A stretch of 64,000 nt of DNA from Candidatus Pyrohabitans jungbluthii (lineage in GTDB: Archaea; Hydrothermarchaeota; Hydrothermarchaeia; Hydrothermarchaeales; BMS3B), in NCBI GenBank assembly GCA_002010065.2, contig MTMD02000015.1, positions 64,001 through 128,000 on the forward strand. Reading direction: 5' to 3'. The position numbers and the translations under genes are program-made. This document shows, one piece after another, positions 1-64,000 of the stretch; position 1 is the first letter of the stretch; each line of letters opens with the position of its first letter. A model generated the notes under the pieces. That model was not told the origin of the DNA. It did no database searches and saw only the letters and a list, made by a program, of their open reading frames with translations.

Positions 1-359
1 TCCTTCCTCACCCAGGTGTAAACTATGCCGCGGCGGTTTCTTCTGAATCCAGTGAAGCGCGGGTCACCCTCTATATATTTCGTCATAGCCCTGAAGTCGC
101 TCGTGGCGATGCGGTGAATTTTAACTGCAAGCGGCTTGCCATCGCTATCCTTCGCAAGAAACACATTGGACTCCTTGCCTGTTTTAATCACCCCGTAGAG
201 TAGGTCTATGTAACCCTTATTGGCAAGCTCGTACAGCGTCAAAAGCGTAGCCTTGTCAAAAACCTCGCTGGCTACCTTTAAGTCCTCTATGCCTTTAACC
301 TTCCTGCGCAGGGCGTCCAGCTCGCGCTCCAGCTGGGAAAGCTTCTTATCAATGCTCAT
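1..359 (-). CDS. rio1: RIO1-family Ser/Thr protein kinase, N-terminal part (runs off window edge)
   Basis: Manual translation from ATG at 359: MSIDKKLSQLERELDALRRKVKGIEDLKVASEVFDKATLLTLYELANKGYIDLLYGVIKTGKESNVFLA…LAVKIHRIATSDFRAMTKYIEGDPRF. The TGKESNV and GDPRF motifs are typical of RIO1; the gene follows aIF-1A as is usual in archaea. Confidence 0.92.
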   Translation of the reverse strand, partial: MSIDKKLSQLERELDALRRKVKGIEDLKVASEVFDKATLLTLYELANKGYIDLLYGVIKTGKESNVFLAKDSDGKPLAVKIHRIATSDFRAMTKYIEGDPRFTGFRRNRRGIVYTWVRK

Positions 360-362
360 GAC

Positions 363-668
363 TTAGAGAAGCCCCATATTGATAAGGCGGTCAACCTGAG
401 GCTTGGTGTAGCGCCAGACCACGTCGCCCTTCTTGTCCCCCTGCACCTTCCAGGGCTTTACTATTACCACGTCCCCAACCTTGATCCATATTCTGCGCTT
501 TATTTTACCCGGGATGCGCACCATGCGAAGCTTGTTGTCCTTGCAGCGCACCAGCATGCGGGAACCGCCGAACATCTGCTCCACTACGCCAAGAACCTCA
601 TCATCTTTGGGCAGGCGAAGCCTCCGCAAAGCAGCCTCTTCGTCCTCGTACTCTTCCTCTACTACCAA
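363..668 (-). CDS. eif1a: Translation initiation factor aIF-1A
   Basis: LRLPKDDEVLGVVEQMFGGSRMLVRCKD…RIPGKIKRRIWIKVGDVVIVKPW; GGTGA RBS before a TTG start. Confidence 0.95.
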   Translation of the reverse strand: MVVEEEYEDEEAALRRLRLPKDDEVLGVVEQMFGGSRMLVRCKDNKLRMVRIPGKIKRRIWIKVGDVVIVKPWKVQGDKKGDVVWRYTKPQVDRLINMGLL

Positions 669-1067
669 TGAATCACCTCTCTATTTATCTCCCCAATCGC
701 TTTATAAAAGTTCCGTGGGTGATGCACGCGCTGGATAAGATTATATCTTAATTACTATTTAACGTTGTAAACCCTATCGCAGGGTTAGAATTGGTAACTC
801 GCTAACCAAGTAGCTGAGGCGCTACCGCAGGCTCAGTGAAAAGCTGCAGGCTTTTCCATATCTTGCAAATCAAAGCAAAACACAGGGTTTAGTTGTACGC
901 AAAGTATCATACTAATCTTACAACTTTTTGTTGATAGGCAGGAGATTCTAAGTTTCTGCTTTCATTTCTTTTAATTCCATCTGCCTGTCAAGGAATTTAA
1001 TAATCGTATCCATACTAATTGAAAGTTATATTAGAGGTAAAGAGCCGTAATCTAATTTTCACTGCCG

Positions 1068-1085
1068 ACGATAAACTTAATATAG
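1068..1085 (+). promoter_or_regulatory. Candidate archaeal BRE/TATA promoter for the peptide-rSAM operon
   Basis: CGATAAA-CTTAATATAG about 40-55 nt upstream of the precursor ORF, in an AT-rich intergenic region. Confidence 0.45.
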
Positions 1086-1136
1086 CTCAATAGCATTATC
1101 ACACTGTTAAAGAAAAATTTAATGCGGGGTGCAAGA

Positions 1137-1241
1137 GTGGACAGGAAGGAGAGAAAGGATTGGAAGCTCACCATTGAAGATTTTGAGAAGGCTGCCTGCT
1201 ACCGTGACCACGGTGACTACCGCCCCATTGCGCCTCAGTAG
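1137..1241 (+). CDS. Putative RiPP precursor peptide, 34 aa (MDRKERKDWKLTIEDFEKAACYRDHGDYRPIAPQ); 39 aa if started at ATG 1122
   Basis: Manual translation: GTG at 1137 preceded by a GGGGTG RBS-like motif, TAG at 1239-1241. Lies 18 nt upstream of an RRE-fused radical SAM/SPASM gene; below the ORF-track length cutoff. Confidence 0.8.
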   Translation: MDRKERKDWKLTIEDFEKAACYRDHGDYRPIAPQ

Positions 1242-1259
1242 TATCCTGGTGCCGACGCA

Positions 1260-2570
1260 ATGGCTGCGCATGTGGTGAGAAGGAACCCCAACGTAGTTTA
1301 TCGCAGAGAAACCCGGGGTGGCACGGTAGAGGGTTTACTACTTTTTAACTATTCCACTCGTGGGATACATTTTCTTGAGGGTTTAGCAGCTAAGCTATGG
1401 GAAGTGTGCGAGGGGAAGAGCGCAGAGGAGATTGCGCATTCTCTAAAGCTGAGCAAAGCTGAGGTTGAGCGCTTTCTTGGGGAGCTTGAGGCTCGCAGGC
1501 TGGTGCGCTACAAAGGCGAGGGTAGCGAGGGTGACAACGAGGCTTTGAGCACCTCTGGCAAAGGAATGTGGAGCTCCCGGGTTTACTTCGATTCGCCAAT
1601 CTTTGTGCAATTCGACGTTACCAATGCCTGCAACCTGCGCTGCGCCCACTGCGTTACCTCCTCGGGTGAACCTCTGGAAAATGAGCTTTCAACGCAGGAG
1701 GCGCTCTCGTTGATTGATGAGCTTGCGTCGCTCGGGGTTTTCCAGATAGGCTTCTCCGGCGGAGAAGCGCTGCTACGCAGGGATATCTTCACGCTGATGG
1801 AGCACGCGAAAAAGCGAGGCATAAAGGTGCAGCTCACCACAAACGCAACGCTTATCAGCGAAGCTACAGCGAAGAAGCTGGTGAAGCTCGAGCCTATCAC
1901 CGTTGGGGTTAGCCTTGAAGGAGCAACAAAGCAGAGCTACGGAAGCTTTCGCGGCGAGGAGAACTTTGAGCGTGCCCTCTCCGGGGTACGCGCGCTCTTG
2001 CGCCACTCGCTGCCGGTGAAGCTGAAGGTCGCTGTTTCAAGGCGCAATCTTAGCGAGGTGGACGCAATTCTCAAGCTGGCGGTTGAGCTGGGCGTTGAGG
2101 CTGTGGATATGTTCCTACTCTATCCCGAGGGGAGAGCCAGGGGCATGAAGGACGAAGCCCTGAGCAGCACGGAAATTAAGGAGTTCTTAACCCTGCTTGC
2201 AAGGAGGCGCAGGGAGTACGAGGGAAAGCTTGCGATAGATGTGGACGACAAGCCCAACGCCTTTCTGGTTGACGCTTCTCTGGGTGCGAGCACCTGTGGC
2301 GCAGGCGCGTACTGGGCGGAGGTGCTGCCAAACGGAGATGTGGTGCCCTGCATTTTCCTGCGCAGTATGCGCGCTGGCAATGTGCGCGAGGCGAGCTTCA
2401 AGGAGATATGGCAGGGCAGCGTGTGGGAGCCTCTGCGCTCCCGTAGGCTAAAGGGGAGGTGCGGTGAGTGTGAGCACGCCTCTCGCTGCGGCGGGGGATG
2501 CAGGGCGAATGCGCTTTTACTGCTGGGCGACATAATGCAAGAGGATGCGCTGTGCTGGTACGGTGGTTAG
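1260..2570 (+). CDS. RRE (PqqD-like)-fused radical SAM/SPASM maturase, MftC/PqqE-like
   Basis: N-terminal ~85 aa PqqD-like pattern (RRNPNVVYRRE…LLLFNYSTRGIHFLEGLAAKLWEVCEGKSAEEIA…FLGELEARRLV); CNLRCAHC; GGE; SPASM cysteines CGAG…GDVVPC…CGECEHASRCGGGCRA…C. Confidence 0.9.
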   Translation: MAAHVVRRNPNVVYRRETRGGTVEGLLLFNYSTRGIHFLEGLAAKLWEVCEGKSAEEIAHSLKLSKAEVERFLGELEARRLVRYKGEGSEGDNEALSTSGKGMWSSRVYFDSPIFVQFDVTNACNLRCAHCVTSSGEPLENELSTQEALSLIDELASLGVFQIGFSGGEALLRRDIFTLMEHAKKRGIKVQLTTNATLISEATAKKLVKLEPITVGVSLEGATKQSYGSFRGEENFERALSGVRALLRHSLPVKLKVAVSRRNLSEVDAILKLAVELGVEAVDMFLLYPEGRARGMKDEALSSTEIKEFLTLLARRRREYEGKLAIDVDDKPNAFLVDASLGASTCGAGAYWAEVLPNGDVVPCIFLRSMRAGNVREASFKEIWQGSVWEPLRSRRLKGRCGECEHASRCGGGCRANALLLLGDIMQEDALCWYGG

Positions 2571-3570
2571 GGTGAACGCCTCAGGGTTATACGCGGTGGA
2601 GATCAGGCTAACAAAAGCGTGCAACCTGCGCTGCGCTCATTGCTCCGTCGCCGGAGGGGAGGCGGCGCGGGATGAGCTGGGCACCTCTGAGATAAAGCAC
2701 GTGCTTGACCAGCTTGCAGAGCTTCGCGTTCCCTACGTCACCTTCACAGGGGGCGAGCCTCTGCTGCGCAGGGACGCGATAAAGCTCATCGCATATGCAT
2801 CTTCGCGGGGGCTGCGCCCAAACCTGGACACCAACGGCATGCTCATAAACCCTGCCAAAGCCAAGCGCCTTAAAGAGGTAGGCATTGATCTGGTGCAGGT
2901 GAGTATCGATGGCACAGAGGAGACCCACGAAAAGATACGCGGGCAGGGAAGCTATGCTGCGGCGATTCGTGGTGCCAGGGAGGTGGTCAGGGCAGGGATT
3001 CCACTGCACATCAACTTCACCCTATCCAAGCTCAACCTCTCCGACCTCGAAGCAGTGGTGGAAACCGCCTCTTCCTTGGGGGCGAGAAGCCTCAGCCTGG
3101 AGAGGTTCATCGCCATCGGCAGGGGAGGAGCTATCGCCGAGCAGGCGCTTAGCAGCGAGGAGTTTCGTGAGGCACTGCACAGGTTTTTCTCACTGGCTGA
3201 GCATACACAGGTAAAGCTTCTCACCACCGACCCGCTGCGCGTGCTCATAGATCGCAAGCTTATAGAGCGCTACCGCGAGGAGATGTCGCGAAGAGTTTGC
3301 GGTGGGTGCACCGCTGGCATTGCAGCGCTAACCATATCCTACGACGGTGAGGTGTACCCCTGTCCGAAGCTACCCCTAAGCGTAGGTAATGTTCGTGAGC
3401 AGAGCATCGCAGAGATATGGCAGGGCAATGAGACCCTAGCGGCGCTGCGCGCGCGGGAGTTTAAGGGCAGGTGCGGTGAATGTGAGCTGGTAAATCTGTG
3501 CGGTGGGTGCAGGGGCGAGGCATTCGCGAGGGGAGATTTTCTTGGCGAAGACACCATGTGCTGGAAGTGA
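2545..3570 (+). CDS. Radical SAM/SPASM protein (second maturase, no RRE)
   Basis: CNLRCAHC, FTGGEP, CTAG…DGEVYPC…CGECELVNLCGGCR…C; the true start may be GTG at 2563. Confidence 0.9.
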   Translation: MRCAGTVVRVNASGLYAVEIRLTKACNLRCAHCSVAGGEAARDELGTSEIKHVLDQLAELRVPYVTFTGGEPLLRRDAIKLIAYASSRGLRPNLDTNGMLINPAKAKRLKEVGIDLVQVSIDGTEETHEKIRGQGSYAAAIRGAREVVRAGIPLHINFTLSKLNLSDLEAVVETASSLGARSLSLERFIAIGRGGAIAEQALSSEEFREALHRFFSLAEHTQVKLLTTDPLRVLIDRKLIERYREEMSRRVCGGCTAGIAALTISYDGEVYPCPKLPLSVGNVREQSIAEIWQGNETLAALRAREFKGRCGECELVNLCGGCRGEAFARGDFLGEDTMCWK

Positions 3571-3574
3571 TGGT

Positions 3575-4651
3575 ATGCGTGACGAGGAGCTTAAGGTTGA
3601 ACTTCTGTGCCGGGGAATGAAGGTTCCTGAGCAAGCGTGGAGCTACTACAAGCGGAGCGCGGGCTTTCCGATAAGGTTTGGGGATACGCTGGTAAGCGTG
3701 CCCTCCTTGGGCAAGTACGACCGCTACAGCTTCGTAGAAGCTTCGCCTTACAGCATAACGAGAAGCGACGGGAAGTGGCTGCTTCTTAAGGACGGGGAAG
3801 TGATTCGCGAAGTCGACGTAGCCGAGGTGCCCGGCTTTTACGAGAAGCTGAGCAGCGATGGCGTGGAGATGAAGCGCATATTCCAGGTTTGTGGCTGGGA
3901 CTGCGTGCTCACAGGCGTTGTTCAGAGCTGTGCCTACCAGAGGCGTGGCACCCAATGCAGGTTCTGTGGCACCATCTACAACCCTGCCTACGAGGGCAGG
4001 CTGGACAGGAAAACGCCTCAGCAGCTTGCTGAAGCCGCTGAAGCAGCGGTGGAGCACGGGATAAAGCATGCGGTTATAACCTCCGGCGTAATGCCCACCC
4101 CCGACAGGGGAGCGCGCCTCTTGCTGGAGGCTGCGAAGGCGATTAAGGAACGCGTGGATATCCCGCTTGAGGCTGAGCTCGCTCCGCCACAGGATTTGCG
4201 CTACTTGGAGCTTCTTTTAGAGCACGTGGACAGCGTGAGCATAAACATCGAAACTTTAGACCAGCGAGTGCGAGAGTACGCCTGTCCCGATAAATCCAAT
4301 ATACCCTACGAGGAATACTTCGCGGCGTATGAGCTCGCCCTCGAGGCTCTCGGCGAAAACCAAGTGAACTCCTGGCTCATCGCCGGTCTAGGGGAGAGTG
4401 ATGAGGCGATCATCGAAGGGGTTGAAGAGCTCGCTGAACGAGGCGTCTTCCCCTTCCTTGTGCCCCTCCGTCCCACAAAGGGCACGGGCTATGAGAACAC
4501 GCCGCCACCATCGCCGGAGAGGCTGAGCACGCTTGCCATGCAGGCTGCGGAGGTGGTTAAAGACTTCGGGCTGAAGCCAGAGAAGAACAAAGCCGGATGC
4601 ATGAGGTGCTCCGCGTGCTCACCCGTGAGGGACTTTCTGAAGCTGGTGTAG
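3575..4651 (+). CDS. Radical SAM protein, MSMEG_0568/biotin-synthase-like fold, CX8CX2C motif
   Basis: QSCAYQRRGTQCRFC, ITSG, NIETLD, WLIAGLGE, VPLRP..GT, C-terminal KAGCMRCSACS; start placed at ATG 3575 just after the upstream stop. Confidence 0.8.
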   Translation: MRDEELKVELLCRGMKVPEQAWSYYKRSAGFPIRFGDTLVSVPSLGKYDRYSFVEASPYSITRSDGKWLLLKDGEVIREVDVAEVPGFYEKLSSDGVEMKRIFQVCGWDCVLTGVVQSCAYQRRGTQCRFCGTIYNPAYEGRLDRKTPQQLAEAAEAAVEHGIKHAVITSGVMPTPDRGARLLLEAAKAIKERVDIPLEAELAPPQDLRYLELLLEHVDSVSINIETLDQRVREYACPDKSNIPYEEYFAAYELALEALGENQVNSWLIAGLGESDEAIIEGVEELAERGVFPFLVPLRPTKGTGYENTPPPSPERLSTLAMQAAEVVKDFGLKPEKNKAGCMRCSACSPVRDFLKLV

Positions 4652-5313
4652 GGCTAAAGGAGAAGTGGAGGCGCGGCTACGAAGGGTTGGCTCAGCTTAT
4701 AGCACAGCATATTTACGGGCGCGTGCTTGAGGCGGGCGCTGGCAGAGGACAGCTCACTCAGGCGCTATTGCGCTACCACGAGAACCTCGTAGCCCTGGAT
4801 GCATCGCCGGGAGAGCTTTTTAAGCTTAAACAAAGCTGCCATGTTACGGCGGTGGCAGGAGCTTTTGAGGCGCTGCCCTTCGCGGCGGGGAGCTTCAACT
4901 GCGTGGTGAGCAACTTCACCGCGGGCTGGCTAAACGAGGAGCACTTGCTCAGAGCGCTTAAAGAGTTTAAACGGGTGCTCGCCAAAGGCGGCGTCGCGAT
5001 ACTCAGCGACTTTTACCCGGAGGCAAGGAGCAAGGCGGAAGAGGTGGCGCTGCTTCAGGGCTTGCCCGAGAACAACCTCTTGCCTTCGGAGAAGTGGTGG
5101 CATCCCGAGGAGATTGCAGCGCTTGCAGCGAAGGCTGGCTTTGAGGAGGAGAAGCTAGCCTTCTACGACTGGGGCATACGCTTCACCAGAGAGGAGGCGA
5201 TACTCCAGCTCACGCGGTGGCATGCTAAGCAGGAGTTCATAGGCCGCATAGACGCTCTGCTTTCAAGGCATGGCATGGCTCTTCCCCAAAGCTATGTGCT
5301 CATGCTGAGGTAG
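4597..5313 (+). CDS. Class I SAM-dependent methyltransferase
   Basis: VLEAGAGRG motif I, LPFAAGSFNCVV, RVLAKGG; exact start uncertain. Confidence 0.85.
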   Translation: MHEVLRVLTREGLSEAGVGLKEKWRRGYEGLAQLIAQHIYGRVLEAGAGRGQLTQALLRYHENLVALDASPGELFKLKQSCHVTAVAGAFEALPFAAGSFNCVVSNFTAGWLNEEHLLRALKEFKRVLAKGGVAILSDFYPEARSKAEEVALLQGLPENNLLPSEKWWHPEEIAALAAKAGFEEEKLAFYDWGIRFTREEAILQLTRWHAKQEFIGRIDALLSRHGMALPQSYVLMLR

Positions 5314-5317
5314 GGAT

Positions 5318-6106
5318 ATGAAGCTTCTCATCCTGGCTGGAGTGCATGGAGATGAGCCTGCTGCAGTGGAGGCAGCGAAGAGACTGGCGAGGCTTTTCCG
5401 GGACAGTGAAGAGGTTGAGGTGGTGCCGGAGGCTAACCCGGAGGCATGCTTTGCCGGCACCAGGCTGAGCCCCAGCGATGGCAGGGATTTAAACCGCTGC
5501 TTTCCAGGAAATGAAGAAGGGACGAGCACAGAGAGGCTTGCATTTAGGCTTTTTCAGAAGGTGCTTGAGGCTGAGGTTGTGGTGGACCTGCACACGCCCA
5601 GCATGGGCAGAGCGTACCTGCCCCACGCCAGGCTGCGCGTGGCCATGCCAAAGCTGAGAGAGCTGTGCTCCTATGCGGGCATGGACTATGCCACCCTTGA
5701 TGTACCTGAGCAGGGAATGCTCCAGGTGGAGGCTTCTCAGCGGGGGATACCTGTGCTCACCCTTGAGGCTGGAGAGGGAGGCAAAGCAGGCGAAGAAACG
5801 GTTAACGCTCTTGTGGAAGCGGTGCTGGGAGTGGCGCGAAGTCTGGGCGTAGCAGAAGGCGAGGCTGCTCGCGGAGAGGTGCGCTTTGTGAAGCGGGAGC
5901 GGATTCTGAGCGATGCCTCGGGTAAGCTTAAGATGAAGGTGGCGCTAGGCGATGAGGTGAGGCTGGGCACCATAGTTGCGAAGGTTGGAAAGACAAGAAT
6001 AAAGTCCCACGTGAATGGCATTGTTCTGGGTGTGAGTTCTCAGGAGTACGTGGAGGAGAATGAGTTTGTCGCCAGCATAGGCGTGGAGGTTCAGCATGAA
6101 TTATGA
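5318..6106 (+). CDS. Succinylglutamate desuccinylase/aspartoacylase-family (M14-like) Zn amidohydrolase/peptidase
   Basis: AGVHGDE (HxxE), DLNRCFPG, VDLHT, TLEAG; C-terminal biotinyl/lipoyl-like domain. Confidence 0.85.
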   Translation: MKLLILAGVHGDEPAAVEAAKRLARLFRDSEEVEVVPEANPEACFAGTRLSPSDGRDLNRCFPGNEEGTSTERLAFRLFQKVLEAEVVVDLHTPSMGRAYLPHARLRVAMPKLRELCSYAGMDYATLDVPEQGMLQVEASQRGIPVLTLEAGEGGKAGEETVNALVEAVLGVARSLGVAEGEAARGEVRFVKRERILSDASGKLKMKVALGDEVRLGTIVAKVGKTRIKSHVNGIVLGVSSQEYVEENEFVASIGVEVQHEL

Positions 6107-6638
6107 GGAATGCTATGAGCTTATAAAGCGCGCTCGCTACCGCGATGCAATCTCTTGCTTAGAACGCCTGCTCAGCGCCAACCCGCGCGACGACCGCGCG
6201 TGGGTTACCAAGGCGGGGGCGCACCGTGCCATAGGCGAATACCACGAGGCTTTGAGCTGCTACGACGAGGCGATTAAGCTCAACCCGAGCAACGACGACG
6301 CGTGGTACTTCCGCGGCAAGCTCTTCGCCAGATGGAGTGAGCACGCTGAGGCTGAGCGCTGCTTTGCCGAGGTGCTGAAGCTCAACCCGCGCGATGAGTA
6401 CGCATGGATAGGCAGAGGAAAGGCGCTTAAAGGTTTAGCCCGCTACGAGGAGGCGCTGCGCTGCCTGGACAAAGCTATTGAGATTAACCAGCGCAACGAG
6501 GACTCGTGGATGCTTAAGGCGGAGGTGCTGCTGAAGCTGGGGAAGCGCGACGCTGCCATCGCCTGCCTCAAGCGCGTGCTGGAAATTAACCCCAGAAACG
6601 AGGACGCGAAGGATAAGCTGGAGAGGATAAGGGAATGA
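6096..6638 (+). CDS. Tetratricopeptide repeat protein
   Basis: About five 34-aa repeats of the form NP..D.AW..KG……Y.EAL.C.D.A. Confidence 0.92.
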   Translation: MNYEECYELIKRARYRDAISCLERLLSANPRDDRAWVTKAGAHRAIGEYHEALSCYDEAIKLNPSNDDAWYFRGKLFARWSEHAEAERCFAEVLKLNPRDEYAWIGRGKALKGLARYEEALRCLDKAIEINQRNEDSWMLKAEVLLKLGKRDAAIACLKRVLEINPRNEDAKDKLERIRE

Positions 6639-7702
6639 CGCTGAGCGTTGCTGACAAGAAGATACTTATCCAGAGCAAGGGGCTGAGAATCCCCTGGGAA
6701 GTGGAAAAAGAGCTAGCACAGCGCTTCGCGGGCGTTGAGAGCGACTATCCCAGCTTCTTCCTCGAGGGCAGCACACCTGTGGGTCTGCTCAACGGCTTCT
6801 ACACTGAAGCCTCGCCCTTTGAGCTTCGCAGGCATTGCAAGGGGTATGCGATTTTTTGCGACGACGAACCCTTCGCAGAGGTGAGCTTTCTACCTCGCAC
6901 CCCCTTCCTCGACAGGCGCACCTCTCGAGGCATAGCAATGAGGCGCATTGTTAAGATGGTTGCCCCCGGGTTTCCGATAATCTACCTTAACACGGGATGC
7001 ATGTACTGGGGGGAGAAGCAGTGCAAGTTCTGCGTGGTGGGGCACATAGACACAGAGAAGTTTAAGAACCCAGAGGATGTGGCTGAAACCGTCGAAGCTG
7101 GAGTCAAAGACGGTGGTATAAAAACCCACGTGGCGCTCACCAGTGGGGCTTTGCCCAAGGATAAGGCGATTGACCTGCTCGCAGCCACTGTAAAGGCGAT
7201 TAAAGAGCGCGTAGATATACCGGTTTCCGTTAATCTTGAGCCTCCAAGGGATTTGGGCAAGCTTGAGATGCTTGCTGATGCTGACTCTATATACCTGAAC
7301 ATGGAAGTCTACGACCCTGCCGCAAGGAAGCGCTTTCTCCCGGGCAAGAGCGAATTCTCGCCTGAGTACTACTTCAGAGCCTTTAAAGCATGCCTCGATA
7401 TATTCGAGGAGAACCAGGTATGCTCTGTGCTGCTCGCTGGCCTAGAGAGCGACGAGAGCTATCTGCGCGGCGTTGAAGCCCTCGCCGAGCGTGGCGTGCT
7501 CCCCGTAACCACGCCCTTCTACCCAGCGCTCCTCTCAAAGCTAGCGGACGAGAAGCCGCCCTCCGCCGAGAGGATGCGCCGCATATACGAGCGCAGCGTG
7601 GAGATAATCCGCGCCTATGGTTTGGACCCCTTCAAGACAAAAGCAGGTTTTATGCGCGGCGGCGCAATCTTCGCCCTCAAGGAGGTTTGGAAGGAGATGT
7701 AA
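6635..7702 (+). CDS. Radical SAM protein, paralog of 3575-4651, CX7CX2C motif
   Basis: GCMYWGEKQCKFC, ALTSG, KAIKERVDIP shared with the paralog, LLAGLE; C-terminus KAGFMRGGAIF lacks cysteines. Confidence 0.8.
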   Translation: MTLSVADKKILIQSKGLRIPWEVEKELAQRFAGVESDYPSFFLEGSTPVGLLNGFYTEASPFELRRHCKGYAIFCDDEPFAEVSFLPRTPFLDRRTSRGIAMRRIVKMVAPGFPIIYLNTGCMYWGEKQCKFCVVGHIDTEKFKNPEDVAETVEAGVKDGGIKTHVALTSGALPKDKAIDLLAATVKAIKERVDIPVSVNLEPPRDLGKLEMLADADSIYLNMEVYDPAARKRFLPGKSEFSPEYYFRAFKACLDIFEENQVCSVLLAGLESDESYLRGVEALAERGVLPVTTPFYPALLSKLADEKPPSAERMRRIYERSVEIIRAYGLDPFKTKAGFMRGGAIFALKEVWKEM

Positions 7703-7940
7703 AAGGGCTATCCAAATTATCCTTATTATCCTTAATATATATGACCAGCCAGAACATTTCAATGATGCTGCTATATAGGCCTACCAAACCCAAAATCTCC
7801 CGCAAGTCTAGTTTCCTCATTATTATGTGATATGAGGGTACTAAATTATTCAGTAATACCCCAAACAATACAAGGGGAGCGATAAACTATATATATGCAG
7901 AATTTTTAAGGAGATAATTACCAATCCCGGAGACCAGATT

Positions 7941-9122
7941 ATGGCGTACAGAACTGAGAGTGGTGCGGAGGATATTGTAAGCCGTCTTGAGGCATTGCGC
8001 AAGCGTGCACCACCACGAGAGGAAGGAGCTCCTGCTGCACCTTCACCCCCTCCTGACGATAGAAGGAGAAAAATCTACAGGATTGTGGGTATTGCTGTTA
8101 TAATAATCATAATTTTTGGTCTCTTTTTTGCAGGTTATAAGCTTATAATAAAACCTATAGAGGAGGAGGCAAAGTTAGCGGAGGAGAAGGCGATAAAGGC
8201 TCGGGAAGCCCTGGTTCAGGCAAAGAATCAGAAGATTGCAGAGATTGAGCAGGCTTTTTCAGGTCTTCCTACTAAATATGCCACTGAGAAAGATGAACTT
8301 ATCGCCCAGGTAAAGGCTGCAAAAAACATGGGGGAGCTTAATGCTGTCGACATTAGGGGAGCGGCGAACCGCGCCTGGCGCGCTTATCTCAGCGATGAGG
8401 CGGCAGCGAAGAAAGAGGTATTTGGCGAGGATAGAATGCTCATGACGGCAGGTAATCAAACCTATAAAGGCTACTCCAAGATAATCTCAGCCATATCAAG
8501 CCTAGACTTCACCCTCCTCAAGGGGGCAGTTATTGAGCAGATGCGCACAATATTCGTCCCCGTAAGGCTACCAAGAGACCAGGCTGCGGGTGGTTTCATT
8601 ATGCCCGGCGACTTTGTGAACATCTACTACAAAAACAAGACTGAGGCTGTGGAGATAGTAACAGATGCACAGGTGATTGCGATACTCAGGGCCACTGCTT
8701 CTATAAGTCTCAGCGAGAAGGAAAACAAGATTATCTCAGGACAGGGAGGCGAGGCAAAGGGTGAAGGCACAATCTCCACAGGCGGCGTTAGTTCACTTAC
8801 GGGGCCGATAAGTATAGGCGTGAGGCAAAGCAGCTCCAGCACCACATACACCGTAGATTTGAAAGAGGTGCAGAAAGCTGCGGCTGCGAACAAGATTGAC
8901 CCTACCTATATCGAGGAGGTTCTACGCAACTATGGAATAAAGCTAAGCAGACTTGAGATAGAGAGCCAGGTGGGAGATTTTGACGAGGAGTATTTGATCC
9001 TCCTGGAGATGAGGGAAGAAGAAGCAAAGGCTCTTATTTCCAAGTCTCTCTCCGATAAAGAGAGGGCAAACCTCCAGATGGTGCTCTCCAAACCTTCACC
9101 CTGGATGGCACAGGAGAGGTGA
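7941..9122 (+). CDS. Membrane-anchored DUF515/CpaB(RcpC)-like protein
   Basis: Single N-terminal TM helix, coiled coil, AAGGFIMPGDFVNIY motif. Confidence 0.55.
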   Translation: MAYRTESGAEDIVSRLEALRKRAPPREEGAPAAPSPPPDDRRRKIYRIVGIAVIIIIIFGLFFAGYKLIIKPIEEEAKLAEEKAIKAREALVQAKNQKIAEIEQAFSGLPTKYATEKDELIAQVKAAKNMGELNAVDIRGAANRAWRAYLSDEAAAKKEVFGEDRMLMTAGNQTYKGYSKIISAISSLDFTLLKGAVIEQMRTIFVPVRLPRDQAAGGFIMPGDFVNIYYKNKTEAVEIVTDAQVIAILRATASISLSEKENKIISGQGGEAKGEGTISTGGVSSLTGPISIGVRQSSSSTTYTVDLKEVQKAAAANKIDPTYIEEVLRNYGIKLSRLEIESQVGDFDEEYLILLEMREEEAKALISKSLSDKERANLQMVLSKPSPWMAQER

Positions 9123-10063
9123 TAGCGATGCGAGTCCTCGCTATCATCGCTGTCATTTTTTTTCTCAGCCTCTCGCTGGTGCATGCCGAAGATCTGGGTC
9201 TAAGCTTGGTTGAGTACGGGTATATTACACCTTCAGAGGTGACCACCTACATAGAGGCAACAATAGAAAACCGTGGATTTTACCGGGTATTCGTTGCCCT
9301 GCCGAAGAGCTGGGAGCTGGACATGAGCGAGTACAACGTTAAATCCTATGCGGTGAGGGAGTATGGACTCTGGAGGATTTATGGAGAGGGTAAAAACTCC
9401 ATGCTCTCCCAAGGAAAGGTATACACCACAAAGGGCTTAATGCCGAAGAGTTCGGTTACCATCACAACCAGTGAGGGTACCTACACCGGCTGGTATCTGA
9501 AGCCAAATGAGGGTCTCAAGATTAAGGTGAAAACAAAACCGATACCCAGCGAGGGTGTGGTCGACCCTCTGAAAATCGAGAAGCTCTATCCTGGCATAGT
9601 GGTACTGAAGTGGTATGAGGAGTTTGAACTTAAGCTTCCTGCTGGCAGCTACGGATGGGTTCGCGCGCCCTGGGTGGTGAGAGGCGCTACGCTAACAGAA
9701 GCATCTCCAGCACCCTATGGCGAGGCGTCAAAGACCATCATAACGGGTAAGAGTTTTGTTGGTGTTGAGGGACCTCGCGATGAGTATCTTGAGGTGAGCG
9801 TTGACGTGCCCCGCTGGGACGAGTGGCTACCACTGAGGAATCCCTTAGCTTATGCACTGATTTCAAAGCCTCTTGCAAGGACCAACCTGGAATTTATGGA
9901 GGTTGAACCCCTCGACTATGTACGCCCTGTTTGGGACACTCAGAAGCACAGGACAAGCGTAATCTACTATGCATACGAGTGGGAGCGGGAGAAGGAGATA
10001 AAGGGCATCACATTTTTCAGGGATGATATGAAGGAAATCCCGTCCTGGATGGAGCTGTTTTAG
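9119..10063 (+). CDS. Secreted/surface hypothetical protein
   Basis: Signal peptide (…LSLSLVHAE); start overlaps the upstream stop. Confidence 0.7.
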   Translation: MIAMRVLAIIAVIFFLSLSLVHAEDLGLSLVEYGYITPSEVTTYIEATIENRGFYRVFVALPKSWELDMSEYNVKSYAVREYGLWRIYGEGKNSMLSQGKVYTTKGLMPKSSVTITTSEGTYTGWYLKPNEGLKIKVKTKPIPSEGVVDPLKIEKLYPGIVVLKWYEEFELKLPAGSYGWVRAPWVVRGATLTEASPAPYGEASKTIITGKSFVGVEGPRDEYLEVSVDVPRWDEWLPLRNPLAYALISKPLARTNLEFMEVEPLDYVRPVWDTQKHRTSVIYYAYEWEREKEIKGITFFRDDMKEIPSWMELF

Positions 10064-10071
10064 GTGTAGCT

Positions 10072-10419
10072 ATGCGTGAGCCCACTCCGCGCGAGGTGTG
10101 CGCATTTGAGGCAGGAATCAAGCTGGGGGCGCTTTTTCATCAGTTTATTGGCACGCCTGTGAGCGAGGCTTCTAAGGCGAGTTTGGAGGAGGCGATTCGC
10201 AGGGCGGTGATGAACCAGCCTTACGTAAAGAGGGTAGAGGTGAGAATAAGGAGCGACGTTCTGAAGCGAGCCTCCAAGAACACCTTTGGATATGCTTCCC
10301 TTTCCCCAGAGATGCTGGAGGCAAGCGTCTGGATAGAATACGGTGGGGCAACCTGCCGTGGCAGGCTGGCTTACGACGTGGAGAAAAGATATCCGCTAAT
10401 GACACTGGAGTTTGAGTAG
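10072..10419 (+). CDS. mptD: Archaeal dihydroneopterin aldolase (DUF381)
   Basis: FEAGIKLGALFHQFIGTPV…NQPYV…YPLM. Confidence 0.88.
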   Translation: MREPTPREVCAFEAGIKLGALFHQFIGTPVSEASKASLEEAIRRAVMNQPYVKRVEVRIRSDVLKRASKNTFGYASLSPEMLEASVWIEYGGATCRGRLAYDVEKRYPLMTLEFE

Positions 10420-10469
10420 CACCGAAAGGTAATTATTCCCCCGCTTACATATTTAATAGGGGTGTTGAG

Positions 10470-10592
10470 ATGTCGAAGTTGGACAAGAGAGGTAAGGAAA
10501 GGAAGGGTAGTGAGAAAGTCAAACTCCTGGAGAAGAAGCTCCTGGAGGAGGTGATTGCGGAAGAGGCAAAGCTGGCATCTCACTCCTCATAG
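10470..10592 (+). CDS. Small 40-aa charged hypothetical protein (MSKLDKRGKERKGSEKVKLLEKKLLEEVIAEEAKLASHSS)
   Basis: Manual translation; TATA-like ATTTAATA and GGGGTG RBS upstream; fills the gap between mptD and hef. Confidence 0.4.
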   Translation: MSKLDKRGKERKGSEKVKLLEKKLLEEVIAEEAKLASHSS

Positions 10593-12805
10593 GGCGAGGT
10601 TACCACTCGCCTTATCTCCTCTGCTATTTTTTCTCCAATGCCATGCACGCGCTCAAGCTCCTCTTTGCTGGCTGTGAATACCCTCTCAACACTTCCGAAT
10701 TCCTTAAGCAGCCTTCTTGCAAGCTTTGTGTTCACGTTGGGTAAGCCTGCGACTATAAACTCCTGCTCCTCTCTCAGCGTAGCAACGCGCTTCTCGCCGC
10801 GAATCTCCACGTAGCGCTCACCCTCCTGCTGCTCCCTCCTTGCAATCGCCGCAATAAGTGCTGCGCTCTCCGCCTCGTTAGCTGTGAAGAATATGGGTAC
10901 CCCGAGGTCTATGGCAATCGCTGCAAGGGCGCCGCGAATCGCCTGAGGCGAGATGTTGCGCTTCGCGTACAGGGAATCGCCCTCTATTAGCATTAAAGGC
11001 TTTGCATAGCTGCGCTTGAGCATCAGCGCCTGCTCAAAGAGCCTGCCATCTATTATGCTCTGCAGAAAGTCTTCGGTGGTCTTGCGCTCAACGCACACTC
11101 GAGAGCTCAGAACGTAGTCTCCCACCTCCAACCTCTTGGGCTTTGAGATTACCCCCAGCGAAAGAAGCTCACGCACCACATTGGAGGAAAGCTCCCGCGA
11201 ATCAACGACTATAGTAATGCTGCTCTCAAAGAAGTCATCTAGTGTTGAAGACTTTGGTGAGGTTTCTTGCACTTGCTTGGCTTTGCTGAACCTGCGCTTG
11301 AGGTTGGTGAGTATCTCGCGCATTCTTTTCTCTTTGCGGCGGGCGCTCCAGTAGAAAGCCTCGTCCCGCGTTTTCTCAGCAATGAGCACTATCACCCTGC
11401 CTGCGCTTCTCCTACCAGTGCGCCCGCGGCGTTGAATCGCACGGATTTCGCTGGGTATGGGCTCATAGAAGATAACGAGGTCAACCTTGGGTATATCTAA
11501 GCCTTCCTCAGCCACGCTTGTAGCCACTAATATATTATGCTCGCCGCGGCGAAATTTCTCAAGCACCTCCAGCTGTTTCCGCTGTGTGAGCCCCTCGTCG
11601 TCCCTACTCCTGGAAGCCTGCCCCACAAAGCGCGCCGCGCTCACGTTGGGAAGGCGGTTGAGCTCCTCCACCAGCTTTTTGACGGTGTCGCGATACTGGG
11701 TGAAAATTATTGCGCGCTTTTGCGAGAGGTCTTCCTTTTTTATAATCTCCAGAAGCTTCTCCAGCTTCGGGTGGTGCATCTCCTCCGCCAAGTTGGCGCA
11801 CTTGCGGAGGGCACGCAAGAAATCAACGTCATGCAGAAGCTCCTTCGTGGCCTTGGAGCGCGCAGCGCGCTGAAGACGCATGAAGTAGTGGTTCAGAGTC
11901 TCCAGCCCCTGAGTCTCCAGAAGCTCCAGCGCATGGGCAAGGTTTATGCACCCTGCCACGAGGGAGAGGGCTGCGAAGTGCTCGGGCGTCGCCTCCGTCG
12001 CCAAGCTCTGCTGAATCTTCGCCCGAATCTCTAAAAGCTCGCGCTTGCTTATATTTACCTCCGCCGACGTTGCAACGCCAAGACGCTTTAGTTCCCTGAG
12101 TCTCGTTCTAAGCGCTTTCTCAAGGGAAGCCTTTATCTCCGCAAACTCCGGCGGGAGATTTACACGAACCCACTCTACCTTTATACCCTTAATGTATGGG
12201 CGCACATCCTCGTCGCTCTCTGTGCGCACTTCAATGTTCTCTATATAGAGGTTCTCTACCACCTCTGCTATCTTCTCCTCATCTCCTCCCGGCGAGGCGG
12301 TCAACGCGAGTATTCGTGGGTGCTTCGCTTGAGTCATATAGCGCTGGGCTATGAAGGCATAGGGATAATCCCCCACACTTCTGTGCGCTTCGTCAAACAC
12401 AATGAGGGAGACTTCCTCAAGCGAATAACGCGAAGAGATGAGGTCGTTCTGCACAACCTGAGGAGTGGCGCATACAACGCGAGCGCTTTCCCACAGCGAC
12501 TGCCTCTTTTGAGGCGAGATGCTGCCCGTGAAGGTCACCACCTCATCCTTGGATAGCTTCAGAAACTTTTTGAAGCTTGCTGCATGCTGTGCCACAAGTG
12601 GCTTCGTTGGCGCAAGCATGAGCACCTTGCTTTCAGGATAGCGGCTCAGCCTGTGGGCAGCTAGTATTACTGCAATGACCGTCTTACCCAGCGCTGTGGG
12701 TGCCACTACCAGTGTATTCGCACGAGTGGCGCTGGCGAGGATTACCTGCTGATAGAGCCTCGCCTCCACCGTGCCTTCCTTTATAAGTGGGTGGGAAACA
12801 AACAT
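10580..12805 (-). CDS. hef: Hef helicase/nuclease (FANCM-like DEAH helicase + ERCC4 nuclease + HhH)
   Basis: PTALGKT, DEAH, QRRGRTGR, VGDY…ERKT..D, HhH tail. Confidence 0.95.
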   Translation of the reverse strand: MFVSHPLIKEGTVEARLYQQVILASATRANTLVVAPTALGKTVIAVILAAHRLSRYPESKVLMLAPTKPLVAQHAASFKKFLKLSKDEVVTFTGSISPQKRQSLWESARVVCATPQVVQNDLISSRYSLEEVSLIVFDEAHRSVGDYPYAFIAQRYMTQAKHPRILALTASPGGDEEKIAEVVENLYIENIEVRTESDEDVRPYIKGIKVEWVRVNLPPEFAEIKASLEKALRTRLRELKRLGVATSAEVNISKRELLEIRAKIQQSLATEATPEHFAALSLVAGCINLAHALELLETQGLETLNHYFMRLQRAARSKATKELLHDVDFLRALRKCANLAEEMHHPKLEKLLEIIKKEDLSQKRAIIFTQYRDTVKKLVEELNRLPNVSAARFVGQASRSRDDEGLTQRKQLEVLEKFRRGEHNILVATSVAEEGLDIPKVDLVIFYEPIPSEIRAIQRRGRTGRRSAGRVIVLIAEKTRDEAFYWSARRKEKRMREILTNLKRRFSKAKQVQETSPKSSTLDDFFESSITIVVDSRELSSNVVRELLSLGVISKPKRLEVGDYVLSSRVCVERKTTEDFLQSIIDGRLFEQALMLKRSYAKPLMLIEGDSLYAKRNISPQAIRGALAAIAIDLGVPIFFTANEAESAALIAAIARREQQEGERYVEIRGEKRVATLREEQEFIVAGLPNVNTKLARRLLKEFGSVERVFTASKEELERVHGIGEKIAEEIRRVVTSPYEE

Positions 12806-12900
12806 TTTCTTTTAAAAGCTCTCAGCGGAAGTATTAAATATTTTGGGGAGCACAGGAAAAGTGTACCATATGTACCATAATATTTTAAGGGGTTAAGGAA

Positions 12901-13074
12901 GTGAAAAGGGAAGAGCTTGGACTGGTGCTCATAATCCTCGGAGTTGCAGTTTGGCCTATAGCTGTGGTGTTCCACATAGCAGTACGCACCGCATTGGTTC
13001 TCCATTTAAGCTTTATAATCCCGGGAGTCCTCCTCAGAGGAAGCAGGCTCCTGACAAAGCTCAGGAGAAAGTAA
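12901..13074 (+). CDS. Small two-TM membrane protein (57 aa)
   Basis: Manual translation MKREELGLVLIILGVAVWPIAVVFHIAVRTALVLHLSFIIPGVLLRGSRLLTKLRRK; AAGGA upstream; not in ORF track. Confidence 0.65.
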   Translation: MKREELGLVLIILGVAVWPIAVVFHIAVRTALVLHLSFIIPGVLLRGSRLLTKLRRK

Positions 13075-13121
13075 TATATAGAGGATGCCCCAAAAAGTAG
13101 CTTGTTCCAGGTGAGTCGGCA

Positions 13122-13415
13122 ATGGAAAAGTCAAAAGGATTCTGGACAAAGCATACGCGGAAGGTCAGGAAGTCTGTTAGGGAGCGCGGTCTCGTGCCCC
13201 TGACGAGGATGCTTCAGCAGTTCTCACCCGGCGATAGGGTGCATATAAAGATTGAGCCTTCAATTCAGAAGGGCATGCCCCACCCGCGCTTCCATGGCTA
13301 CACCGGCGTTGTTAAAGGCAGGCGAGGCAGGGCGTACATCGTCGAGGTAAGAGATGGCAATGCAATAAAGCAGATAATCGCACTACCTGTGCATTTAGAG
13401 GCGCAGAAGCAATGA
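13122..13415 (+). CDS. rpl21e: 50S ribosomal protein L21e
   Basis: GDRVHIKIEPSIQKGMPHPRFHGYTG. Confidence 0.97.
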   Translation: MEKSKGFWTKHTRKVRKSVRERGLVPLTRMLQQFSPGDRVHIKIEPSIQKGMPHPRFHGYTGVVKGRRGRAYIVEVRDGNAIKQIIALPVHLEAQKQ

Positions 13416-13759
13416 GCGGAAGAGGTATTATTGAGGTTAAGCCAATAACCATGTATGAAGCCAGGGCTATTCTGGAGAAGGAACTGGAGGAGAGCGAGGA
13501 GCCCCTGTACGAGCAGAAGATCTGCCTAGACTACCTCAACAAGTTTGCAAAGCTCTCGCCTGAGGAAGGGCGCAAGATAGTGGAGGAAATTCTAAAGGTA
13601 AGTGACAAGATCCGTCCTGAGATAGCAGTGAAAATCGCTGACCTCCTGCCTCGGGACGAGGAGGACGTGCGCGCTATTTTTGCCAAGGAGAGGGCGATTC
13701 TTGACAAGAGTGAGATAGCAAAGATAATTGAGATATGCGCACCTTACATAAAGGACTGA
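13412..13759 (+). CDS. rpoF: RNA polymerase subunit F (Rpo4)
   Basis: YEQKICLDYLNKF…AVKIADLLP; conserved rpl21e-rpoF-DUF655-ksgA synteny. Confidence 0.92.
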   Translation: MSGRGIIEVKPITMYEARAILEKELEESEEPLYEQKICLDYLNKFAKLSPEEGRKIVEEILKVSDKIRPEIAVKIADLLPRDEEDVRAIFAKERAILDKSEIAKIIEICAPYIKD

Positions 13760-13772
13760 GGGAGGCGCGGCG

Positions 13773-14360
13773 GTGGGGATGGAAGAGTACGTTTATGTTC
13801 TTGATTACTTACCTCATGGAAGACCAGAGGATGAGCGTCCAATATACAAGAAAGAGCCCCTTGTCCTTGCTATAGGCGAGAAGTACCTATCCCTTCTTGA
13901 ACTCGTTCCAAAGCGCGGGGTGGAGTTAAAGCCGCATGAGCGGGTTTACATCGGCAAGAAGGAGAGGGACAAGATAGACTACATCAAGCGCAGGATAAGC
14001 TATGAGGAACTCAGCTCAGCGGCAAAAGCGGAGCTCCCTTACGTGCTGGAGAAGCTCGTGAAGAAAGATGAGAAGCGCTACGTGGAGTTCTTCAACAAGG
14101 CTGCACCGCTAACCACGCGCTTGCACATGCTGGAGCTTCTCCCGGGCATAGGGAAAAAGCTGATGTGGGAGATTCTGGAAGAGCGAAGGAAGAAGCCCTT
14201 TGAGAGCTTTGAGGACATCTCGAAGCGGATTAAGGCTATCTCTGATCCGGTCAAGCTCATAGTAAATCGCATAATTACAGAGCTTTCCGAAGAGGATGTG
14301 AAGCACGGGAAGCGCAAGTACAGGATATTCGTCTCGCCGTGGCAGAGGCGGGAGAGGTGA
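13773..14360 (+). CDS. DUF655 putative RNA-binding protein
   Basis: VLDYLPHG…TTRLHMLELLPGIGKK…PFESFED. Confidence 0.9.
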   Translation: MGMEEYVYVLDYLPHGRPEDERPIYKKEPLVLAIGEKYLSLLELVPKRGVELKPHERVYIGKKERDKIDYIKRRISYEELSSAAKAELPYVLEKLVKKDEKRYVEFFNKAAPLTTRLHMLELLPGIGKKLMWEILEERRKKPFESFEDISKRIKAISDPVKLIVNRIITELSEEDVKHGKRKYRIFVSPWQRRER

Positions 14361-15184
14361 GTCTTCTCGAAGAGACAAAGCTGATTTTGCAGAGGTATGG
14401 AATTAAGCCAAAGAAAAGGCTGGGGCAGCACTTTTTGATAAGCGAACCCGTGATAAAGCGTGAGGTTGAGCATGCTGAGCTTTCGAGAGATGAGACGGTT
14501 CTTGAGATAGGCGCTGGGATAGGCAACCTCACCAAGTACCTTTTAAGCGAGGGGTGTGAGGTAATTGCGATAGAGCGCGATCCCCTCTTAGCCAGAGTGC
14601 TGCGGGAGCGATTTCCCAGAGCAAAGCTTCGGGTAATCTGCGGCGATGCCACCAAAGTTGAGCTTCCGCAATTCGACAAGGTCGTCGCCAATCTGCCTTT
14701 TGCCATCTCCTCGCCCATAACCTTCAGGCTTCTGAGGCATAGATTCAGGAAGGCGGTGCTGATTTACCAGAAGGAGTTTGCCCAGCGCCTGATAGCCAAG
14801 CCTGGTACAAGGGCATACTCGCGAGTGAGCGTCGCCTGCTACTACTTCGCCGAGGCGAAGCTGCTGGAGCGCATCCCCCGAGGAGCCTTCTACCCGCCGC
14901 CAGAGGTGGACGCCGCACTGGTGGAGCTGACTCCACGAAGGGAGCGCATGCACGTGGATGAGGACTTCTTTCTGCGCTTTCTGGCGGCGCTCTTCCCATA
15001 TAAGCGAAAAACGCTAAAGCGTGCGCTTGCCCTTGCGGCGAAGAGGCTTTTTGGCGAAGAGGTGGAGCCTGCGAGCGTCGCCGGGGAGGAGCTTCTTGAA
15101 AGGCGAGTGTTCCAGCTTACCCCGGAAGAGCTCGCACAGGTTAGCGAGGCACTGCGAAGATGGAGTACAGAGGGGTTAAAATAA
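14357..15184 (+). CDS. rsmA: 16S rRNA adenine dimethyltransferase KsgA/Dim1
   Basis: LGQHFL, VLEIGAGIGNLT, ANLPF; GTGA start/stop overlap at 14357. Confidence 0.95.
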   Translation: MSLLEETKLILQRYGIKPKKRLGQHFLISEPVIKREVEHAELSRDETVLEIGAGIGNLTKYLLSEGCEVIAIERDPLLARVLRERFPRAKLRVICGDATKVELPQFDKVVANLPFAISSPITFRLLRHRFRKAVLIYQKEFAQRLIAKPGTRAYSRVSVACYYFAEAKLLERIPRGAFYPPPEVDAALVELTPRRERMHVDEDFFLRFLAALFPYKRKTLKRALALAAKRLFGEEVEPASVAGEELLERRVFQLTPEELAQVSEALRRWSTEGLK

Positions 15185-15750
15185 CCACATGCGAAAAGGT
15201 TTACCCGCCCTGCGACGACACATTTATGTTAGCGGATGCCCTCGTGAGAGAGGTAAGGCAGGGAGACCTCGTCCTCGACGTAGGCACAGGCACGGGTTTG
15301 CTCGCGATACTCGCAGCCAAGCATGCTGAGAAGGTGCTCGCTATTGATGTAAGCGACTTCGCCGTAGCCTGCGCCCAGCGCAATGTCGCAGCGAACCGCG
15401 CGCTGAATGTGGAGGTGAGGAAGAGCGACCTCTTCGCAGATGTGGAGGGAAAATTCGACCTCATCCTCTTCAACCCACCCTATCTGCCAAGCGAGGAGCT
15501 TGAGCCTAAGGATGAGTTAACGCGGGCGTGGGACGGTGGCAAGGACGGTCGCAGGGTGATAGACCGCTTCATACGTGAATGCCGGGGGTATCTCACAGAA
15601 GGCGGGCGTGTGCTCATGGTTCAGTCCTCCCTCAGTGACCTTGAGAAAACCCGGGAAATGTTTTTAAGGCAGGGGTTTGAAGTAAGCGTTATTGCTGAGA
15701 GGAGTTTCTTCTTCGAGAGGCTGTACGTGGTAAAGGCGGTGCTGAAGTGA
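15160..15750 (+). CDS. HemK2/Mtq2-type N5-glutamine methyltransferase
   Basis: [31 protein letters not shown]. Confidence 0.9.
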
Positions 15751-16325
15751 TACTCTCAGATCGTGATATAAAGCGCTATCTGCGCGAGGGCAGAATAAGG
15801 ATAGAGCCCCTCGATGAAGAGGTGCAGGTGCAGCCGAGCAGTGTGGACCTTCGCCTGGGAAACCATTTTAAAATCTTCAAACACATCCGCAAGTCCCACA
15901 TAGACCCTCTTCGCGACAACGTGGAGGAGTACACCGAGGATGTGTTTATTGAAGAAGGGGAATGCTTTATTCTTCATCCTGGGGAGTTTGTTCTCGCCAC
16001 AACCCAGGAATGGGTGGAGGTACCGCCTGAGCTTGTTGCGCGCGTTGAGGGGCGCTCAAGTCTGGGCAGGTTGGCGCTTCTCGTTCATGCCACCGCCGGC
16101 TTCATAGACGCCGGCTTCAGGGGGAGGATAACCCTTGAGCTGAGCAATGTGGGCAAGATGCCAATAGCTCTTCGCCCGGGTATGCGTATCTGCCAGCTCG
16201 CCTTTGAGATGATGAGCTCGCCCGCTGAGAGACCCTACGGGCACCCCTCACGGGGGAGCAAGTATCAGAATCAGGAGAGCGTAACTCCGAGCAGGATTCA
16301 CCTGGATAGGGAGTTTAGGGGCTGA
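15747..16325 (+). CDS. dcd: dCTP deaminase
   Basis: [45 protein letters not shown]. Confidence 0.95.
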
Positions 16326-16328
16326 GCT

Positions 16329-16682
16329 ATGGAATACAAGCAGGTCATAGTGGTGCGAGTAGATTTAAAGATGACCCGAGGAAAAGCATGCGCACAGGTA
16401 GCACACGCAAGCCTGGGCGCGACAGAGGTAGCGATGCGGGAGCACGTGGATTGGTACGAAGCTTGGAAGCGCACCGGAGAGAAGAAGGTGGTTGTTAGGG
16501 GCGAGAATCAGGAGCATCTGGGCAGGCTCTTCGAGGAGGCGAAGAAGCTGCGCCTGCCCTGCTTCTTGGTGAGAGACGCTGGCTTGACTCAGCTTCCGCC
16601 TGGCACCACCACAGCGCTTGCTATCGGCCCCGCACCAGAGGAGAAGGTGGATCGCCTGACTGGTGAGCTGAAGCTCTTTTAA
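16329..16682 (+). CDS. pth2: Peptidyl-tRNA hydrolase Pth2
   Basis: KQVIVVRVDLKMTRGKACAQVAHA…DAGLTQ…IGPAP. Confidence 0.95.
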   Translation: MEYKQVIVVRVDLKMTRGKACAQVAHASLGATEVAMREHVDWYEAWKRTGEKKVVVRGENQEHLGRLFEEAKKLRLPCFLVRDAGLTQLPPGTTTALAIGPAPEEKVDRLTGELKLF

Positions 16683-16718
16683 TAACTTCCGCCAATGTTG
16701 CTTTTCATTGTGTAGGGG

Positions 16719-17345
16719 ATGGCAGGCGAGGGTGAGAAAATTGAGCAGGAAAGTTTTGAGCAGATAGAGAAGAGACTTTCCCACATCCCCCTACCAGAGC
16801 GCGATGTGGTTAAACGCGTGGTTCACGCCACGGCTGACTTCAGCTTTGCAAGAAGCGTGTTTTTTCACCGCGACGCAGTGAGAGAGGCTGTAAAGGCAAT
16901 TCGCGATGGCTGCGATGTGATAACCGACGTTAAGATGGTGGCGTGCGGAATTAATGCACCCCGCTTGGCTAAGTATGGTGGCGAGATGAAGTGCTTTATC
17001 TCCTCGCCAGAGGTGATTGAGGAGGCGAAGAAGCTGGGAATAACCAGAGCCAGAGCCAGCGTACGGCTACACCGGGGAGAGATTGAGGGTAACATCTTCG
17101 TGGTTGGAAATGCGCCCACAGCGCTGTTTGAGCTCTTTGAGCTGATTGAAGCAGGGGTGAAGCCGCGCTTCATCGTAGCAGCGTGCGTGGGCTTCGTAGG
17201 CGCCGCCGAAGCAAAGGAGCGCGTGCTGAAATACGACATTCCGGCGATAGTGGTACGTGGAAAACGTGGAGGTAGCAACATCGCCGCGGCGATAACCAAT
17301 GCCCTGATTTTGCTGGCGGATAGTGATATAACCAGTCATTCATAA
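16719..17345 (+). CDS. cbiC: Precorrin-8X/cobalt-precorrin-8 methylmutase
   Basis: RVVHATADF, GNAPTAL, VGFVGAAEAKE, RGKRGGS. Confidence 0.93.
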   Translation: MAGEGEKIEQESFEQIEKRLSHIPLPERDVVKRVVHATADFSFARSVFFHRDAVREAVKAIRDGCDVITDVKMVACGINAPRLAKYGGEMKCFISSPEVIEEAKKLGITRARASVRLHRGEIEGNIFVVGNAPTALFELFELIEAGVKPRFIVAACVGFVGAAEAKERVLKYDIPAIVVRGKRGGSNIAAAITNALILLADSDITSHS

Positions 17346-17455
17346 GTCGCCTTAAATTTTAATGCTGATTTGTAAAGTATCGCCCACAAAGTTTTATAAA
17401 TCATAAATACAATATACATAGGGGCTAAATAGCTTATAATAGGGAGGAACTATAG

Positions 17456-20089
17456 TTGGGTATTAAAGGAATTGCAGAGGAAAGTTATCGCACTCTAATA
17501 GATGCTCTTGTAGATGCGGTGATAATCACAGATGTTAATGGAAAAATTATACTCTTTAATAAGAAAGCTGAGGAAATTTTTGGTTATAAATACAGTGAGC
17601 TTAAAGGCAAAGAGATTACTGTTTTAGTACCTCCCAGATCCGCTGAGATGCATGGTAAGTGCGTCTCTGATATCTATGCTATGAGAAAGGACGGCTCAGA
17701 AATTCCTGTAGAGGTATCCTTCTCAAAGCTGGAAATTGAAGGCGAAACCTATATTGCTGCGATTGTTCGCGACATCACCCAGAGAAAGCAAATTGAAGAG
17801 GCGCTCAAGGAAAGCGAGGAGATGTTCAGAACTGTAGCGGAGCACTCACTGGTTGGAATATACCTGATCCAGGAGGGTGTTTTTAAGTACGTCAACCCAA
17901 GGTTTGCGGAGATTTTCGGTTATAAGGTGGAAGAGCTTGTAAATAAGAGGGGTCCAAAGGATCTCGTTTATCCGGAAGATTGGCCAATTGTGGAGGACAA
18001 CCTGAACAAGCGCATAAGAGGTGAAGTTACTGCTATCTGTTACGATTTCCGTGGGGTTAAAAAGAATGGAGAGGTGATTTATGTCGAGGTTTATGGCGCC
18101 AAGGTGATGTACCGTGGCAAGCCGGCGGTTATAGGCTCCCTTCTTGATATAACGGACAGAAAGCTTGCCGAGGAAAAGATAACCCATCTAAACAGTGTTC
18201 TCAGCGCTATAAGGGGTATCAATCAGGTTATTGTGCGTGAAAGAGATATGAAAAAACTTCTGCGCAAAGTTTGTGAATTTCTCTACAGGGTCAGAGGCTA
18301 CAGTGTGGTGGAAATATGGCTCATCGACGAGAGTAGCGGCGAATTGAAGCTTGTGGCTCACGTAGGGGAAAAGGAAAGCACAGCGTATGGCAGGGACTTT
18401 GCAGAAAGAGCAATAATAGCTCGCAAGCTCATTGTGGTTAGAGAAGGCAGAGCCACCACCACCGTCCCCATCATCCATGAGAATAAGGTCTACGGCGCGC
18501 TCTGTCTCTGCTCTGACATGAAAGATGCCTTTGACAAGGAGGAGACAGAACTACTGGAGGATGTGACAAATGACATAGCCTATGCTATCAGAGCTATTGA
18601 AGATGAGACCATGCGGAAGCGCGCTGAGGAGGAGCTGCGGCGGCAGAAAGTTTTCTATGAGACTCTTATCCACACCGCTACGGATTTGATACTGGTGATA
18701 GATAGGAAGGGGCGATTCGTCTATGCGAACCGCGCCGCTAAGGATATCCTTGGAGAAGACGTGGTGAGGAAGCATATAAGCGAGGTGGTCGCTCCCGAAT
18801 ATCTTGAATTGACGCTGAACAACTTCAAACGACGCCTCCGCGGAGAGATAGTGAAGCCTTATGTAATCCAAGCCATCGACAAAAATGGCAGGCGAAGGTG
18901 GATGGAGATAAATGGAACCAGATTAGAGATAGACGGGAAAGTGATAGGCACATGCGCGATAGCGAGGGACGTGACTGAAAGGGTAAAGCTGGAGGAGGAA
19001 GTGGCAGAGACCAAGGAGTTCTTGCACAGCATCCTTGAAAGCTCCGCTGATGCGATAATCGCCACCGACGTGGAAGGTAAAATAACCTACTTCTCACGGG
19101 GAGCCGAAGAGATGCTTGGATATAAGGCATCGCAGGTAATCGGAAAACCCATCCTTGAGCTTTGCCCCCCCGTAATCAGGGAAGAGGTGCAGAAGTTTTA
19201 CCAAACACTTTTTGAAAAAGAGGTTCTGAGGAACATAAGAACAAAGCTGTTGTGCATCGAGGGCAGGGTGGTGGACGTCAGCCTCTCCCTTGCGCTGCTC
19301 AGAGATAAAGAGGGCAGACCCATAGGCACGGTTGGTGTTGCTAAGGACATAACAAAGGAGGTGCGCGCTGAGGAGGCGCTGAGGCGTGCTTATGAGGAGC
19401 TAAAGCGCCTTGACCAGCTTAAGAGCGACATAATCGCCAACGTGAGTCATGAGATTCGCACCCCAATCACCATCGCAAAGGGTTACATAGAGCTTGCAAT
19501 GGATGAAATCGACGAGAATGAGCGCAGGGATGAGCTTCAGACGGCAGTTAAAGCCCTGATGAGGCTAAATGAAACTGTTGACGACCTCATCGCCATAGCA
19601 GACATTGAAAGAGGTGACTTCAGCCTAAAACGCCGGGAGGCAAAAATAGAGGATATAATATCCAGAGCACTGGAAACAAAAGAGGAGTTTGCAAGGAGTA
19701 GGGATGTGAGCATTGATGTGGATGTAAATTACAGGGATAAAGTGTGGGTTGACCCGCCGAAGCTTCAGCGCGCCCTTATGAACCTGATAGACAACGCAAT
19801 AAAGTTCAACCGTAGAGGGGGGAAGGTTAATATTCGCGTTGAGAAAAGGGATGGAGAGCTTCTTTTCAGCGTAAGCGACACCGGTATAGGGATACCTGAA
19901 GACAAGCTGGAGGAGATATTCAAACCTTTAACCCAGCTGGACCCCAGCTCCACCCGCTACTACGGCGGCACCGGTACTGGTTTAACAGTGGCAAAGAAGA
20001 TAATCGAAGCCCACGGCGGAAAAATATGGGTGGAGAGCAAACTCGGGGAAGGCTCCACCTTCTACTTCACCATTCCTCTTCGCAACTAA
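17456..20089 (+). CDS. Cytoplasmic multi-PAS/GAF sensor histidine kinase
   Basis: Four PAS repeats ending in (R)DIT/(R)DVT, a GAF domain, H-box SHEIRTP, N/G boxes [21 protein letters not shown]. Confidence 0.93.
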
Positions 20090-21000
20090 ATAAAGTCCAG
20101 CCAGTGGTGGTATTTTTCGTCTTTTCCTCGGGTAACATCGAAGAACTTTGCCTGAAGCTTTCGCGTAATCTCGCCCGGCTTGCCTATCTCGTAGCCATCT
20201 ATCTCGCGAATAGGCGTTAGCTCAGCCGCGGTGCCCGTGAAGAAGACCTCGTCCGCCAGCAGCAGCTCCGCCCGGGTTATATCCTTTTCAACCACCTCGT
20301 AGCCCATATCCCTCGCAAGGGTGATAACGCTGTCCCGGGTTATTCCGGGAAGGATGCTGGCATGCTCCGGTGGAGTGTAGATAACGCCATCTTTCACTAT
20401 GAATATATTTTCGCCCGGCCCCTCGCTCACAAATCCGCGGTAGTCAAGCATAATCGCTTCGTCATAGCCAGCCTTTAGCGACTCCAGCTTCGCTAGTATA
20501 GAGTTGGCATATTGCCCTGTGCACTTCGCCACAGGCGGCAGAATATTCGGTGCTATGCGCTGGAAGGATGAAATCTTAACTCTTATACCATTCTTCAGTC
20601 CCTCTTCGCCCAGATAGGCTCCCCAGGGCCATGCAGCGATGGCAACCTCGACGGGAGCGTTAAGCGGATTCAGACCCATCTCTCCGTAGCCGCGAAACGC
20701 TATTGGGCGGATGTAGCATTCTTTGAGCCCATTGGCCTTAATAAGCTCCTTCGCCGCCTGCATGAGCTCCTCAACGGTGTAGGGTATCTCCATGAAGTAG
20801 AGCTTTGCAGAACGATGCAGGCGCTGCATGTGCTCGCGGTGCCTGAAAATAGCGGAACCCTTATCTGTGGAGTAGCACCTTATGCCCTCGAAAACGCCTG
20901 AGCCGTAGTGAAGCGCATGCGTAAGAACATGCACCTTCGCCTGCTTCCACTCGACGAGCTCACCATTCATCCATATGTAGCTGACCTCAGGGATGGGCAT
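20086..21000 (-). CDS. ilvE: Branched-chain amino acid aminotransferase
   Basis: [37 protein letters not shown]; start placed at MPIPEV (ATG 21000). Confidence 0.95.
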
Positions 21001-21142
21001 GGCAACCACCAGACACGGAATGTTTATACATACCCATATAAATCTCTTCCGCCGGGCGTAGGAATGGACACCTGCTTGAAGCCTGATGAACTGTGAAAAT
21101 GTTCGAGAAAAGACATAAAAGGTGAAGAGTTGAGAATCAAAC

Positions 21143-21970
21143 ATGATAAAAGCAGGGATTATCAGAGGCGAGGGGAAGGGAAAGGTTGTAATCAGAGTGA
21201 GGTCTACTCAGCCCTACACCGCCGAAATCACCTCTGAACAGCTTCGCGTGCTTGCAGAAGTTGCGAGAAAGTACGGCTCCCGCGTGGTGCACACCACTCC
21301 GAGACAGGCTATAGAGATACCCGACGTGGAGGAAAGCCTGGTTGAGGAGGCAATAAGAGAGCTGGAGAAGGCAGGCTTTAAAGCCGGAGCTTCAGGAGAG
21401 CTGACGAGGCATACATTCGCGTGCTCGAGGTGGTGCCTGTACAACTCAACTCCCGTAGCAGAGATGGTAGAAGAGATTAACGAAAAATATGGCGATGTGG
21501 AGATGCCAGCGAAGCTCACCATCTCATTCTCGGGCTGTGACTTCTCCTGCGCTCGCTCAAGAACCTCTGACATAGGGGTAATAGCAAAAACCAGAATAAA
21601 AGTAGAGCCCGATAGGTGTATTAAATGCGGATTATGCGTTAATGACCCCCTCGGCTGCCAGGTCGATGCTCTGACGGTCTCAAAGGAGAAGCCAGTGGAG
21701 TGGGACAGCGAGAAATGCGTTGGCTGCGGCTTCTGCTCCAACATCTGCCCTGTGGGTTCAATTACCGCACAGGAGAAAGGCTTTGACATCTATATCGCAG
21801 GGGGAGGCGGGATGTTCCCGAGAGAGGCCAGGCTGCTGAAGGAGTTCGTGAGTGAGGAGCGTGTGCTGGAGGAAGTAGACAGGATAGTGGAGAAGTACAG
21901 AGCCCTAGCAAAGCCTGGGGAGAGGTTGTTCTCTGTTGTTGAGCGCGTGGGTATAGAGGAGTTTGATTGA
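21143..21970 (+). CDS. Sulfite/nitrite reductase-like (Dsr-LP/AsrC-type) protein with inserted ferredoxin, copy A
   Basis: HTTPRQ, ACSRWC, SGCDFSC, two 4Fe-4S motifs (CIKCGLC…[13 protein letters not shown]). Confidence 0.8.
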
Positions 21971-22862
21971 AATGGCTGAGGAAGGCTTCAAGCTGGAGCT
22001 GCCGAAGGTGGGAATAATAAAGGGGGTTAAGCCCAAGGATATTGAGGTTGTAGGAGAGAAAATTGTCAATATTAGGGCGAGGGCGAAGCCGTATTCTAAC
22101 ATCTACACAGCGGAGCAGCTGGAGAAGGTTGCGGAGGTGGCCGAGAAGTACGGCTCTGGCAAGGTTCATCTCAGCCCGAGGCACAACCTGGAGATACCTG
22201 AGGTCAGGAACAGCATGCTCATGCCCGCGCTTCAGGAGCTTTTCGCAGCAGGACTCCAGGCAGGTGGTTCAGGCACGTCGGTAAGAAACATATTCACCTG
22301 CGCCGACTACTGCCCCAACAAGGTGAGGGGTGTTAGAGAGCTCGGCGCCATTGTGAGCGAACTCTATGGCGACCTTCCCCTGCCAAACAAGTTTACCATC
22401 TCCTTTGCCGCCTGCCCGAGCGGGTGCTCGAGACCATGGAATGTGGACATTGGCATAATTGGCATTGCAGAGCTTGCTCTTGAAGAAGAGAAGTGCGTCG
22501 ATGGTTGCACCGCTTGCCTCGAAGCCTGCCCGGTGGAAGGCGCCATATCTATAGAAGGTGGGCTGAAGATAGACTCTGAGCGATGCGTGCGCTGTGCCAG
22601 GTGCGCCCGAGCATGCACTGAGGGTGCAATTAAGGTTAAAGACACAGGGTTTAAAGTTGTAGTAGGCGGTAAAGAGGGTAGGACGGTGTTGTTTGGAGAG
22701 GAGTATTTAAGCTTTGCAAAGGATTACGAGGTGATCGAGGCAATAGACAAAGTGATTAGACAGTACAAGAAGCTCGCCCAAAAGAGAGACAGAAAGAAGT
22801 ATGAGAGGCTTGGAGAGGTTATTCAGCGCATAGGTGGTCTGGAAGCTTTTATGAGCAGCTAA
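21963..22862 (+). CDS. Sulfite/nitrite reductase-like (Dsr-LP/AsrC-type) protein with inserted ferredoxin, copy B
   Basis: HLSPRH, RNIFTCADYC, LPNKF.ISFAACPSGC, ferredoxin motifs, GGKEG, ERLGEVIQRIG. Confidence 0.82.
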   Translation: MIEMAEEGFKLELPKVGIIKGVKPKDIEVVGEKIVNIRARAKPYSNIYTAEQLEKVAEVAEKYGSGKVHLSPRHNLEIPEVRNSMLMPALQELFAAGLQAGGSGTSVRNIFTCADYCPNKVRGVRELGAIVSELYGDLPLPNKFTISFAACPSGCSRPWNVDIGIIGIAELALEEEKCVDGCTACLEACPVEGAISIEGGLKIDSERCVRCARCARACTEGAIKVKDTGFKVVVGGKEGRTVLFGEEYLSFAKDYEVIEAIDKVIRQYKKLAQKRDRKKYERLGEVIQRIGGLEAFMSS

Positions 22863-22919
22863 AGCCTTTCAAGCTCTGCCCGGGGTTAACTTTTTAACTC
22901 CCATCTTCAACATTTCCCC

Positions 22920-23351
22920 ATGCGCTGCTCAGCGTGCAACTCACCTGTGGCGAGCTATGAGCTGTACCCGAGGAGTTACCGCCTATACGTCTACGCCTGC
23001 CACCGCTGTCGCAGGGCGAAGCTGGCGCACAACTTCGATGTTGAGCTGGACATAATCCCCCTGAAGGAGCTCGAGGTTAAGGAAAATGACGGGCTGTTCT
23101 TCATCCTTGGCTTGGAGGTGGAGCCCAGAGTCTTTAATTTTGAGGTAACCCAGGGGGAGGCGGTTATTGTAGCGGACGCTGAGATGGCGCTGGGCGAGCT
23201 TGTGAAAACAGACAAGGGGTATGCCTTTGCCAGCTACTCCAAGCGAGCAAAGCTAAGGCTGTGCAGGCTTCTCAAGCTCGGCGATTGCAACGACATGCCC
23301 GAGGGCAAGCTGGCTGAGATTCTCGCACAGAAGCTGGAGGGGGCGAGGTGA
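22920..23351 (+). CDS. Hypothetical protein with N-terminal Zn-ribbon
   Basis: CSAC…CHRC. Confidence 0.65.
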   Translation: MRCSACNSPVASYELYPRSYRLYVYACHRCRRAKLAHNFDVELDIIPLKELEVKENDGLFFILGLEVEPRVFNFEVTQGEAVIVADAEMALGELVKTDKGYAFASYSKRAKLRLCRLLKLGDCNDMPEGKLAEILAQKLEGAR

Positions 23352-23620
23352 TAGCTGAGATTGAGGCTTACGTTAGGAGGGAGATTGAGAAGCTCACCGA
23401 GGGGCAGAAAATAACACTCAAAGCTTTAATCTTCGCGGGCTACAAGGGCGAACGAGAAGAGCTTGTAAAGATGCTGATAGAAGCCTTCGGGGGCGATGGA
23501 ATAAAAGAGAGCCCGCTGGTGGAGAGCTTTACCTATACCTTCTCAGGCGAAGATGTGAGGTACTGGCGGATTTTACCCGAGTATTACCGTGCGGTGAGGA
23601 AAATTATTTTTGGGGATTAG
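23348..23620 (+). CDS. Hypothetical protein
   Basis: GTGA overlap with the upstream stop; typical codon usage. Confidence 0.6.
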   Translation: MIAEIEAYVRREIEKLTEGQKITLKALIFAGYKGEREELVKMLIEAFGGDGIKESPLVESFTYTFSGEDVRYWRILPEYYRAVRKIIFGD

Positions 23621-24197
23621 CCACGCAAGCTCTGCAAACAACCTCGCCGCGCCTCTCCTCTGCGTAGGCTTTAAGCACCAGCTCTCCGCAGTTAGAACAG
23701 TAAGCGTGAGCCAAGCTCGGGTAGGGTTCCTGCTTGAAGGGTGGCGCTTCCTTAATCTCGAAGAGCTCCTCGTCGCTCTTCTCCATGAGCTTCGCCACTA
23801 TCTCTTTGCCTCTGCGCATGTGCTCTTCCGCAGCCTGTTTGCGTTCAGCTACGGGCATGTTCTTTATCTCCTCACCCCTGCGGCCGTAATCCAGCGTGGC
23901 TTCAAGGATTTCCTTTCTAACCAGAATACGAAGAGACTTTCCGCTTGCCAGGTCGTAAAAAGAAGCCGCGAATTTGCCGAGAGGCTTGAGGATTAGCGTG
24001 CTCTTGCCGAAGGTGGCGCCTGTAACAAAGGCAATGCCATCCGCCAAGCAATTCTGGAACTCCACCACGGCGAGGAGCTTCATTCCGCCCTCTCTCGCCC
24101 TGCCCAGCTTTTTCAGCGCGAGCTTGCCCATACGGTAGCCCAGGGCAAGCATGGGGCACAGGTGGCCATGAAAGCGTGCCGCTTCCTCGAGACTCAT
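23604..24197 (-). CDS. FmdE-family protein with C-terminal Zn finger
   Basis: FHGHLCP, CLADG…GATFGK, CSNCGE…CRAC; start placed at ATG 24197. Confidence 0.88.
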   Translation of the reverse strand: MSLEEAARFHGHLCPMLALGYRMGKLALKKLGRAREGGMKLLAVVEFQNCLADGIAFVTGATFGKSTLILKPLGKFAASFYDLASGKSLRILVRKEILEATLDYGRRGEEIKNMPVAERKQAAEEHMRRGKEIVAKLMEKSDEELFEIKEAPPFKQEPYPSLAHAYCSNCGELVLKAYAEERRGEVVCRACVANPQK

Positions 24198-24234
24198 GAT
24201 TACCTTTTTACTTTCTCCCGTCGAAAAAAGTTTC

Positions 24235-24945
24235 ATGAAGCCTGAGCTTGAGGAGTACTACTCCAGGCGGGCGGCGACATACCACGATCTCGATGTTCCT
24301 GCGACGATAGTAGCGGCGGTGCGCAGACGTGGTGTAGCTGACCATGTGGCGATAATCAGCGCCAGCGAAAAGCAGCGCATCCTCGACGTTGGCACGGGCA
24401 CGGGCAGGTTTCTCGCTGTTTTTCCTCGCTGTGTGGGCGTAGATCTCACCGAGGAGATGCTTAAGCGAGCAAAGGTTTACCACAAACCCCTGGTTAGAGC
24501 GGATGCCGAGCACCTGCCCTTCCGTGACGAAAGCTTCGACGTGGTGCACAGTGCAGGCTTGCTGGGCGTTTACCGCTCGGCGAAGATTATTGCGGAGTGT
24601 GCGCGCGTGGCAAAGCGTGGCGGTAAGGTGTACATAAGCTTCCCCGCCAGGGAGAGCGTCAGCGGCTTTTTCTTCATGTTGTTCAAAAAGCTCTTCAATC
24701 GCAACGTTACGCTGCTGGACGAATGGTACTCCATCCAGGAGATTCACGAGCTTTACCCTGAGTCTCTTAAAATCGTGAAGGTGCACCGCCTGGGCTTCGA
24801 GTTGCCATTTCAGCGCTGGTACAAGAATCTAACCTCCAAGAGGCTTACGAAGCTATTCCTCTGGCTGGAGGAGAGGCTTCGCGAGAGGCGTGCCTTCAGA
24901 TACTTCAAGGCGAGATATTTGGTTGAGGCTGTGAAGGTGGGTTGA
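24235..24945 (+). CDS. Class I SAM-dependent methyltransferase
   Basis: [27 protein letters not shown]. Confidence 0.88.
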   Translation: MKPELEEYYSRRAATYHDLDVPATIVAAVRRRGVADHVAIISASEKQRILDVGTGTGRFLAVFPRCVGVDLTEEMLKRAKVYHKPLVRADAEHLPFRDESFDVVHSAGLLGVYRSAKIIAECARVAKRGGKVYISFPARESVSGFFFMLFKKLFNRNVTLLDEWYSIQEIHELYPESLKIVKVHRLGFELPFQRWYKNLTSKRLTKLFLWLEERLRERRAFRYFKARYLVEAVKVG

Positions 24946-24982
24946 CGTTAACTTTTTAACCTTCCCGCGGTGATTTAGGGGC

Positions 24983-27706
24983 ATGGTCGATGAAAAGCGC
25001 ATGAAGGCGGAGTTCCGCAAGAAAGCCCAAGCTGATCCAGAGAAGTACTACCCAGTGCAGACGCTCATCGAGGCTGGATTTGAGCGCAGGCAGTGCAAGC
25101 GTTGCGGCAACTACTTCTGGAGCGCGTCGCCAGAGCGCGAGGTGTGCGGCGAGCCCGAGTGCAGCGGGGGCTACACCTTCATAGGCAACTCTCCCGCCAA
25201 GGAAAAGATGGACTTTATTCAAACCTGGAAGAAGTTTTCCAGGCTGTTCAAAAAGCTTGGTTATACTCCAATAAAGCGCTATCCCATCGCCGCTCGCTGG
25301 AGAGATGACACAGACTTCGTCCAAGCGTCAATTTACGATTTCCAGCCTTATGTGGTTACGGGTGAAGTCGAGCCTCCAGCTAACCCGCTGGTGGTGCCTC
25401 AGTTCTGCGTTCGTTTCAACGACATAGACAATGTGGGCATTACCGGGAGGCACTACACTGGCTTTGTTATGATAGGCCAGCACGCCTTCGAACCGCCTGA
25501 AAGCTATGCGCCGGAGGATTATCTTCACCACATTTACCTTTGGCTCACCCAGGGGATGAAGATTCCCAAGGAGGAGATTCAGTTTCATGAGGATGCGTGG
25601 GCAGGTGGGGGCAACCTTGGCCCGAGCATGGAGTTCTTCTCCCGCGGTCTGGAGATAGGCAACCAGGTATACATGCAGTACGACATCACCTCGGGCGAGC
25701 TTCGCGAGCTCAGCATTAAAGTTCTCGACATGGGCATGGGGCAGGAGCGCCCCGCGTGGTTCACATACGCCACAAACACAAGCTACGAGGCGGTGTTCGC
25801 GGACGTGGTAAAGAAGCTGTACGCGCGCACAGGGATTAAGCCCGACCACGAGCTTATGCGCAGGTTTCTGCCCTACTCAGGCTTGCTGAACGTGGACGAG
25901 CGCTCCAGCATAGAGGAAACCTGGCGTGAGGTCGCTAGCAAGATAGGCGTTGACGTGGAGGAGCTTAAGGAGAAGGTTCTCCCCCTGGCGGCGCTTTATT
26001 CCATAGGCGACCACACTCGAAGCCTGCTCGTAGCCCTTGCTGACGGAGCGCTGCCCAGCAACGTGGGTGGGGGGTACAACCTGCGCGTGCTTGTGAGGCG
26101 CAGCTTAGACTTCATCGCAAAGCATGGGTGGGATGTGAGCTTAGCTGAGGTGTGCGAGTGGCACGCTCGCTACCTGAAGCCCCAGTACCCCGAGCTTCTG
26201 GAGCATCTCGACGAGGTGGCTAAGATTCTCGCCGTGGAGGAGCGCAAGTACGCTGAGACAAAGCGCAGGTCTCGCGAGATAGTGGCAAAGCTCAAAGGCA
26301 AGAGGATAACCGTTGAAAAGCTTCTGGAGCTTTACGACTCCCACGGGATAAGCCCTGAGATGCTTGCTGAGGCTGGACTGGAGGTGGAGGTTCCTGAGGA
26401 CTTCTACATCCGCTTGGCAGCGCGGCATGAGCGCAGTCGCGAAGCTGCCCAGATAAAGAAGTTTAAGGAGTTTGACATCTCAGGTTTGCCGGCCACTGAG
26501 ATTCTGTACTACGATGATTATCTCCTGCTGGAGTTCGAGGCGCGTGTGTTGCGCGTGTACGAGGGCAAGTATGTGGTGCTTGATCGCACCGCTTTTTACC
26601 CCACCAGCGGCGGGCAGATCGCAGACCGCGGCTATCTCGGCGATGCCCGCGTTGTAGATGTCTTCAAGCAGAGTAATGTGGTCTTCCACCGCATAGAGGG
26701 CGAGCCTCCTAAGGAGGGAAGCGTGGTTAAAGGTAAAATAGATGCGGAGCGCCGCGTGCAACTCGCCCAGCACCACACAGCGACGCACATAATCAACGGC
26801 GTGGCTCGAAGCCTGCTTGGCGAACACGTGTGGCAGGCTGGCGCCGAGAAGACGCCGGAGAAGGCGAGGCTGGACATAACCCACTACGAGAGCCTGAGCA
26901 GCGAGGAGCTCTCGCGAATAGAAGAGCTTGCCAATGAAGTTATTGCGAAGGCTATACCTGTGAAGAGCATGCTTCTGCCACGAAACGAGGCGGAGAAGCG
27001 CTACGGCTTTCGCCTCTACCAGGGCGGTGCCGTACCCGGGAAGACGATCAGGGTGGTGAAAATCGGCGACCTAGATACTGAAGCCTGCGGCGGCACCCAC
27101 CTGAAGAATACGCGGGAAGCCAGGCTTATAAAGATTATAGGCTCCACCAAGATTCAGGATGGCGTGGTGCGAATAGAGTTCGCCGCTGGAAAAGCTGCCT
27201 TCGAGTACATCCGCGAGAGGGAGCGTCTCCTCACCTTGGCTTCGGAGAAGCTGAGCGTCAACCCGGAACAGCTTCCCGAGACGGTTGAGAAGTTCTTCCG
27301 GGAGTGGAAGGCGCTGCGTAAGGAGGTTGAGAAGCTCCGCGAGGAGATAGCGGAGCTGAAGAAGGCGGAGCTGGAGAAGCAGGCTGTAAGCACCGCAGAG
27401 GGCGAGTACCTCGTCGCGCAGATAGATGCTGCAATGGAGGAGACGATAAAAGCTGCGCAGGCGCTGGTTGCGCCAAAAAGAGCAGTCATACTTTTCGGCG
27501 TCGCCGATAAGGTCTACGTCGCAGGGGTCAGAGGAAAAGAGCTCGATCTGGACATCTCTCGAATAGTGCGTGAGGTGTGCTCCCTCCTTGGCGGCGGGGG
27601 CGGAGGCAAAGCCGAGTTCGCCCAGGGCGCGGGGAAGAATAAGGATAAGTTAGCAGAAGCAAAGACTCTGGCTGAGGAAAAGCTGAGGGAAGCCCTAGCA
27701 CAGTAG
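24983..27706 (+). CDS. alaS: Alanine--tRNA ligase
   Basis: RWRDD…ASIYDFQP, LEIGNQV, HHTATH editing motif, ACGGTH, GGGGG C-Ala domain. Confidence 0.97.
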   Translation: MVDEKRMKAEFRKKAQADPEKYYPVQTLIEAGFERRQCKRCGNYFWSASPEREVCGEPECSGGYTFIGNSPAKEKMDFIQTWKKFSRLFKKLGYTPIKRYPIAARWRDDTDFVQASIYDFQPYVVTGEVEPPANPLVVPQFCVRFNDIDNVGITGRHYTGFVMIGQHAFEPPESYAPEDYLHHIYLWLTQGMKIPKEEIQFHEDAWAGGGNLGPSMEFFSRGLEIGNQVYMQYDITSGELRELSIKVLDMGMGQERPAWFTYATNTSYEAVFADVVKKLYARTGIKPDHELMRRFLPYSGLLNVDERSSIEETWREVASKIGVDVEELKEKVLPLAALYSIGDHTRSLLVALADGALPSNVGGGYNLRVLVRRSLDFIAKHGWDVSLAEVCEWHARYLKPQYPELLEHLDEVAKILAVEERKYAETKRRSREIVAKLKGKRITVEKLLELYDSHGISPEMLAEAGLEVEVPEDFYIRLAARHERSREAAQIKKFKEFDISGLPATEILYYDDYLLLEFEARVLRVYEGKYVVLDRTAFYPTSGGQIADRGYLGDARVVDVFKQSNVVFHRIEGEPPKEGSVVKGKIDAERRVQLAQHHTATHIINGVARSLLGEHVWQAGAEKTPEKARLDITHYESLSSEELSRIEELANEVIAKAIPVKSMLLPRNEAEKRYGFRLYQGGAVPGKTIRVVKIGDLDTEACGGTHLKNTREARLIKIIGSTKIQDGVVRIEFAAGKAAFEYIRERERLLTLASEKLSVNPEQLPETVEKFFREWKALRKEVEKLREEIAELKKAELEKQAVSTAEGEYLVAQIDAAMEETIKAAQALVAPKRAVILFGVADKVYVAGVRGKELDLDISRIVREVCSLLGGGGGGKAEFAQGAGKNKDKLAEAKTLAEEKLREALAQ

Positions 27707-27746
27707 GACGCTAGCCTTTTAGACGTTACCTCGCCTGTATTAGGTT

Positions 27747-28688
27747 ATGATAGGTATCACCGCCCTGGTGCCGGCGGAAGTGATATACTCCTGCGGCGAG
27801 GCTGCACTGGATTTAAACAACTTCGTGCCGAATTCCAAGCTTGAGCCAGAGGAAAAGCTGTGCGCCTGGACAGCGATATGGCGAGAGCTTGTGCTGAGAG
27901 GGAAGGTTAAAATCGACAAGCTGGTAGTCGTTGCCGGTGGGGACTGCTACAATGCCCTCGTGGAGGGGGAGAAGGTTGAGCTGGCGGGGAAGCCTACACA
28001 CTACTTCACCTATCCCTTCGACCGGGATAGCAAGGTGATGCAGGAAGAGCTGAACGCGCTTGCGGAGTTCCTTGGTGGGATAAAGGAGGAAGCTTTCGAC
28101 GAGGTGGCTGAGCTGAAGAAGCTCGCTCTAGAGATACATGAGATGCGCTGCAATGGTGAGGTGAGCGCTGAGAAGGGATTCTTAATCGAAGTCTCGGGAA
28201 GCGACCTCATGGGTAGCCTGGAAAAGTACCGCTCTGCCATAGAGGAGGTGAGGGAAGAGGAGGTGGACTATGAGTACCGCGTTGCACTGCTGGGCATTCC
28301 CCCGATTTACCCGGACTTCCATGCGTTTCTTCAAGAGGTAGGCATGCATGTGGTCTTCGACGAGATGCCCTTTGAGTTCATCCGCCACTCAGGAAAGAAC
28401 CTGAAGGAGGTGGCGAGGAGCTACGCTAACTACACTTTCGCGGGCCACATAAAGCATCGCCTGAGGTTTCTTGAGTCTCAGCTAAGGCGCCACCGCGTTG
28501 ATGCGGTAATCCACTTTCAGCAGTTCGCATGCCACCACAAGCTTGAGGACCGCCTGCTTCGCGATTATCTGTACGAGAAGCTGGGCTACCCGTACATGAC
28601 CATAGAGGCAGACCTGCCTTCACCTACCCCCCAGCAGGCGAGGCTCCGCCTTGAAGCTTTTGCTGAGCGCCTGAGGGAGGTGTGGTAA
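27747..28688 (+). CDS. 2-hydroxyacyl-CoA dehydratase (HgdAB/FldBC) family protein
   Basis: Three Cys positions (LCAW, GDCYN, FACHH), RLRLEAFAE tail; adjacent activase gene. Confidence 0.8.
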   Translation: MIGITALVPAEVIYSCGEAALDLNNFVPNSKLEPEEKLCAWTAIWRELVLRGKVKIDKLVVVAGGDCYNALVEGEKVELAGKPTHYFTYPFDRDSKVMQEELNALAEFLGGIKEEAFDEVAELKKLALEIHEMRCNGEVSAEKGFLIEVSGSDLMGSLEKYRSAIEEVREEEVDYEYRVALLGIPPIYPDFHAFLQEVGMHVVFDEMPFEFIRHSGKNLKEVARSYANYTFAGHIKHRLRFLESQLRRHRVDAVIHFQQFACHHKLEDRLLRDYLYEKLGYPYMTIEADLPSPTPQQARLRLEAFAERLREVW

Positions 28689-29398
28689 TGCTTATAGGCT
28701 TAGACGTCGGCTCGAGGGCCGCGAAGGCGGCTTACTACTCCGGCGATGGGTATGAGTTCCGCATAGTTAGCTCGCAGAACTGGGAGGACCTTCTGAGGGA
28801 TAAGGAAGGCGTCGTCGTCTCCACGGGCTACTTCCGCAAGCGTGTGCCGCACGATTTCAACGTAACCGAGATAACCACCGCCATCTACGGCGTTAGGCGC
28901 TTCATAAAGCGGAAGGTGGATGTAATAATAGATATAGGGGGGCAGGACACCAAGGTGATAGACATTGCGAGGAACGACTTCAGGATGAACGATAAGTGCA
29001 GCGCGGGTACGGGCACTTTCCTGGAGTACATAGCCAGCTACTTCGCTTTGGACGTAGCGGAGTTAGCGAAACTGCACCGCTTAGCCAAGTGCGCAGCGCC
29101 GATAAACTCCACGTGCAGCGTGTTCGCCCAGAGCGAGATAGTCTCCCGCTTGGTGGAGGGATACACAAAGGAGGAGGTGATTAAAGGCGTGCACCACGCC
29201 TTTGCTAAGCGAATAGCTCAGATGGTGCCCAAACGCGCGAGGAGCGTCGCCGTTATAGGAGGCACCGCCAAGAATCGTGGCGTAGTGGAGGCGCTTGGCA
29301 AGGAGCTTGGGGTTAGAGTTTTCGTACCTGAGGAGCCGCAGGTGGTTAATGCAGTTGGCGCTGTTGAGTACTACTTAGCCAGGGAGGGGGAGCGCTGA
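28682..29398 (+). CDS. Acyl-CoA dehydratase activase (HgdC/BadF-type ASKHA ATPase)
   Basis: GLDVGS, STGY, IDIGGQDTK, MNDKCSAGTG, NSTCSVFAQSE. Confidence 0.9.
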   Translation: MVMLIGLDVGSRAAKAAYYSGDGYEFRIVSSQNWEDLLRDKEGVVVSTGYFRKRVPHDFNVTEITTAIYGVRRFIKRKVDVIIDIGGQDTKVIDIARNDFRMNDKCSAGTGTFLEYIASYFALDVAELAKLHRLAKCAAPINSTCSVFAQSEIVSRLVEGYTKEEVIKGVHHAFAKRIAQMVPKRARSVAVIGGTAKNRGVVEALGKELGVRVFVPEEPQVVNAVGAVEYYLAREGER

Positions 29399-29910
29399 GG
29401 ATTTACTTAATCCCCTTCGGCGGTGTCGCAGAGGAATTTGCGCAGAAGCTGTGTACTGGGATAAGCGCCCATTTGAATGTGAAGTGTACTGTTCTCCCAA
29501 AACAGGAGCTTCCTGTGGTGGGATACAACGCCTCGAGGGGGCAATACTCCGGGGAAGTATTTCTCAGAGAAGTGGCCAAGCTCAGAGTTGAGGCGGGGGC
29601 GAAGCATCTGGGGATATTTGATGTTGACATTTACGCCAAGGGGCTTAAATTTATCTTCGGAATAGCCCTGATAGGAGGTGATTTCGCTCTCATATCTCTG
29701 AAGAGGCTCAGCTTTCCTGAAGAGCTCCTATTTGAGCGTGCTTTAAAAGAGGCAATACACGAGCTTGGTCACACTCTGGGCATGACCCACTGCCCCCGAA
29801 AGGACTGCGTTATGTCCTTCTCAAACAGTCTTCAGGATGTGGATGCAAAAAATGCAGATTTCTGCGAAGAGCACAGTGCACAGCTTAGACTGATTCTTGG
29901 TGAGGGATAG
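29395..29910 (+). CDS. amzA: Archaemetzincin Zn metalloprotease (probable CTG start)
   Basis: KEAIHELGHTLGMTHC…CVMSFSNS…FC; the frame extends 26 codons upstream of 29473 to CTG 29395 (RIYLIPFGG). Confidence 0.88.
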   Translation: MRIYLIPFGGVAEEFAQKLCTGISAHLNVKCTVLPKQELPVVGYNASRGQYSGEVFLREVAKLRVEAGAKHLGIFDVDIYAKGLKFIFGIALIGGDFALISLKRLSFPEELLFERALKEAIHELGHTLGMTHCPRKDCVMSFSNSLQDVDAKNADFCEEHSAQLRLILGEG

Positions 29911-29911
29911 C

Positions 29912-30271
29912 CGAGTTTTGAGCCAATAGTCTAATTCTGACCTTAACCTTCTCCTGGCGGTGCCACCTCTCGCCCTTATTTCAATCCTACATTAGTCTAA
30001 TTCTGACTTCCAACATTCAGCACCCCCGTATCACTTCGCGCGCATTTCAATCCTACATTAGTCTAATTCTGACTCTGTGTAAAGTTGACTACAACGTCTG
30101 ACGCAACGTATTTCAATCCTACATTAGTCTAATTCTGACCATTTCGTTGTTCAACAGTTTTTTAAGCACATCATCATTTCAATCCTACATTAGTCTAATT
30201 CTGACCGAGATCAACGGCGAGTTCGAACTCGTGCCACTCTAATTTCAATCCTACATTAGTCTAATTCTGAC
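29912..30271 (-). CRISPR. CRISPR array: five identical 30-bp repeats plus one degenerate terminal repeat, five 36-bp spacers
   Basis: + strand repeat ATTTCAATCCTACATTAGTCTAATTCTGAC at 29978, 30044, 30110, 30176 and 30242; degenerate copy ending 29941. The reverse complement ends ATTGAAAT, and the leader lies on the right. Confidence 0.97.
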
Positions 30272-30470
30272 CCGGCAAACTTTTTCATATTTTATCTAGA
30301 TCGCATATAAAATTTGCTCATTTTTGAGGCTGCGAATCGTGGATCTACGGTCATGCATTCTCTTTAAAAATATCCACGACTTAATCTAAGAGAATATTCT
30401 TCACAGGAAAACAGCTGAGGAACGAGGCTTTGATATTGTTGGCAACGTTAAGGTAGGTTAAAGCACCTGA
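30272..30470 (-). promoter_or_regulatory. CRISPR leader
   Basis: AT-rich, non-coding, adjacent to the intact terminal repeat; contains inverted pair TCGTGGAT (30337-44) / ATCCACGA (30372-79). Confidence 0.7.
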
Positions 30471-30472
30471 CT

Positions 30473-30546
30473 GGGGCCGTAGGGTAGCCTGGTTATCCTC
30501 GTGGCTTTGGGAGCCATGGACTCCGGTTCGAATCCGGGCGGCCCCA
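30473..30546 (+). tRNA. tRNA-Pro (TGG)
   Basis: Acceptor GGGGCCG/CGGCCCC-A, anticodon arm GTGGC-TTTGGGA-GCCAT, T-loop GTTCGAATC; CCA not encoded. Confidence 0.95.
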
Positions 30547-30580
30547 TTTTGACTTACTATGTATGCTTTTTACTTGTATT

Positions 30581-31183
30581 CTATTCATTTTTAAGATTTT
30601 TAATTAGATCATAAATTATAATTGACCAAGCAAATAAAATAATCGTGAATATAACAAAATCGATCAGATCTATATTTTCAAAAATTAAAATCATCAAAAA
30701 AATACTGAATAATATTATATAAATCCCAAATAAATTATGAACTCTTAATATTTCGTATATTCTAAAAGGCCCACGATATACCTTCTTTTTTTCAGATATA
30801 ATTTCTTTTAAAGCGGGGTTGTCATTTTTACAATCTTTTTCATTGAATAGCCGAGCTATCCACATTTTAAATTCAGGTGTCTTCTCAATTTGTTCTATCC
30901 TAGCATTTATTATTTGATTCGTATATGTTAGGCGTCTATCTATTAAATAGGCAATAATGAGTGGAAGGACTGATATAAGTGCGATTGCGCTTAAAAATTC
31001 AGTATCTTTTAAATTTGGGGGATTTTTAAAAATATATGTTAAAAGTACTGCCGAGGTTGGAATGAAAATGGCCATCATTTGATAACTCATATTTGTATTT
31101 TTGATTTTTTCGGTGTGAAGTCTTTCATATTCAAATTTTAATTTTTCTATTTCAAATGAAAGTTTTTCATTTTTATCACTCAT
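30581..31183 (-). CDS. Very AT-rich multi-TM membrane hypothetical protein (likely horizontally acquired)
   Basis: EY..L motif followed by 2 TM helices, RIEQIEK, and 2 more TM helices; base composition clearly unlike flanking genes; GGAGG RBS before ATG 31183. Confidence 0.75.
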   Translation of the reverse strand: MSDKNEKLSFEIEKLKFEYERLHTEKIKNTNMSYQMMAIFIPTSAVLLTYIFKNPPNLKDTEFLSAIALISVLPLIIAYLIDRRLTYTNQIINARIEQIEKTPEFKMWIARLFNEKDCKNDNPALKEIISEKKKVYRGPFRIYEILRVHNLFGIYIILFSIFLMILIFENIDLIDFVIFTIILFAWSIIIYDLIKNLKNE

Positions 31184-31285
31184 TTCACACCTTCCCTCCT
31201 CCAATAGTTTTTTATCTCATTATTATTTAAGCTTTTACTCATCTGCGCTTATGTTGGATGGTTTAGAATTATGGAAGCTCATCCC

Positions 31286-31966
31286 TTACACCTCAACCCC
31301 AATATAACTCAGCAGAAACGTCGTCGAATTTATCACCATGTGGGCAGTTATCACAAGGGTGAGGGAGCGCGTTCTCAAATAGGCAAAAGCGAGAATGGCG
31401 CCCAGGACGAAGATGGGGAAGAAGGCTCTGGCATCCAAATGCACCACCGCGAAGTAAGCGCTGCTGAGAACAACACCCGCCTTTTCTCCAAACCTTTTAG
31501 CAAGGGCGCTGAGCATATAGCCCCTGAAGTACACCTCCTCGCTCAGAGGGGCAAGGATGGCGCCCACTAACAGCATGACCACCAATCCCTGCTCGCTTTT
31601 TGCTGCTTCCACGAGGGCACGCTGAAGCTGGCTCTCACCAATGTAATCGTGGAGAAAGTGATAGCTCACCCTTTCAATGAGGAACATCCCAAGCCCAAGG
31701 GCTGCGCCGTAGGCAACCGTCCTTCTTTCTGCCCCGAATCCAAAATCCCTCGCTCGCCACTTCTGCCTGCCTGCAATAAGGAACGTTAGTAGGAGCAGAG
31801 ACACTGAAAAAGTACCTTGGATGAGGATAAAAAGAGGTGAGGTGAGATAGTCGGTCAAACTCTGACTGGGCATGTAGGGCATGAGCAAGTAGCCGAGAAA
31901 GAAACTCAGAGAGTAGGCAATGATAAGGATAATAAATCCAAGCTTTATACTGAGCTTTTTGGTCAT
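31286..31966 (-). CDS. CPBP/Abi (CAAX protease-like) intramembrane metalloprotease
   Basis: APLSEEVYFRG, FAVVH, AHMVIN; start placed at ATG 31966. Confidence 0.9.
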   Translation of the reverse strand: MTKKLSIKLGFIILIIAYSLSFFLGYLLMPYMPSQSLTDYLTSPLFILIQGTFSVSLLLLTFLIAGRQKWRARDFGFGAERRTVAYGAALGLGMFLIERVSYHFLHDYIGESQLQRALVEAAKSEQGLVVMLLVGAILAPLSEEVYFRGYMLSALAKRFGEKAGVVLSSAYFAVVHLDARAFFPIFVLGAILAFAYLRTRSLTLVITAHMVINSTTFLLSYIGVEV

Positions 31967-32145
31967 GAGATACAATTCTGCTTTAGATGTATAAATAGCT
32001 AGAGTCAACAATGACGCTTTGTCGCTTAAATGGTTAATGTCTATCCTTGGTCTACTTCTCTTCACCAGTGGTACACGTGCCCCAGAGGAGCAAAAGAGCA
32101 TTAACTCACAAAAAGGATATAAAGGCCACCTTACCTTCTTAAATC

Positions 32146-32847
32146 ATGACCGGAAAGCTCTACGGCGTTGGCGTTGGACCTGGCGACCCTGAGCTCATGA
32201 CCATTAAAGCCAAGAATGTGCTGGAGCGGGTTAATGTCTTGTGCGCCCCGGACTCCGGCAGAGGAGGCAAGGCTCTGGAGATTGTGAAGAAAGCGGTTGA
32301 CCGCGAGTTTAAGGTTCTCAGACCGCATTTCCCCATGACGAAAAAACGCGAGGTTCTGGAAAAGGCGTGGCAAGAGGCGAGCGAAGCGATATATAAAGAA
32401 CTCCAGAAAGGCGAGGATGTAGCCTTTGTTACCATCGGCGACCCCACCTTTTACTCCACCTTTGCCTATGTCATGGAGAGGATTAAGGCAGCGCATCCAG
32501 AGGTGGAGATTGAGGTTGTGCCCGGCATTACCTCTATAACAGCGTGCGCCGCTAATCTGGGCGTTGCTCTCGTCTCGGGAAGTGAGCGCCTCGCCGTGGT
32601 ACCCGCGGCTTATGGTCTGGAAAATCTTGAGCTTCTCGCCCAGAACTTCGACACCCTGGTGCTCATGAAGGTCTCCCGGAGCTTTGACGCCATCGCGGAG
32701 AAGATATCGCGTGCAGGACTGAGCAGCAACGCTGTGTTCGTGGCGCAGTGCGGAAGCGAAGCCTTCTTCTCCAGCGACTTAGAATCGCTTAAGGGTAAAG
32801 AGGTGGACTACCTCTCCATGATACTGCTGAGGGGGCTCCGCAAGTGA
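32146..32847 (+). CDS. cbiL: Cobalt-precorrin-2 C20-methyltransferase
   Basis: GVGVGPGDPELMTIKA, FPM, GDPTFYSTF, VLMKV, YLS. Confidence 0.9.
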   Translation: MTGKLYGVGVGPGDPELMTIKAKNVLERVNVLCAPDSGRGGKALEIVKKAVDREFKVLRPHFPMTKKREVLEKAWQEASEAIYKELQKGEDVAFVTIGDPTFYSTFAYVMERIKAAHPEVEIEVVPGITSITACAANLGVALVSGSERLAVVPAAYGLENLELLAQNFDTLVLMKVSRSFDAIAEKISRAGLSSNAVFVAQCGSEAFFSSDLESLKGKEVDYLSMILLRGLRK

Positions 32848-33593
32848 AGGTGTACTTCGTAGGCGCAGGGCCGGGTGATCCAGAGCTGCTGACGCTTAAG
32901 GCGAGAAGGCTTCTAGAAGACGCCGACGTGGTGGTGTACGCAGGTTCGCTGGTTAATCCAGAGGTGCTCAAGTTTGCTGAGCATGCTGAGCTCTACAACA
33001 GCGCGAGCATGAGCCTGGAGGAGATAGTAGAGGTTATGGAGCGAGCAGCAAGGCAGGGGAAGCTCGTAGTCCGCCTCCACAGCGGTGATCCGAGCATCTA
33101 TGGCGCCATTGCAGAGCAGATTCGGGAGCTTCGGAAGCGAGGCGTGGAGTGCGAGGTTGTGCCGGGGGTTAGTTCCTTCCTTGCAGCGGCTGCAAGCCTG
33201 GGCGTGGAGTACACTGTGCCAGAGGTGAGCCAGACGGTCATCTTAACCCGCATTTCTGGACGAACCCCTGTGCCAGAGAAGGAAGACTTAGCAAAGCTGG
33301 CGAAACACCGCGCCAGCATGGCAATATTCCTGAGCGCTTCCCGCATAGAGGATGTGGTGGAAAAGCTCCTCCAAGGCTACGGGGAGGATACCCCAGCAGC
33401 GGTGGTGTACCGCGCCTCCTGGGAAGATGAGAAGGTGATTAGGGGTAAGCTGGGTGAGATTGCTGCCAGAGTGAGGGAAGAAGGCATAGACAGGACAGCG
33501 CTTATCCTGGTGGGAGACTTTCTGGAAGAGCACAGGCAAAGCTCTAAGCTCTACGATAGAGAGTTTGCCCATGGATACCGCCAGAAGCGTTAA
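32844..33593 (+). CDS. cbiF: Cobalt-precorrin-4 C11-methyltransferase
   Basis: YAGSLVN, RLHSGDPSIYGAIAEQ, TVPEVSQTVILTR, SKLYD..F.HGYR. Confidence 0.95.
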   Translation: MKVYFVGAGPGDPELLTLKARRLLEDADVVVYAGSLVNPEVLKFAEHAELYNSASMSLEEIVEVMERAARQGKLVVRLHSGDPSIYGAIAEQIRELRKRGVECEVVPGVSSFLAAAASLGVEYTVPEVSQTVILTRISGRTPVPEKEDLAKLAKHRASMAIFLSASRIEDVVEKLLQGYGEDTPAAVVYRASWEDEKVIRGKLGEIAARVREEGIDRTALILVGDFLEEHRQSSKLYDREFAHGYRQKR

Positions 33594-33665
33594 AATAAAT
33601 TTAAATTGTGCTTCGCGAAAATTATAAATATACTTAAGAAACAAGTAGATTTACAGGTGGTAGGT

Positions 33666-34853
33666 ATGCTTTCGAGGACCGCACTTTCTGTGGATGAAAA
33701 GTTGATGCCCTTATACAGTGATATTAAGGAGCTTGAGGGGATAAAGAAGCTTTACCAGTACAACGCCAGCGTTTGGGATCGCTGGGCAAAGCACATTAAG
33801 AAGGGGGGCAAGGTGGTAGGCACTCTTTCAAACTCGCCCATGGAGATTTTCCGGGCTGCGGATGTTTTCACTGTGATATACAAGCGCCGCGAGGACCTGA
33901 ACCGCAAGATTATAGAAGGCAAGTATGAGATGTATAAGTACATATACCACTTTGGCGTGGGCGAGTGCGTTTGCAGGTACATCGCCGGCGGTGCTGGTTC
34001 GCCGATTCTCGGCGCATGCCCGGGATACGACTGGGTTGTTACAGACTTCGCCCCCAAGGATCCTGAGTGGATAAAGCTGCTGAAAGACGTGGGAAGCGAA
34101 TGGGACTTCGATTTTATAGAGATTGAGGCAGGCTTACCGAGGAAGGAGCGGGAGGAGGCGATCTATCAGAAGCTCCTCTTCCTGAAGGAGAAGCTGGAGA
34201 GGCTCACAGGCAAAGAGATAACCGAGGAGAAGCTGCTGCGCAGCATTGAGCTTACCAATGAGGTTACGCGCATCTTTGCGAAGATAGACGAGCTGGTTAA
34301 GGCTGAGCCCCACCCGCTCAAGAGTTTTGACATCTACAATCTGAAGGTTATATGCACCGACTACATAGGCGGCATTACAGAGGAGCTTCTTGGCGTGATG
34401 TACCTCCTGGAGCGGGAGCTTCGCGAGCGCGTGGAGCGCGGCGAGGGGTATGAGGGCAAGAAGATTCTCCTTGCCGGAGGCTTCAGGAGTGAGTTCCTCT
34501 CGGCGATAGAGAACAACGGGGGCATAGTCACTGCCGCGTGGCCCTTCCAGAGGTTCACCGCCCACATGGAGGAGATAAAGGTAAAGGGTGACGCCCTGAC
34601 AACGCTTGCGAAGTGGTACGCCACGCACCCAGGCTTGGGCACCGCTGAAGAAGATGCGGAGCTTTTCAGGAAGCTGGTGGAACACTACGATGTTGACGCT
34701 GTTATATACCACCGCCAGGATCCATTCGGGCATGCGTGCACCTACAACAGCTACGAGGCGATTCGCGAAGCCGTAGATGTACCCTTCCTGACAATAGAGG
34801 CTTCTGAGAGCTATCCAGAGAAGCCCATAGCGGAGTTCCTCAGAAGCCTGTAG
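33666..34853 (+). CDS. 2-hydroxyacyl-CoA dehydratase-family Fe-S protein (divergent)
   Basis: PMEIFRAA, LERLTGKEITEEKLLRSIELTN, YDVDAVI…C…VPFLTIE; start placed at ATG 33666. Confidence 0.7.
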   Translation: MLSRTALSVDEKLMPLYSDIKELEGIKKLYQYNASVWDRWAKHIKKGGKVVGTLSNSPMEIFRAADVFTVIYKRREDLNRKIIEGKYEMYKYIYHFGVGECVCRYIAGGAGSPILGACPGYDWVVTDFAPKDPEWIKLLKDVGSEWDFDFIEIEAGLPRKEREEAIYQKLLFLKEKLERLTGKEITEEKLLRSIELTNEVTRIFAKIDELVKAEPHPLKSFDIYNLKVICTDYIGGITEELLGVMYLLERELRERVERGEGYEGKKILLAGGFRSEFLSAIENNGGIVTAAWPFQRFTAHMEEIKVKGDALTTLAKWYATHPGLGTAEEDAELFRKLVEHYDVDAVIYHRQDPFGHACTYNSYEAIREAVDVPFLTIEASESYPEKPIAEFLRSL

Positions 34854-34906
34854 TTTTGTTTTTTCTTTTTCTGTTTTTCAAGATAAAAATTAAAAAAGAA
34901 AAAAGG
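34854..34906. terminator. Bidirectional oligo-T terminator between convergent genes
   Basis: T-tracts on the + strand followed by A-tracts (T-tracts on the - strand). Confidence 0.65.
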
Positions 34907-36853
34907 TTAGGCTGGCAGTCCCAGCTTTCTGCGTTTTTCCAGTATTACCTCCTCTATCATGTCAGCGCTTTCCTTGGGGTCTGGGCTGTGGATAAACTTC
35001 GCGCCAATAAGCTGCTCCGCATCCTTTGTTAGGAGGTTGGTGACAACCTCGCTGCCTGTAATGCGCGGCAGTGGATTCACATGCGTTGTTACTCCAAGAG
35101 CTACTGCCCAGGTGCCGATGCTGAGCGCCTTTTCTGTGTTGTACTCCGGCGCACTTGCAGCTACAGGAAGGTCTTTTATCGCCACGCCAAGCTTCTCAGC
35201 CAGCGCCTTGAGAAGCTGGTTTATCCTCGAGTTATCAACGCAGGAGCCGAAGTGGAGCACTGGCGGGAGAGCCTCTAAGCCGGCGGCCTCACCCAGAGCC
35301 TTTAGCACGCGCTGCAGGCGTTCGCCCGCTAGCTTGTAGCCCTCTGGTTTCATAAGCCCTGCCTTTGCGTGTGCGTGAGCCGCGCAGCCGGTAGCGAGCA
35401 CGAGTATATCCCGCTTGACAAGCTCCTTCGCAAGTTCAACGTGCATAAGGTCGTGGGGCACGCGCGGGTTGTTGCAGCCAACTATAGCGACTGCGCCTTT
35501 AATGTCGCCATTTGCTATGCTTTCCACGAGCGGAGCAAGCGGATCCTCACTATTTATCTTGGAGAGTACCTCCAGCAGGGCTTCGACGCTGAAGCCAGCG
35601 AGAAGCTCTGTCTTAAACTTCGGGATGTGCACCTTACTCGGGTCTCGCTGCTTGTAGTTCTCTATTGCCCGCCTCACAATCTCTTTAGCTACTTCGTCGG
35701 CGCGCTTCTCATCAAACTCTATGTGCTCTGCTCCGGGAATCTTCACTATCGGTGCGGTGGTAATAATCTTGGTATGGAAGCACTGCGCTGCCGGCACGAG
35801 GGCAGGGAAGATGCACTGGTAGTCTACAACCATCGCATCTAGGGCGCCGGTGGCAATAACCAGCTCAGAGTTGAGCTCATTGCCCACCTGGGGTATGCCC
35901 TGTCTTTCCAGAATTTCATTTCCGGTGCAGCATATCCCAACGACGTTTATCCCCTTAGCTCCGGCTTTTTTAGCCTCCTCCTGCAGCGCCTCCGCAGCTT
36001 CAACTATCTTTTCGCTGAGTATTGGCACGTGCCCGTGGCAGGCTATGTTCACGTAGTCCGCTTCGAGCACGCCCATTCCTGCCTCGCTGAATTTGGGTTT
36101 AGGTGTGCCAAAGAGCACGTCCTGCAAATCTGTGCTCATATGCAGCCCGTAAAAGCCATCCGCCAAGCCAGCCTTGATGCACCCCAGGATAAGGTTAACC
36201 GGGTCTGCGTCATTGCCCATGCTGGTGCGGTGCATGCCCTCGAGTATTGGGAGCATTCCGCCTTCGGGCAGAACCCCAAGCTTAGACCACGTCTCAAGGC
36301 GCTCCTGCGTAGAGTGCATCTTTATCCATGTCCCGCCGTTCGCATGCGTAGCTCCTATCTCTTCAAGGGCGCGCATTGCTACCTGCTCCGCAAGCTTATT
36401 AACCTCCATGCTCTCCGCGTTGGGTATGCCCAGCATAGTGCCGAGGTTGCGGAGCTTCGCCTCGTCCTTAATCTGGTAGGGCGCCTCCCCTCTCGCTGCA
36501 TGGAGCAGGGTAAGCGCCACGTGCCGAGCATGGTCCACATGCGAGGCAGCGCCGCCCAGAATGTTCCTAAGCAACCCCCTCGCCACCATCACATCGCCGG
36601 TTGCGCCGCACACACCGCGGTCCGCCTTGGCGGTGATTCTGCATGGCCCCATGGCGCAGTTTCTGCAGCTCAAGCCAGAGAAACAGTAGGGGCACTTGGG
36701 CTCCTGCTTGACCACGCGGTCGAAGGCTGTCTCAACACCAGCTTTCCTAGCAATCTCAAACATCTCCAGATTTGCAGGATCTATTGTTTTTTCAGAGTCG
36801 CTTCTCGCCTCTATTTCCCTCTTCTCCTTAGTAACCAAGCTTTCTACTTTCAA
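34907..36853 (-). CDS. cooS: Anaerobic Ni,Fe carbon monoxide dehydrogenase catalytic subunit
   Basis: CRNCAMGPC…CG B-cluster; C-cluster ligands HGH, ICCT, DYQC, GCNN, TGC, GSCVD; EKA; GGAGGTGA RBS with TTG start. Confidence 0.96.
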   Translation of the reverse strand: MKVESLVTKEKREIEARSDSEKTIDPANLEMFEIARKAGVETAFDRVVKQEPKCPYCFSGLSCRNCAMGPCRITAKADRGVCGATGDVMVARGLLRNILGGAASHVDHARHVALTLLHAARGEAPYQIKDEAKLRNLGTMLGIPNAESMEVNKLAEQVAMRALEEIGATHANGGTWIKMHSTQERLETWSKLGVLPEGGMLPILEGMHRTSMGNDADPVNLILGCIKAGLADGFYGLHMSTDLQDVLFGTPKPKFSEAGMGVLEADYVNIACHGHVPILSEKIVEAAEALQEEAKKAGAKGINVVGICCTGNEILERQGIPQVGNELNSELVIATGALDAMVVDYQCIFPALVPAAQCFHTKIITTAPIVKIPGAEHIEFDEKRADEVAKEIVRRAIENYKQRDPSKVHIPKFKTELLAGFSVEALLEVLSKINSEDPLAPLVESIANGDIKGAVAIVGCNNPRVPHDLMHVELAKELVKRDILVLATGCAAHAHAKAGLMKPEGYKLAGERLQRVLKALGEAAGLEALPPVLHFGSCVDNSRINQLLKALAEKLGVAIKDLPVAASAPEYNTEKALSIGTWAVALGVTTHVNPLPRITGSEVVTNLLTKDAEQLIGAKFIHSPDPKESADMIEEVILEKRRKLGLPA

Positions 36854-37060
36854 TTCCCTTCACCTCCCTCTAGTTATATTCTACTGGAAACCATAAATAG
36901 TTTCCCCCCACGTTATGCCCGCCGTAGCCCTGTTTGAAGTCTTCAACACATTTTCTTTAGAATCATGCCAAGCTATTTAAACTAGGATTTTTAAATATAA
37001 AGATTGACTGCGGAATATACCTGCCCTAAAAAAGCATAGCATTTAGGGGGAGGATAAATT

Positions 37061-37471
37061 ATGGATAGAGATAAGATAGTTGAGTTTCTGAATCAGGATT
37101 TGAGCGGTGAAATTGAGGCAATTCTCGTTTACATGCGCAACGCTACCATTGCGCTGGGTGAAGCTTGCAAGGCAGGGCACGATATGGAAGGGATAGCCTT
37201 TGACGAGATGAGGCATGCGGAGTGGTTAGCTGACCTCATCGTGGAGCTGGGCGGCAAACCCGCGATGACCCACCGAGAGCTTGATTTCGGGGGCGATTCT
37301 GCGAGAGATTTCGTTCGACGCGTGGTGGAGCTTGAGAAAGAAGCGATTGCCATGTACAAGGAGCACATCGCTGCGATAGACGATGAGATGGTGAAGGAGA
37401 AGCTGCAGCACATCCTTCGCGAAGAAGAGTGGCACCTGGCGGAGTTTGAAGAGCTGTTGGAGGAACTGTAG
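37061..37471 (+). CDS. Ferritin-like diiron protein (bacterioferritin/rubrerythrin-like)
   Basis: E…Y, DEMRHA, LEKEAI..Y, EEEWH. Confidence 0.88.
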   Translation: MDRDKIVEFLNQDLSGEIEAILVYMRNATIALGEACKAGHDMEGIAFDEMRHAEWLADLIVELGGKPAMTHRELDFGGDSARDFVRRVVELEKEAIAMYKEHIAAIDDEMVKEKLQHILREEEWHLAEFEELLEEL

Positions 37472-37503
37472 GGGGACATACAACAGGTTTTATTGTTTAG
37501 GAG

Positions 37504-38775
37504 TTGAATAATTTGTTTAGTAAATCATTACTTCTGGTAATTGTACTTCTAGTGGGGGTATGGGTAACTGGAATTACTGTGACAAAGCCAGCTAATACAG
37601 AAAAGGTGCAGGTAATAGTTGTTTTTAAGGAAAAGCCTGATCCAGCGTTGATAAAGAAACATGGCGGAGCGGTAAAGTATTCCTACAAAATAATCCCTGG
37701 GATAGCTGCAAGCTTACCCAGAAAAGCGGTTGCCGCTCTGGAGAGGAACCCCGCGGTGGCGTACATAGAGGAGGATGCGATTGTTGCCAAGCCTCCGTGG
37801 GCAGAAGGCAAAGAGAAGACTCAGCCTGTAGAGGTTCTGGAGTGGAATGTGGACAGGATAGACGCTGAGCTTGTATGGGATAGAGATGGAGACTTAGCTA
37901 TAGACGAAGGAGCAAATGCTGGCTCAGGAATAAAGGTTGCAATTCTGGATACGGGCATAGACAAGGACCACCCTGACCTACAGGAGAATATTAAAGGCGG
38001 GGTCAACTTCGTTTCAAAGCCCTGGTGGAAGCCTGCTAACCCTGATAAGTGGGACGACGACAACGGGCATGGTACCTACGTGGCTGGCATAGTAGCGGCG
38101 GTGGATAACGAGATTGGTGTACTCGGCGTGGCGCCAAAAGTCTGGCTCTATGCGGTGAAAGTGCTGGACAGAACAGGTAGGGGATATGTGAGCGACGTCA
38201 TTGCTGGTATCGATTGGGCCGTTGAGAATGGAATAGATGTGATATCTATGAGTCTCGGCTCCAGTTCGGATTCTCAGGCGCTTCACGATGCTGTTGACAG
38301 AGCGTACGCCACTGGCGTTGTTCTTGTTGCATCCGCAGGCAACAGCGGAGACGGCAATCCGGAAACAAATGAAGTAGAGTACCCAGCCAAATATTCCAGT
38401 GTGATTGCCGTTGCAGCAACCGACGTGCTGGACGGCACCCCTACTTGGAGCGCCGAGGGTGAGGAGGTAGAGCTATCCGCACCCGGCGTAGAGGTTCGCT
38501 CCACTTGGAGAGGTGGAAGATATGAAACGCATAGCGGGACCTCTGCGGCATGTCCCCACGTCTCAGGTACTGTGGCTCTAGTGCTTGCCACAAACATAAC
38601 CGAAATCGCCCCGGACTATGACTACAACAAAAACGGTGCCTGGGAACCTGCTGAAGTTAGAACTTGGCTTCAAAGCACAGCAGACGACTTAGGCGCAAGT
38701 GGCAGAGACAACTTCTACGGCTATGGTCTTGTAGACGCCGAAGAAAGCGCAACAGGGGTGCAGTCGAACCCCTAG
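37504..38775 (+). CDS. Subtilisin-like S8 serine protease with I9 propeptide
   Basis: ILDTG, NGHGT, SGTSAACPHV catalytic triad; N-terminal signal/TM segment. Confidence 0.95.
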   Translation: MNNLFSKSLLLVIVLLVGVWVTGITVTKPANTEKVQVIVVFKEKPDPALIKKHGGAVKYSYKIIPGIAASLPRKAVAALERNPAVAYIEEDAIVAKPPWAEGKEKTQPVEVLEWNVDRIDAELVWDRDGDLAIDEGANAGSGIKVAILDTGIDKDHPDLQENIKGGVNFVSKPWWKPANPDKWDDDNGHGTYVAGIVAAVDNEIGVLGVAPKVWLYAVKVLDRTGRGYVSDVIAGIDWAVENGIDVISMSLGSSSDSQALHDAVDRAYATGVVLVASAGNSGDGNPETNEVEYPAKYSSVIAVAATDVLDGTPTWSAEGEEVELSAPGVEVRSTWRGGRYETHSGTSAACPHVSGTVALVLATNITEIAPDYDYNKNGAWEPAEVRTWLQSTADDLGASGRDNFYGYGLVDAEESATGVQSNP

Positions 38776-38780
38776 GTTTT

Positions 38781-39464
38781 TTACTTTTTGAGTATCCTTA
38801 CCCCCTCTTTTGTTCCCAGGTGCACTTCGCTCACCATGCTGCTGGTGAAAAGTCCGTTCTCAAGTACGCCCACTATTTTATTTATCTCAGTCTCCAGCTT
38901 CTCTGGCTCAGAGATTTCCCCGAAGTCTGCATCGAGAATATAATTTCCGTTGTCGGTTATTAAGGGGCCAACCTTGCCCTTAGCTCGGCGCATGGCAACG
39001 CTCTTTACTCCCATTTTTATCAATGCCCGCTCTGCAACGCGCCACGCAAAGGGTAGAACCTCTATGGGCACGGGCATGCTCAGCCTTTTGGTAAGCTTGC
39101 TTTCGTCCGCTATTACTATGAAGCGCTTGGCATTGCTCGCCACTACTTTTTCCCGGAAGAGCGCACCGCCGCCGCCCTTAACCAGCTCAAGCTTCTCACT
39201 TATCTGGTCAGCGCCATCTATGGCGATGTCCACCTGATCAAACTCCTCGAAGGTAGTTATGGGTATCCCAAACTCAAGGGCGTGAATTCGCGTATCTACG
39301 CTTGTTGGAATTGCCTTTATGCTCAACCCCTCCTCGCGAACCCTATCCCCAAGAGCGCGGATCGCGTAGTACGTCGTCGAACCCGTCCCCAAGCCAACGA
39401 CGTCGCCATCTTTAACTTCTTTCACGGCGCTCTCTGCAGCGATGCGCTTAAGCTTCTCGCTCAT
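38781..39464 (-). CDS. rpiA: Ribose-5-phosphate isomerase A
   Basis: GLGTGST, IDGADQ, KGGGGALFREK, TDNGN. Confidence 0.96.
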   Translation of the reverse strand: MSEKLKRIAAESAVKEVKDGDVVGLGTGSTTYYAIRALGDRVREEGLSIKAIPTSVDTRIHALEFGIPITTFEEFDQVDIAIDGADQISEKLELVKGGGGALFREKVVASNAKRFIVIADESKLTKRLSMPVPIEVLPFAWRVAERALIKMGVKSVAMRRAKGKVGPLITDNGNYILDADFGEISEPEKLETEINKIVGVLENGLFTSSMVSEVHLGTKEGVRILKK

Positions 39465-39465
39465 G

Positions 39466-40092
39466 CTACTCTCTTCTCCCCAGCGTCTTATAAATCTTTG
39501 TTTTTATCAGGTTCATAAAGCCGGCGGGTGTGCCGAAGATATCAACTTTGCCTTTTATTATATCCTCCACACTCTCCACCATAACGCCCGCGCTGCCTAT
39601 CTCAGCATAGGTATGAGCGTCGCTGCCAGCAGTGAACTTAAGCCCATGCTCCAGAGCGAAGCGAAGCGCCTTGCGATTTGAGCCCTGCATCGCACAGCGG
39701 GAGTTGAAAACTTCAATGGCATCGACGTAAGCGTAAAGCTCACTCAGCCCGCGAAGGCGGTAGATGCGGAAGGGGTCGAAGGGATGAGGCACAGCCACAA
39801 AGCCACCCTGAGAGTGGATTTCATCTACCACCTCAAAAAACTCCCTGGATTTAATCTCCTCCTGAAGGAAGTAACCCAGCACTTCACCACGGTCTGTTCT
39901 TATCTCGGCGCCGGCAATAACCACAAAGTCCTCGCTGCTAAGCTTCTTTGCCTCAAGCGCGCCTCGCGCTGTGCCGTGGTCGGTTATGGCTATGCCGTCC
40001 AAGCCTTTAGCTTTTGCTTGTTTTATTATCTCCTCAATCCTCATGCTGGAATCTCTGGAATACACCGAATGCACATGAAGGTCAATCCTCAT
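39466..40092 (-). CDS. PHP-domain phosphoesterase
   Basis: DLHVHS, ITDH, PHP, GSDAH. Confidence 0.92.
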   Translation of the reverse strand: MRIDLHVHSVYSRDSSMRIEEIIKQAKAKGLDGIAITDHGTARGALEAKKLSSEDFVVIAGAEIRTDRGEVLGYFLQEEIKSREFFEVVDEIHSQGGFVAVPHPFDPFRIYRLRGLSELYAYVDAIEVFNSRCAMQGSNRKALRFALEHGLKFTAGSDAHTYAEIGSAGVMVESVEDIIKGKVDIFGTPAGFMNLIKTKIYKTLGRRE

Positions 40093-40186
40093 GGAGATTA
40101 AATTCGGCGAGGAGTAGATAAAACTTAGCCCCCGTAAGTTTTAACAGGCATTGACTGAGATATAACATAACCGCGAGGATGAGGCG

Positions 40187-40405
40187 ATGATGGACGTGGG
40201 GATAATCATAGAGAGGCTCAGGGAGAGAAACCGCGAGCTAGAGGCTGAGATTGAGAAAAATCGTGAGATAATCACAGCGCTTGAAGATTTCGCCTCCGGG
40301 AGCATAAGCCTTGAGGAGCTCAAGAGGGAGCTTCGTGATATAGGTGCACGCTATGGAGATGAGCTCACCTCGCGAATACTTGAGATGCTTGAGGTGCAAG
40401 AATGA
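40187..40405 (+). CDS. Small coiled-coil hypothetical protein
   Basis: ATGA overlap with the downstream gene; GAGG RBS. Confidence 0.6.
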   Translation: MMDVGIIIERLRERNRELEAEIEKNREIITALEDFASGSISLEELKRELRDIGARYGDELTSRILEMLEVQE

Positions 40406-41184
40406 AGCTAGGAGCTATGAACAACCCGGGCGAAGAGGTTACTGCGCAGGTCAGGTTTATCGCCAGCAATGGCTTTGAGTTTGTGGAGCTCGCAATTGAG
40501 GCGCCTGAAGCTACGCCTGAATTGCTTAAGGAGAAAGAACAGGAGCTCAGAGATATACTCGAGGGCTACAAGGTTGAAGTGGTGGCGCACCTGCCCTGGT
40601 ACTTTGAGATTGCCCACCCCTACACCAGAGTAAGAGATGCATTTCTGGAAGAGGTGCACTTGGCGCTTGACGTCGCCGCTGCCTTCGACGCCCGCCTCGC
40701 TGGGCTGCACCTCCACAGGCTGCCAAAGTTTTTCAGGGAGAAGCAGCTGGAGATGCATATCTCAGCACTTCACCAGGCGCTTGCCTTTGCAGAGGAGGTT
40801 GGGATAAAGCTTTGCATTGAAAACTCAGATCTGCGCAGCTTCCCCGCGGAGAGCGTCGCAAAGGTGCTAGAAGCTCTGCCCGAGCTTGGACTGGTGCTCG
40901 ACGTGGGGCATGCACACATAGGCGCAACCAGCGAGGAGGTGCTGAGATTTATTCGCGCCTTTCGTCATCGCATTGTGCATGTGCATGCCCACGACAACAA
41001 TCTCAAAGACGACCTCCACCTGCCCATAGGCGCTGGCGCAATAGAGTGGGAGCGCATTTTGCCTGAGCTTAAAAGCTTTTACAATGGCAGAGTGACGCTG
41101 GAAATCCATTCCCGCGATCCAGACTACCTGCTGATAAGCAGGGAGAAGTTTCTGAAACTATGGAATCAAGAAGCAGCAAAGTAA
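40402..41184 (+). CDS. Xylose isomerase-like/AP endonuclease 2 TIM-barrel protein
   Basis: CIEN, LDVGHA, HVHAHDN…DLHLPIG.G, TLE. Confidence 0.88.
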   Translation: MKLGAMNNPGEEVTAQVRFIASNGFEFVELAIEAPEATPELLKEKEQELRDILEGYKVEVVAHLPWYFEIAHPYTRVRDAFLEEVHLALDVAAAFDARLAGLHLHRLPKFFREKQLEMHISALHQALAFAEEVGIKLCIENSDLRSFPAESVAKVLEALPELGLVLDVGHAHIGATSEEVLRFIRAFRHRIVHVHAHDNNLKDDLHLPIGAGAIEWERILPELKSFYNGRVTLEIHSRDPDYLLISREKFLKLWNQEAAK

Positions 41185-41263
41185 TTTTAATTTTATTTAT
41201 CGACATGAAGGTTACCCGGAACTAAAGTTCCGGATGACGAAGCTCCGCTAACGTTAAACCCCC

Positions 41264-41347
41264 GCGGGGGTACCCGAGAGGCCAAAGGGGGCAGACTTAA
41301 GATCTGCTGGCTAAGTGCCTACGTGGGTTCGAATCCCACCCCCCGCA
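41264..41347 (+). tRNA. tRNA-Leu (TAA)
   Basis: GCGGGGG/CCCCCGC-A acceptor, GCAGA-CTTAAGA-TCTGC anticodon arm, long variable arm, GTTCGAATC. Confidence 0.95.
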
Positions 41348-41436
41348 TATCCGCATGGTTGGTTTTGAGGTTTGCTACTCTTAATACCTCGTTTTTGATG
41401 CCTACATGTTAGAAGCACTACTCAAGCCAATAAGGG

Positions 41437-41517
41437 ATGTTTGTGGTGAGCGACTCCACGCCATTAATTCACCTCGCCAAGATAGGTTGCCTAAACATAC
41501 TGAAGAGAAGCATGTAA
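41437..41517 (+). pseudogene. Truncated PIN-domain (DUF3368-like) toxin N-terminus
   Basis: MFVVSDSTPLIHLAKIGCLNILKRSM* matches the typical 'VVSD.SPLI.LAKIG.L.LL' start of this family but stops after 26 aa. Confidence 0.6.
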
Positions 41518-41724
41518 TGGCAAGGTAGACAAACCTTTTGCATGGTTTTATTCTAACATTGTGTTGCGATATCAATTTTTCCCGCAGTGCGCTATTCCTC
41601 TTCAAAACCTGTCTAAGACTGTTAAATTTGTAGCATGTAGATGGTTGTGCACACGAATACCATTCTGTGCTTTGAAAGTCAAACTTTATATACTAAAAAA
41701 TTTAAAATTTAAAAAGGTGGGAAG

Positions 41725-41895
41725 GTGATTGGCGGCTTTTTGGAAACGCTTGCAGAGATAAGCAGCGAAAATCCCACGCTTTATGGATTAATAGTGGTGG
41801 CGATAATACTGGTAGAGGGGCTGCTCCTTGCGCTGTTTTTGGAGCTGGTGTTCAGGATTTTAGGCATAGAGGTGAAGGAAATTCCACATCATTAA
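41725..41895 (+). CDS. Small membrane protein (56 aa), DVU0150-like partner of TauE exporter
   Basis: Manual translation MIGGFLETLAEISSENPTLYGLIVVAIILVEGLLLALFLELVFRILGIEVKEIPHH; AGGTGG RBS; ends 9 nt before the TauE gene. Confidence 0.7.
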   Translation: MIGGFLETLAEISSENPTLYGLIVVAIILVEGLLLALFLELVFRILGIEVKEIPHH

Positions 41896-41904
41896 GGTGA
41901 TGCC

Positions 41905-43743
41905 ATGTATTTACCCCTTGCTGAAGTGGAGATAAGCGGCTGGTTGCTCTTGGCGATAGGCTTCTGTGTAGGCGTGCTCGCCGGCTTCTTTGGTATTGGG
42001 GGCGGATTTATTGTCACGCCTGCGCTCAACATCTTCGGCTTTCCAATGGCTTATGCCATAGGCACAGACCTGTCGCAGATAATGGGCAACTCCATTGTGG
42101 CTACTTTTAAACACCGGAAGCTGGGCAACGTCGATCTGCGCCTGGGGTTCTTTATGATTATAGGCACCGCCATAGGTGTGGAGGTGGGCAAAGAGGTGGT
42201 GCTCTACCTGGAGGAGATTGGCAAAGTGGGCAGCGTTGTGAGGTCTATCTATATTCTGCTCCTTGGTGGAACGGGCGCCTACATGCTCTTCGACTACTGG
42301 AAGTTTAAGAAGGAAGAGGAGGCGGGAGAGGAGAAGAAGGTGGTGACGGAGCGTGTGGGTAGCAAGCTCTCTGAGATGGTGCACCGAATAAATCTCCCGC
42401 CGAAGGTTGCCCTGCCACAGTCGAAAATAAAGTCCATCTCTCTGTGGGCAATTCTGCTGGTGGGCTTCATCACCGGTTTTCTCGCCGGCTTCCTCGGCGT
42501 TGGCGGCGGATTTATACGCATGCCTGCGATGATATACGCGCTGGGCGTGCCTACAACCATCGCGATAGGCACAGATTTGTTCGAGATAATATTCTCCTCT
42601 GCCATTGGTGCATTCCTCTATGCCACGGAGGGAAGAGTGGAGATAGTTGCCGCTGCGGTGATGGTGTGCGGCTCAGCGATAGGGGCGCAGATTGGTGCCT
42701 TGGCAACGAGCTATGTGCGCGGTATGAAGATACGCTTCTACTTCGCTTTAACAATACTATTTGCCGCAATCAGCGTGGTGATGAAGCAGCTCGCTGTCAG
42801 CCTTTCCATTCCTGTGCTTAGCACCTACGCAGGTTACCTCATCCTCTCAGTTGCAGGTTTAATGACCCTGAACATTACCCTGAGCACAGCCAAGGGTGTA
42901 ATAGAGGAGAGGGCGGTGTATCCTGCTGTGAAGCGCAGGCTTCGCATACTCCTCGCCACAGGTGGCTCGCACCACGCTCTGCGCGCGATTCGCCTAGGCG
43001 CGCGACTTGCGAAGGGCTATGGTGCAGAGGTAACGCTGCTGGTGGTTAAGGACCCGAAAGAGGAGATTCCCGTTGCTGAGGTGCAGCGCAGCGCAGGCAA
43101 AGTGCTAAAGGAGCTTGGGGTAAAGGCTGAGCTCACTGTGAGGCATGGCAACCCCGCCAAGGAGATACTTAAGGCTTCCAAAGAGTACGACCTCCTCGTC
43201 ATAGGTTCCCACGGAACGCGCAGTATAACAGAACACCTGCTGGGGGACAACGCCACACACATAGTGGAGAATATGAAGACCTCAACGCTTGTGGTTAAGC
43301 GGAAGGCGGAGGTCACCAAGATTCTCGCCTGTGTTAACCTGCCCCGCTACCGCGAGGCTGTTGTCAGACGTGCAATAGAGCTTGCAAAGATTCTAAACGT
43401 ACCTCTTGAGTTCCTGTATGTGCTACCTGAGCCGCTTATATACCCGATACGCCGCCTTCACCTGAGCAGCGAGGAGATTATGGAGCTTTACCCGGAGAAG
43501 CGCGAGGCTGCTGAGGAGATTATCAAGCTCGCTAAGAGCGAGGGTGTTAAAGCAAGCGTCAAATTCAGAGAGGGCATACCAGAGGAGGAAATACTGCTCG
43601 AGAAGCGGGAAATCGGCGCAGACCTCGTGATTCTGGGCGACTCTGGCTGGAGGGGCATACTCGGAGAGCTAATAGGCTCCCTTTCTGGGCACATAGTAAA
43701 GCATGCCCGCGTCTCTGTGCTTGTAGTGCATCGCAAGGCTTGA
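41905..43743 (+). CDS. TauE/SafE sulfite exporter fused to two universal stress protein (USP) domains
   Basis: GFFGIGGGFI.TP and GFLGVGGGFI repeats, AIGTDL; then ILLATGGS…GSHG and ILAC…LVILG…HARVSVLVV. Confidence 0.9.
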   Translation: MYLPLAEVEISGWLLLAIGFCVGVLAGFFGIGGGFIVTPALNIFGFPMAYAIGTDLSQIMGNSIVATFKHRKLGNVDLRLGFFMIIGTAIGVEVGKEVVLYLEEIGKVGSVVRSIYILLLGGTGAYMLFDYWKFKKEEEAGEEKKVVTERVGSKLSEMVHRINLPPKVALPQSKIKSISLWAILLVGFITGFLAGFLGVGGGFIRMPAMIYALGVPTTIAIGTDLFEIIFSSAIGAFLYATEGRVEIVAAAVMVCGSAIGAQIGALATSYVRGMKIRFYFALTILFAAISVVMKQLAVSLSIPVLSTYAGYLILSVAGLMTLNITLSTAKGVIEERAVYPAVKRRLRILLATGGSHHALRAIRLGARLAKGYGAEVTLLVVKDPKEEIPVAEVQRSAGKVLKELGVKAELTVRHGNPAKEILKASKEYDLLVIGSHGTRSITEHLLGDNATHIVENMKTSTLVVKRKAEVTKILACVNLPRYREAVVRRAIELAKILNVPLEFLYVLPEPLIYPIRRLHLSSEEIMELYPEKREAAEEIIKLAKSEGVKASVKFREGIPEEEILLEKREIGADLVILGDSGWRGILGELIGSLSGHIVKHARVSVLVVHRKA

Positions 43744-43790
43744 GCTTTTTACCTTGTGAATCTTGAGCAAAGTAGCGTTGCGGTGATGGA

Positions 43791-44003
43791 ATGTATAAGG
43801 ATGAGGTTGTCCTACTTCACGACTTTCTTGTGAGGATTAAGGTGTTCCTCGAGAAGGGCGGTGCCTCGCTGTCCTGCTTTGAGGAGTATGAGAAGAACCC
43901 TGTGAGACCATACCATATCCACAGAAAAAAGAAGGAGCATGAAGCAGCACTTTTCCTACTTGCTAAATGCCTCGAGAGGTTTTTCAGGGAGAATCCCAGG
44001 TGA
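43791..44003 (+). CDS. UPF0058-family protein
   Basis: MYKDEVVLLH…YE…V.P.HIHR.K.EH..A.F.L. Confidence 0.85.
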   Translation: MYKDEVVLLHDFLVRIKVFLEKGGASLSCFEEYEKNPVRPYHIHRKKKEHEAALFLLAKCLERFFRENPR

Positions 44004-44009
44004 AGTTTT

Positions 44010-44315
44010 ATGGGCGTGGAGGAAGCGGTTCGCAGCAAGAGCGGGGAGAGTTTTATAGACGTCATAGTATCTCCCAACGCCAAGAAGACCGAAATTGCAG
44101 GTTATGACGCCTGGAGAAAGAGGCTCTCTGTAAAGGTGGCTGCGAAAGCGAAAGCTGGCGAAGCTAACCGCGCCCTTATCTCCTTCTTCGCCTCCCTTTT
44201 TGGAGTTTCCAAGGGTGATGTTAATATTGTGACGGGAGATAACTCTCGGGAGAAGACCCTGAGAGTAAGACTCCCGAGAGATGTGGTGCTAGAAGTTATA
44301 GATAGGGAGCTATGA
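44010..44315 (+). CDS. DUF167/UPF0235 protein
   Basis: V.PNAK, GEANRALI, G..SREK. Confidence 0.88.
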   Translation: MGVEEAVRSKSGESFIDVIVSPNAKKTEIAGYDAWRKRLSVKVAAKAKAGEANRALISFFASLFGVSKGDVNIVTGDNSREKTLRVRLPRDVVLEVIDREL

Positions 44316-44704
44316 ACCTGGAAGAGTTTGAGAAGATACTGGAAGAGATAGAAGAGCTGCGCGAGGAGGCGCTCACTACGCCCATCCTAGTGGAGGGCAA
44401 GCGTGACATTCTCGCCCTTGAGAGGCTGGGAATAACCGGTGAGTTTTTCTGCGCATGCAACGGCAAGCCACTGTTTGAAACCTGCGAGGAGATAAGCCAC
44501 GCATACAAGCGGGTTATTTTGCTCGTTGACCTAGACAGCGCGGGCATAGCTATAGGTAAAAAGGTCAAGCACTACCTTTCCCAGCTTGGCGTACATGTGG
44601 TGGAGAAGCACCGCCTAACGCTGCTGAGGAAGCTGGACACACATCAGGTAGAGCACCTCGCCACCCGCGTTGAACGGATTAAGAGGGAGCTCTTTCGCTG
44701 GTGA
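44312..44704 (+). CDS. Toprim-domain protein
   Basis: ILVEGKRD..AL..LG, ILLVDLD..G. Confidence 0.88.
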   Translation: MNLEEFEKILEEIEELREEALTTPILVEGKRDILALERLGITGEFFCACNGKPLFETCEEISHAYKRVILLVDLDSAGIAIGKKVKHYLSQLGVHVVEKHRLTLLRKLDTHQVEHLATRVERIKRELFRW

Positions 44705-44773
44705 GCGACGCTGCACAAAATTTTTATAGGGCTTTCTCTTTAAATCGCACATAAAGCTGAGAGGAGGAAAAGA

Positions 44774-45169
44774 ATGAGCACAAGAACAGGAGAGGTAAGG
44801 GAAATCAAGGTTGGCAAGTATGTGGTCATCGATGGCGAACCTTGCAAGGTAGTGAGCTATACCACTGCGAAGACAGGCAAGCACGGCCATGCGAAGGCAA
44901 ACGTTGTTGGTATTGGCATATTTGACGGGGTTAAGCGCACCCTGGTTGCACCTGTGGATGCGAAGGTAGAGTTTCCAATAATAGACAAGCGCGTGGGACA
45001 GGTGCTTGCGATAATGGGCGATACGGTGCAGATAATGGACATGGAGACCTATGAGACCTTTGAAACCAAGATGCCTGCACCAGATGATATCGAAGGCGAG
45101 CTTAAGGAAGGCGTGGAGGTTGAATACATAGTAGCGATGGAGAGGCGTAAGTTAACGAGGGTGCGCTAA
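44774..45169 (+). CDS. eif5a: Translation factor aIF-5A
   Basis: KTGKHGHAK hypusine motif. Confidence 0.97.
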
Positions 45170-45170
45170 G

Positions 45171-46049
45171 GTGACTGTTTATTCCCTTCCTTCTACCTTC
45201 GGGAGGAGGGAGCTTGGTGTTGAGGAGGCAAGCTACGTCGTAGCTGGCATACCCTTCGACTCCAGTGAGAGCTACCGTTCTGGCTCGCGGGAGGCTCCGC
45301 AGGCGATACGCGAAGCCTCGCGGGAGATCGAGGACTTCGACATGCTTGAGGATTTCGACCTGCTTGAGCTAGCTATAGCGGACATTGGCGATATAGAGGT
45401 CTCCTTCGGGAGCAACGAGGAGACAAGGAAGCGTGTTGTTGAAACTGTGAGGTTTATACGGGATAATCATGCTGTGCCCGTACTTTTAGGCGGAGAGCAC
45501 ACTATCTCTGCCTTTGCGATTGAAGCCTTTCCTGAGGACACCCTGTTCTTGAGTTTCGACGCCCACCTGGATTTCCGGGAGGATTACATCAACAACCCCT
45601 TCTCCCATGCATGTGTGCTTCGCCGTGCTGCGGAGCACTTGGGCTACGAGAACATCCTAGCGGTAGGTGTGAGAAGCGCATGCAGGGAGGAGCTGGAGGA
45701 CGCAAAGAGGCTTGGTGTGAGCTTTATACCCTTTGATGAGTGCTACAACCTCGAGGCGCTGGAGAGCAGGCTGAGAAAGACTGTTGAAGGAAGGAAGGTC
45801 TACCTATCCATAGATATGGATGTCTTCGACCCGAAGGATGCTCGCGGAGTTGGCAACCCCGAGCCTCCTGGCTTCTTTTTCTTTGACTTTCTGCAGATTC
45901 TGGATTTTATAAAAGCTTGCAAGCTCGTGGGCTTTGACGTAACCGAGGTAATTCCTCGCTACGATGCTTACACGCCAGTGCTTGCAGCCAAGTTGATTTT
46001 CAAGGTGCTTGCAAGGTATGAGAAGAGATTAAAAGGCGCTATCCATTGA
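45171..46049 (+). CDS. speB: Agmatinase
   Basis: GGEH, FDAHLD, SIDMDVFDP, PEPPG; follows aIF-5A. Confidence 0.9.
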   Translation: MTVYSLPSTFGRRELGVEEASYVVAGIPFDSSESYRSGSREAPQAIREASREIEDFDMLEDFDLLELAIADIGDIEVSFGSNEETRKRVVETVRFIRDNHAVPVLLGGEHTISAFAIEAFPEDTLFLSFDAHLDFREDYINNPFSHACVLRRAAEHLGYENILAVGVRSACREELEDAKRLGVSFIPFDECYNLEALESRLRKTVEGRKVYLSIDMDVFDPKDARGVGNPEPPGFFFFDFLQILDFIKACKLVGFDVTEVIPRYDAYTPVLAAKLIFKVLARYEKRLKGAIH

Positions 46050-46119
46050 ATTTTAATATAAACAAACCAGATGCAGCCTGTAAAATTCCTGTAAATTTAT
46101 TAATGAAGGCTCTTAAAAA

Positions 46120-46194
46120 ATGAGCCAAATGAAAACCCTTAACGAAATACGCAACGCTGGAATTGAAGCTATTGCCGAAGCTATGGTCAAATAG
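46120..46194 (+). pseudogene. Possible truncated antitoxin remnant
   Basis: MSQMKTLNEIRNAGIEAIAEAMVK* in an AT-rich spacer; resembles the 'EIR..G.EAL…LG' start of PIN-associated antitoxins. Confidence 0.35.
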
Positions 46195-46381
46195 GAATTG
46201 TAAGGGAAATTAAGAACATTAGGTCTGATTAATTTTAAAGTTTTATACTATTACGCTTGACTCTATAGATGTCCAATCTTGCTTACAAAACACCGGAGAT
46301 GTAGCACCTAGTACTCTGGACAAAATTTTTATACTTAAAACTCGTAATGCTTGCTGTCAAAAGTGAAAGCAGGGAACACAG

Positions 46382-47350
46382 ATGCATAGTGGGGGCTACA
46401 GTAATCTCAGGGAGATTGTTAAAGGTGCTTCAGTGGGAATGACACTCGCACTTCTCGCATACGTGGTATCCACCAACTACCCCTCCCTAGATGCCCTATT
46501 CTTGGCTCTCTTTTTTGGCATGGGGGCGAAGGCGATTCTCGGAGAAGGAGCAATAAGCGAGAAAGCCCTAGATACGAGCATAAGATTCTTTATTCCCTGC
46601 GGTATAATACTTTATTCGGCAAACATCCCATTTTACATTTTCGGAATGACAAGCTCTCTCAGAATTGTTGAAATATTTTGGGTTATGGCATTATATGTTA
46701 TAGTTATTCTGACTCTGGGCTCAATTTTAAACATGGAAAAGAGGATAACAGCCCTCCTCGCCACAGGCTCTGCAATATGCGGTGCTTCTGCCATAGCAAT
46801 TCTCTCCCCTTTAATCAAAGCAAGGCGCGAGGACACGTCGATTGCAATCATGATAATAACCGCCGTGGGTCTCACTGGTGCAATGGTTTATCCCATACTT
46901 AAAGACATCCTGCATCTGAGCGAACTGAGCTATGCCTTTCTGTGTGGAGCAACCCTCCACCAGACAGGTCTGGTAAAGATAGCAGGCTCCTACGCTGGGG
47001 GTGAGGTGATCAGCTCTGCCCTTGCCTTCAAAGGTGTGAGGATAAGCATGATTGCCCTCGCAGCGATAGCCGTGCCATATTCCCTTGAAAGGAAGCCTGC
47101 CTTTCCCCTCTTCATCCTCCCCTTTTTAATCCTCTCCTTTCTATTTTCCTTCGTTGAAAACCTGAAGAGCGTGGCTACGCTCATATCTCCCTTTGCCACC
47201 TTTGCCTTTGCAAGCGCCATGGCGAGCATAGGCTTGAGCGTTGACATGCAGAGTCTCTACAGAGCCAGGCTTCGCTACCTAAATGTAGCCTACGCTGCGT
47301 GGCTCATCGTTTTAATCTCTGTGCTCCTAGGTGAGGGGGTGACGCTATGA
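46382..47350 (+). CDS. YeiH/putative sulfate exporter (PSE) family membrane protein
   Basis: GSAICGASAI motif, multiple TM helices. Confidence 0.88.
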   Translation: MHSGGYSNLREIVKGASVGMTLALLAYVVSTNYPSLDALFLALFFGMGAKAILGEGAISEKALDTSIRFFIPCGIILYSANIPFYIFGMTSSLRIVEIFWVMALYVIVILTLGSILNMEKRITALLATGSAICGASAIAILSPLIKARREDTSIAIMIITAVGLTGAMVYPILKDILHLSELSYAFLCGATLHQTGLVKIAGSYAGGEVISSALAFKGVRISMIALAAIAVPYSLERKPAFPLFILPFLILSFLFSFVENLKSVATLISPFATFAFASAMASIGLSVDMQSLYRARLRYLNVAYAAWLIVLISVLLGEGVTL

Positions 47351-48420
47351 AGCTGAGGCTCTTCCACAAGACCTTTATACTCTTCCTCCTCCTCTCCATA
47401 CTTCCTATTATCGTGGTGGGCACCAGAATAACACTGCTCAACTTCAAAACCCTCAGCCAGATATCTCAGGAGATGGAAATCCCCCCTGATGTTTTCCAGC
47501 CAATGCTTGACAGGACCCTCCAGGAGGGGATAACCTACTCCTTCTATGTGATAATCATCGTAATTATCGTGGCGATATTCTTTACCGCCAGCATCGTGGG
47601 ACCGATTGAAAGGCTCAGAGAAGCAACTCTCAGGTTGAGCCACGGTGACTACTCCTACATCCCAGAGGTGAATACCGGAGACGAGCTCGAAGAACTGGCG
47701 GAGGCTTTCAAAGAAATGGCAGAAAAGCTTCAGCAGACAATGAGGGAACTTGAGCTGGCAAACAATCAGAAGAGGACTTTTCTGGATATAATGTGCCATG
47801 ACCTTTCCAACTACCTCTCTATAATTGGAGGTTTTACCTCCCTCCTTCAGGAGAGGGAAACTGATGAGAATAAAAGGGAAATACTGAATATAATCCACAA
47901 AAATGCCAGAAAGATAGAGGAGGTGCTTGAAAATGCAAGGCGGTTTGCAAGACTTGAGAAGGGAACCGCTCTGCAGATGGAAGAGCGCGACCTAAAGGAA
48001 ATTCTACTCTCTGTACATGAGGTTTTCTCTCAGAACAATGAGGGGAGTAGAATAAAGCTGAAGCTTCCGGATGGCACGATCATAGTTGAGGTGGATGAGC
48101 TGATAAAAGATGTATTTCTTAATTTAATCTCAAATGCGCTCAAGTACTCGAGGGATGAGGTGGAGGTGGAAGCAGAAGATCTGGGAGAATATGTGAGAGT
48201 GACGGTAAGAGACCTTGGTCCTGGAATACCCGATGAGCATAAGGAGGCCGTTTTTGAGAGGTTCTGGAGGTTTGAAAGGAGCGGAGTTAAGGGCACAGGC
48301 TTGGGGCTGGCGATAGCAAAAAGCATCGTTAAACTCCACGGGGGGAGGATATGGGTTGAAGATAACCAACCCAGGGGTAGCGTCTTTATCGTGGAGCTTC
48401 CAAAGCGACAGGGGGAGTAA
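47347..48420 (+). CDS. Membrane HAMP sensor histidine kinase
   Basis: 2 TM helices, HAMP (GDELEELAEAF), HDL H-box, NLISNALKY, DLGPGI, GTGLGL. Confidence 0.93.
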   Translation: MKLRLFHKTFILFLLLSILPIIVVGTRITLLNFKTLSQISQEMEIPPDVFQPMLDRTLQEGITYSFYVIIIVIIVAIFFTASIVGPIERLREATLRLSHGDYSYIPEVNTGDELEELAEAFKEMAEKLQQTMRELELANNQKRTFLDIMCHDLSNYLSIIGGFTSLLQERETDENKREILNIIHKNARKIEEVLENARRFARLEKGTALQMEERDLKEILLSVHEVFSQNNEGSRIKLKLPDGTIIVEVDELIKDVFLNLISNALKYSRDEVEVEAEDLGEYVRVTVRDLGPGIPDEHKEAVFERFWRFERSGVKGTGLGLAIAKSIVKLHGGRIWVEDNQPRGSVFIVELPKRQGE

Positions 48421-48471
48421 TAGAAAAACTTTTCATTTGTTAAACATTTTTTTAATTGTGGCAGTGATATA

Positions 48472-49275
48472 ATGAGAAGGTTAATTCTGCTGGTGGCGGT
48501 GCTGGTTTTCCTTTCCGGCTGCACCGCTCAGAAGGATAGCGAAAGTCTGCATGCTGCTCTCGGGGAGGGGCAGCAGGTGGATATGCCAGAGGTATCACCT
48601 GCTGTGGATGTGAAAATAAGTGAGCTTCTTGAGAGGGCGCAGGAGTTCAACAACCACTACGTCAATGTGAGAGGGAAGGTGCTGGAGAGTGCCAACACCT
48701 CTGTGTACACCTACATAAAGCTCAGCGACGGCACCGGAGAGGTGTGGGTGGCTTTGCCAAAACAGAGCGTTAATGTGGGAGAGGAGATTAGTGTACCAAA
48801 CGCCTACGTTCAGGTTGACTTCTACAGTGCTACTTTTAACACCACTCTGGACGTGATTCTGCTCGCTGAGAGGCTGGGAAGCCCAGAGCCCATGCTAGCG
48901 GGTACAATTCACAGCACTCTCCCTGCCAGAGAGCCGCCTAAGGTTATAAACGTAACTAAGCTGGAGGACGGCTACACCGTTGAAGAGCTCTATGAAAAGA
49001 GGCAGGAGCTTAACAACAAGGTCGTGAAGCTGCGAGGCGTTGTGGTGAAGGTACTCCCCAACATAATGAGCAGGACCTGGATTCACGTGCAGGATGGCAC
49101 AGGCAATGAGAGCGAGGGCACCCATGACATTGTTGTTACCTACACCGGAAGCGAGAAGATATTGCCTGGCGACGTGGTAATCGTTGAGGGCAGGCTTAGT
49201 GCGGACAAGGACATTGGCTCTGGGTACTTCTTTAAGGTGATTATCGAGGACGCGAAAATAGAAAAAGAGGATTAG
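48472..49275 (+). CDS. Lipoprotein with tandem OB folds, NrfJ-like
   Basis: LSGC lipobox; YTYIKL…VWVALP; NIMSRTWIHVQDGTG…DKDIGSGY.F.VIIEDA. Confidence 0.7.
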   Translation: MRRLILLVAVLVFLSGCTAQKDSESLHAALGEGQQVDMPEVSPAVDVKISELLERAQEFNNHYVNVRGKVLESANTSVYTYIKLSDGTGEVWVALPKQSVNVGEEISVPNAYVQVDFYSATFNTTLDVILLAERLGSPEPMLAGTIHSTLPAREPPKVINVTKLEDGYTVEELYEKRQELNNKVVKLRGVVVKVLPNIMSRTWIHVQDGTGNESEGTHDIVVTYTGSEKILPGDVVIVEGRLSADKDIGSGYFFKVIIEDAKIEKED

Positions 49276-49965
49276 TCACCTCACAAGAAATATGCTGTGG
49301 CACCCTTTAAGGGAGCAGGTGTTTGCTGAGATTACATTTATTGCCTCTTGAGCTCGTGCTGTATCGTTGGCTGCCAGCGCTTCCTCCAGGTTAACAACGT
49401 ACTCCTCCTTCATCCTCTCTTCGGTGAGTTCTGGCAGGAACTTCGCCACCATCTGCTTGCTTTCAAAGTAGTACCTCTTAAACTCAGGGAAGTGTCTTTT
49501 CGCTTTTTCGATGTCTCCCTCACGCAGGGCTTTCTTAATCTCGCTGTACTCGTACTCCAGGTTTGCCATGGCTCCGCCGCTGCGTTGGTGGCATACACTA
49601 ACGCCGCAGCTACCAGCGATGTTAGAAATCACCTGCTCAGCCTTCGTGAAGTCTCGAGCATGGAGGTGCTCTCCCAGCATTGTGAGGTCTTCCTCAGCCA
49701 CCATGAACCTGAGATGCTGCTCCCCAGCTTTTTCCTTTGCCTTCTCATAAACTTGAAGCAAAGCTTTGTAATGCTCCTCCGCCGACTTGGCGTCGCCTGC
49801 TGCGATAGCCTGCTTTAGCGCAGAGTATTCCTCCTCGAAGCTGCTCTGTATCTCCTTCGCCTCTATAATCCTCTCCTTCTCAGGCTTAACCTCTTCAGCC
49901 GGCTGAGCGCAGCCAGAAAGGAACATTCCGACAAGGAGTAGGGGGATAAGCTTCCTGAGATTCAT
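49276..49965 (-). CDS. Helical lipoprotein with two CX4CH motifs (putative diheme cytochrome c)
   Basis: LSGC lipobox; internal duplication, each half ending in CGVSVCH or CSLKGCH; GGAGGT RBS before ATG 49965. Confidence 0.65.
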   Translation of the reverse strand: MNLRKLIPLLLVGMFLSGCAQPAEEVKPEKERIIEAKEIQSSFEEEYSALKQAIAAGDAKSAEEHYKALLQVYEKAKEKAGEQHLRFMVAEEDLTMLGEHLHARDFTKAEQVISNIAGSCGVSVCHQRSGGAMANLEYEYSEIKKALREGDIEKAKRHFPEFKRYYFESKQMVAKFLPELTEERMKEEYVVNLEEALAANDTARAQEAINVISANTCSLKGCHSIFLVR

Positions 49966-50215
49966 AGCATACCTCCTAATCATCATCCTACCATATCCCT
50001 ATCCTAACAATTTTAAACATGGTACAGGCGAGCCCTACCCTTGCGATTTGTAAACCACCAAAATTATCCCCCTGTAAAAGGAAGTGAAAGGTTATTCGCA
50101 TTATTATCTCATTATGGGCACATTTAGCACATATTTCATAACCGCGTTGCAAAGGTTTACAGAGATATATTAAATATCTAGTGGGTGTAAGTATTACTAA
50201 AAAGGAGGTGAGGGA

Positions 50216-51265
50216 TTGTATATGAAAGGACAGGTAATTTCCGCTCTGGTGTTGATTGCGCTGCTGAGCGCACCTGCGTATGCGTTAGAGAAGACTATAA
50301 TCCTAGTTTCGGACAATCCCGCGGATCTGGCGATTGCCCAGTCTCTGGGGGAGAAGCTTAACATAGATATTGTAATAACTCCCTGGGGCACACTGAGCGA
50401 CGAGGCGATTGAGAAAATCCAGGCGAGTGGTGCCACGCAGGTGTATGTGATAGGCGGCGAGGTTGCTGTGCCAGACGTGGAGGTAAAGCTGAATGTCAAG
50501 GTGAAGAGGTTCGCAGGCAAGGACAGGCACCACACCTCTGCGCTTGTGGCACAGGAGTGGGGCACCGCTGAAGAGGTGGTTATTGCCGAGGGCTACGATG
50601 AGGAGGGTATTAAAGAAGCGATGGCGAAGGCCAAGGCTAAAGGCGTGCCAATGCTTTTTGTTAAGCCTGGAGAAGTGCCCGAGGAGGTTGCTCAAGCTAT
50701 TGAAAAGCTCAAATGCAAGGCTGCGGTAGTGGTGCCAGCGCCCAACATGGTTAAAGAAAGGGTGAGAGCAAAAATAAGAGAACACGGCGTAGAGGAGATA
50801 AACGAGACCGCCGTAAACTTCGAGGAAAGGGCTGCTACGGCTATAGAAGCCGCGGAGGAGGCGATAGCCCAGGCGGAGGCGAATACCGGTGAGATTACCG
50901 ATGGAAGGAGTGTGGCAGCGGCGAGACTGGTTGTAAATGCAAAGAAGCATCTTGACAGGGCGAAGGAAGCCTTCAGCGAAGGTAGCTACGGGGAAGCTTT
51001 TGGCTTAGCAGTTGCCGCAAAGGCGCAGGCGGAGGCGGCGATAAAAATCTCCCAGGGCGTAGTGGTCGGAAATTTCAAGCACGCGGTTGTTAACGCGGAG
51101 CAGGAAATTAAAGCGAAAGGCATTGCGAAGGTGAAGGGTGAGATAGATGTGGAGGCAGGGAAACACGGGGTCAAAATAGGAATGCACAGAGAAATGGAGG
51201 TTATGCCAGGCATGGACAACGCCACTGAGAAATATCCCCCTGCAGCACCGCCCATGAAGAGGTGA
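50216..51265 (+). CDS. Secreted cell-wall-binding repeat 2 (CW_binding_2)-like surface protein
   Basis: Signal peptide; VYVIGGEVAV, RFAGKDRHHTS. Confidence 0.75.
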   Translation: MYMKGQVISALVLIALLSAPAYALEKTIILVSDNPADLAIAQSLGEKLNIDIVITPWGTLSDEAIEKIQASGATQVYVIGGEVAVPDVEVKLNVKVKRFAGKDRHHTSALVAQEWGTAEEVVIAEGYDEEGIKEAMAKAKAKGVPMLFVKPGEVPEEVAQAIEKLKCKAAVVVPAPNMVKERVRAKIREHGVEEINETAVNFEERAATAIEAAEEAIAQAEANTGEITDGRSVAAARLVVNAKKHLDRAKEAFSEGSYGEAFGLAVAAKAQAEAAIKISQGVVVGNFKHAVVNAEQEIKAKGIAKVKGEIDVEAGKHGVKIGMHREMEVMPGMDNATEKYPPAAPPMKR

Positions 51266-51292
51266 ATTCGCTTAAAGGGGGGTCCAAGCCCC

Positions 51293-52285
51293 TCATTCCT
51301 TTTTGTACATGGCTATACGCTGGGTAAACCTCTCCTCTTTGTAAATCTTATACCCGAATTCCAGCTCTACTTGGGCGAGCCTTTCAAAACCTTCGCTGCG
51401 CAGCGTTGCGGAGAGCACATCCCTTGAGAACTTCTCATCTGCAATGGGGCGCCAGATTGCAAGCTCCCATAAATCCTGGGGGTAGAAGTCCCCGCACTTC
51501 TCAGCTTCAATGGGCTCCAGCAGGAGAAGCTTTCCTCCGCGCTGCAGAAGCTCTGCCGCATTTCTGAGCGCTCCCGTGGCATCTTCCACATACTCGAGCA
51601 AAGCGTCCACAATCACCCAGTCACAGCTTTCATTGCGAAGGGGCACAGCATGCTCAACATCGTAGGCGAGAAAGCTTCCGTAGCTGAGCCACTCCTTCAC
51701 GCGCCTCAGTATGGTGGTTGAGAGATTGCCACATATCAGCCTGGCGTTGTTGTGCTTTGCCTTTTGCAGATAGCTTTTAATCCCGGTGGCTGCATCAAAC
51801 ACAACCTCCCTCATGCGCGGGTTGAGCAAGCTCTCGAAGGCGGCTATACGACGCATCGCAAGCTCGTCGGGCTCACTCCTCCTCCCCCTGCTATCCTCTG
51901 CAGGGATGCTGCGCCTCTCAAAGAGCTCATAAAAGCGCTTCCAGGGCACCACCCTAATCGAGTACCTCAGCTTCGGCGAGAGTTTCGCAGCCCTGCCACG
52001 GTTGTCCAGCTCGAGTTTAAGCTTTTCGCTCGCGGAGGAGAATTCCACCTCAAGCTTATCTCCGCGAGGGTTAAGCGCTGAGATGCGGTACTCTCTGCCC
52101 TTGCCCACTCTCGGCATTATGGCGATGTACACATTGCCCTCGGGAAGCTCTGCTCCGGTGAAGCTACCCAGCCTCTCGCGGGAGTAGAGCTTCAGAAGCG
52201 CATACTCACCTTTGCTGAGCCTCTCCACTCTAACCGGGAGGTGAATCGCCCTCTTTTTACCCCTGCGCAGCGCAACCAGCGTCAT
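51293..52285 (-). CDS. Methyltransferase-fold protein with N-terminal extension
   Basis: VFDAATG (degenerate motif I), PLRNESCDWVI, LLEYVED, LLQRGGKLLLLEP. Confidence 0.7.
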   Translation of the reverse strand: MTLVALRRGKKRAIHLPVRVERLSKGEYALLKLYSRERLGSFTGAELPEGNVYIAIMPRVGKGREYRISALNPRGDKLEVEFSSASEKLKLELDNRGRAAKLSPKLRYSIRVVPWKRFYELFERRSIPAEDSRGRRSEPDELAMRRIAAFESLLNPRMREVVFDAATGIKSYLQKAKHNNARLICGNLSTTILRRVKEWLSYGSFLAYDVEHAVPLRNESCDWVIVDALLEYVEDATGALRNAAELLQRGGKLLLLEPIEAEKCGDFYPQDLWELAIWRPIADEKFSRDVLSATLRSEGFERLAQVELEFGYKIYKEERFTQRIAMYKKE

Positions 52286-53007
52286 ATCTCCACTTTTTCT
52301 AGCTCTCGAATCTCAAAATCACCGCTGCAAAGCCTGCACACGCCATTGCTGAGCCTCGTCGCCTCTGTAATTTCGTTGCACACCGTGCAGCGCTTCGGCG
52401 AGGCTATGTACTGCATATCCAGAGGGTACATGAGCTTCGAGAGGTCAACCTCAACGCGGGTGACAATAAAAAGCTCAGAGTCGCTCATCCTGTGCCACTT
52501 TAATATAAGTTCCCTCTCTATTTTCTGAAGCCGCTTTCGCTCAGCCAGCGCTTTTTCAAGGTCCCCCTTCGCATAAACGCGATAGAACTGCTCTAGCTGC
52601 TTGCCATAGTCGATGTGCTCCTCGTCAACGTCTGGCTTGCACTTAATTCTCAGCGCTTCCCCGGTGGCGAGGTTTCCGAAGATGGCGGCAAACTTTCCGT
52701 GGTCCAAGAAGACCAGCCTACCGCTTCCAAAGCTGCACTGCGTGGCTGCGGCTATACCATCGGCGGCGCATGTGAGAATCTCAACTGCCGCCACAAGGTC
52801 ACGCTTTCTTTTCAGATCAAGCAGGCGCACTGCAAGGTGCCCCATCCTCGTACCTAAGTAGCTGGCGGTGCATATATGCCCATGCACCTTTGGCACCGTT
52901 TCAAGAGCCTCACGCAGCGAGGGGTAGCTTGGCGCGCGCTTCCCATGCCCGCGCTTCCTCATGCTCGGCAGCAAATCTTCTATTTCAAAGTCTGGAGTAT
53001 AGCTCAT
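52282..53007 (-). CDS. FmdE-family protein with N-terminal extension and C-terminal Zn finger
   Basis: HGHIC, CAADG…CSFGSG, GKFA, CTVC…CRLC. Confidence 0.85.
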   Translation of the reverse strand: MSYTPDFEIEDLLPSMRKRGHGKRAPSYPSLREALETVPKVHGHICTASYLGTRMGHLAVRLLDLKRKRDLVAAVEILTCAADGIAAATQCSFGSGRLVFLDHGKFAAIFGNLATGEALRIKCKPDVDEEHIDYGKQLEQFYRVYAKGDLEKALAERKRLQKIERELILKWHRMSDSELFIVTRVEVDLSKLMYPLDMQYIASPKRCTVCNEITEATRLSNGVCRLCSGDFEIRELEKVEI

Positions 53008-54347
53008 CCTGTAGCCTCCTTTTCTAGGGCTATGCTCCTGAAGGAGCGCCTCTCCACACCGGGGAGGACGCGCAGCATGGCGGGAGCCTCTCCGGGTGGT
53101 GCTACATTGGGTACTTCAACCTTATAAAGCCTCGCGAGGGCGTCGAAGAGCAAAGTTCTGAGCTCATCCTGCGAGAAGTGAGAGGTTTCAATCACCGGAT
53201 TGAGGTGGTGGTACTCCCACCAGTTGCATGAGCGCAGCTTTAATCCAAGCTCAGAGGCGTGCCTGAACAGGTAGGTGTCGGGGTAGGGAGTTTGAACAGC
53301 AAACGTAGCCTCGCCTCCCAGCGAGCACACCTCCTCGGCTAAGCGTATGGTAGCCTCCACGCTTTCCCTAGTGTCCCAGGGGTGCCCTATCATGAAGCCG
53401 CATACCGGCGTTATCCCCTCGCGTACAAACTTACGAACTACGTCGAGTAGCCTCTCCAAGGCGATCTCCTTCTTTATGGCGTCCACCACCTCCTGAGAGC
53501 CGCTCTCTATACCGAAGCGCACAACCTCGCAGCCTGCGCTCGCCATGGCTTCAATCAGTTTCTCATCAACGTGGTCAAGGCGAAGCTCCGCGTACCACCG
53601 CATCCCTAACCTCGACACGAGGGAGCATATCCTGAGGGCGCGTTTCCTGTCGTAGGCGAAGTTGGGGTCTATGACGAAGAAGGAGCTCAACCCAAGGCTG
53701 CGAAGATGCTCAACTTCGCGAGCCACGCTCTCAGGGGTGCGCATTCTCAGCTTACCGGACATGGCGCGGGAAGAGCAGTACACGCAGCTGTAGGCGCATC
53801 CTCGCGACGTCGCTATTGCGCCTGGCAAAGCGTAGGCTTTCAGGTTGAGCAGGTGCCTCGCGGGTAGAGGGAGCGCATCCAGGTCGCGAACCCGCCACAC
53901 GCCGTTGCTCTTCGCTTTGCCTTCGCTGAGGTAGGCGATGCCCTTAACGCTGCGCACGTCTTTGCCCTTCTCAAGGCGGGACACGAGCTCAGCGAAGGCG
54001 AGTTCACCCTCGCCGCGAACCGCAAAGTTAAACCCGTGCCTAAGCACCTCCTCATAGCGAAAGGTGGCGTGAATCCCGCCTATCGCCACGAGCTTTCCCT
54101 GCTCCTTCGCCGCCTCGAGTACCGCAAGCGCATAGGGGTAGTTCTGTGTGTAGCTGGAAACCCCGACAAGCTCAGCTTCTGCGATGCGCTGCTCAAGCTT
54201 CGCTTTCCCCAGGTTAAGGTCAAGAATCTCTACGCGATGCCCTCGCTGCTCAAGCATCGCCGCTATGTACGCAAGTCCCAAGGGGGGCATCGCCACCCTC
54301 TTCTCCGAGGCGCTGCTGTGGGGAACCTCTACGAGAAGCACATCCAA
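53004..54347 (-). CDS. Cobalamin-binding (class B) radical SAM protein
   Basis: PPLGLAYIAA, GGIHAT, GEGE, SRGCAYSCVYC, FGIESGS, TPYP. Confidence 0.93.
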   Translation of the reverse strand: MDVLLVEVPHSSASEKRVAMPPLGLAYIAAMLEQRGHRVEILDLNLGKAKLEQRIAEAELVGVSSYTQNYPYALAVLEAAKEQGKLVAIGGIHATFRYEEVLRHGFNFAVRGEGELAFAELVSRLEKGKDVRSVKGIAYLSEGKAKSNGVWRVRDLDALPLPARHLLNLKAYALPGAIATSRGCAYSCVYCSSRAMSGKLRMRTPESVAREVEHLRSLGLSSFFVIDPNFAYDRKRALRICSLVSRLGMRWYAELRLDHVDEKLIEAMASAGCEVVRFGIESGSQEVVDAIKKEIALERLLDVVRKFVREGITPVCGFMIGHPWDTRESVEATIRLAEEVCSLGGEATFAVQTPYPDTYLFRHASELGLKLRSCNWWEYHHLNPVIETSHFSQDELRTLLFDALARLYKVEVPNVAPPGEAPAMLRVLPGVERRSFRSIALEKEATG

Positions 54348-54589
54348 GGTACTTCCTCCACAAAGCCCTTCTCCATCCAGAGCTTCAGCAGCCGCTTAGC
54401 CTCTTCGCGGTGCTCTGAAAACTCCCGCTCTATTAACTCCTCAACCTCCTGCATGGTTTTACCGTGCACTTCTTCCCAGAGTCTCGTCGCAGCTTCGTTG
54501 AGCACGTATATGCCATCCCTCGCCATGAGGATAACCCTCTTGCCCTCGCGCTTCCATACCATATTCGCCCTCGCCAGCCTGTACTCCAT
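54329..54589 (-). CDS. Stand-alone PqqD-like RiPP recognition element
   Basis: YVLNEAATRLWEEVHGKT..E….I..EF…LL..W..KGFV pattern; 86 aa. Confidence 0.75.
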   Translation of the reverse strand: MEYRLARANMVWKREGKRVILMARDGIYVLNEAATRLWEEVHGKTMQEVEELIEREFSEHREEAKRLLKLWMEKGFVEEVPWMCFS

Positions 54590-54590
54590 G

Positions 54591-55283
54591 CTACAACCTC
54601 CCCAGTGCGCGGAGCAGCTCCTCTACTCGTGAGCGCTTCACCACGCCTGCTTCGCACGCCGCGCCGCGAAAGCCCAGTATATCGCTTCCTATGCTAACCG
54701 CACGCTCTAGGTGTGGGATGCGGAGCGAGCCCGAGATGCAGGTCTCCATCCCGCGTTCATGGGCGAGGTCAACAAACTCGCGAAGCCTCTCCACAGAGGC
54801 GAAGTCCAGGATGTTTCGCCCGTCCTTTACTGCGGTGTCCAGCATAATAACATCACAGCTTACGTGCTTCACAAATTCGAAGGGGTTGGCACTGCCAGTG
54901 CGCCAGTAGTCAGCATAGCCAGAGATAATCAGCTTAGCTCCACCACCCTCCTCGGCAAGCGCACGCTTTAAAGCCCTGGAGAGTTTCTCCGCCTGCTCTG
55001 TTGTCTTAACGCCGTAGAAGGAGGCGACAACGTAGTCCACACCTAAACGAGCCACGCCGTATGCAGCCAAGCTTGCGGTGCCTGGCTTGAAGTCTAGGTC
55101 GCCTATGCTCGCCGCAACCTCAATGCGAGGCGGAAGAAGCTCCATCACTTCCTTTATCACCCAGGGCTTGTTGGCGCCCAGCGTCCCCTCCCCGGGGTTC
55201 TTTATGTCGAGAATATCCACGCCGCCTGCTGCCAGAACCTCGCTTGCCTCTTTCTTGTCCTTTATGCTTATGAGCACCCTCAT
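54591..55283 (-). CDS. mfnB: 4-(hydroxymethyl)-2-furancarboxaldehyde phosphate synthase (methanofuran biosynthesis)
   Basis: LDIKNPGEGTLGAN.PWVI, SIGD, KPGTASLAA, MLDTAVKDG, SGSL, GFRGAAC. Confidence 0.9.
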   Translation of the reverse strand: MRVLISIKDKKEASEVLAAGGVDILDIKNPGEGTLGANKPWVIKEVMELLPPRIEVAASIGDLDFKPGTASLAAYGVARLGVDYVVASFYGVKTTEQAEKLSRALKRALAEEGGGAKLIISGYADYWRTGSANPFEFVKHVSCDVIMLDTAVKDGRNILDFASVERLREFVDLAHERGMETCISGSLRIPHLERAVSIGSDILGFRGAACEAGVVKRSRVEELLRALGRL

Positions 55284-55795
55284 CTTTCCATCCCCAGCAC
55301 CGTCAGAGCCTTGCTCACCTCGTAGGCGGTGATGCGCTTGCCCTTCCGCAGCTTCGAGATCTCGGCGCGGTAACTGCTGTAGTCTTCAGGGGTAAATCTT
55401 AGTTTGGGCGTGGAAAAGAGCGCCACCCAGGCGAAGTGGTTGAGAAAGGGCAAAGCTTCAGGCTCGAGAAGGCTGAGCACGAACGACGCTACTCTAACAT
55501 CGACGCCGCTCAGGCTAATAAGCTTCCTAAGCGCTTTCTCCGGGGGCAGCGCAAAAGCCTCTTCGGTGGTGTGCTTGAGTATGTTGGGCTCATTTGCGCT
55601 CGCATACGCGGCTAGTGAAGCGTCGACGAAAGCGGCGATACGCACCAACTCAAAGTATGTTAGATACTTTGGCTCGCGTTCAGCAAGCACACGGGAGATC
55701 TTAAGCATGGCTTCCTCTCGCTGGTATGGCCTACTCCCTGCGCTGAAACGCGCCGCAAGGGTACGAAGCTTCTCTTCGCTTATGTGGTGAAGCAA
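55280..55795 (-). CDS. Hypothetical protein with HhH-like motif
   Basis: LISLSGVDVRVASFVL…P; co-oriented with and overlapping mfnB. Confidence 0.55.
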   Translation of the reverse strand: MLHHISEEKLRTLAARFSAGSRPYQREEAMLKISRVLAEREPKYLTYFELVRIAAFVDASLAAYASANEPNILKHTTEEAFALPPEKALRKLISLSGVDVRVASFVLSLLEPEALPFLNHFAWVALFSTPKLRFTPEDYSSYRAEISKLRKGKRITAYEVSKALTVLGMER

Positions 55796-55842
55796 TTTTG
55801 ACCCTCGTGAAATTTTTATTTAACTCCGCCTCATAACATGCT

Positions 55843-56004
55843 ATGGCAATCTGGAAATGCCCCCGCTGCGGCGCTACAAAGCAGGTGGTGTGCCCCGTAT
55901 GCGGCGCGGACAAGCGTGCCGGCGAGACCTGCGATTACTGTGGAAGCGAGTTCTCCTTCACCCTGTGCCCAAAATGCGGATATGAGCAGAGGCATAGCAG
56001 ATAA
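55843..56004 (+). CDS. Small double zinc-ribbon (CPxCG) protein, 53 aa
   Basis: Manual translation MAIWKCPRCGATKQVVCPVCGADKRAGETCDYCGSEFSFTLCPKCGYEQRHSR; not in ORF track. Confidence 0.8.
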   Translation: MAIWKCPRCGATKQVVCPVCGADKRAGETCDYCGSEFSFTLCPKCGYEQRHSR

Positions 56005-56037
56005 AATTTTTATACGTGCTAAGCGAGGATAAGCCCA

Positions 56038-56775
56038 ATGGCGTTGCTTCAGATTCAAGGTATACGCAAGAGTTTCTCTGGCTTGGTCGCATTGAAGAAC
56101 GTGAACTTCGAGGTGAGAGAGGGAGAGATTCTTGGCTTAGTCGGCCCCAACGGGGCGGGTAAGTCAACGCTTATAAACATAATCTCCGGGATATACCGCC
56201 CTGACAGCGGTAAGGTGGTGTTCAGGGGCAGGGAGATAACAGGGCTGCCGCCCCACAGGATATGCCGCCTGGGCATTACCAGAACCTTCCAGAATGTGGA
56301 AACCTTTCCGGAGCTCACTGCGTTGGAGAATGTGCTGGTGGGCGCGCTCTTCGGAAAGAGAAATGGCGACCGAAGCGAGGCAATGGAAAGAGCTGAAGAA
56401 ATGCTGCGTTTTGTGGACTTCCCGAGGGAGAAGTTTGAGGTTAAGGTTAGAAATCTCAACGTTGGAGAGCTTAAAAAGCTCCAGCTAGCTCGTGCCCTTG
56501 CAACTGAGCCCAAGCTTCTCCTCCTAGACGAGGTGACAACGGGTTTGAATCCGAAGGAGAGCAAAGATGCGGTGAAGATGATAAGGAAAATCCGCGATAG
56601 TGGGGTTACAATACTCATGGTGGAGCATATAATGAGGATAATCATGGGGGTGAGCGACCGCATAGTGGTGCTCAACTACGGGGAGAAGATAGCCGAGGGC
56701 ACACCCCGCGAGGTTGCCAGCGACCAGCGTGTTATTGAATCCTACTTGGGTGAGGCGTACAGTTTTGAGGGTTAG
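56038..56775 (+). CDS. livG: Branched-chain amino acid ABC transporter ATPase
   Basis: GPNGAGKST, RTFQ, LLLDE, VEH, YLG. Confidence 0.9.
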   Translation: MALLQIQGIRKSFSGLVALKNVNFEVREGEILGLVGPNGAGKSTLINIISGIYRPDSGKVVFRGREITGLPPHRICRLGITRTFQNVETFPELTALENVLVGALFGKRNGDRSEAMERAEEMLRFVDFPREKFEVKVRNLNVGELKKLQLARALATEPKLLLLDEVTTGLNPKESKDAVKMIRKIRDSGVTILMVEHIMRIIMGVSDRIVVLNYGEKIAEGTPREVASDQRVIESYLGEAYSFEG

Positions 56776-56777
56776 AC

Positions 56778-57482
56778 ATGCTACGCGTGGAGAAGGTAAA
56801 TGCGGCCTACGGCTCACTTCAGGTGCTATGGGATGTGAGCTTCGAGGTAAGAGAGGGAGAGATAGTTACCATAATCGGCTCCAACGGTGCGGGTAAGACA
56901 ACGATAGCGAATGTGATAACGGGCTTGCTAAAGCCACTCTCCGGCAGGGTTACCTTCGACGGCGAGGACATAACCAACATGCCCGCGAATGAGCGCGTTA
57001 AGCTAGGAATTGCGCTTGTGCCCGAGGGGAGAGAGATATTTCCAAAGATGACGGTGCTGGACAACCTGCTGCTGGGCGCATACACGGTGAGGAACAAGGG
57101 CGAGGTTGAGGAGAGGCTTAAGTGGGTTTACGACATCTTCCCAAAGCTTAAAGAGCGCGAGACCCAGCTGGCTGGGACACTGAGCGGTGGAGAGCAGCAG
57201 ATGGTCGCTATAGCTCGAAGCTTAATGGCAAACCCGAAGCTTCTGATTCTGGACGAACCATCTCTTGGCCTTGCGCCGATAGTTGTGATAAAGGTGTTTG
57301 AGATTATAGAGAGGCTCAATCGAGAGGGGGTTACCATACTGCTTTCTGCGCAGAATGTGTACCGCGCCCTGGAAATATCGTCAAGAGCGTACGTGCTTGA
57401 GACGGGCAGAATAACCTTAGAGGGCAGGGGCAAAGAGCTGCTGGAGAATCCGTACGTTAAAGAGGCTTATTTAGGAGTTTAG
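56778..57482 (+). CDS. livF: Branched-chain amino acid ABC transporter ATPase
   Basis: GSNGAGKTT, VPEGR, LSGGEQQM, DEPSLGLAP. Confidence 0.92.
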   Translation: MLRVEKVNAAYGSLQVLWDVSFEVREGEIVTIIGSNGAGKTTIANVITGLLKPLSGRVTFDGEDITNMPANERVKLGIALVPEGREIFPKMTVLDNLLLGAYTVRNKGEVEERLKWVYDIFPKLKERETQLAGTLSGGEQQMVAIARSLMANPKLLILDEPSLGLAPIVVIKVFEIIERLNREGVTILLSAQNVYRALEISSRAYVLETGRITLEGRGKELLENPYVKEAYLGV

Positions 57483-57485
57483 CGG

Positions 57486-58514
57486 ATGCACGAGGTGTGC
57501 GTTCTCGGCGCTGGGCCAGCTGGCGCAAGCGCCGCGGCTGAGCTTGAGAGGCTGGGCATAGATTATGTGCTTATAGATAAGGCGCAGTTCCCTAGGAGCA
57601 AGCCCTGCGGAGGCGTTTTGCCATGGCGGGTGGTGGAGGAGCTTCGTTTGCCTCAGGAAGTTATGGAGCGCCCCCTCAAGGGCTATCGCATATTCTCACC
57701 CTCGCTGGAAAAGGTAGAGAGCAGGTTTCCCTCGCAGGGCGCGGCGGTGCGCCGCTCGACCTTTGACGCCTTCCTGCTCCGCTCGCTTAAGCAGGAGCCA
57801 AGGCAAGCGAAGGTCACCTCAGTAAAGGAGGGCGACGATTGCGTTGAGCTAATCGCCGGCAAACGGAGGGTTAGGGCGAGGTACCTCATCGCCGCCGACG
57901 GGGCGAACAGTGTGGCGAGGCGCAGCCTAGGTATAGCATATGGGAAACTTGCCCTTGCGTGCCAGTATCACGTTGCCCTTCCAGGTGAAGTAATAGCGGA
58001 GCGCATAGGTGAGTGGTTTGAGGTGTACTACTTCTTCTCTTACGGCTACGGGTGGCTAACCCCGCTTCGCAGCGCTGTTAAGGTCGGGATCGGCGGCCTT
58101 GGAAGCGCCTTCTCCCGCCGTGCGCTCGACGCCTTCATTAAAACCTCACCCATAGCAGAGAAGCTGGCTGGAGGAAAGATTGTCCGCTACGAGGCGCACC
58201 GCATACCAATGCAGGGGCCTTCGCCAACGCTTGCGACAAAGCGCGTGCTCTTCGCGGGCGATGCAGGGGGCTTTGTATTTCCGGGCACAGGAGAGGGGAT
58301 ATACTATGCGATAAGGAGCGGCAAAGCAGCAGCGCAAGCTGTTGCAAAGGCGATGCAGGGCGAGCCCCTTACCGAGGCATACAAGAGGGAGACGCACAAA
58401 GCGGGGTTGCTCTCCCTGCGGGAAGTGAACTTTCTCGAAGACACCTTAGCGTCGCCACATGAAGCGGAGCGCTACGTGCGAAGGCTGAAGAAGCTTGCCA
58501 GAGGTTTCCAATAA
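57486..58514 (+). CDS. Geranylgeranyl reductase-family FAD oxidoreductase
   Basis: GAGPAG, KPCGG, AADG, GYGW, GDAGG…GEGI. Confidence 0.88.
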   Translation: MHEVCVLGAGPAGASAAAELERLGIDYVLIDKAQFPRSKPCGGVLPWRVVEELRLPQEVMERPLKGYRIFSPSLEKVESRFPSQGAAVRRSTFDAFLLRSLKQEPRQAKVTSVKEGDDCVELIAGKRRVRARYLIAADGANSVARRSLGIAYGKLALACQYHVALPGEVIAERIGEWFEVYYFFSYGYGWLTPLRSAVKVGIGGLGSAFSRRALDAFIKTSPIAEKLAGGKIVRYEAHRIPMQGPSPTLATKRVLFAGDAGGFVFPGTGEGIYYAIRSGKAAAQAVAKAMQGEPLTEAYKRETHKAGLLSLREVNFLEDTLASPHEAERYVRRLKKLARGFQ

Positions 58515-58564
58515 GTCTTGCAGTAGTCCTCTTTGTGAATGCGCAGAGAACACAGGTGATATTT

Positions 58565-59779
58565 TTGAAATTTGAAGAATTGAAACTTAAAGAAGAAGTT
58601 GCCAAGGCGATATCTGATTTTGGTTTTTCTGAAACCACTTCGATTCAAGCTAGGGTGATTCCTCCAGCGCTTGAGGGTAGAGATGTAATAGGCGAGGCTC
58701 CCACCGGTTCTGGTAAAACCCTCGCCTTCGCCATACCAATCGCTGAGAAGATTAAGCGTGATGCTGGCGTTCAGGCGCTGGTTGTAACCCCAACGAGGGA
58801 GCTTGCACTTCAGGTTAGCGAGGTCATAGCTAAGACAACGCGCTACCTGCGCATCCGCGTTGCTACAGTGTATGGCGGCGTAGCTATAGAGCCGCAGATT
58901 CGTGAGCTTCGCAGCGCAGGCGTTGTGGTGGGCACACCTGGAAGGCTGCTCGACCACCTGCGCAGAGGCACGCTTAAGCTGGGGAAGGTGAAGATACTTG
59001 TGCTGGACGAAGCAGACCGCATGCTCGACATGGGTTTCATTGAAGACGTGCAGCGCATAATCCGCCACACACCAAGAGAGAGACAGACGCTTCTCTTCTC
59101 AGCGACTATTCCACCGGAAATAAAGCGCCTCGCCTCGCGTTTCATGCGCAGCTACCTCCACATTCGCAATGTAGAGGAGGATAAGCCGGAGATTGAGGAG
59201 TGCTTCATTGAGGTTCGCGAGGGAGAGAAGTTCCAGCTCCTGCAGGCGCTTCTCGAGGCTGAGAAGCCGGAGTCAGCGATAATATTCTGCAACACCAAGA
59301 TCGTTGCCAGCATTGTGGCTGCCAACTTGGCGAAGCATGGAATGAGCGTCGCTGCGATACACGGCGACCTCTCGCAAGCGAAGCGGGAGAGGGTGATGAA
59401 CAGCTTCCGCGCCGAGAAGCTCCGCATTCTCGTCGCCACCGATGTGGCAGCTCGCGGTATCGACATACCAGCAGTGAGCCACATCTTCAACTACGACATT
59501 CCAGACAACGGCGACGATTACACCCACAGGATAGGCAGGACTGCACGTGGAGGAGCGAAGGGCAAGGCGTTCTGCCTGCTCTCGCCGAGTCATCACGACA
59601 ATATGCGTCGCGTACACAGCGCATTTCCCCACATAGAGCGTAGGGAGTTCGACGCAGAGCTTTCCCGCTATCCAGCGCTGGACTATCGCTTGGGCAGGCT
59701 TCTTCCCAGGAAGGGGCGGCGAAGCTTCTCCAGATCTTTCCCCAGAAGGCGCGGTGGCAGGGATAAGAAGCGCAGGTAG
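58565..59779 (+). CDS. DEAD-box RNA helicase
   Basis: PTGSGKT, PTRELA, DEAD, SAT, HRIGRTAR; start placed at TTG 58565. Confidence 0.95.
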   Translation: MKFEELKLKEEVAKAISDFGFSETTSIQARVIPPALEGRDVIGEAPTGSGKTLAFAIPIAEKIKRDAGVQALVVTPTRELALQVSEVIAKTTRYLRIRVATVYGGVAIEPQIRELRSAGVVVGTPGRLLDHLRRGTLKLGKVKILVLDEADRMLDMGFIEDVQRIIRHTPRERQTLLFSATIPPEIKRLASRFMRSYLHIRNVEEDKPEIEECFIEVREGEKFQLLQALLEAEKPESAIIFCNTKIVASIVAANLAKHGMSVAAIHGDLSQAKRERVMNSFRAEKLRILVATDVAARGIDIPAVSHIFNYDIPDNGDDYTHRIGRTARGGAKGKAFCLLSPSHHDNMRRVHSAFPHIERREFDAELSRYPALDYRLGRLLPRKGRRSFSRSFPRRRGGRDKKRR

Positions 59780-60091
59780 CTACTCCTGACTTACTATCTC
59801 AACAATTGCGCTCACTGGTAAGCGTACCTCTTTACCCTTTTCCTCGCCCTTTTCAACTCTGAAAACCGCCACTCTGGGCGATGTCCCGTGAAACTCAATT
59901 TTCCTTGTAATGTAGTCCTTTTCTTCTCCGCCCTGCCTCACCCTAACCCTGAAGGCAACATCGCGGTAGCCAGCGATGTATGCGATGTCATCAAAGCCGA
60001 AGCTTTCGCCAGCGATGGAGCCGTTCTCGCACAGGAGCATTATCGTCGCGATGTGCTTTCCCTGCTTGAGGCAGACATCGAGAATGCCCAT
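59780..60091 (-). CDS. Hypothetical protein
   Basis: ATG 60091 with AGAGGT upstream; the longer ORF-track version overlaps the divergent gene. Confidence 0.55.
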   Translation of the reverse strand: MGILDVCLKQGKHIATIMLLCENGSIAGESFGFDDIAYIAGYRDVAFRVRVRQGGEEKDYITRKIEFHGTSPRVAVFRVEKGEEKGKEVRLPVSAIVEIVSQE

Positions 60092-60208
60092 GGTTAAAAC
60101 CTCTGGGTTTAACAATAATAAAGCAGCTTTTCCACAACACTTGCCCACGGAAAAGTTTATATTATATGATAAATCATGATAATTTACCTCTTGTGAGCAG
60201 GTGGTATC

Positions 60209-61672
60209 ATGTTGCTCAAGGATTTTCTCAGACCGAGTCTTGAGGCTCTCATCGAGGAGAGCAATGTGATTAAGGAGGACAAGCCTCTTAAGAGCTTGGC
60301 CTATGTGGGGATGCCCTGCCAGATTCAGGCTGTGAGGAAGGCGCAATTTTTTGAGGTTAAGTCAAAGCAGGAGTGGCCCCGCAGGATTAAGGTTACCCTC
60401 GGGCTCTTCTGTGCGGAGAGCTTCCCCTACCGCGAGCTGGTGAAGCTCGTGGAGAGCAAAGGCATTAGCATGGATAAGATAAAGAAGTGGGACATAAAGG
60501 GCAAGCTTCTGGGGTACCACGATGAGGGTGTGCTCAAGATACCCCTTAAGGAGGCGAAGAAGTTCGCCCGTGAAAACTGCCACTACTGCCTTGACTACAC
60601 CGCTGAGCTCGCGGACATAAGCGTCGGCGCTGTGGGCTCTCCCAAGGGCTGGAATACGGTAATAGCGAGGACGCCGCGCGGCTTGGCGATAGTCGAAGGT
60701 GCCATACACGAGGGCTACCTCGAGACCAGAGAAGTGGACGAGGGCGATAAAGGTTTAGGGCTGCTGAGGAAGCTCTCAAAGCGCAAGTTTAAGGGCGCGT
60801 GGAAGAACAAGGCGAAGAAAGAGGAGAAGGGCGCCAAGGTAATGCACCTGGATACAACGCATGAGCGCGACCTGGAGAAGCTGCTCTCTCTCACCACTGT
60901 AGAGCATCGCATAGACGAGCTCATACGCGATGTTGTTGAACCTGGGCTGTGCGTCACCTGCGGCGCATGCGAGGCGAGCTGTGCAGAGAAGATTATTAAG
61001 ATAGACGAAGATGGCACGCCCCAGAAGCTGAAAGATTGCGAGTCCACAGACTGCGGGCGATGCTATTCGCTCTGCCCGCGCACAACACTGCCAATAGATT
61101 TAATTGAGGAGCACCTCTTCGGGAGCAGGCGCTACCAGTTTGAGAAGCGCATTCTGGGGCAGTACATCGCCATATTCTCCTGCCGCGCTGCCAGCGAAGG
61201 CATAAGGAAGCGTGGACAGGACGGAGGCGTGGCCACGGCGCTTCTGAAATACATGCTCGACCATGGTATCGTCGACGCTGCCGTGAGCGTTACCCAGGGT
61301 GATAAGCCCTGGTATCCGGTGAACTACGTCTCCACCAGCAGGGAAGACCTTATGAGAAGCGCCGGTACAATATACAGCACAGCCCCCACGATAATCGCCG
61401 CGAAGCGTGCACTCAAGCAGCACGAAGAGTTCTCCAAGTACTACAGTTTCCTTGTATCGAAAGGCTTTTTACCAGAGCTGGCGATCGCTCAGGAAGAGGC
61501 GAGCAAGGCCAAGAAGGGCGAGGTTGTAGTGCAGGTTGACGAGGAAGAGCTTAAGCGCAGGCGTGCAAAGATAGAGGCGGCGCTTGAGCGCATCTCTAAG
61601 CCAGCAGTGAAGATGATGATAGAGCAGGGCAAGCATGAGAAAGCTATAGAGATGCTTGTGAAGGAGAGATGA
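60209..61672 (+). CDS. F420-interacting FrhB/FpoF-family protein with permuted domain order (C-domain, ferredoxin, N-domain)
   Basis: VGMPCQ, GLFC, C.YC.DYTAELADISVG.VGSP.GW come first; then CVTCGAC…C / CGRCYSLCPR; then GQDGGVATALL…AGTIY. Confidence 0.85.
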   Translation: MLLKDFLRPSLEALIEESNVIKEDKPLKSLAYVGMPCQIQAVRKAQFFEVKSKQEWPRRIKVTLGLFCAESFPYRELVKLVESKGISMDKIKKWDIKGKLLGYHDEGVLKIPLKEAKKFARENCHYCLDYTAELADISVGAVGSPKGWNTVIARTPRGLAIVEGAIHEGYLETREVDEGDKGLGLLRKLSKRKFKGAWKNKAKKEEKGAKVMHLDTTHERDLEKLLSLTTVEHRIDELIRDVVEPGLCVTCGACEASCAEKIIKIDEDGTPQKLKDCESTDCGRCYSLCPRTTLPIDLIEEHLFGSRRYQFEKRILGQYIAIFSCRAASEGIRKRGQDGGVATALLKYMLDHGIVDAAVSVTQGDKPWYPVNYVSTSREDLMRSAGTIYSTAPTIIAAKRALKQHEEFSKYYSFLVSKGFLPELAIAQEEASKAKKGEVVVQVDEEELKRRRAKIEAALERISKPAVKMMIEQGKHEKAIEMLVKER

Positions 61673-62493
61673 GCATGACGAACATAGGAGTGCTTAAAAC
61701 TGGTAATATTGCCACTTCTCTCGTTTTAGAGCTTTTACTTGACGAGCGGGCAGACCGCGAGGATATTAGCGTTGAGGTGTTTTCCACAGGTGCAAAGATG
61801 CAGGCAGATGATGCGGAGAAGCTTCTCTCCCGCGTTGATCTCGACGCCTACGATTTAATACTGTACACCACCCCCAATCCCAGCGCGCCAGGACCAAAGA
61901 AGGTGATAGAGGCACTCAAAGGCAAGCGCGCCATTGTAATTGGCGACGCTCCCGGGGTTAAGATGAAGGAGAAGCTGGAGGAGTATGGCTTAGGGTATAT
62001 CTTTATCCTTGCGGACTCCATGATAGGGGCAAGGCGGGAGTTTTTAGACGCTACGGAGATGGCGCTCTTCAATGCGGACATGCTCAAGGTGCTCGCCGCC
62101 ACGGGTGCGCTCCGCTTAGTGCAGGAAGAAGTGGACGCGGCGATAGCAGCTGTCAGGAATGGTGAGGACTATCTGCCCCGCATTGTTGTAAACGCCGCCA
62201 AGGCTGTGGCGAGAGGAAGGTTCTCCAACCCATACGCCAAGGCGAAGGCGAGGGCTGCCTACGAGGCGGCGGCGCTGGTGGGAGAGCTTAATGTTAAGGG
62301 GTGCTTCGTCGTCAAGGAGGCGGAGAAGTACATCCCGATAGTAGCCGGTGCCCACGAGCTGCTGCGAAGCGCAGCCCGGCTGTGCGACGAGGTTAGAGAA
62401 CTGGAAAAAGCCACAGACGCCCTTGTGAGGACACCCCACGCGAGAAGCGGAGAGGTGCTGAGCAAGACAAAGCTGCTAGAGAAGCCAGAGTAG
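61669..62493 (+). CDS. mtd: F420-dependent methylene-H4MPT dehydrogenase
   Basis: K.GNIATS…LLDERADREDI, PNP..PGP, DSMIGARREFLD.TEMALFN, F.NPYAKAKA, RTPH. Confidence 0.96.
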   Translation: MSMTNIGVLKTGNIATSLVLELLLDERADREDISVEVFSTGAKMQADDAEKLLSRVDLDAYDLILYTTPNPSAPGPKKVIEALKGKRAIVIGDAPGVKMKEKLEEYGLGYIFILADSMIGARREFLDATEMALFNADMLKVLAATGALRLVQEEVDAAIAAVRNGEDYLPRIVVNAAKAVARGRFSNPYAKAKARAAYEAAALVGELNVKGCFVVKEAEKYIPIVAGAHELLRSAARLCDEVRELEKATDALVRTPHARSGEVLSKTKLLEKPE

Positions 62494-62546
62494 CCACCAA
62501 AACCTTTTTTATAAAGTTAATTTGAGATTTATAGTAGGGTAAAGAG

Positions 62547-62825
62547 ATGAGTGCAGTAGTTGAAATAAGCAAAAAACTCGGGATTCCGGAAAAAGAACTT
62601 GTTTTGAAGGGTATTATTTCCTTTATCGAGAAGGAAATCAGACTGTCTGAGGGAGAGATAGCTGACCTTAGAGAAAAGTATGACGTTGCAACAAAGGAAG
62701 AACTCTATGAGAAGATTAAATCCAAAGATATAGAGAGCCATCCCGCCTGGGAGGATTACATAACCTGGAAGAATAAGGAGAAATACATCGAAGAGCTTAA
62801 AGGCTATCTTAAAAACCTCAGGTGA
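62547..62825 (+). CDS. Putative antitoxin (partner of the downstream DUF6516/TumE-like gene)
   Basis: KY.V…EL…I….I..HPAWEDYI.W; AT-rich two-gene module. Confidence 0.6.
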   Translation: MSAVVEISKKLGIPEKELVLKGIISFIEKEIRLSEGEIADLREKYDVATKEELYEKIKSKDIESHPAWEDYITWKNKEKYIEELKGYLKNLR

Positions 62826-62829
62826 TTCA

Positions 62830-63216
62830 TTGTCCCTCCTCGAAATTTATCTAAAACTCAAACGCAGGGCTGAAAGAGATTATCCAGATATTGTAAAATC
62901 CACGAAATTGATGGGAGGGAAGAGTAATCTTCCGAACAAGCTCCGTATTTATTTCTTAGATGACAGTTTTCTTGATATCTGGCTCACCCTTGACGGTGAC
63001 TATTCATACCACTGGGAGAGCACCCTGCAGACCGGGTTGATTCATCGCTGGGATAATGCCCCTGACCATCCCGAAATTACCACATTCCCCAAACATTTTC
63101 ACGAAGGTGCAAAAGAGAACGTTAAAGAGAGCCACATCAGTGAAGACCCCGAAAAGGCTTTCTCTGAAATATTGGATTTTATAAGGACGAAATTAAAAGG
63201 TGTGGAGCAGGGCTAA
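62830..63216 (+). CDS. DUF6516/TumE-like putative toxin
   Basis: YSYHW…RWDNAPDHPEI.TFP.HFH. Confidence 0.75.
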   Translation: MSLLEIYLKLKRRAERDYPDIVKSTKLMGGKSNLPNKLRIYFLDDSFLDIWLTLDGDYSYHWESTLQTGLIHRWDNAPDHPEITTFPKHFHEGAKENVKESHISEDPEKAFSEILDFIRTKLKGVEQG

Positions 63217-63630
63217 TTAATCCAGCGCAGTTGTGAACATATACTGCGTCGTCGTGGGGAGCTCTCTGCGGAGTATGCGAATCTCCGGCTTGTATATAAA
63301 AAGCTCCTCACCCTCGCAGCTTTTTTCAAGAATCTTAGCCACAGCGATGCATTCCGCTCTGCCCGCGATTCGAGCAGTGCCCTTTCCAAACCTGTCGCTG
63401 CTCAGCTCTATATAAATCGGCAAACGTAGTGCGCCGTGAAGGTGCTCAGGCACAAGCTTGGCAAGCTTCTCAAGCTCCGCCCGCTTGAAACGGTGAAGCT
63501 CGCCGTCGCGAAGCCTTATCGCCGGCTTTTCCTCGCGAAGAAGTTCGCGCAGGCTGCGCTTCTCTATTGCTAAATGACGGTTGAGCGCTCGTATCTGCTT
63601 GGCGAGGATGCGAAAGGTTCTGTCTTCCAT
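63217..63630 (-). CDS. DUF61/UPF0216 protein
   Basis: LNRHL….SL.ELL.E..P.I..RDG..H.F…LRLPI…RR.LPTTTQY.F. Confidence 0.85.
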   Translation of the reverse strand: MEDRTFRILAKQIRALNRHLAIEKRSLRELLREEKPAIRLRDGELHRFKRAELEKLAKLVPEHLHGALRLPIYIELSSDRFGKGTARIAGRAECIAVAKILEKSCEGEELFIYKPEIRILRRELPTTTQYMFTTALD

Positions 63631-63714
63631 GTCTTTAGCCTCAGGGGTAACAAAGGGCAGGTTTAGTATAAATAGGATGGCTATCTACTGGTTGCTGGGG
63701 GGTTCCTATAAATT

Positions 63715-63999
63715 TCATAGCACCTCGTCAGGGAGCAGCGGCACGGTATCCCAGTAGAGCGCCGCCTCGTCGCCGCTCATGCACCGCCAATGCTTCTCTC
63801 CACCCGCTGCGAGGAAAACGCAGATCTCGCCAGCGCATGCCAGGGCACCGCGCTCGTGCTCTGGATAGAGCAGGACGTAGCGATGCCCCCTGCTCCCTCG
63901 CCAAGAGAGCAGGGCTTCGCTGGCGTTGCCTCCACCTGCGTAGAGGTTTTCCGCTATGCTTGAGTAAGGTATGCCGTACTCGCTGGCGTAGTGGCTCAC
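63715..63999 (-). CDS. CAP/SCP-domain protein, C-terminal part (start beyond window)
   Basis: AENL…W..S.GHR..LL. Confidence 0.7.
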   Translation of the reverse strand: MSHYASEYGIPYSSIAENLYAGGGNASEALLSWRGSRGHRYVLLYPEHERGALACAGEICVFLAAGGEKHWRCMSGDEAALYWDTVPLLPDEVL

Positions 64000-64000
64000 G

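What the first reader, a model, noticed from the sequence alone, without database searches (positions are those of the whole stretch)
1122..7702. Candidate new archaeal RiPP / peptide-derived cofactor operon with four radical SAM enzymes
Seen in the sequence: eight co-oriented, abutting or overlapping genes. In order they are a short peptide ORF (absent from the ORF track), an RRE-fused rSAM/SPASM, a second rSAM/SPASM, an rSAM with CX8CX2C, a methyltransferase, an M14-like Zn amidohydrolase, a TPR protein and a paralogous rSAM with CX7CX2C. Established knowledge: a short ORF plus RRE, SPASM rSAM and peptidase is the logic of mycofactocin (MftA/B/C/E) and PQQ (PqqA/D/E), and the first enzyme's core (TNACNLRCAHCVTSSG….ELST….IDEL…VF) resembles MftC. 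Inference: this is a heavily modified peptide pathway. There is no exporter in the operon, which fits an intracellular product such as a cofactor. The peptide lacks the MftA (IDGMCGVY) and PqqA (ExxxY) cores, and I recognise no described cluster with this gene set.
Basis: partly seen in the sequence, partly recalled or inferred. Interest (0 to 1): 0.95.

Follow-up and report, generated by a model that had tools for sequence, protein, structure and literature searches.

The report
New archaeal radical-SAM peptide-maturation operon
An uncultivated hydrothermal archaeon carries a compact operon in which a tiny, almost invariant peptide sits beside a peptide-binding radical-SAM enzyme and six further tailoring proteins, which looks like a previously undescribed pathway for a heavily modified peptide or peptide-derived cofactor.

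Summary
All eight co-oriented, abutting or overlapping ORFs are at the stated coordinates, with the stated domains and variant Cys motifs.

The main predictions pass:
- **Peptide.** The 39-aa ORF is conserved upstream of every orthologous operon found: 5 other Hydrothermarchaeota genomes and 4 metagenome contigs. Eighteen residues are invariant, and 13 of 22 core codons vary only synonymously.
- **RRE.** The N-terminal domain of the first enzyme is a real PqqD-type RRE. In some genomes it is a separate gene.
- **No curated family.** No enzyme reaches a curated cut-off for MftC, PqqE, AhbD/NirJ or the Nit1C radical SAM.

I read it as a new RRE-dependent, multi-radical-SAM peptide-maturation pathway. 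The product, and whether it is a cofactor, are unresolved.

Two additions:
- The last radical SAM belongs to a clade whose standalone members sit next to genes of a second operon.
- That second operon (MfnB paralogue, PqqD, B12-radical SAM, FmdE-like, methyltransferase; window 51293-55795) is itself uncharacterised and co-varies with the peptide operon.

No description was found in print.

The parts
1077..1084 (+). TTAATATA, a possible archaeal TATA box about 40 nt upstream of the peptide start codon
   Evidence: Read directly. That it is a promoter is inference only and was not tested. The surrounding sequence is conserved in the same-genus loci.
1122..1241 (+). Precursor peptide of 39 aa. 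Proposed recognition segment W14-E22 (WKLTIEDFE), proposed core A25-P35 (ACYRDHGDYRP), and a variable 3-4 residue tail.
   Evidence: ORF. It is conserved upstream of all orthologous operons. The six distinct variants share 18 invariant residues. Of 22 core codon columns, 13 vary only synonymously and 5 vary in amino acid. The core occurs once in the genome. The split into leader and core is inference.
1260..2570 (+). p2: N-terminal PqqD-type RRE (about residues 7-80) fused to a radical SAM (CX3CX2C) with a full SPASM domain (7 invariant Cys)
   Evidence: (invariant C124/C128/C131 and C346/C364/C401/C404/C410/C414/C432). The nearest solved relative is PqqE 6c8v, E=1.9e-22.
2545..3570 (+). p3: second radical SAM/SPASM enzyme, without an RRE
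   Evidence: best hit AhbD model, 250.8 bits against a cut-off of 500. Syntenic orthologues at 51-96% identity. Better AhbD candidates lie elsewhere in the genome, at 463.5 and 297.5 bits.
3575..4651 (+). p4: variant radical SAM (CX8CX2C) with an N-terminal beta-rich domain and a C-terminal AGCxRCxxCS motif that could bind an auxiliary Fe-S cluster
   Evidence: NF045502 185 bits, above its cut-off of 125; TIGR04043 262 bits, below its cut-off of 303.7.. AF2 model with pLDDT 93.8; nearest folds are HydE, BioB and LipA at TM about 0.46-0.50. No solved sequence relative. That the motif binds a cluster is inference.
4597..5313 (+). p5: class I SAM-dependent methyltransferase
   Evidence: Methyltransf_11/25, E about 4e-16. 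No NCBIfam cut-off is reached; the best hits are BioC at 59 bits and the DVU_1556 family at 58 bits.
5318..6106 (+). p6: AstE/AspA-family (M14-like) zinc amidohydrolase, with the HGDE...H...E motif present
   Evidence: PF24827, 106 bits; alignment to 3cdx conserves GVHGDE, DxHT and the ExG stretch. The roles assigned to these residues are recalled, not tested. The gene is missing from the operon in one of five other genomes (G025).
6096..6638 (+). p7: TPR-repeat protein of 180 aa
   Evidence: Conserved in all five other operons at 54-93% identity.
6635..7702 (+). p8: second variant radical SAM (CX7CX2C). It lacks the C-terminal Cys triad. Its start overlaps the p7 stop.
   Evidence: It is in the operon in 4 of 5 other genomes but not in G019. 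Its clade includes standalone copies that lie next to genes of the second locus.
51293..55795 (-). Possibly linked second operon: unknown 171-aa protein, MfnB paralogue, standalone PqqD (86 aa), B12-binding radical SAM, FmdE-like protein, 330-aa methyltransferase
   Evidence: no NCBIfam cut-off reached. The six-gene order is conserved in G001, G004 and G009. Its presence co-varies with the peptide operon. A functional link is inference from co-variation and from the position of p8-like genes.

Best explanation
This is an operon for the post-translational maturation of a ribosomal peptide. It follows RiPP logic and has the same architecture as the mycofactocin and PQQ pathways.

Proposed steps:
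1. The 39-aa precursor is translated.
2. Its invariant N-terminal segment (WKL-x-IEDFE) is captured by the PqqD-type RRE of p2.
3. The radical SAM/SPASM enzymes p2 and p3 install radical-derived crosslinks or an oxidative change in the invariant segment ACYRDHGDY-x-P. This segment holds one Cys, two Tyr, two Asp and one His.
4. p4, a HydE/BioB/LipA-like variant radical SAM with a possible auxiliary cluster, makes a further radical modification.
5. p5 methylates.
6. The carboxypeptidase-fold amidohydrolase p6 trims the variable C-terminal tail or releases the small product.
7. The TPR protein p7 acts as a scaffold.
8. p8 either acts on the same substrate or links the pathway to the second operon at 51.3-55.8 kb.

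Shown here:
- The genes, their domains and their synteny.
- That the peptide is under protein-level selection.
- That p2 carries an RRE.
- That none of the enzymes meets the curated cut-off of a characterised family.

Inferred:
- The boundary between leader and core.
- Every chemical step.
- The order of steps.
- Whether the product stays in the cell. I put an intracellular cofactor-like product at roughly 40-45% and a secreted or metal-binding peptide at roughly 35%, both within this explanation.
For: **Operon and synteny**
- Eight abutting co-oriented genes.
- The same order in G001, G004 and G009, and with small differences in G025 and G019.

**Peptide**
- The peptide is upstream of p2 in 6 of the 6 genomes that hold a p2 orthologue, out of 41 genomes searched.
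- It is also present in 5 loci from the species-genome collection and 4 metagenome loci.
- There are six variants with 18 invariant positions, while the neighbouring enzyme is only 58-64% identical.
- 13 of 22 core codon columns vary only synonymously.

**RRE**
- The PqqD model hits 11 of 16 p2 orthologues, best E 7.1e-8.
- A search of the window's own genome gives 24.5 bits, over the cut-off, when neighbouring stretches are counted.
- A profile of the domain has the lasso-peptide RRE TbiB1 as its best PDB hit, E=0.009.
- The AF2 model (pLDDT 89.6) has three strands then three helices. Its best Foldseek hits are TbiB1 with bound leader (TM 0.68-0.69) and the RRE of CteB.
- The domain is a separate ORF in G019 and is missing from 7 short orthologue clusters, P0019-P0025.

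**Peptide-RRE co-fold**
- The verdict was weak support: score 0.45 against a best-of-3 control of 0.13.
- The mark was reached by 58 of 80 solved complexes and by 2 of 110 mismatched pairs.
- At 0.60 or under it was reached by only 7 of those 80 and by both of the mismatches that passed.
- The runs agree in at least 75% of contacts, and the partner's pLDDT is at least 49.

**Nearest relatives of p2**
- The nearest solved relatives are peptide-modifying enzymes: PqqE, SkfB, SuiB and CteB.
- p2 orthologues form a tight group of 27 clusters at 55% identity or more, then drop to 38%.
- p4 orthologues form 22 clusters at 55% or more, then drop to about 41%.
Against: - No modification has been observed, and no RNA data were available (no RNA holder listed).
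- The operon has no recognisable leader endopeptidase, exporter or immunity gene.
- The best NCBIfam scores of p2 and p3 are to tetrapyrrole enzymes (NirJ2, AhbD), not to peptide maturases.
- p4 and p8 belong to a superfamily branch (MSMEG_0568-like) for which I know of no peptide substrate.
- p8-like genes at 49-59% identity stand alone, without peptide, p2, p3 or p4, in G013, G017 and G031. In G019 the p8-like gene is not in the operon. At least one of the 'four' radical SAMs may therefore not act on this peptide.
- p6 is missing from the G025 operon.
- The co-fold support is only weak.
- The operon is variably present within one genus. That is unusual for an essential cofactor, although it is also seen for PQQ and mycofactocin.
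Confidence: 0.8

Rival explanations
1. Two-locus pathway. The peptide operon and the second operon (MfnB paralogue, PqqD, B12-radical SAM, FmdE-like, methyltransferase) together build one product. p8 is the shared or bridging enzyme. The second RRE presents the same peptide to the B12-radical SAM, for example for C-methylation.
For: **Co-variation across the 41 genomes searched**
- B12-radical SAM orthologues (53% identity or more) occur in 7 genomes: G000, G001, G004, G009, G013, G019 and G026.
- A second MfnB paralogue (58% or more) occurs in 6: G000, G001, G004, G009, G019 and G026. A housekeeping MfnB at 39-50% is in 35 of 41.
- So 5 of the 6 genomes with the peptide operon also hold the second locus.

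**Contrasts within genera**
- In genus g1, G000, G001 and G004 have both loci, and G002 and G003 have neither.
- In genus g2, G009 has both, and G005 and G007 have neither.

**Position of p8-like genes**
- Standalone p8-like genes lie within 3 kb of second-locus genes in 3 of 5 standalone loci examined: G013, G017 and G019:C2. This is not so on the two G031 contigs.

**Conserved order**
- The six-gene order is conserved.
Against: - G013 and G026 hold the second locus without the peptide operon.
- G025 (89% complete) holds the peptide operon, but the second locus was not found there.
- In the window the two loci are 44 kb apart.
- The genomes are related, so the contrasts are few: about 3 independent ones.
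- No precursor-like small ORF was found near the second locus.
Confidence: 0.35
2. The mature product is a metal-binding peptide (a metallophore or metallochaperone-like RiPP) rather than a redox cofactor. The invariant Cys, His, Asp and Tyr side chains would serve as ligands.
For: - The invariant core is made almost entirely of classical metal ligands: C26, Y27, D29, H30, D32 and Y33.
- In G009 the gene directly upstream, in the same orientation, is a NosL-family protein. A second NosL gene and a MacB-type ABC transporter lie beside it.
- In G001 the operon abuts a multihaem cytochrome c gene. The ~1.4-kb gap after p8 in G004 was not read.
Against: - The NosL and ABC neighbours appear in 1 of the 5 other operon loci with readable flanks.
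- The cytochrome gene is also present at the empty site in G002 and is absent from the window, so it is a neighbour by position only.
- No transporter is conserved with the operon.
Confidence: 0.15
3. The enzymes make or modify a non-peptide small molecule, such as a tetrapyrrole (AhbD/NirJ-like p2 and p3) or a Nit1C-like metabolite (p4 and p8). The short ORF is then an unrelated small protein or regulator.
For: - The top NCBIfam scores of p2 and p3 are NirJ2 and AhbD. p4 scores 262 bits on the Nit1C radical SAM model.
- A multihaem cytochrome gene is a neighbour in a related genome.
- p8-like genes occur without any peptide.
Against: - All those scores are below the curated cut-offs: 230 and 251 bits against 500, and 262 against 303.7.
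- Better AhbD candidates exist elsewhere in the genome.
- p2 carries a peptide-binding RRE.
- The peptide is more conserved than any enzyme and is always directly upstream of p2.
- None of the other Nit1C genes is present.
Confidence: 0.06

Closest known systems
Mycofactocin pathway (MftA/MftB/MftC/MftE)
   Same: A short precursor sits directly upstream of a PqqD-type RRE and a radical SAM/SPASM enzyme. A hydrolase is present for trimming, and there is no exporter. The MftC model is the third-best NCBIfam hit of p2, at 189 bits. The core contains a Gly-x-Tyr motif.
   Different: p2 is below the MftC cut-off of 265 bits. The peptide lacks the C-terminal IDGMCGVY motif, and its Tyr is not C-terminal. 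There is no creatininase-type MftE, MftD or MftF. The RRE is fused in most genomes. Three more radical SAMs, a methyltransferase and a TPR protein are present.
PQQ pathway (PqqA/PqqD/PqqE)
   Same: PqqE is the nearest solved structure to p2 by sequence (6c8v, E=1.9e-22). The pathway uses a PqqD-type RRE. The acidic residue and Tyr have similar spacing: D29-x3-Y33 here against E-x3-Y in PqqA, the latter recalled.
   Different: p2 scores 134.5 bits on the PqqE model against a cut-off of 381. There is no PqqB or PqqC. The peptide is unrelated in sequence.
Sactipeptide and ranthipeptide maturases (CteB, SkfB, AlbA, PapB)
   Same: An N-terminal RRE is fused to a radical SAM/SPASM enzyme. The RRE model superposes on the RRE of CteB (5why/5wgg). 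The core contains a Cys.
   Different: There is only one Cys in the peptide. All these family models score far below their cut-offs. No protease-transporter is present.
MSMEG_0568 family radical SAM of the Nit1C cassette (TIGR04043)
   Same: p4 shares the variant CX7-9CX2C motif, the N-terminal domain and the C-terminal AGCx[RK]CxxCS motif with 45 of 45 other non-p8 family rows aligned. It scores 262 bits on the model.
   Different: p4 is below the cut-off of 303.7 and forms a separate, fully supported clade. No nitrilase, GNAT, AIR-synthase-like or flavoprotein genes are nearby. The papers listed for Nit1C concern nitrilase evolution and cyanide assimilation and, as far as the listing shows, name no peptide (listing and abstract starts only). 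p8 has lost the C-terminal Cys triad.
AhbD / NirJ (alternative haem and haem d1 radical SAM enzymes)
   Same: These are the best-scoring NCBIfam models for p3 (AhbD, 250.8 bits) and p2 (NirJ2, 230.4 bits). They have the same radical SAM plus SPASM architecture.
   Different: Both score about half the cut-off of 500. The genome has a 463.5-bit AhbD-like gene elsewhere. From recall, AhbD and NirJ have no RRE and no precursor peptide.

Membership tests
RiPP-type / peptide-derived cofactor pathway with an RRE-dependent radical SAM | A short precursor ORF next to the maturase, conserved across homologous loci | tested here: met
RiPP-type / peptide-derived cofactor pathway with an RRE-dependent radical SAM | A PqqD-like RiPP recognition element, fused or discrete | tested here: met
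   Pfam PqqD hits 11 of 16 orthologues. TbiB1 is the best PDB hit by profile and by fold, TM 0.68-0.69. A split form exists.
RiPP-type / peptide-derived cofactor pathway with an RRE-dependent radical SAM | Physical binding of the precursor to the RRE, and enzymatic modification of the peptide | not testable with these tools
   Only a weak co-fold signal is available: 0.45 against a best control of 0.13. The mark was reached by 58 of 80 solved complexes and 2 of 110 mismatched pairs, but at 0.60 or under by only 7 of those 80 and by both mismatches that passed. This needs biochemistry.
Mycofactocin | MftC equivalog score of 265 bits or more (TIGR03962) | tested here: not met
   p2 scores 189.2 bits and p3 scores 167.1 bits.
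Mycofactocin | MftA-type precursor ending in ...GVY (motif recalled) | tested here: not met
   The peptide ends in RPIAPQ, and its Tyr33 is internal. The peptide has no NCBIfam hit even at E up to 10.
PQQ | PqqE equivalog score of 381 bits or more (TIGR02109), plus PqqB and PqqC | tested here: not met
   p2 scores 134.5 bits and p3 scores 141.3 bits. No PqqB or PqqC domains are in the operon.
AhbD / NirJ tetrapyrrole radical SAM enzymes | Equivalog score at or above the cut-off (500 bits for AhbD and NirJ2) | tested here: not met
   p3 scores 250.8 and 236.0 bits, and p2 scores 215.8 and 230.4 bits. The genome's best AhbD-like gene is elsewhere, at 463.5 bits.
Nit1C cassette | MSMEG_0568 radical SAM score of 303.7 bits or more (TIGR04043) | tested here: not met
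   p4 scores 262.3 bits and p8 scores 169.8 bits. Both fall in separate clades.
Nit1C cassette | Neighbouring nitrilase, GNAT, AIR-synthase-like and flavoprotein genes (gene list recalled) | tested here: not met
   None of these domains is among the eight operon genes.
NF045502 'variant_rSAM' domain family | Score of 125 bits or more | tested here: met
   p4 scores 185.3 bits and p8 scores 182.1 bits. This is a domain-level model without an assigned function.
Sactipeptide / ranthipeptide | Several Cys donors in the core, and a maturase above its family cut-off | tested here: not met
   The peptide has one Cys. StsB, AlbA, PapB and SkfB all score far below their cut-offs.

The most novel reading that the evidence does not exclude
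The peptide operon and the second operon together make a ribosomally templated, methanofuran-like or otherwise furan- or tyramine-bearing cofactor.

In this reading:
1. The carboxypeptidase-fold p6 exposes Tyr33.
2. An MftC-like SPASM enzyme oxidatively decarboxylates or crosslinks it.
3. The dedicated MfnB paralogue supplies a formylfuran unit that is joined to the modified Tyr.
4. The MSMEG_0568-like radical SAMs, the B12-radical SAM and the methyltransferases finish the molecule.

This would be a third peptide-derived redox or C1 cofactor after PQQ and mycofactocin. It would also be the first substrate assignment for the MSMEG_0568/Nit1C radical SAM family.
Probability: 0.07. Interest if true: 0.95.

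Novelty: new variant of a known kind. Interest (0 to 1): 0.72.

Why it matters
If the reading holds, four things follow.

- **A new peptide-maturation family in archaea.** The precursor is one of the most constrained seen for such pathways. It has 18 invariant residues across genomes whose enzymes are about 60% identical.
- **A handle on an uncharacterised radical SAM family.** This would be the first genomic context that ties the widespread MSMEG_0568-like variant-motif radical SAM family to a defined, testable peptide substrate. I found no paper on that family. Known chemistry for the family could also shed light on the bacterial Nit1C cassette.
- **A possible cofactor pathway.** The co-varying second operon holds specialised paralogues of methanofuran-associated proteins. 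That raises the possibility of a new cofactor in a subsurface lineage whose relatives have been discussed as carboxydotrophic (known here only from reference titles seen).
- **A small, tractable target.** The system has eight genes and a 39-aa substrate, which suits heterologous reconstitution.

Tried and rejected
- **The look-up of sequencing runs.** No RNA holder was listed, so expression could not be examined.
- **treekit tree.** The sandbox killed the run with no output. I repeated it with MAFFT and FastTree.
- **Peptide against NCBIfam at E up to 10.** No family matched.
- **Peptide profile against 1.84 billion representatives.** There were 3 hits at E of 0.001 or less. Only one is a peptide (35 aa, 83.7 bits). 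The other two are 1336 aa and 164 aa and match in many short stretches, so I set them aside as spurious.
- **p4 against PDB sequences.** No hit at E of 0.01 or less.
- **Small conserved ORF near the second locus.** Only the PqqD gene and alternative-frame shadows of conserved genes came up.
- **The ~150-aa ORFs after p8-like genes.** I asked whether these are one family. The G013 and G017 ORFs are AsnC-type HTH proteins. The G009 ORF has no Pfam hit and is not similar to them.
- **Horizontal transfer.** The operon is 57.7% G+C, against 52.2% for the rest of the window and 46.2% upstream. In the other loci the flanks are too short for a firm statement, so I claim only variable presence. An empty site was seen in G002. 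The G003 contig ends at the site.
- **Literature.**
  - Nit1C with radical SAM, 9 papers. I saw the listing and abstract starts only.
  - Hydrothermarchaeota with radical SAM, 6 papers. I read passages of PMC13635244 and PMC9635834. Neither mentions this operon in the passages shown.
  - MSMEG_0568 and TIGR04043, 0 papers each.
  - archaea, RiPP, radical SAM, SPASM and precursor peptide, 12 papers. I read the abstract and outline of PMC13692751. It describes a different system, Crp, with Cys-rich proteins of methanogens.
  - variant-motif terms. One passage of PMC9477430 lists variant motifs in uncharacterised megaclusters.
  - Supplementary files were not opened and may hold cluster lists that I could not see.
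- **Unused tools.** I did not use the look-up of encoding contigs (closed), the viral collection, search_dna_similar or the protein atlas.

Full report
**Observation.** One search confirms eight + strand ORFs between 1122 and 7702.

- They are separated by 18 nt or less, or they overlap. The longer overlaps, p2/p3 and p4/p5, contain in-frame alternative starts.
- Upstream lies about 450 nt of A+T-rich non-coding DNA with a TTAATATA box at 1077-1084. Downstream lies a 240-nt spacer.
- Pfam and NCBIfam give the following:
  - Two Radical_SAM plus SPASM proteins, p2 and p3.
  - Two Radical_SAM proteins, p4 and p8. Both pass the domain model NF045502 'variant_rSAM' and carry CX8CX2C and CX7CX2C.
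  - A class I methyltransferase, p5.
  - An AstE/AspA-family zinc amidohydrolase, p6.
  - A TPR protein, p7.

**The peptide is real.**

- A search of 41 related genomes with p2 found orthologues (59-94% identity) in five besides the window's own. The next best hit was 40%.
- In all six genomes a short ORF with the same core lies directly upstream.
- The rest of the operon follows in the same order.
- Scanning one genome per prokaryotic species with patterns from the peptide gave 53 pattern matches. Five were confirmed, and all carry titles of Hydrothermarchaeota-type MAGs.
- The metagenome collection gave 132 pattern matches, of which 4 were confirmed.
- The six distinct variants share W14 K15 L16 E19 D20 F21 E22 A25 C26 Y27 R28 D29 H30 G31 D32 Y33 P35, while the last three or four residues vary.
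- Across eight loci, 13 of the 22 codon columns W14-P35 vary only synonymously and 5 change the residue. The conservation is therefore at the protein level.
- A profile search of 1.84 billion representatives found a single peptide cluster. The core occurs once in the genome. No NCBIfam model matches it even at E=10.

**The RRE is real.**

- The window's p2 alone scores below the PqqD cut-off. Across orthologues, 11 of 16 hit PqqD, best E 7.1e-8.
- A profile of the domain finds the lasso-peptide RRE TbiB1 as its best PDB sequence, E=0.009.
- An AlphaFold2 model (pLDDT 89.6) has the three-strand, three-helix order. Its best structural matches are TbiB1 bound to its leader (TM 0.68-0.69) and the RRE of the thioether-forming CteB.
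- In G019 the domain is a separate 80-odd-residue ORF ahead of a 344-aa radical SAM. Seven orthologue clusters from several sources have that short length. The split is therefore natural, as with PqqD and MftB.
- A co-fold of residues 1-100 with the peptide gave weak support: 0.45 against a best control of 0.13. The tool's calibration counts are given in the For line.

**The SPASM pair.**

- p2 has the CX3CX2C motif and seven further invariant Cys.
- The best curated models for p2 and p3 are NirJ2, AhbD and MftC, but at 167-251 bits against cut-offs of 265-500.
- By sequence, the nearest solved structures to p2 are PqqE, SkfB, SuiB and CteB.
- The genome has better AhbD candidates elsewhere, at 463.5 and 297.5 bits.
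- p2 orthologues form 27 clusters at 55% identity or more and then drop to 38%.

**The variant radical SAMs.**

- p4 orthologues form 22 clusters at 55% or more, then drop to about 41% with archaeal and bacterial proteins named MSMEG_0568 family, some of them fused to GNAT domains.
- The variant CX7-9CX2C motif is shared by all 35 sequences I compared.
- In a FastTree tree, p4 forms its own clade (support 1.0). The operon p8 copies are monophyletic (0.985) but nested among standalone hydrothermarchaeal copies. Both groups lie outside the MSMEG_0568 group.
- The tree is midpoint-rooted and covers the 35 sequences I chose.
- p4 and the other 45 non-p8 rows of alignment A4 carry a C-terminal AGCx[RK]CxxCS motif. 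All 4 p8-clade rows in A4, and all 10 p8-clade tails printed, lack the three Cys.
- The p4 model (pLDDT 93.8) is closest to HydE, BioB, LipA, PylB and ThiH, at only TM 0.46-0.50. There is no solved sequence relative.
- I infer a BioB/HydE-like barrel with a possible auxiliary cluster in p4 and none in p8.

**Distribution.**

- The operon was found in 6 of 41 genomes searched, spread over four genera.
- In a same-genus genome without it (G002), the flanking aIF1A-like gene and the downstream membrane-protein gene are separated only by a multihaem cytochrome c gene.
- That cytochrome gene follows the operon in G001 and is missing from the window.
- The operon is therefore an accessory block that is variably present within a genus.
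- Local differences between operons:
  - G025 lacks p6 in the operon.
  - G004 has two small ORFs inserted between p6 and p7.
  - G019 has a nucleotidyltransferase instead of p8 after p7.

**A second locus.**

- Searching the genome for PqqD found a standalone 86-aa PqqD inside the window.
- It lies in a six-gene operon on the - strand at 51293-55795. The genes are an unknown 171-aa protein, an MfnB paralogue, PqqD, a B12-binding radical SAM, an FmdE-like protein and a methyltransferase.
- None of these reaches an NCBIfam cut-off.
- The order is conserved in G001, G004 and G009, and partly in G026, G013 and G019.
- Its B12-radical SAM and its extra MfnB copy occur in 5 of the 6 peptide-operon genomes and in few others. 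The two loci are gained or lost together within two genera.
- Standalone p8-like genes lie beside second-locus genes in G013, G017 and G019.
- This weakens the claim that all four radical SAMs serve this peptide. It suggests that p8 links two parts of one larger system.

**Mechanism.**

- The most likely reading is RRE-guided radical maturation of the invariant ACYRDHGDY-x-P segment by p2 and p3. Further steps would be radical chemistry by p4 (and perhaps p8), methylation by p5, and C-terminal trimming or product release by p6.
- p6 fits the last role because its family cleaves an amide next to a free carboxylate (recalled) and because the tail is the only variable part of the peptide.
- The chemistry is not shown.
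- The cofactor idea is compatible with the data: no exporter, and MftC/PqqE-like logic. It rests on absence of evidence.
- A metal-binding product is also possible.

**Comparison and novelty.**

- The system works like mycofactocin or PQQ biosynthesis and like RRE-fused sactipeptide and ranthipeptide maturases. It fails every curated membership test for them.
- I found no description in the papers searched. Supplements were closed.
- I rate it a new variant of a known kind. It follows RiPP and peptide-cofactor logic with a new precursor family and an enzyme set not previously tied to peptides.

**Limits.**

- All genomes are MAGs of related organisms, so the counts are not independent.
- Absences are 'not found' in genomes that are 57-100% complete.
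- No expression or chemical data exist.

Noticed in passing
window 51293-55795 (- strand): A six-gene operon: an unknown 171-aa protein, an MfnB (4-HFC-P synthase) paralogue, a standalone PqqD/RRE, a B12-binding radical SAM, an FmdE-like protein and a 330-aa methyltransferase. None reaches an NCBIfam cut-off. Its presence co-varies with the peptide operon, and p8-like radical SAM genes sit beside it in other genomes.
   Followed up: partly
L031 5441-6607 (G002) and L013 10006-11166 (G001); missing from window 7703-7940: A multihaem cytochrome c gene of about 388 aa, with at least eight CxxCH motifs, occupies the site next to the operon in related genomes. It is absent from the window's genome at this position.
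   Followed up: partly
L014 8886-9313 (G004): Two small ORFs (69 and 77 aa) are inserted between the amidohydrolase and TPR genes of the operon. By eye they look like a small toxin-antitoxin-type pair. No family search was run.
   Followed up: no
L022 7547-9902 and 4369-7291 (G009): Two NosL-family genes and a MacB-type ABC transporter (FtsX permease plus ATPase) lie directly upstream of the peptide gene in this genome only. An FmdE-like gene and a methyltransferase lie just downstream of the operon.
   Followed up: partly
window 1122-7702 against its flanks: The operon is 57.7% G+C, against 52.2% for the rest of the window and 46.2% for the 1.1 kb upstream. This fits an accessory block, but no origin was worked out.
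   Followed up: partly
L035 9307-10819 (G013) and L034 9478-11026 (G017): Standalone p8-like radical SAM genes are followed by an AsnC-type HTH gene and flanked by an NMT1/THI5-like ABC binding protein and its permease.
   Followed up: partly
G000 contig C2 69090-70106 (outside the window): The genome's best AhbD-like gene scores 463.5 bits, just under the cut-off of 500. A second candidate on C7 scores 297.5 bits. These are candidates for the real alternative-haem enzymes.
   Followed up: no

Follow-up and report, generated by a model that had tools for sequence, protein, structure and literature searches.

The window considered here is the whole stretch of DNA that was analysed, 64,000 nucleotides from the genome of Candidatus Pyrohabitans jungbluthii (hereafter G000; 1.99 Mb in 15 contigs). 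At 1137..1241 on the plus strand lies a reading frame of 34 codons, starting with GTG at 1137 and closing with TAG at 1239-1241, which is presumed to encode a precursor peptide and is found as a single copy in the genome. Its translation, MDRKERKDWKLTIEDFEKAACYRDHGDYRPIAPQ, includes 16 charged residues. Every element named in a sequence-only reading of this DNA that preceded the present analysis (WKLTIEDFEK, AAC, YRD, HGD, YRP, and IAPQ) was recovered in this frame, as was the aromatic residue at every third position, with Tyr22, His25, and Tyr28 spaced by three residues. Four parts can be distinguished in the peptide: a variable, charged N-terminus (residues 1-8), the segment WKLx[IV]EDFE (residues 9-17), presumed to be the recognition sequence of an RRE, the segment ACYRDHGDYxP (residues 20-30), presumed to be the core, and a variable tail (residues 31-34). 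No database family was found for the 34-aa peptide, the ESM Atlas returned no usable match for it, and Rfam gave no match within positions 600-1300 of the window.

A Shine-Dalgarno-like GGGGTG is found at 1125..1130 on the plus strand, 6 nt 5' of the GTG. An alternative in-frame ATG at 1122 would lengthen the product by five residues, to 39 aa. The start at 1137 was favoured because the GTG is aligned with the ATG start of the orthologue in a related genome (G009), because a Shine-Dalgarno-like sequence precedes the start in all lineages (GAGGTG in G009 and GGAGGA in G025 at the equivalent spot of the alignment), and because the N-termini of the other variants are short, with 4-8 residues before the Trp (eight in the database peptide P0001 if its first Met is used).

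The peptide gene is followed, after a gap of 18 nt and on the same strand, by rSAM1 (1260..2570; 436 aa), which combines a PqqD-like RRE (approximately residues 10-80), a radical SAM core with a CX3CX2C motif, and a 7-Cys SPASM region. Next come rSAM2 (2545..3570), a radical SAM/SPASM enzyme 38% identical to rSAM1 and devoid of the RRE or any N-terminal extension, and an MSMEG_0568-like protein, variant rSAM A (3575..4651), with an invariant CX8CX2C and a C-terminal CxRCSAC motif; its start was placed at a Met common to the orthologues, the ORF list having a GTG at 3503. The remaining genes encode a class I SAM-dependent methyltransferase (4597..5313), an AstE/AspA-family (M14-like) zinc hydrolase with invariant HGDE and DLH[TS] motifs (5318..6106), a TPR-repeat protein (6096..6638), and variant rSAM B (6635..7702), a paralogue of variant rSAM A with a CX7CX2C motif and without the C-terminal Cys motif. 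All eight genes are on the plus strand, separated by short gaps or overlapping. Two SPASM enzymes and an M14-like enzyme had already been pointed out in the sequence-only reading, and both observations held, the latter corresponding to the hydrolase at 5318-6106; the two MSMEG_0568-like variant rSAMs, the methyltransferase, and the TPR protein had been left out of it.

Upstream, on the opposite strand, are ORFs that we take, from their translations, to be aIF1A-like and RIO-kinase-like. The intergenic region between the aIF1A-like ORF and the peptide gene contains in G000 a stretch of about 260 nt (716-975) that is absent from the corresponding, otherwise alignable regions of G001 and G004; it harbors several short inverted repeats and is present as a single copy in the genome.

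Conservation of the peptide and of its gene cluster

A search for rSAM1 across 41 related genomes recovered full orthologues in G001, G004, G009, G025, and G019, with 59-94% identity. The sequence-only reading had made its claim depend on conservation of the ORF, and in all six genomes (these five and G000) a small ORF of the peptide family was found directly upstream of the gene for the RRE-rSAM orthologue. When one genome of each prokaryotic species was scanned for the peptide pattern, nine loci emerged, five of them those of the Hydrothermarchaeota. The other four, alphaproteobacterial (L033-L036; hosts in Kiloniellaceae, Denitrobaculum, and Pelagibius), were rejected as a nine-residue chance identity, AACYRDHGD being located inside dehydrogenase-like ORFs of 380-450 aa. 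A scan of metagenomes gave five loci, four of which were true and included two new variants; the fifth (L041) is probably due to chance, AACYRDHGG being located there in a frame of 53 aa that is unrelated and lies at the end of a contig. When 1.84 billion cluster representatives were searched with a profile, three matches were obtained at E<=0.001: P0001, a true peptide of 35 aa (E 2.8e-17), P0002, a protein of 1336 aa aligned at profile positions 20-29 only, and P0003, a repetitive 174-aa protein that is not a family member. Seven distinct peptide variants were thereby available, every one from Hydrothermarchaeota.

The pattern W-K-L-x-[IV]-E-D-F-E-x-x-A-C-Y-R-D-H-G-D-Y-x-P was kept in all seven variants, and 18 columns were invariant (M1, W9, K10, L11, E14, D15, F16, E17, A20, C21, Y22, R23, D24, H25, G26, D27, Y28, and P30). 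An alignment of this kind had been proposed in the sequence-only reading as a way to learn which of the Cys, Tyr, His, Asp, and Arg residues are fixed, and it left C21, Y22, R23, D24, H25, D27, and Y28 invariant and R29 variable, the latter being replaced by Thr in G019. Position 31 is Ile or Val, and from there on the tails vary in both length and sequence (IAPQ, VEPQ, VGDF, IPPE, IGE, VGE, and VGDL). The boundary between leader and core is not readable from conservation, since both parts are invariant.

In the codon block W9-I31, the variable sites at codon positions 1, 2, and 3 numbered 6, 3, and 19, respectively, of 23 each. Pairwise dN was 0-0.13, and dS ranged from 0.9 to saturated, barring the pair G000/G001, which is identical in this block. 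Such a pattern is what would be expected of a gene that is translated in this frame and kept by strong purifying selection, and the overlapping antisense and +1 ORFs were ruled out by it. Part of the invariance of the peptide could nevertheless reflect shared ancestry, the family being a narrow one. In a public gene call of an rSAM1 orthologue (P0020), an N-terminal extension of 40 residues was noticed; it looks like a misframed reading of the peptide gene and would, if so, illustrate how the precursor escapes annotation pipelines.

The gene order peptide, rSAM1, rSAM2, variant rSAM A, methyltransferase, AstE, TPR, and variant rSAM B was traced in the other genomes by tblastn of the window proteins. 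It was fully kept in G001 (L028), G004 (L029), and G009 (L032). In G019 (L030), the order was the same up to the TPR gene, which was followed by a nucleotidyltransferase-like ORF, and the variant rSAM B orthologue was located on another contig, with 49% identity. In G025 (L031), AstE was missing between the methyltransferase and TPR genes, and a weaker AstE-family homologue (34%) was found on another contig. The genes of the cluster are thus not all obligatorily linked, as AstE lies outside it in G025 and variant rSAM B elsewhere in G019. The cluster enzymes were 51-97% identical across L028-L032, with divergence down to 52-63% identity. Homologues of AstE and variant rSAM B were present in all three cluster-bearing genomes tested (G009, G019, and G025) and in neither of two cluster-less congeners (G002 and G003, 93% and 96% complete), and this co-occurrence with the cluster indicates that both genes belong to the system.

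Within the phylum, rSAM1 was detected in 6 of 38 genomes, G000 included (E<=1e-90), and in 4 of the 21 that are at least 90% complete. Its holders belong to three families of one order, and two of the four other genomes of the same genus carry it. Among 5.8 billion clustered proteins, 27 clusters were 55-99% identical to rSAM1, and the next best were 38-39% identical in the rSAM/SPASM part only. A similar step was observed for variant rSAM A, with 22 clusters at >=55% and then <=42%, where the broad MSMEG_0568 family begins. The system is thus a unit that is tight, isolated, and patchy in its distribution.

The flanks of the cluster contain the aIF1A/RIO genes in G000, G001, and G004 and are different elsewhere, and no flanking gene belongs to the conserved set. 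In G009 alone, the stretch directly upstream (L032 5026-8860) encodes two proteins of the NosL family, an ABC ATPase together with a MacB/FtsX permease, and a wHTH protein (DUF7343). The hint of a metal chaperone offered by NosL was dropped, because the NosL homologues of G000 are on another contig (C8) and hence outside the conserved set; the ABC exporter beside the G009 peptide gene may leave room for export. In three metagenomic or MAG loci (L031 384-836, L039 56-2436, and L040 3075-5504), the peptide gene is adjoined by divergent genes for a zinc-ribbon protein with multiple CxxC motifs, a protein of 232 aa, and an rSAM of the B12-binding type. The zinc-ribbon and B12-rSAM genes were set aside as chromosomal synteny and not part of the system, their G000 homologues being about 52 kb downstream (approximately 53.0-56.0 kb of the window). 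After variant rSAM B, G001 and G004 carry an ORF of 380-390 aa with several CxxCH motifs, resembling a multihaem cytochrome (L028 9985-11163 and L029 11019-12155), which is missing at the equivalent place in G000, and two small ORFs of 76 and 81 aa were found between AstE and TPR in G004 only (L029 8865-9310).

Radical SAM enzymes and accessory proteins

Both SPASM enzymes gave Pfam Radical_SAM and SPASM matches above cut-off, and the cysteines of the CX3CX2C and SPASM motifs were invariant. The Pfam PqqD match of rSAM1, at residues 28-82, was sub-threshold (19.1 bits vs a cut-off of 23.4), and PqqD matches were obtained in 11 of 18 rSAM1 orthologues, the best with E 7.1e-8. In the AF2 model of rSAM1, strands at 12-19, 23-30, and 35-40 are followed by helices at 41-49, 55-62, and 66-78, which is the RRE topology; the mean pLDDT was 70.5, with 78-94 in the RRE blocks and low values in the SPASM region, as expected without clusters. 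A Foldseek search with this model placed PqqE first (E 6.4e-16), then SuiB, matched over the full length with a TMq of 0.66, and then SkfB, TigE, and CteB. By sequence, the best match among solved structures was also PqqE (6c8v, E 1.9e-22). The RRE forms a separate ORF of 80-odd residues in the G019 lineage, ending where the rSAM gene starts; since such a short form, with the RRE split off, recurs in 7 of the 27 rSAM1 orthologue clusters, it can be regarded as the natural split of an independent module. The earlier description of a precursor-type peptide adjoining two rSAM/SPASM enzymes, one of them with an RRE, therefore agrees with the Pfam matches, the AF2 model, and the gene order.

The best NCBIfam matches of both SPASM enzymes were NirJ2, AhbD, MftC, NirJ1, and TIGR04053, all below cut-off. 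The MftC model TIGR03962 (cut-off 265 bits), which among the named families came closest to its own cut-off, scored 189.2 bits with rSAM1 and 167.1 with rSAM2, and the PqqE model TIGR02109 (cut-off 381 bits) scored 134.5 and 141.3 bits, respectively. In a quick maximum-likelihood tree, the orthologues of rSAM1 and rSAM2 formed two separate long-stemmed clades, with support of 100 and 99, that were not resolved as sisters.

A second, unrelated RRE-like rSAM/SPASM gene of 409 aa was observed elsewhere in G000 (L005, G000:C5:23131-26808; ORF 1336-2565). It is preceded by a Cys-bearing ORF of 46 aa (MDLTEEIRARVCKRCDFYKEGETLECAAFK...; ORF 1230-1370) and another rSAM-like gene, so that L005 is possibly a second peptide-maturation locus of this genome.

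The two variant rSAMs did not pass the MSMEG_0568 model TIGR04043 (cut-off 303.7 bits; 262.3 for A and 169.8 for B), and both passed the variant_rSAM domain model NF045502 (cut-off 125; 185 and 182 bits). Sequence comparison (E<=0.01) gave no solved relative of variant rSAM A. It was modelled by AF2 with high confidence (pLDDT 94), and its nearest folds were those of lipoyl synthase, HydE, RlmN, biotin synthase, ThiH, and MiaB, with E of about 1e-8 to 1e-6 and TM of about 0.5. The LipA/HydE/BioB/ThiH branch of the rSAM superfamily performs sulfur insertion or complex small-molecule chemistry. The C-terminal C-x-R-C-S-A-C of variant rSAM A could hold an auxiliary cluster. The MSMEG_0568-like family is widespread in bacteria and archaea, with some bacterial relatives fused to GNAT domains, and we know of no function assigned to it. 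For the AstE-like hydrolase, the best solved relatives were 3cdx and the N-acetyl-DABA deacetylase 6twm, accompanied by weak MpaA matches; going by family names, the AstE/AspA family cleaves an N-acyl bond beside a free carboxylate.

Alternative explanations, proposed processing and nature of the product

A frame that is short, begins with GTG, and belongs to no database family could have arisen by chance in the intergenic leader region; this explanation is refuted by the in-frame conservation across saturated synonymous divergence, and its probability is negligible. A small non-substrate protein, such as a regulator or an rSAM assembly factor, is also very improbable as the product of the ORF. 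The invariance of the whole peptide would suit a protein-protein interface as well, but the arrangement with an RRE-fused rSAM/SPASM enzyme directly behind the ORF is how a peptide substrate is usually recognized, and 34 residues with 16 charges are unlikely to fold independently. The reading as a precursor, in turn, is well supported, and the alternatives of more weight concern the chemistry installed on it. In the available part of PMC11499958, triceptides are defined by links from an aromatic residue to a C-beta on omega1-x2-x3 motifs, with HTK, HAA, HNR, and YDR motifs as known substrates. Were the peptide a triceptide, the SPASM enzymes would act as three-residue cyclophane synthases and join Tyr22 to the beta-carbon of Asp24, His25 to that of Asp27, and Tyr28 to that of Pro30, so that three rings would follow in tandem. 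Three such motifs (YRD, HGD, and YRP/YTP) are indeed present in all seven variants, the sole change being at x2 of the third (Arg to Thr). However, it was solely from this spacing that the sequence-only reading had drawn its triceptide assignment, and the enzymes did not bear it out. In the genome-wide search with the XyeB model TIGR04496 (cut-off 450 bits), the one maturase family tested, rSAM1 and rSAM2 were not among the matches at E<=0.001, the two weak ones obtained (38.8 and 18.8 bits) both lying away from these genes. Likewise, WgkB was the sole cyclophane-synthase family among the best 25 NCBIfam matches, with 163 and 157 bits where the cut-off is 650, and NirJ2, AhbD, and MftC were nearer. 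Moreover, no motif with Pro as the x3 acceptor is mentioned in the portion of PMC11499958 available to us, and the invariant Cys, the two variant rSAMs, and the methyltransferase would be left unexplained. A triceptide is therefore rather unlikely.

The invariant Cys21 would be accounted for if a SPASM enzyme linked it to a carbon atom in Asp24, in Asp27, or elsewhere in the peptide, as in sactipeptides, ranthipeptides, or the thioethers that QhpD makes between Cys and Asp or Glu. Such a peptide is about equally doubtful. The StsB, SkfB, AlbA, and PapB models matched significantly (E 2e-47 to 3e-21), and SkfB and CteB were among the structural neighbours of rSAM1. Nevertheless, the scores of rSAM1 with these sacti- and ranthipeptide models were all far below cut-off (162 of 625, 85.7 of 300, 78.2 of 850, and 76.2 of 340 bits for StsB, SkfB, AlbA, and PapB, respectively), and the sactipeptide label is unsupported. 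In the core of the seven variants, Cys21 is the only invariant Cys, and a single Cys explains neither the presence of two SPASM enzymes nor the invariance of the Tyr, His, Asp, and Gly residues.

The ORF thus probably encodes a translated precursor that enters a multi-rSAM maturation pathway, previously undescribed and confined to Hydrothermarchaeota, for which the following steps are proposed. The RRE would bind the conserved WKLx[IV]EDFE as a leader, and the two SPASM enzymes would abstract hydrogen atoms and install at least one intramolecular cross-link within ACYRDHGDYxP, candidate links being carbon-carbon bonds from Tyr or His to a C-beta and a thioether that joins the lone Cys with an Asp. 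Further tailoring might be carried out by the two LipA/BioB/HydE-like variant rSAMs and the methyltransferase, and the AstE/AspA hydrolase could strip the variable tail up to the invariant Pro30, a plausible stop. Trimming of the C-terminal IAPQ by this enzyme had been suggested in the sequence-only reading. Only the 2-4 residues after P-[IV] vary, which fits a trimmed tail; in G025, the hydrolase is not in the cluster.

The pathway most likely ends in a single fixed molecule that serves its producer physiologically, and not in a diversifying antimicrobial. This view derives from the fixed leader and core in the face of diverging enzymes, from the single precursor copy, and from the conserved set of genes, in which no exporter, immunity gene, or leader protease was found across the cluster loci compared. 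The enzymes are also nearest to MftC, PqqE, and NirJ, and this, too, points to a product for own use similar to PQQ or mycofactocin. In turn, the patchy distribution and the ABC system of G009 argue against a fixed product for own use, and an accessory distribution would be equally compatible with a cofactor and with a specialised metabolite. It is a tentative possibility that the peptide is the ribosomal precursor of a Hydrothermarchaeota-specific peptide-derived cofactor or metal-binding prosthetic molecule. In this case, a fragment of the invariant CYRDHGDY segment would be cross-linked by the SPASM enzymes, rebuilt by the LipA/BioB/HydE/ThiH-like variant rSAMs, possibly through sulfur insertion or chemistry on the Tyr side chains, methylated, and cut out by the zinc hydrolase.

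Maturation of peptides by rSAM enzymes is well known in bacteria, and few archaeal examples have been studied; to our knowledge, no peptide-derived redox cofactor has been described from archaea. A search of the literature retrieved no papers on YRDHGDY or on MSMEG_0568, and searches on radical SAM enzymes of Hydrothermarchaeota and on archaeal RiPPs or SPASM precursors listed nothing on this cluster; neither "radical SAM" nor "peptide" is used in PMC6775978, and the matching passages of PMC13635244 were confined to methods and references. We regard the system as a variant of rSAM-dependent peptide maturation that had not been described before and that is confined to Hydrothermarchaeota, where 6 of the 38 genomes of the phylum carry it. 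It joins a conserved 22-residue segment with four rSAM enzymes from two branches of the superfamily. Its 6.6 kb encode the peptide of 34 residues and seven enzymes or accessory proteins, a size that suits heterologous co-expression, so both the product and what each enzyme does chemically are directly testable. The MSMEG_0568 family and the accessory metabolism of uncultured subseafloor carboxydotrophs might in this way become accessible to biochemistry for the first time. If the product did turn out to be a cofactor, it would be the first archaeal counterpart of PQQ and mycofactocin, and a first function would be obtained for the MSMEG_0568-like rSAM superfamily.

Comparison with known systems

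The likeness to known systems is partial in each case. The bacterial MSMEG_0568 family proper (TIGR04043), located in the Nit1C nitrilase cluster, has the invariant CX8CX2C in common with variant rSAM A, whereas both variant rSAMs score below its cut-off and no nitrilase, GNAT, or AIR-synthase-like gene is among the neighbours here; we know of no link between this family and a ribosomal peptide. SuiB, CteB, and SkfB, for which structures are solved, show the same three-part RRE-rSAM-SPASM architecture as rSAM1, with only 16-20% sequence identity and an unrelated precursor. The triceptide systems of XyeB, HtkB, HaaB, and ChlB, as presented in the available part of PMC11499958, are similar in their omega-x-x motifs with Tyr and His and in their rSAM/SPASM chemistry. 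In contrast to these, the core is invariant here and not variable, four rSAM enzymes are present, and neither SPASM enzyme is matched by the XyeB model.

The resemblance to PQQ biosynthesis (PqqA, PqqD, and PqqE) lies in PqqE being the best match by sequence and fold, in the PqqD-type RRE, and in acidic and Tyr residues kept in a fixed register. However, the score with the PqqE model is below cut-off, no PqqB- or PqqC-like genes are in the neighbourhood, and the Glu-x3-Tyr pair carried by PqqA is not present as such in the peptide. Mycofactocin (MftA, the RRE MftB, MftC, and MftE) differs in that rSAM1 and rSAM2 score below the MftC cut-off and in that the present system has a second SPASM enzyme, two variant rSAMs, and an archaeal host. 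No creatininase-type MftE, flavoenzyme MftD, or glycosyltransferase is found among the neighbours, and, whereas MftA ends in Gly-Val-Tyr, none of the seven peptide tails ends in Val-Tyr. In both systems, a short precursor that does not vary is accompanied by an RRE, an rSAM/SPASM enzyme, and a dedicated hydrolase.
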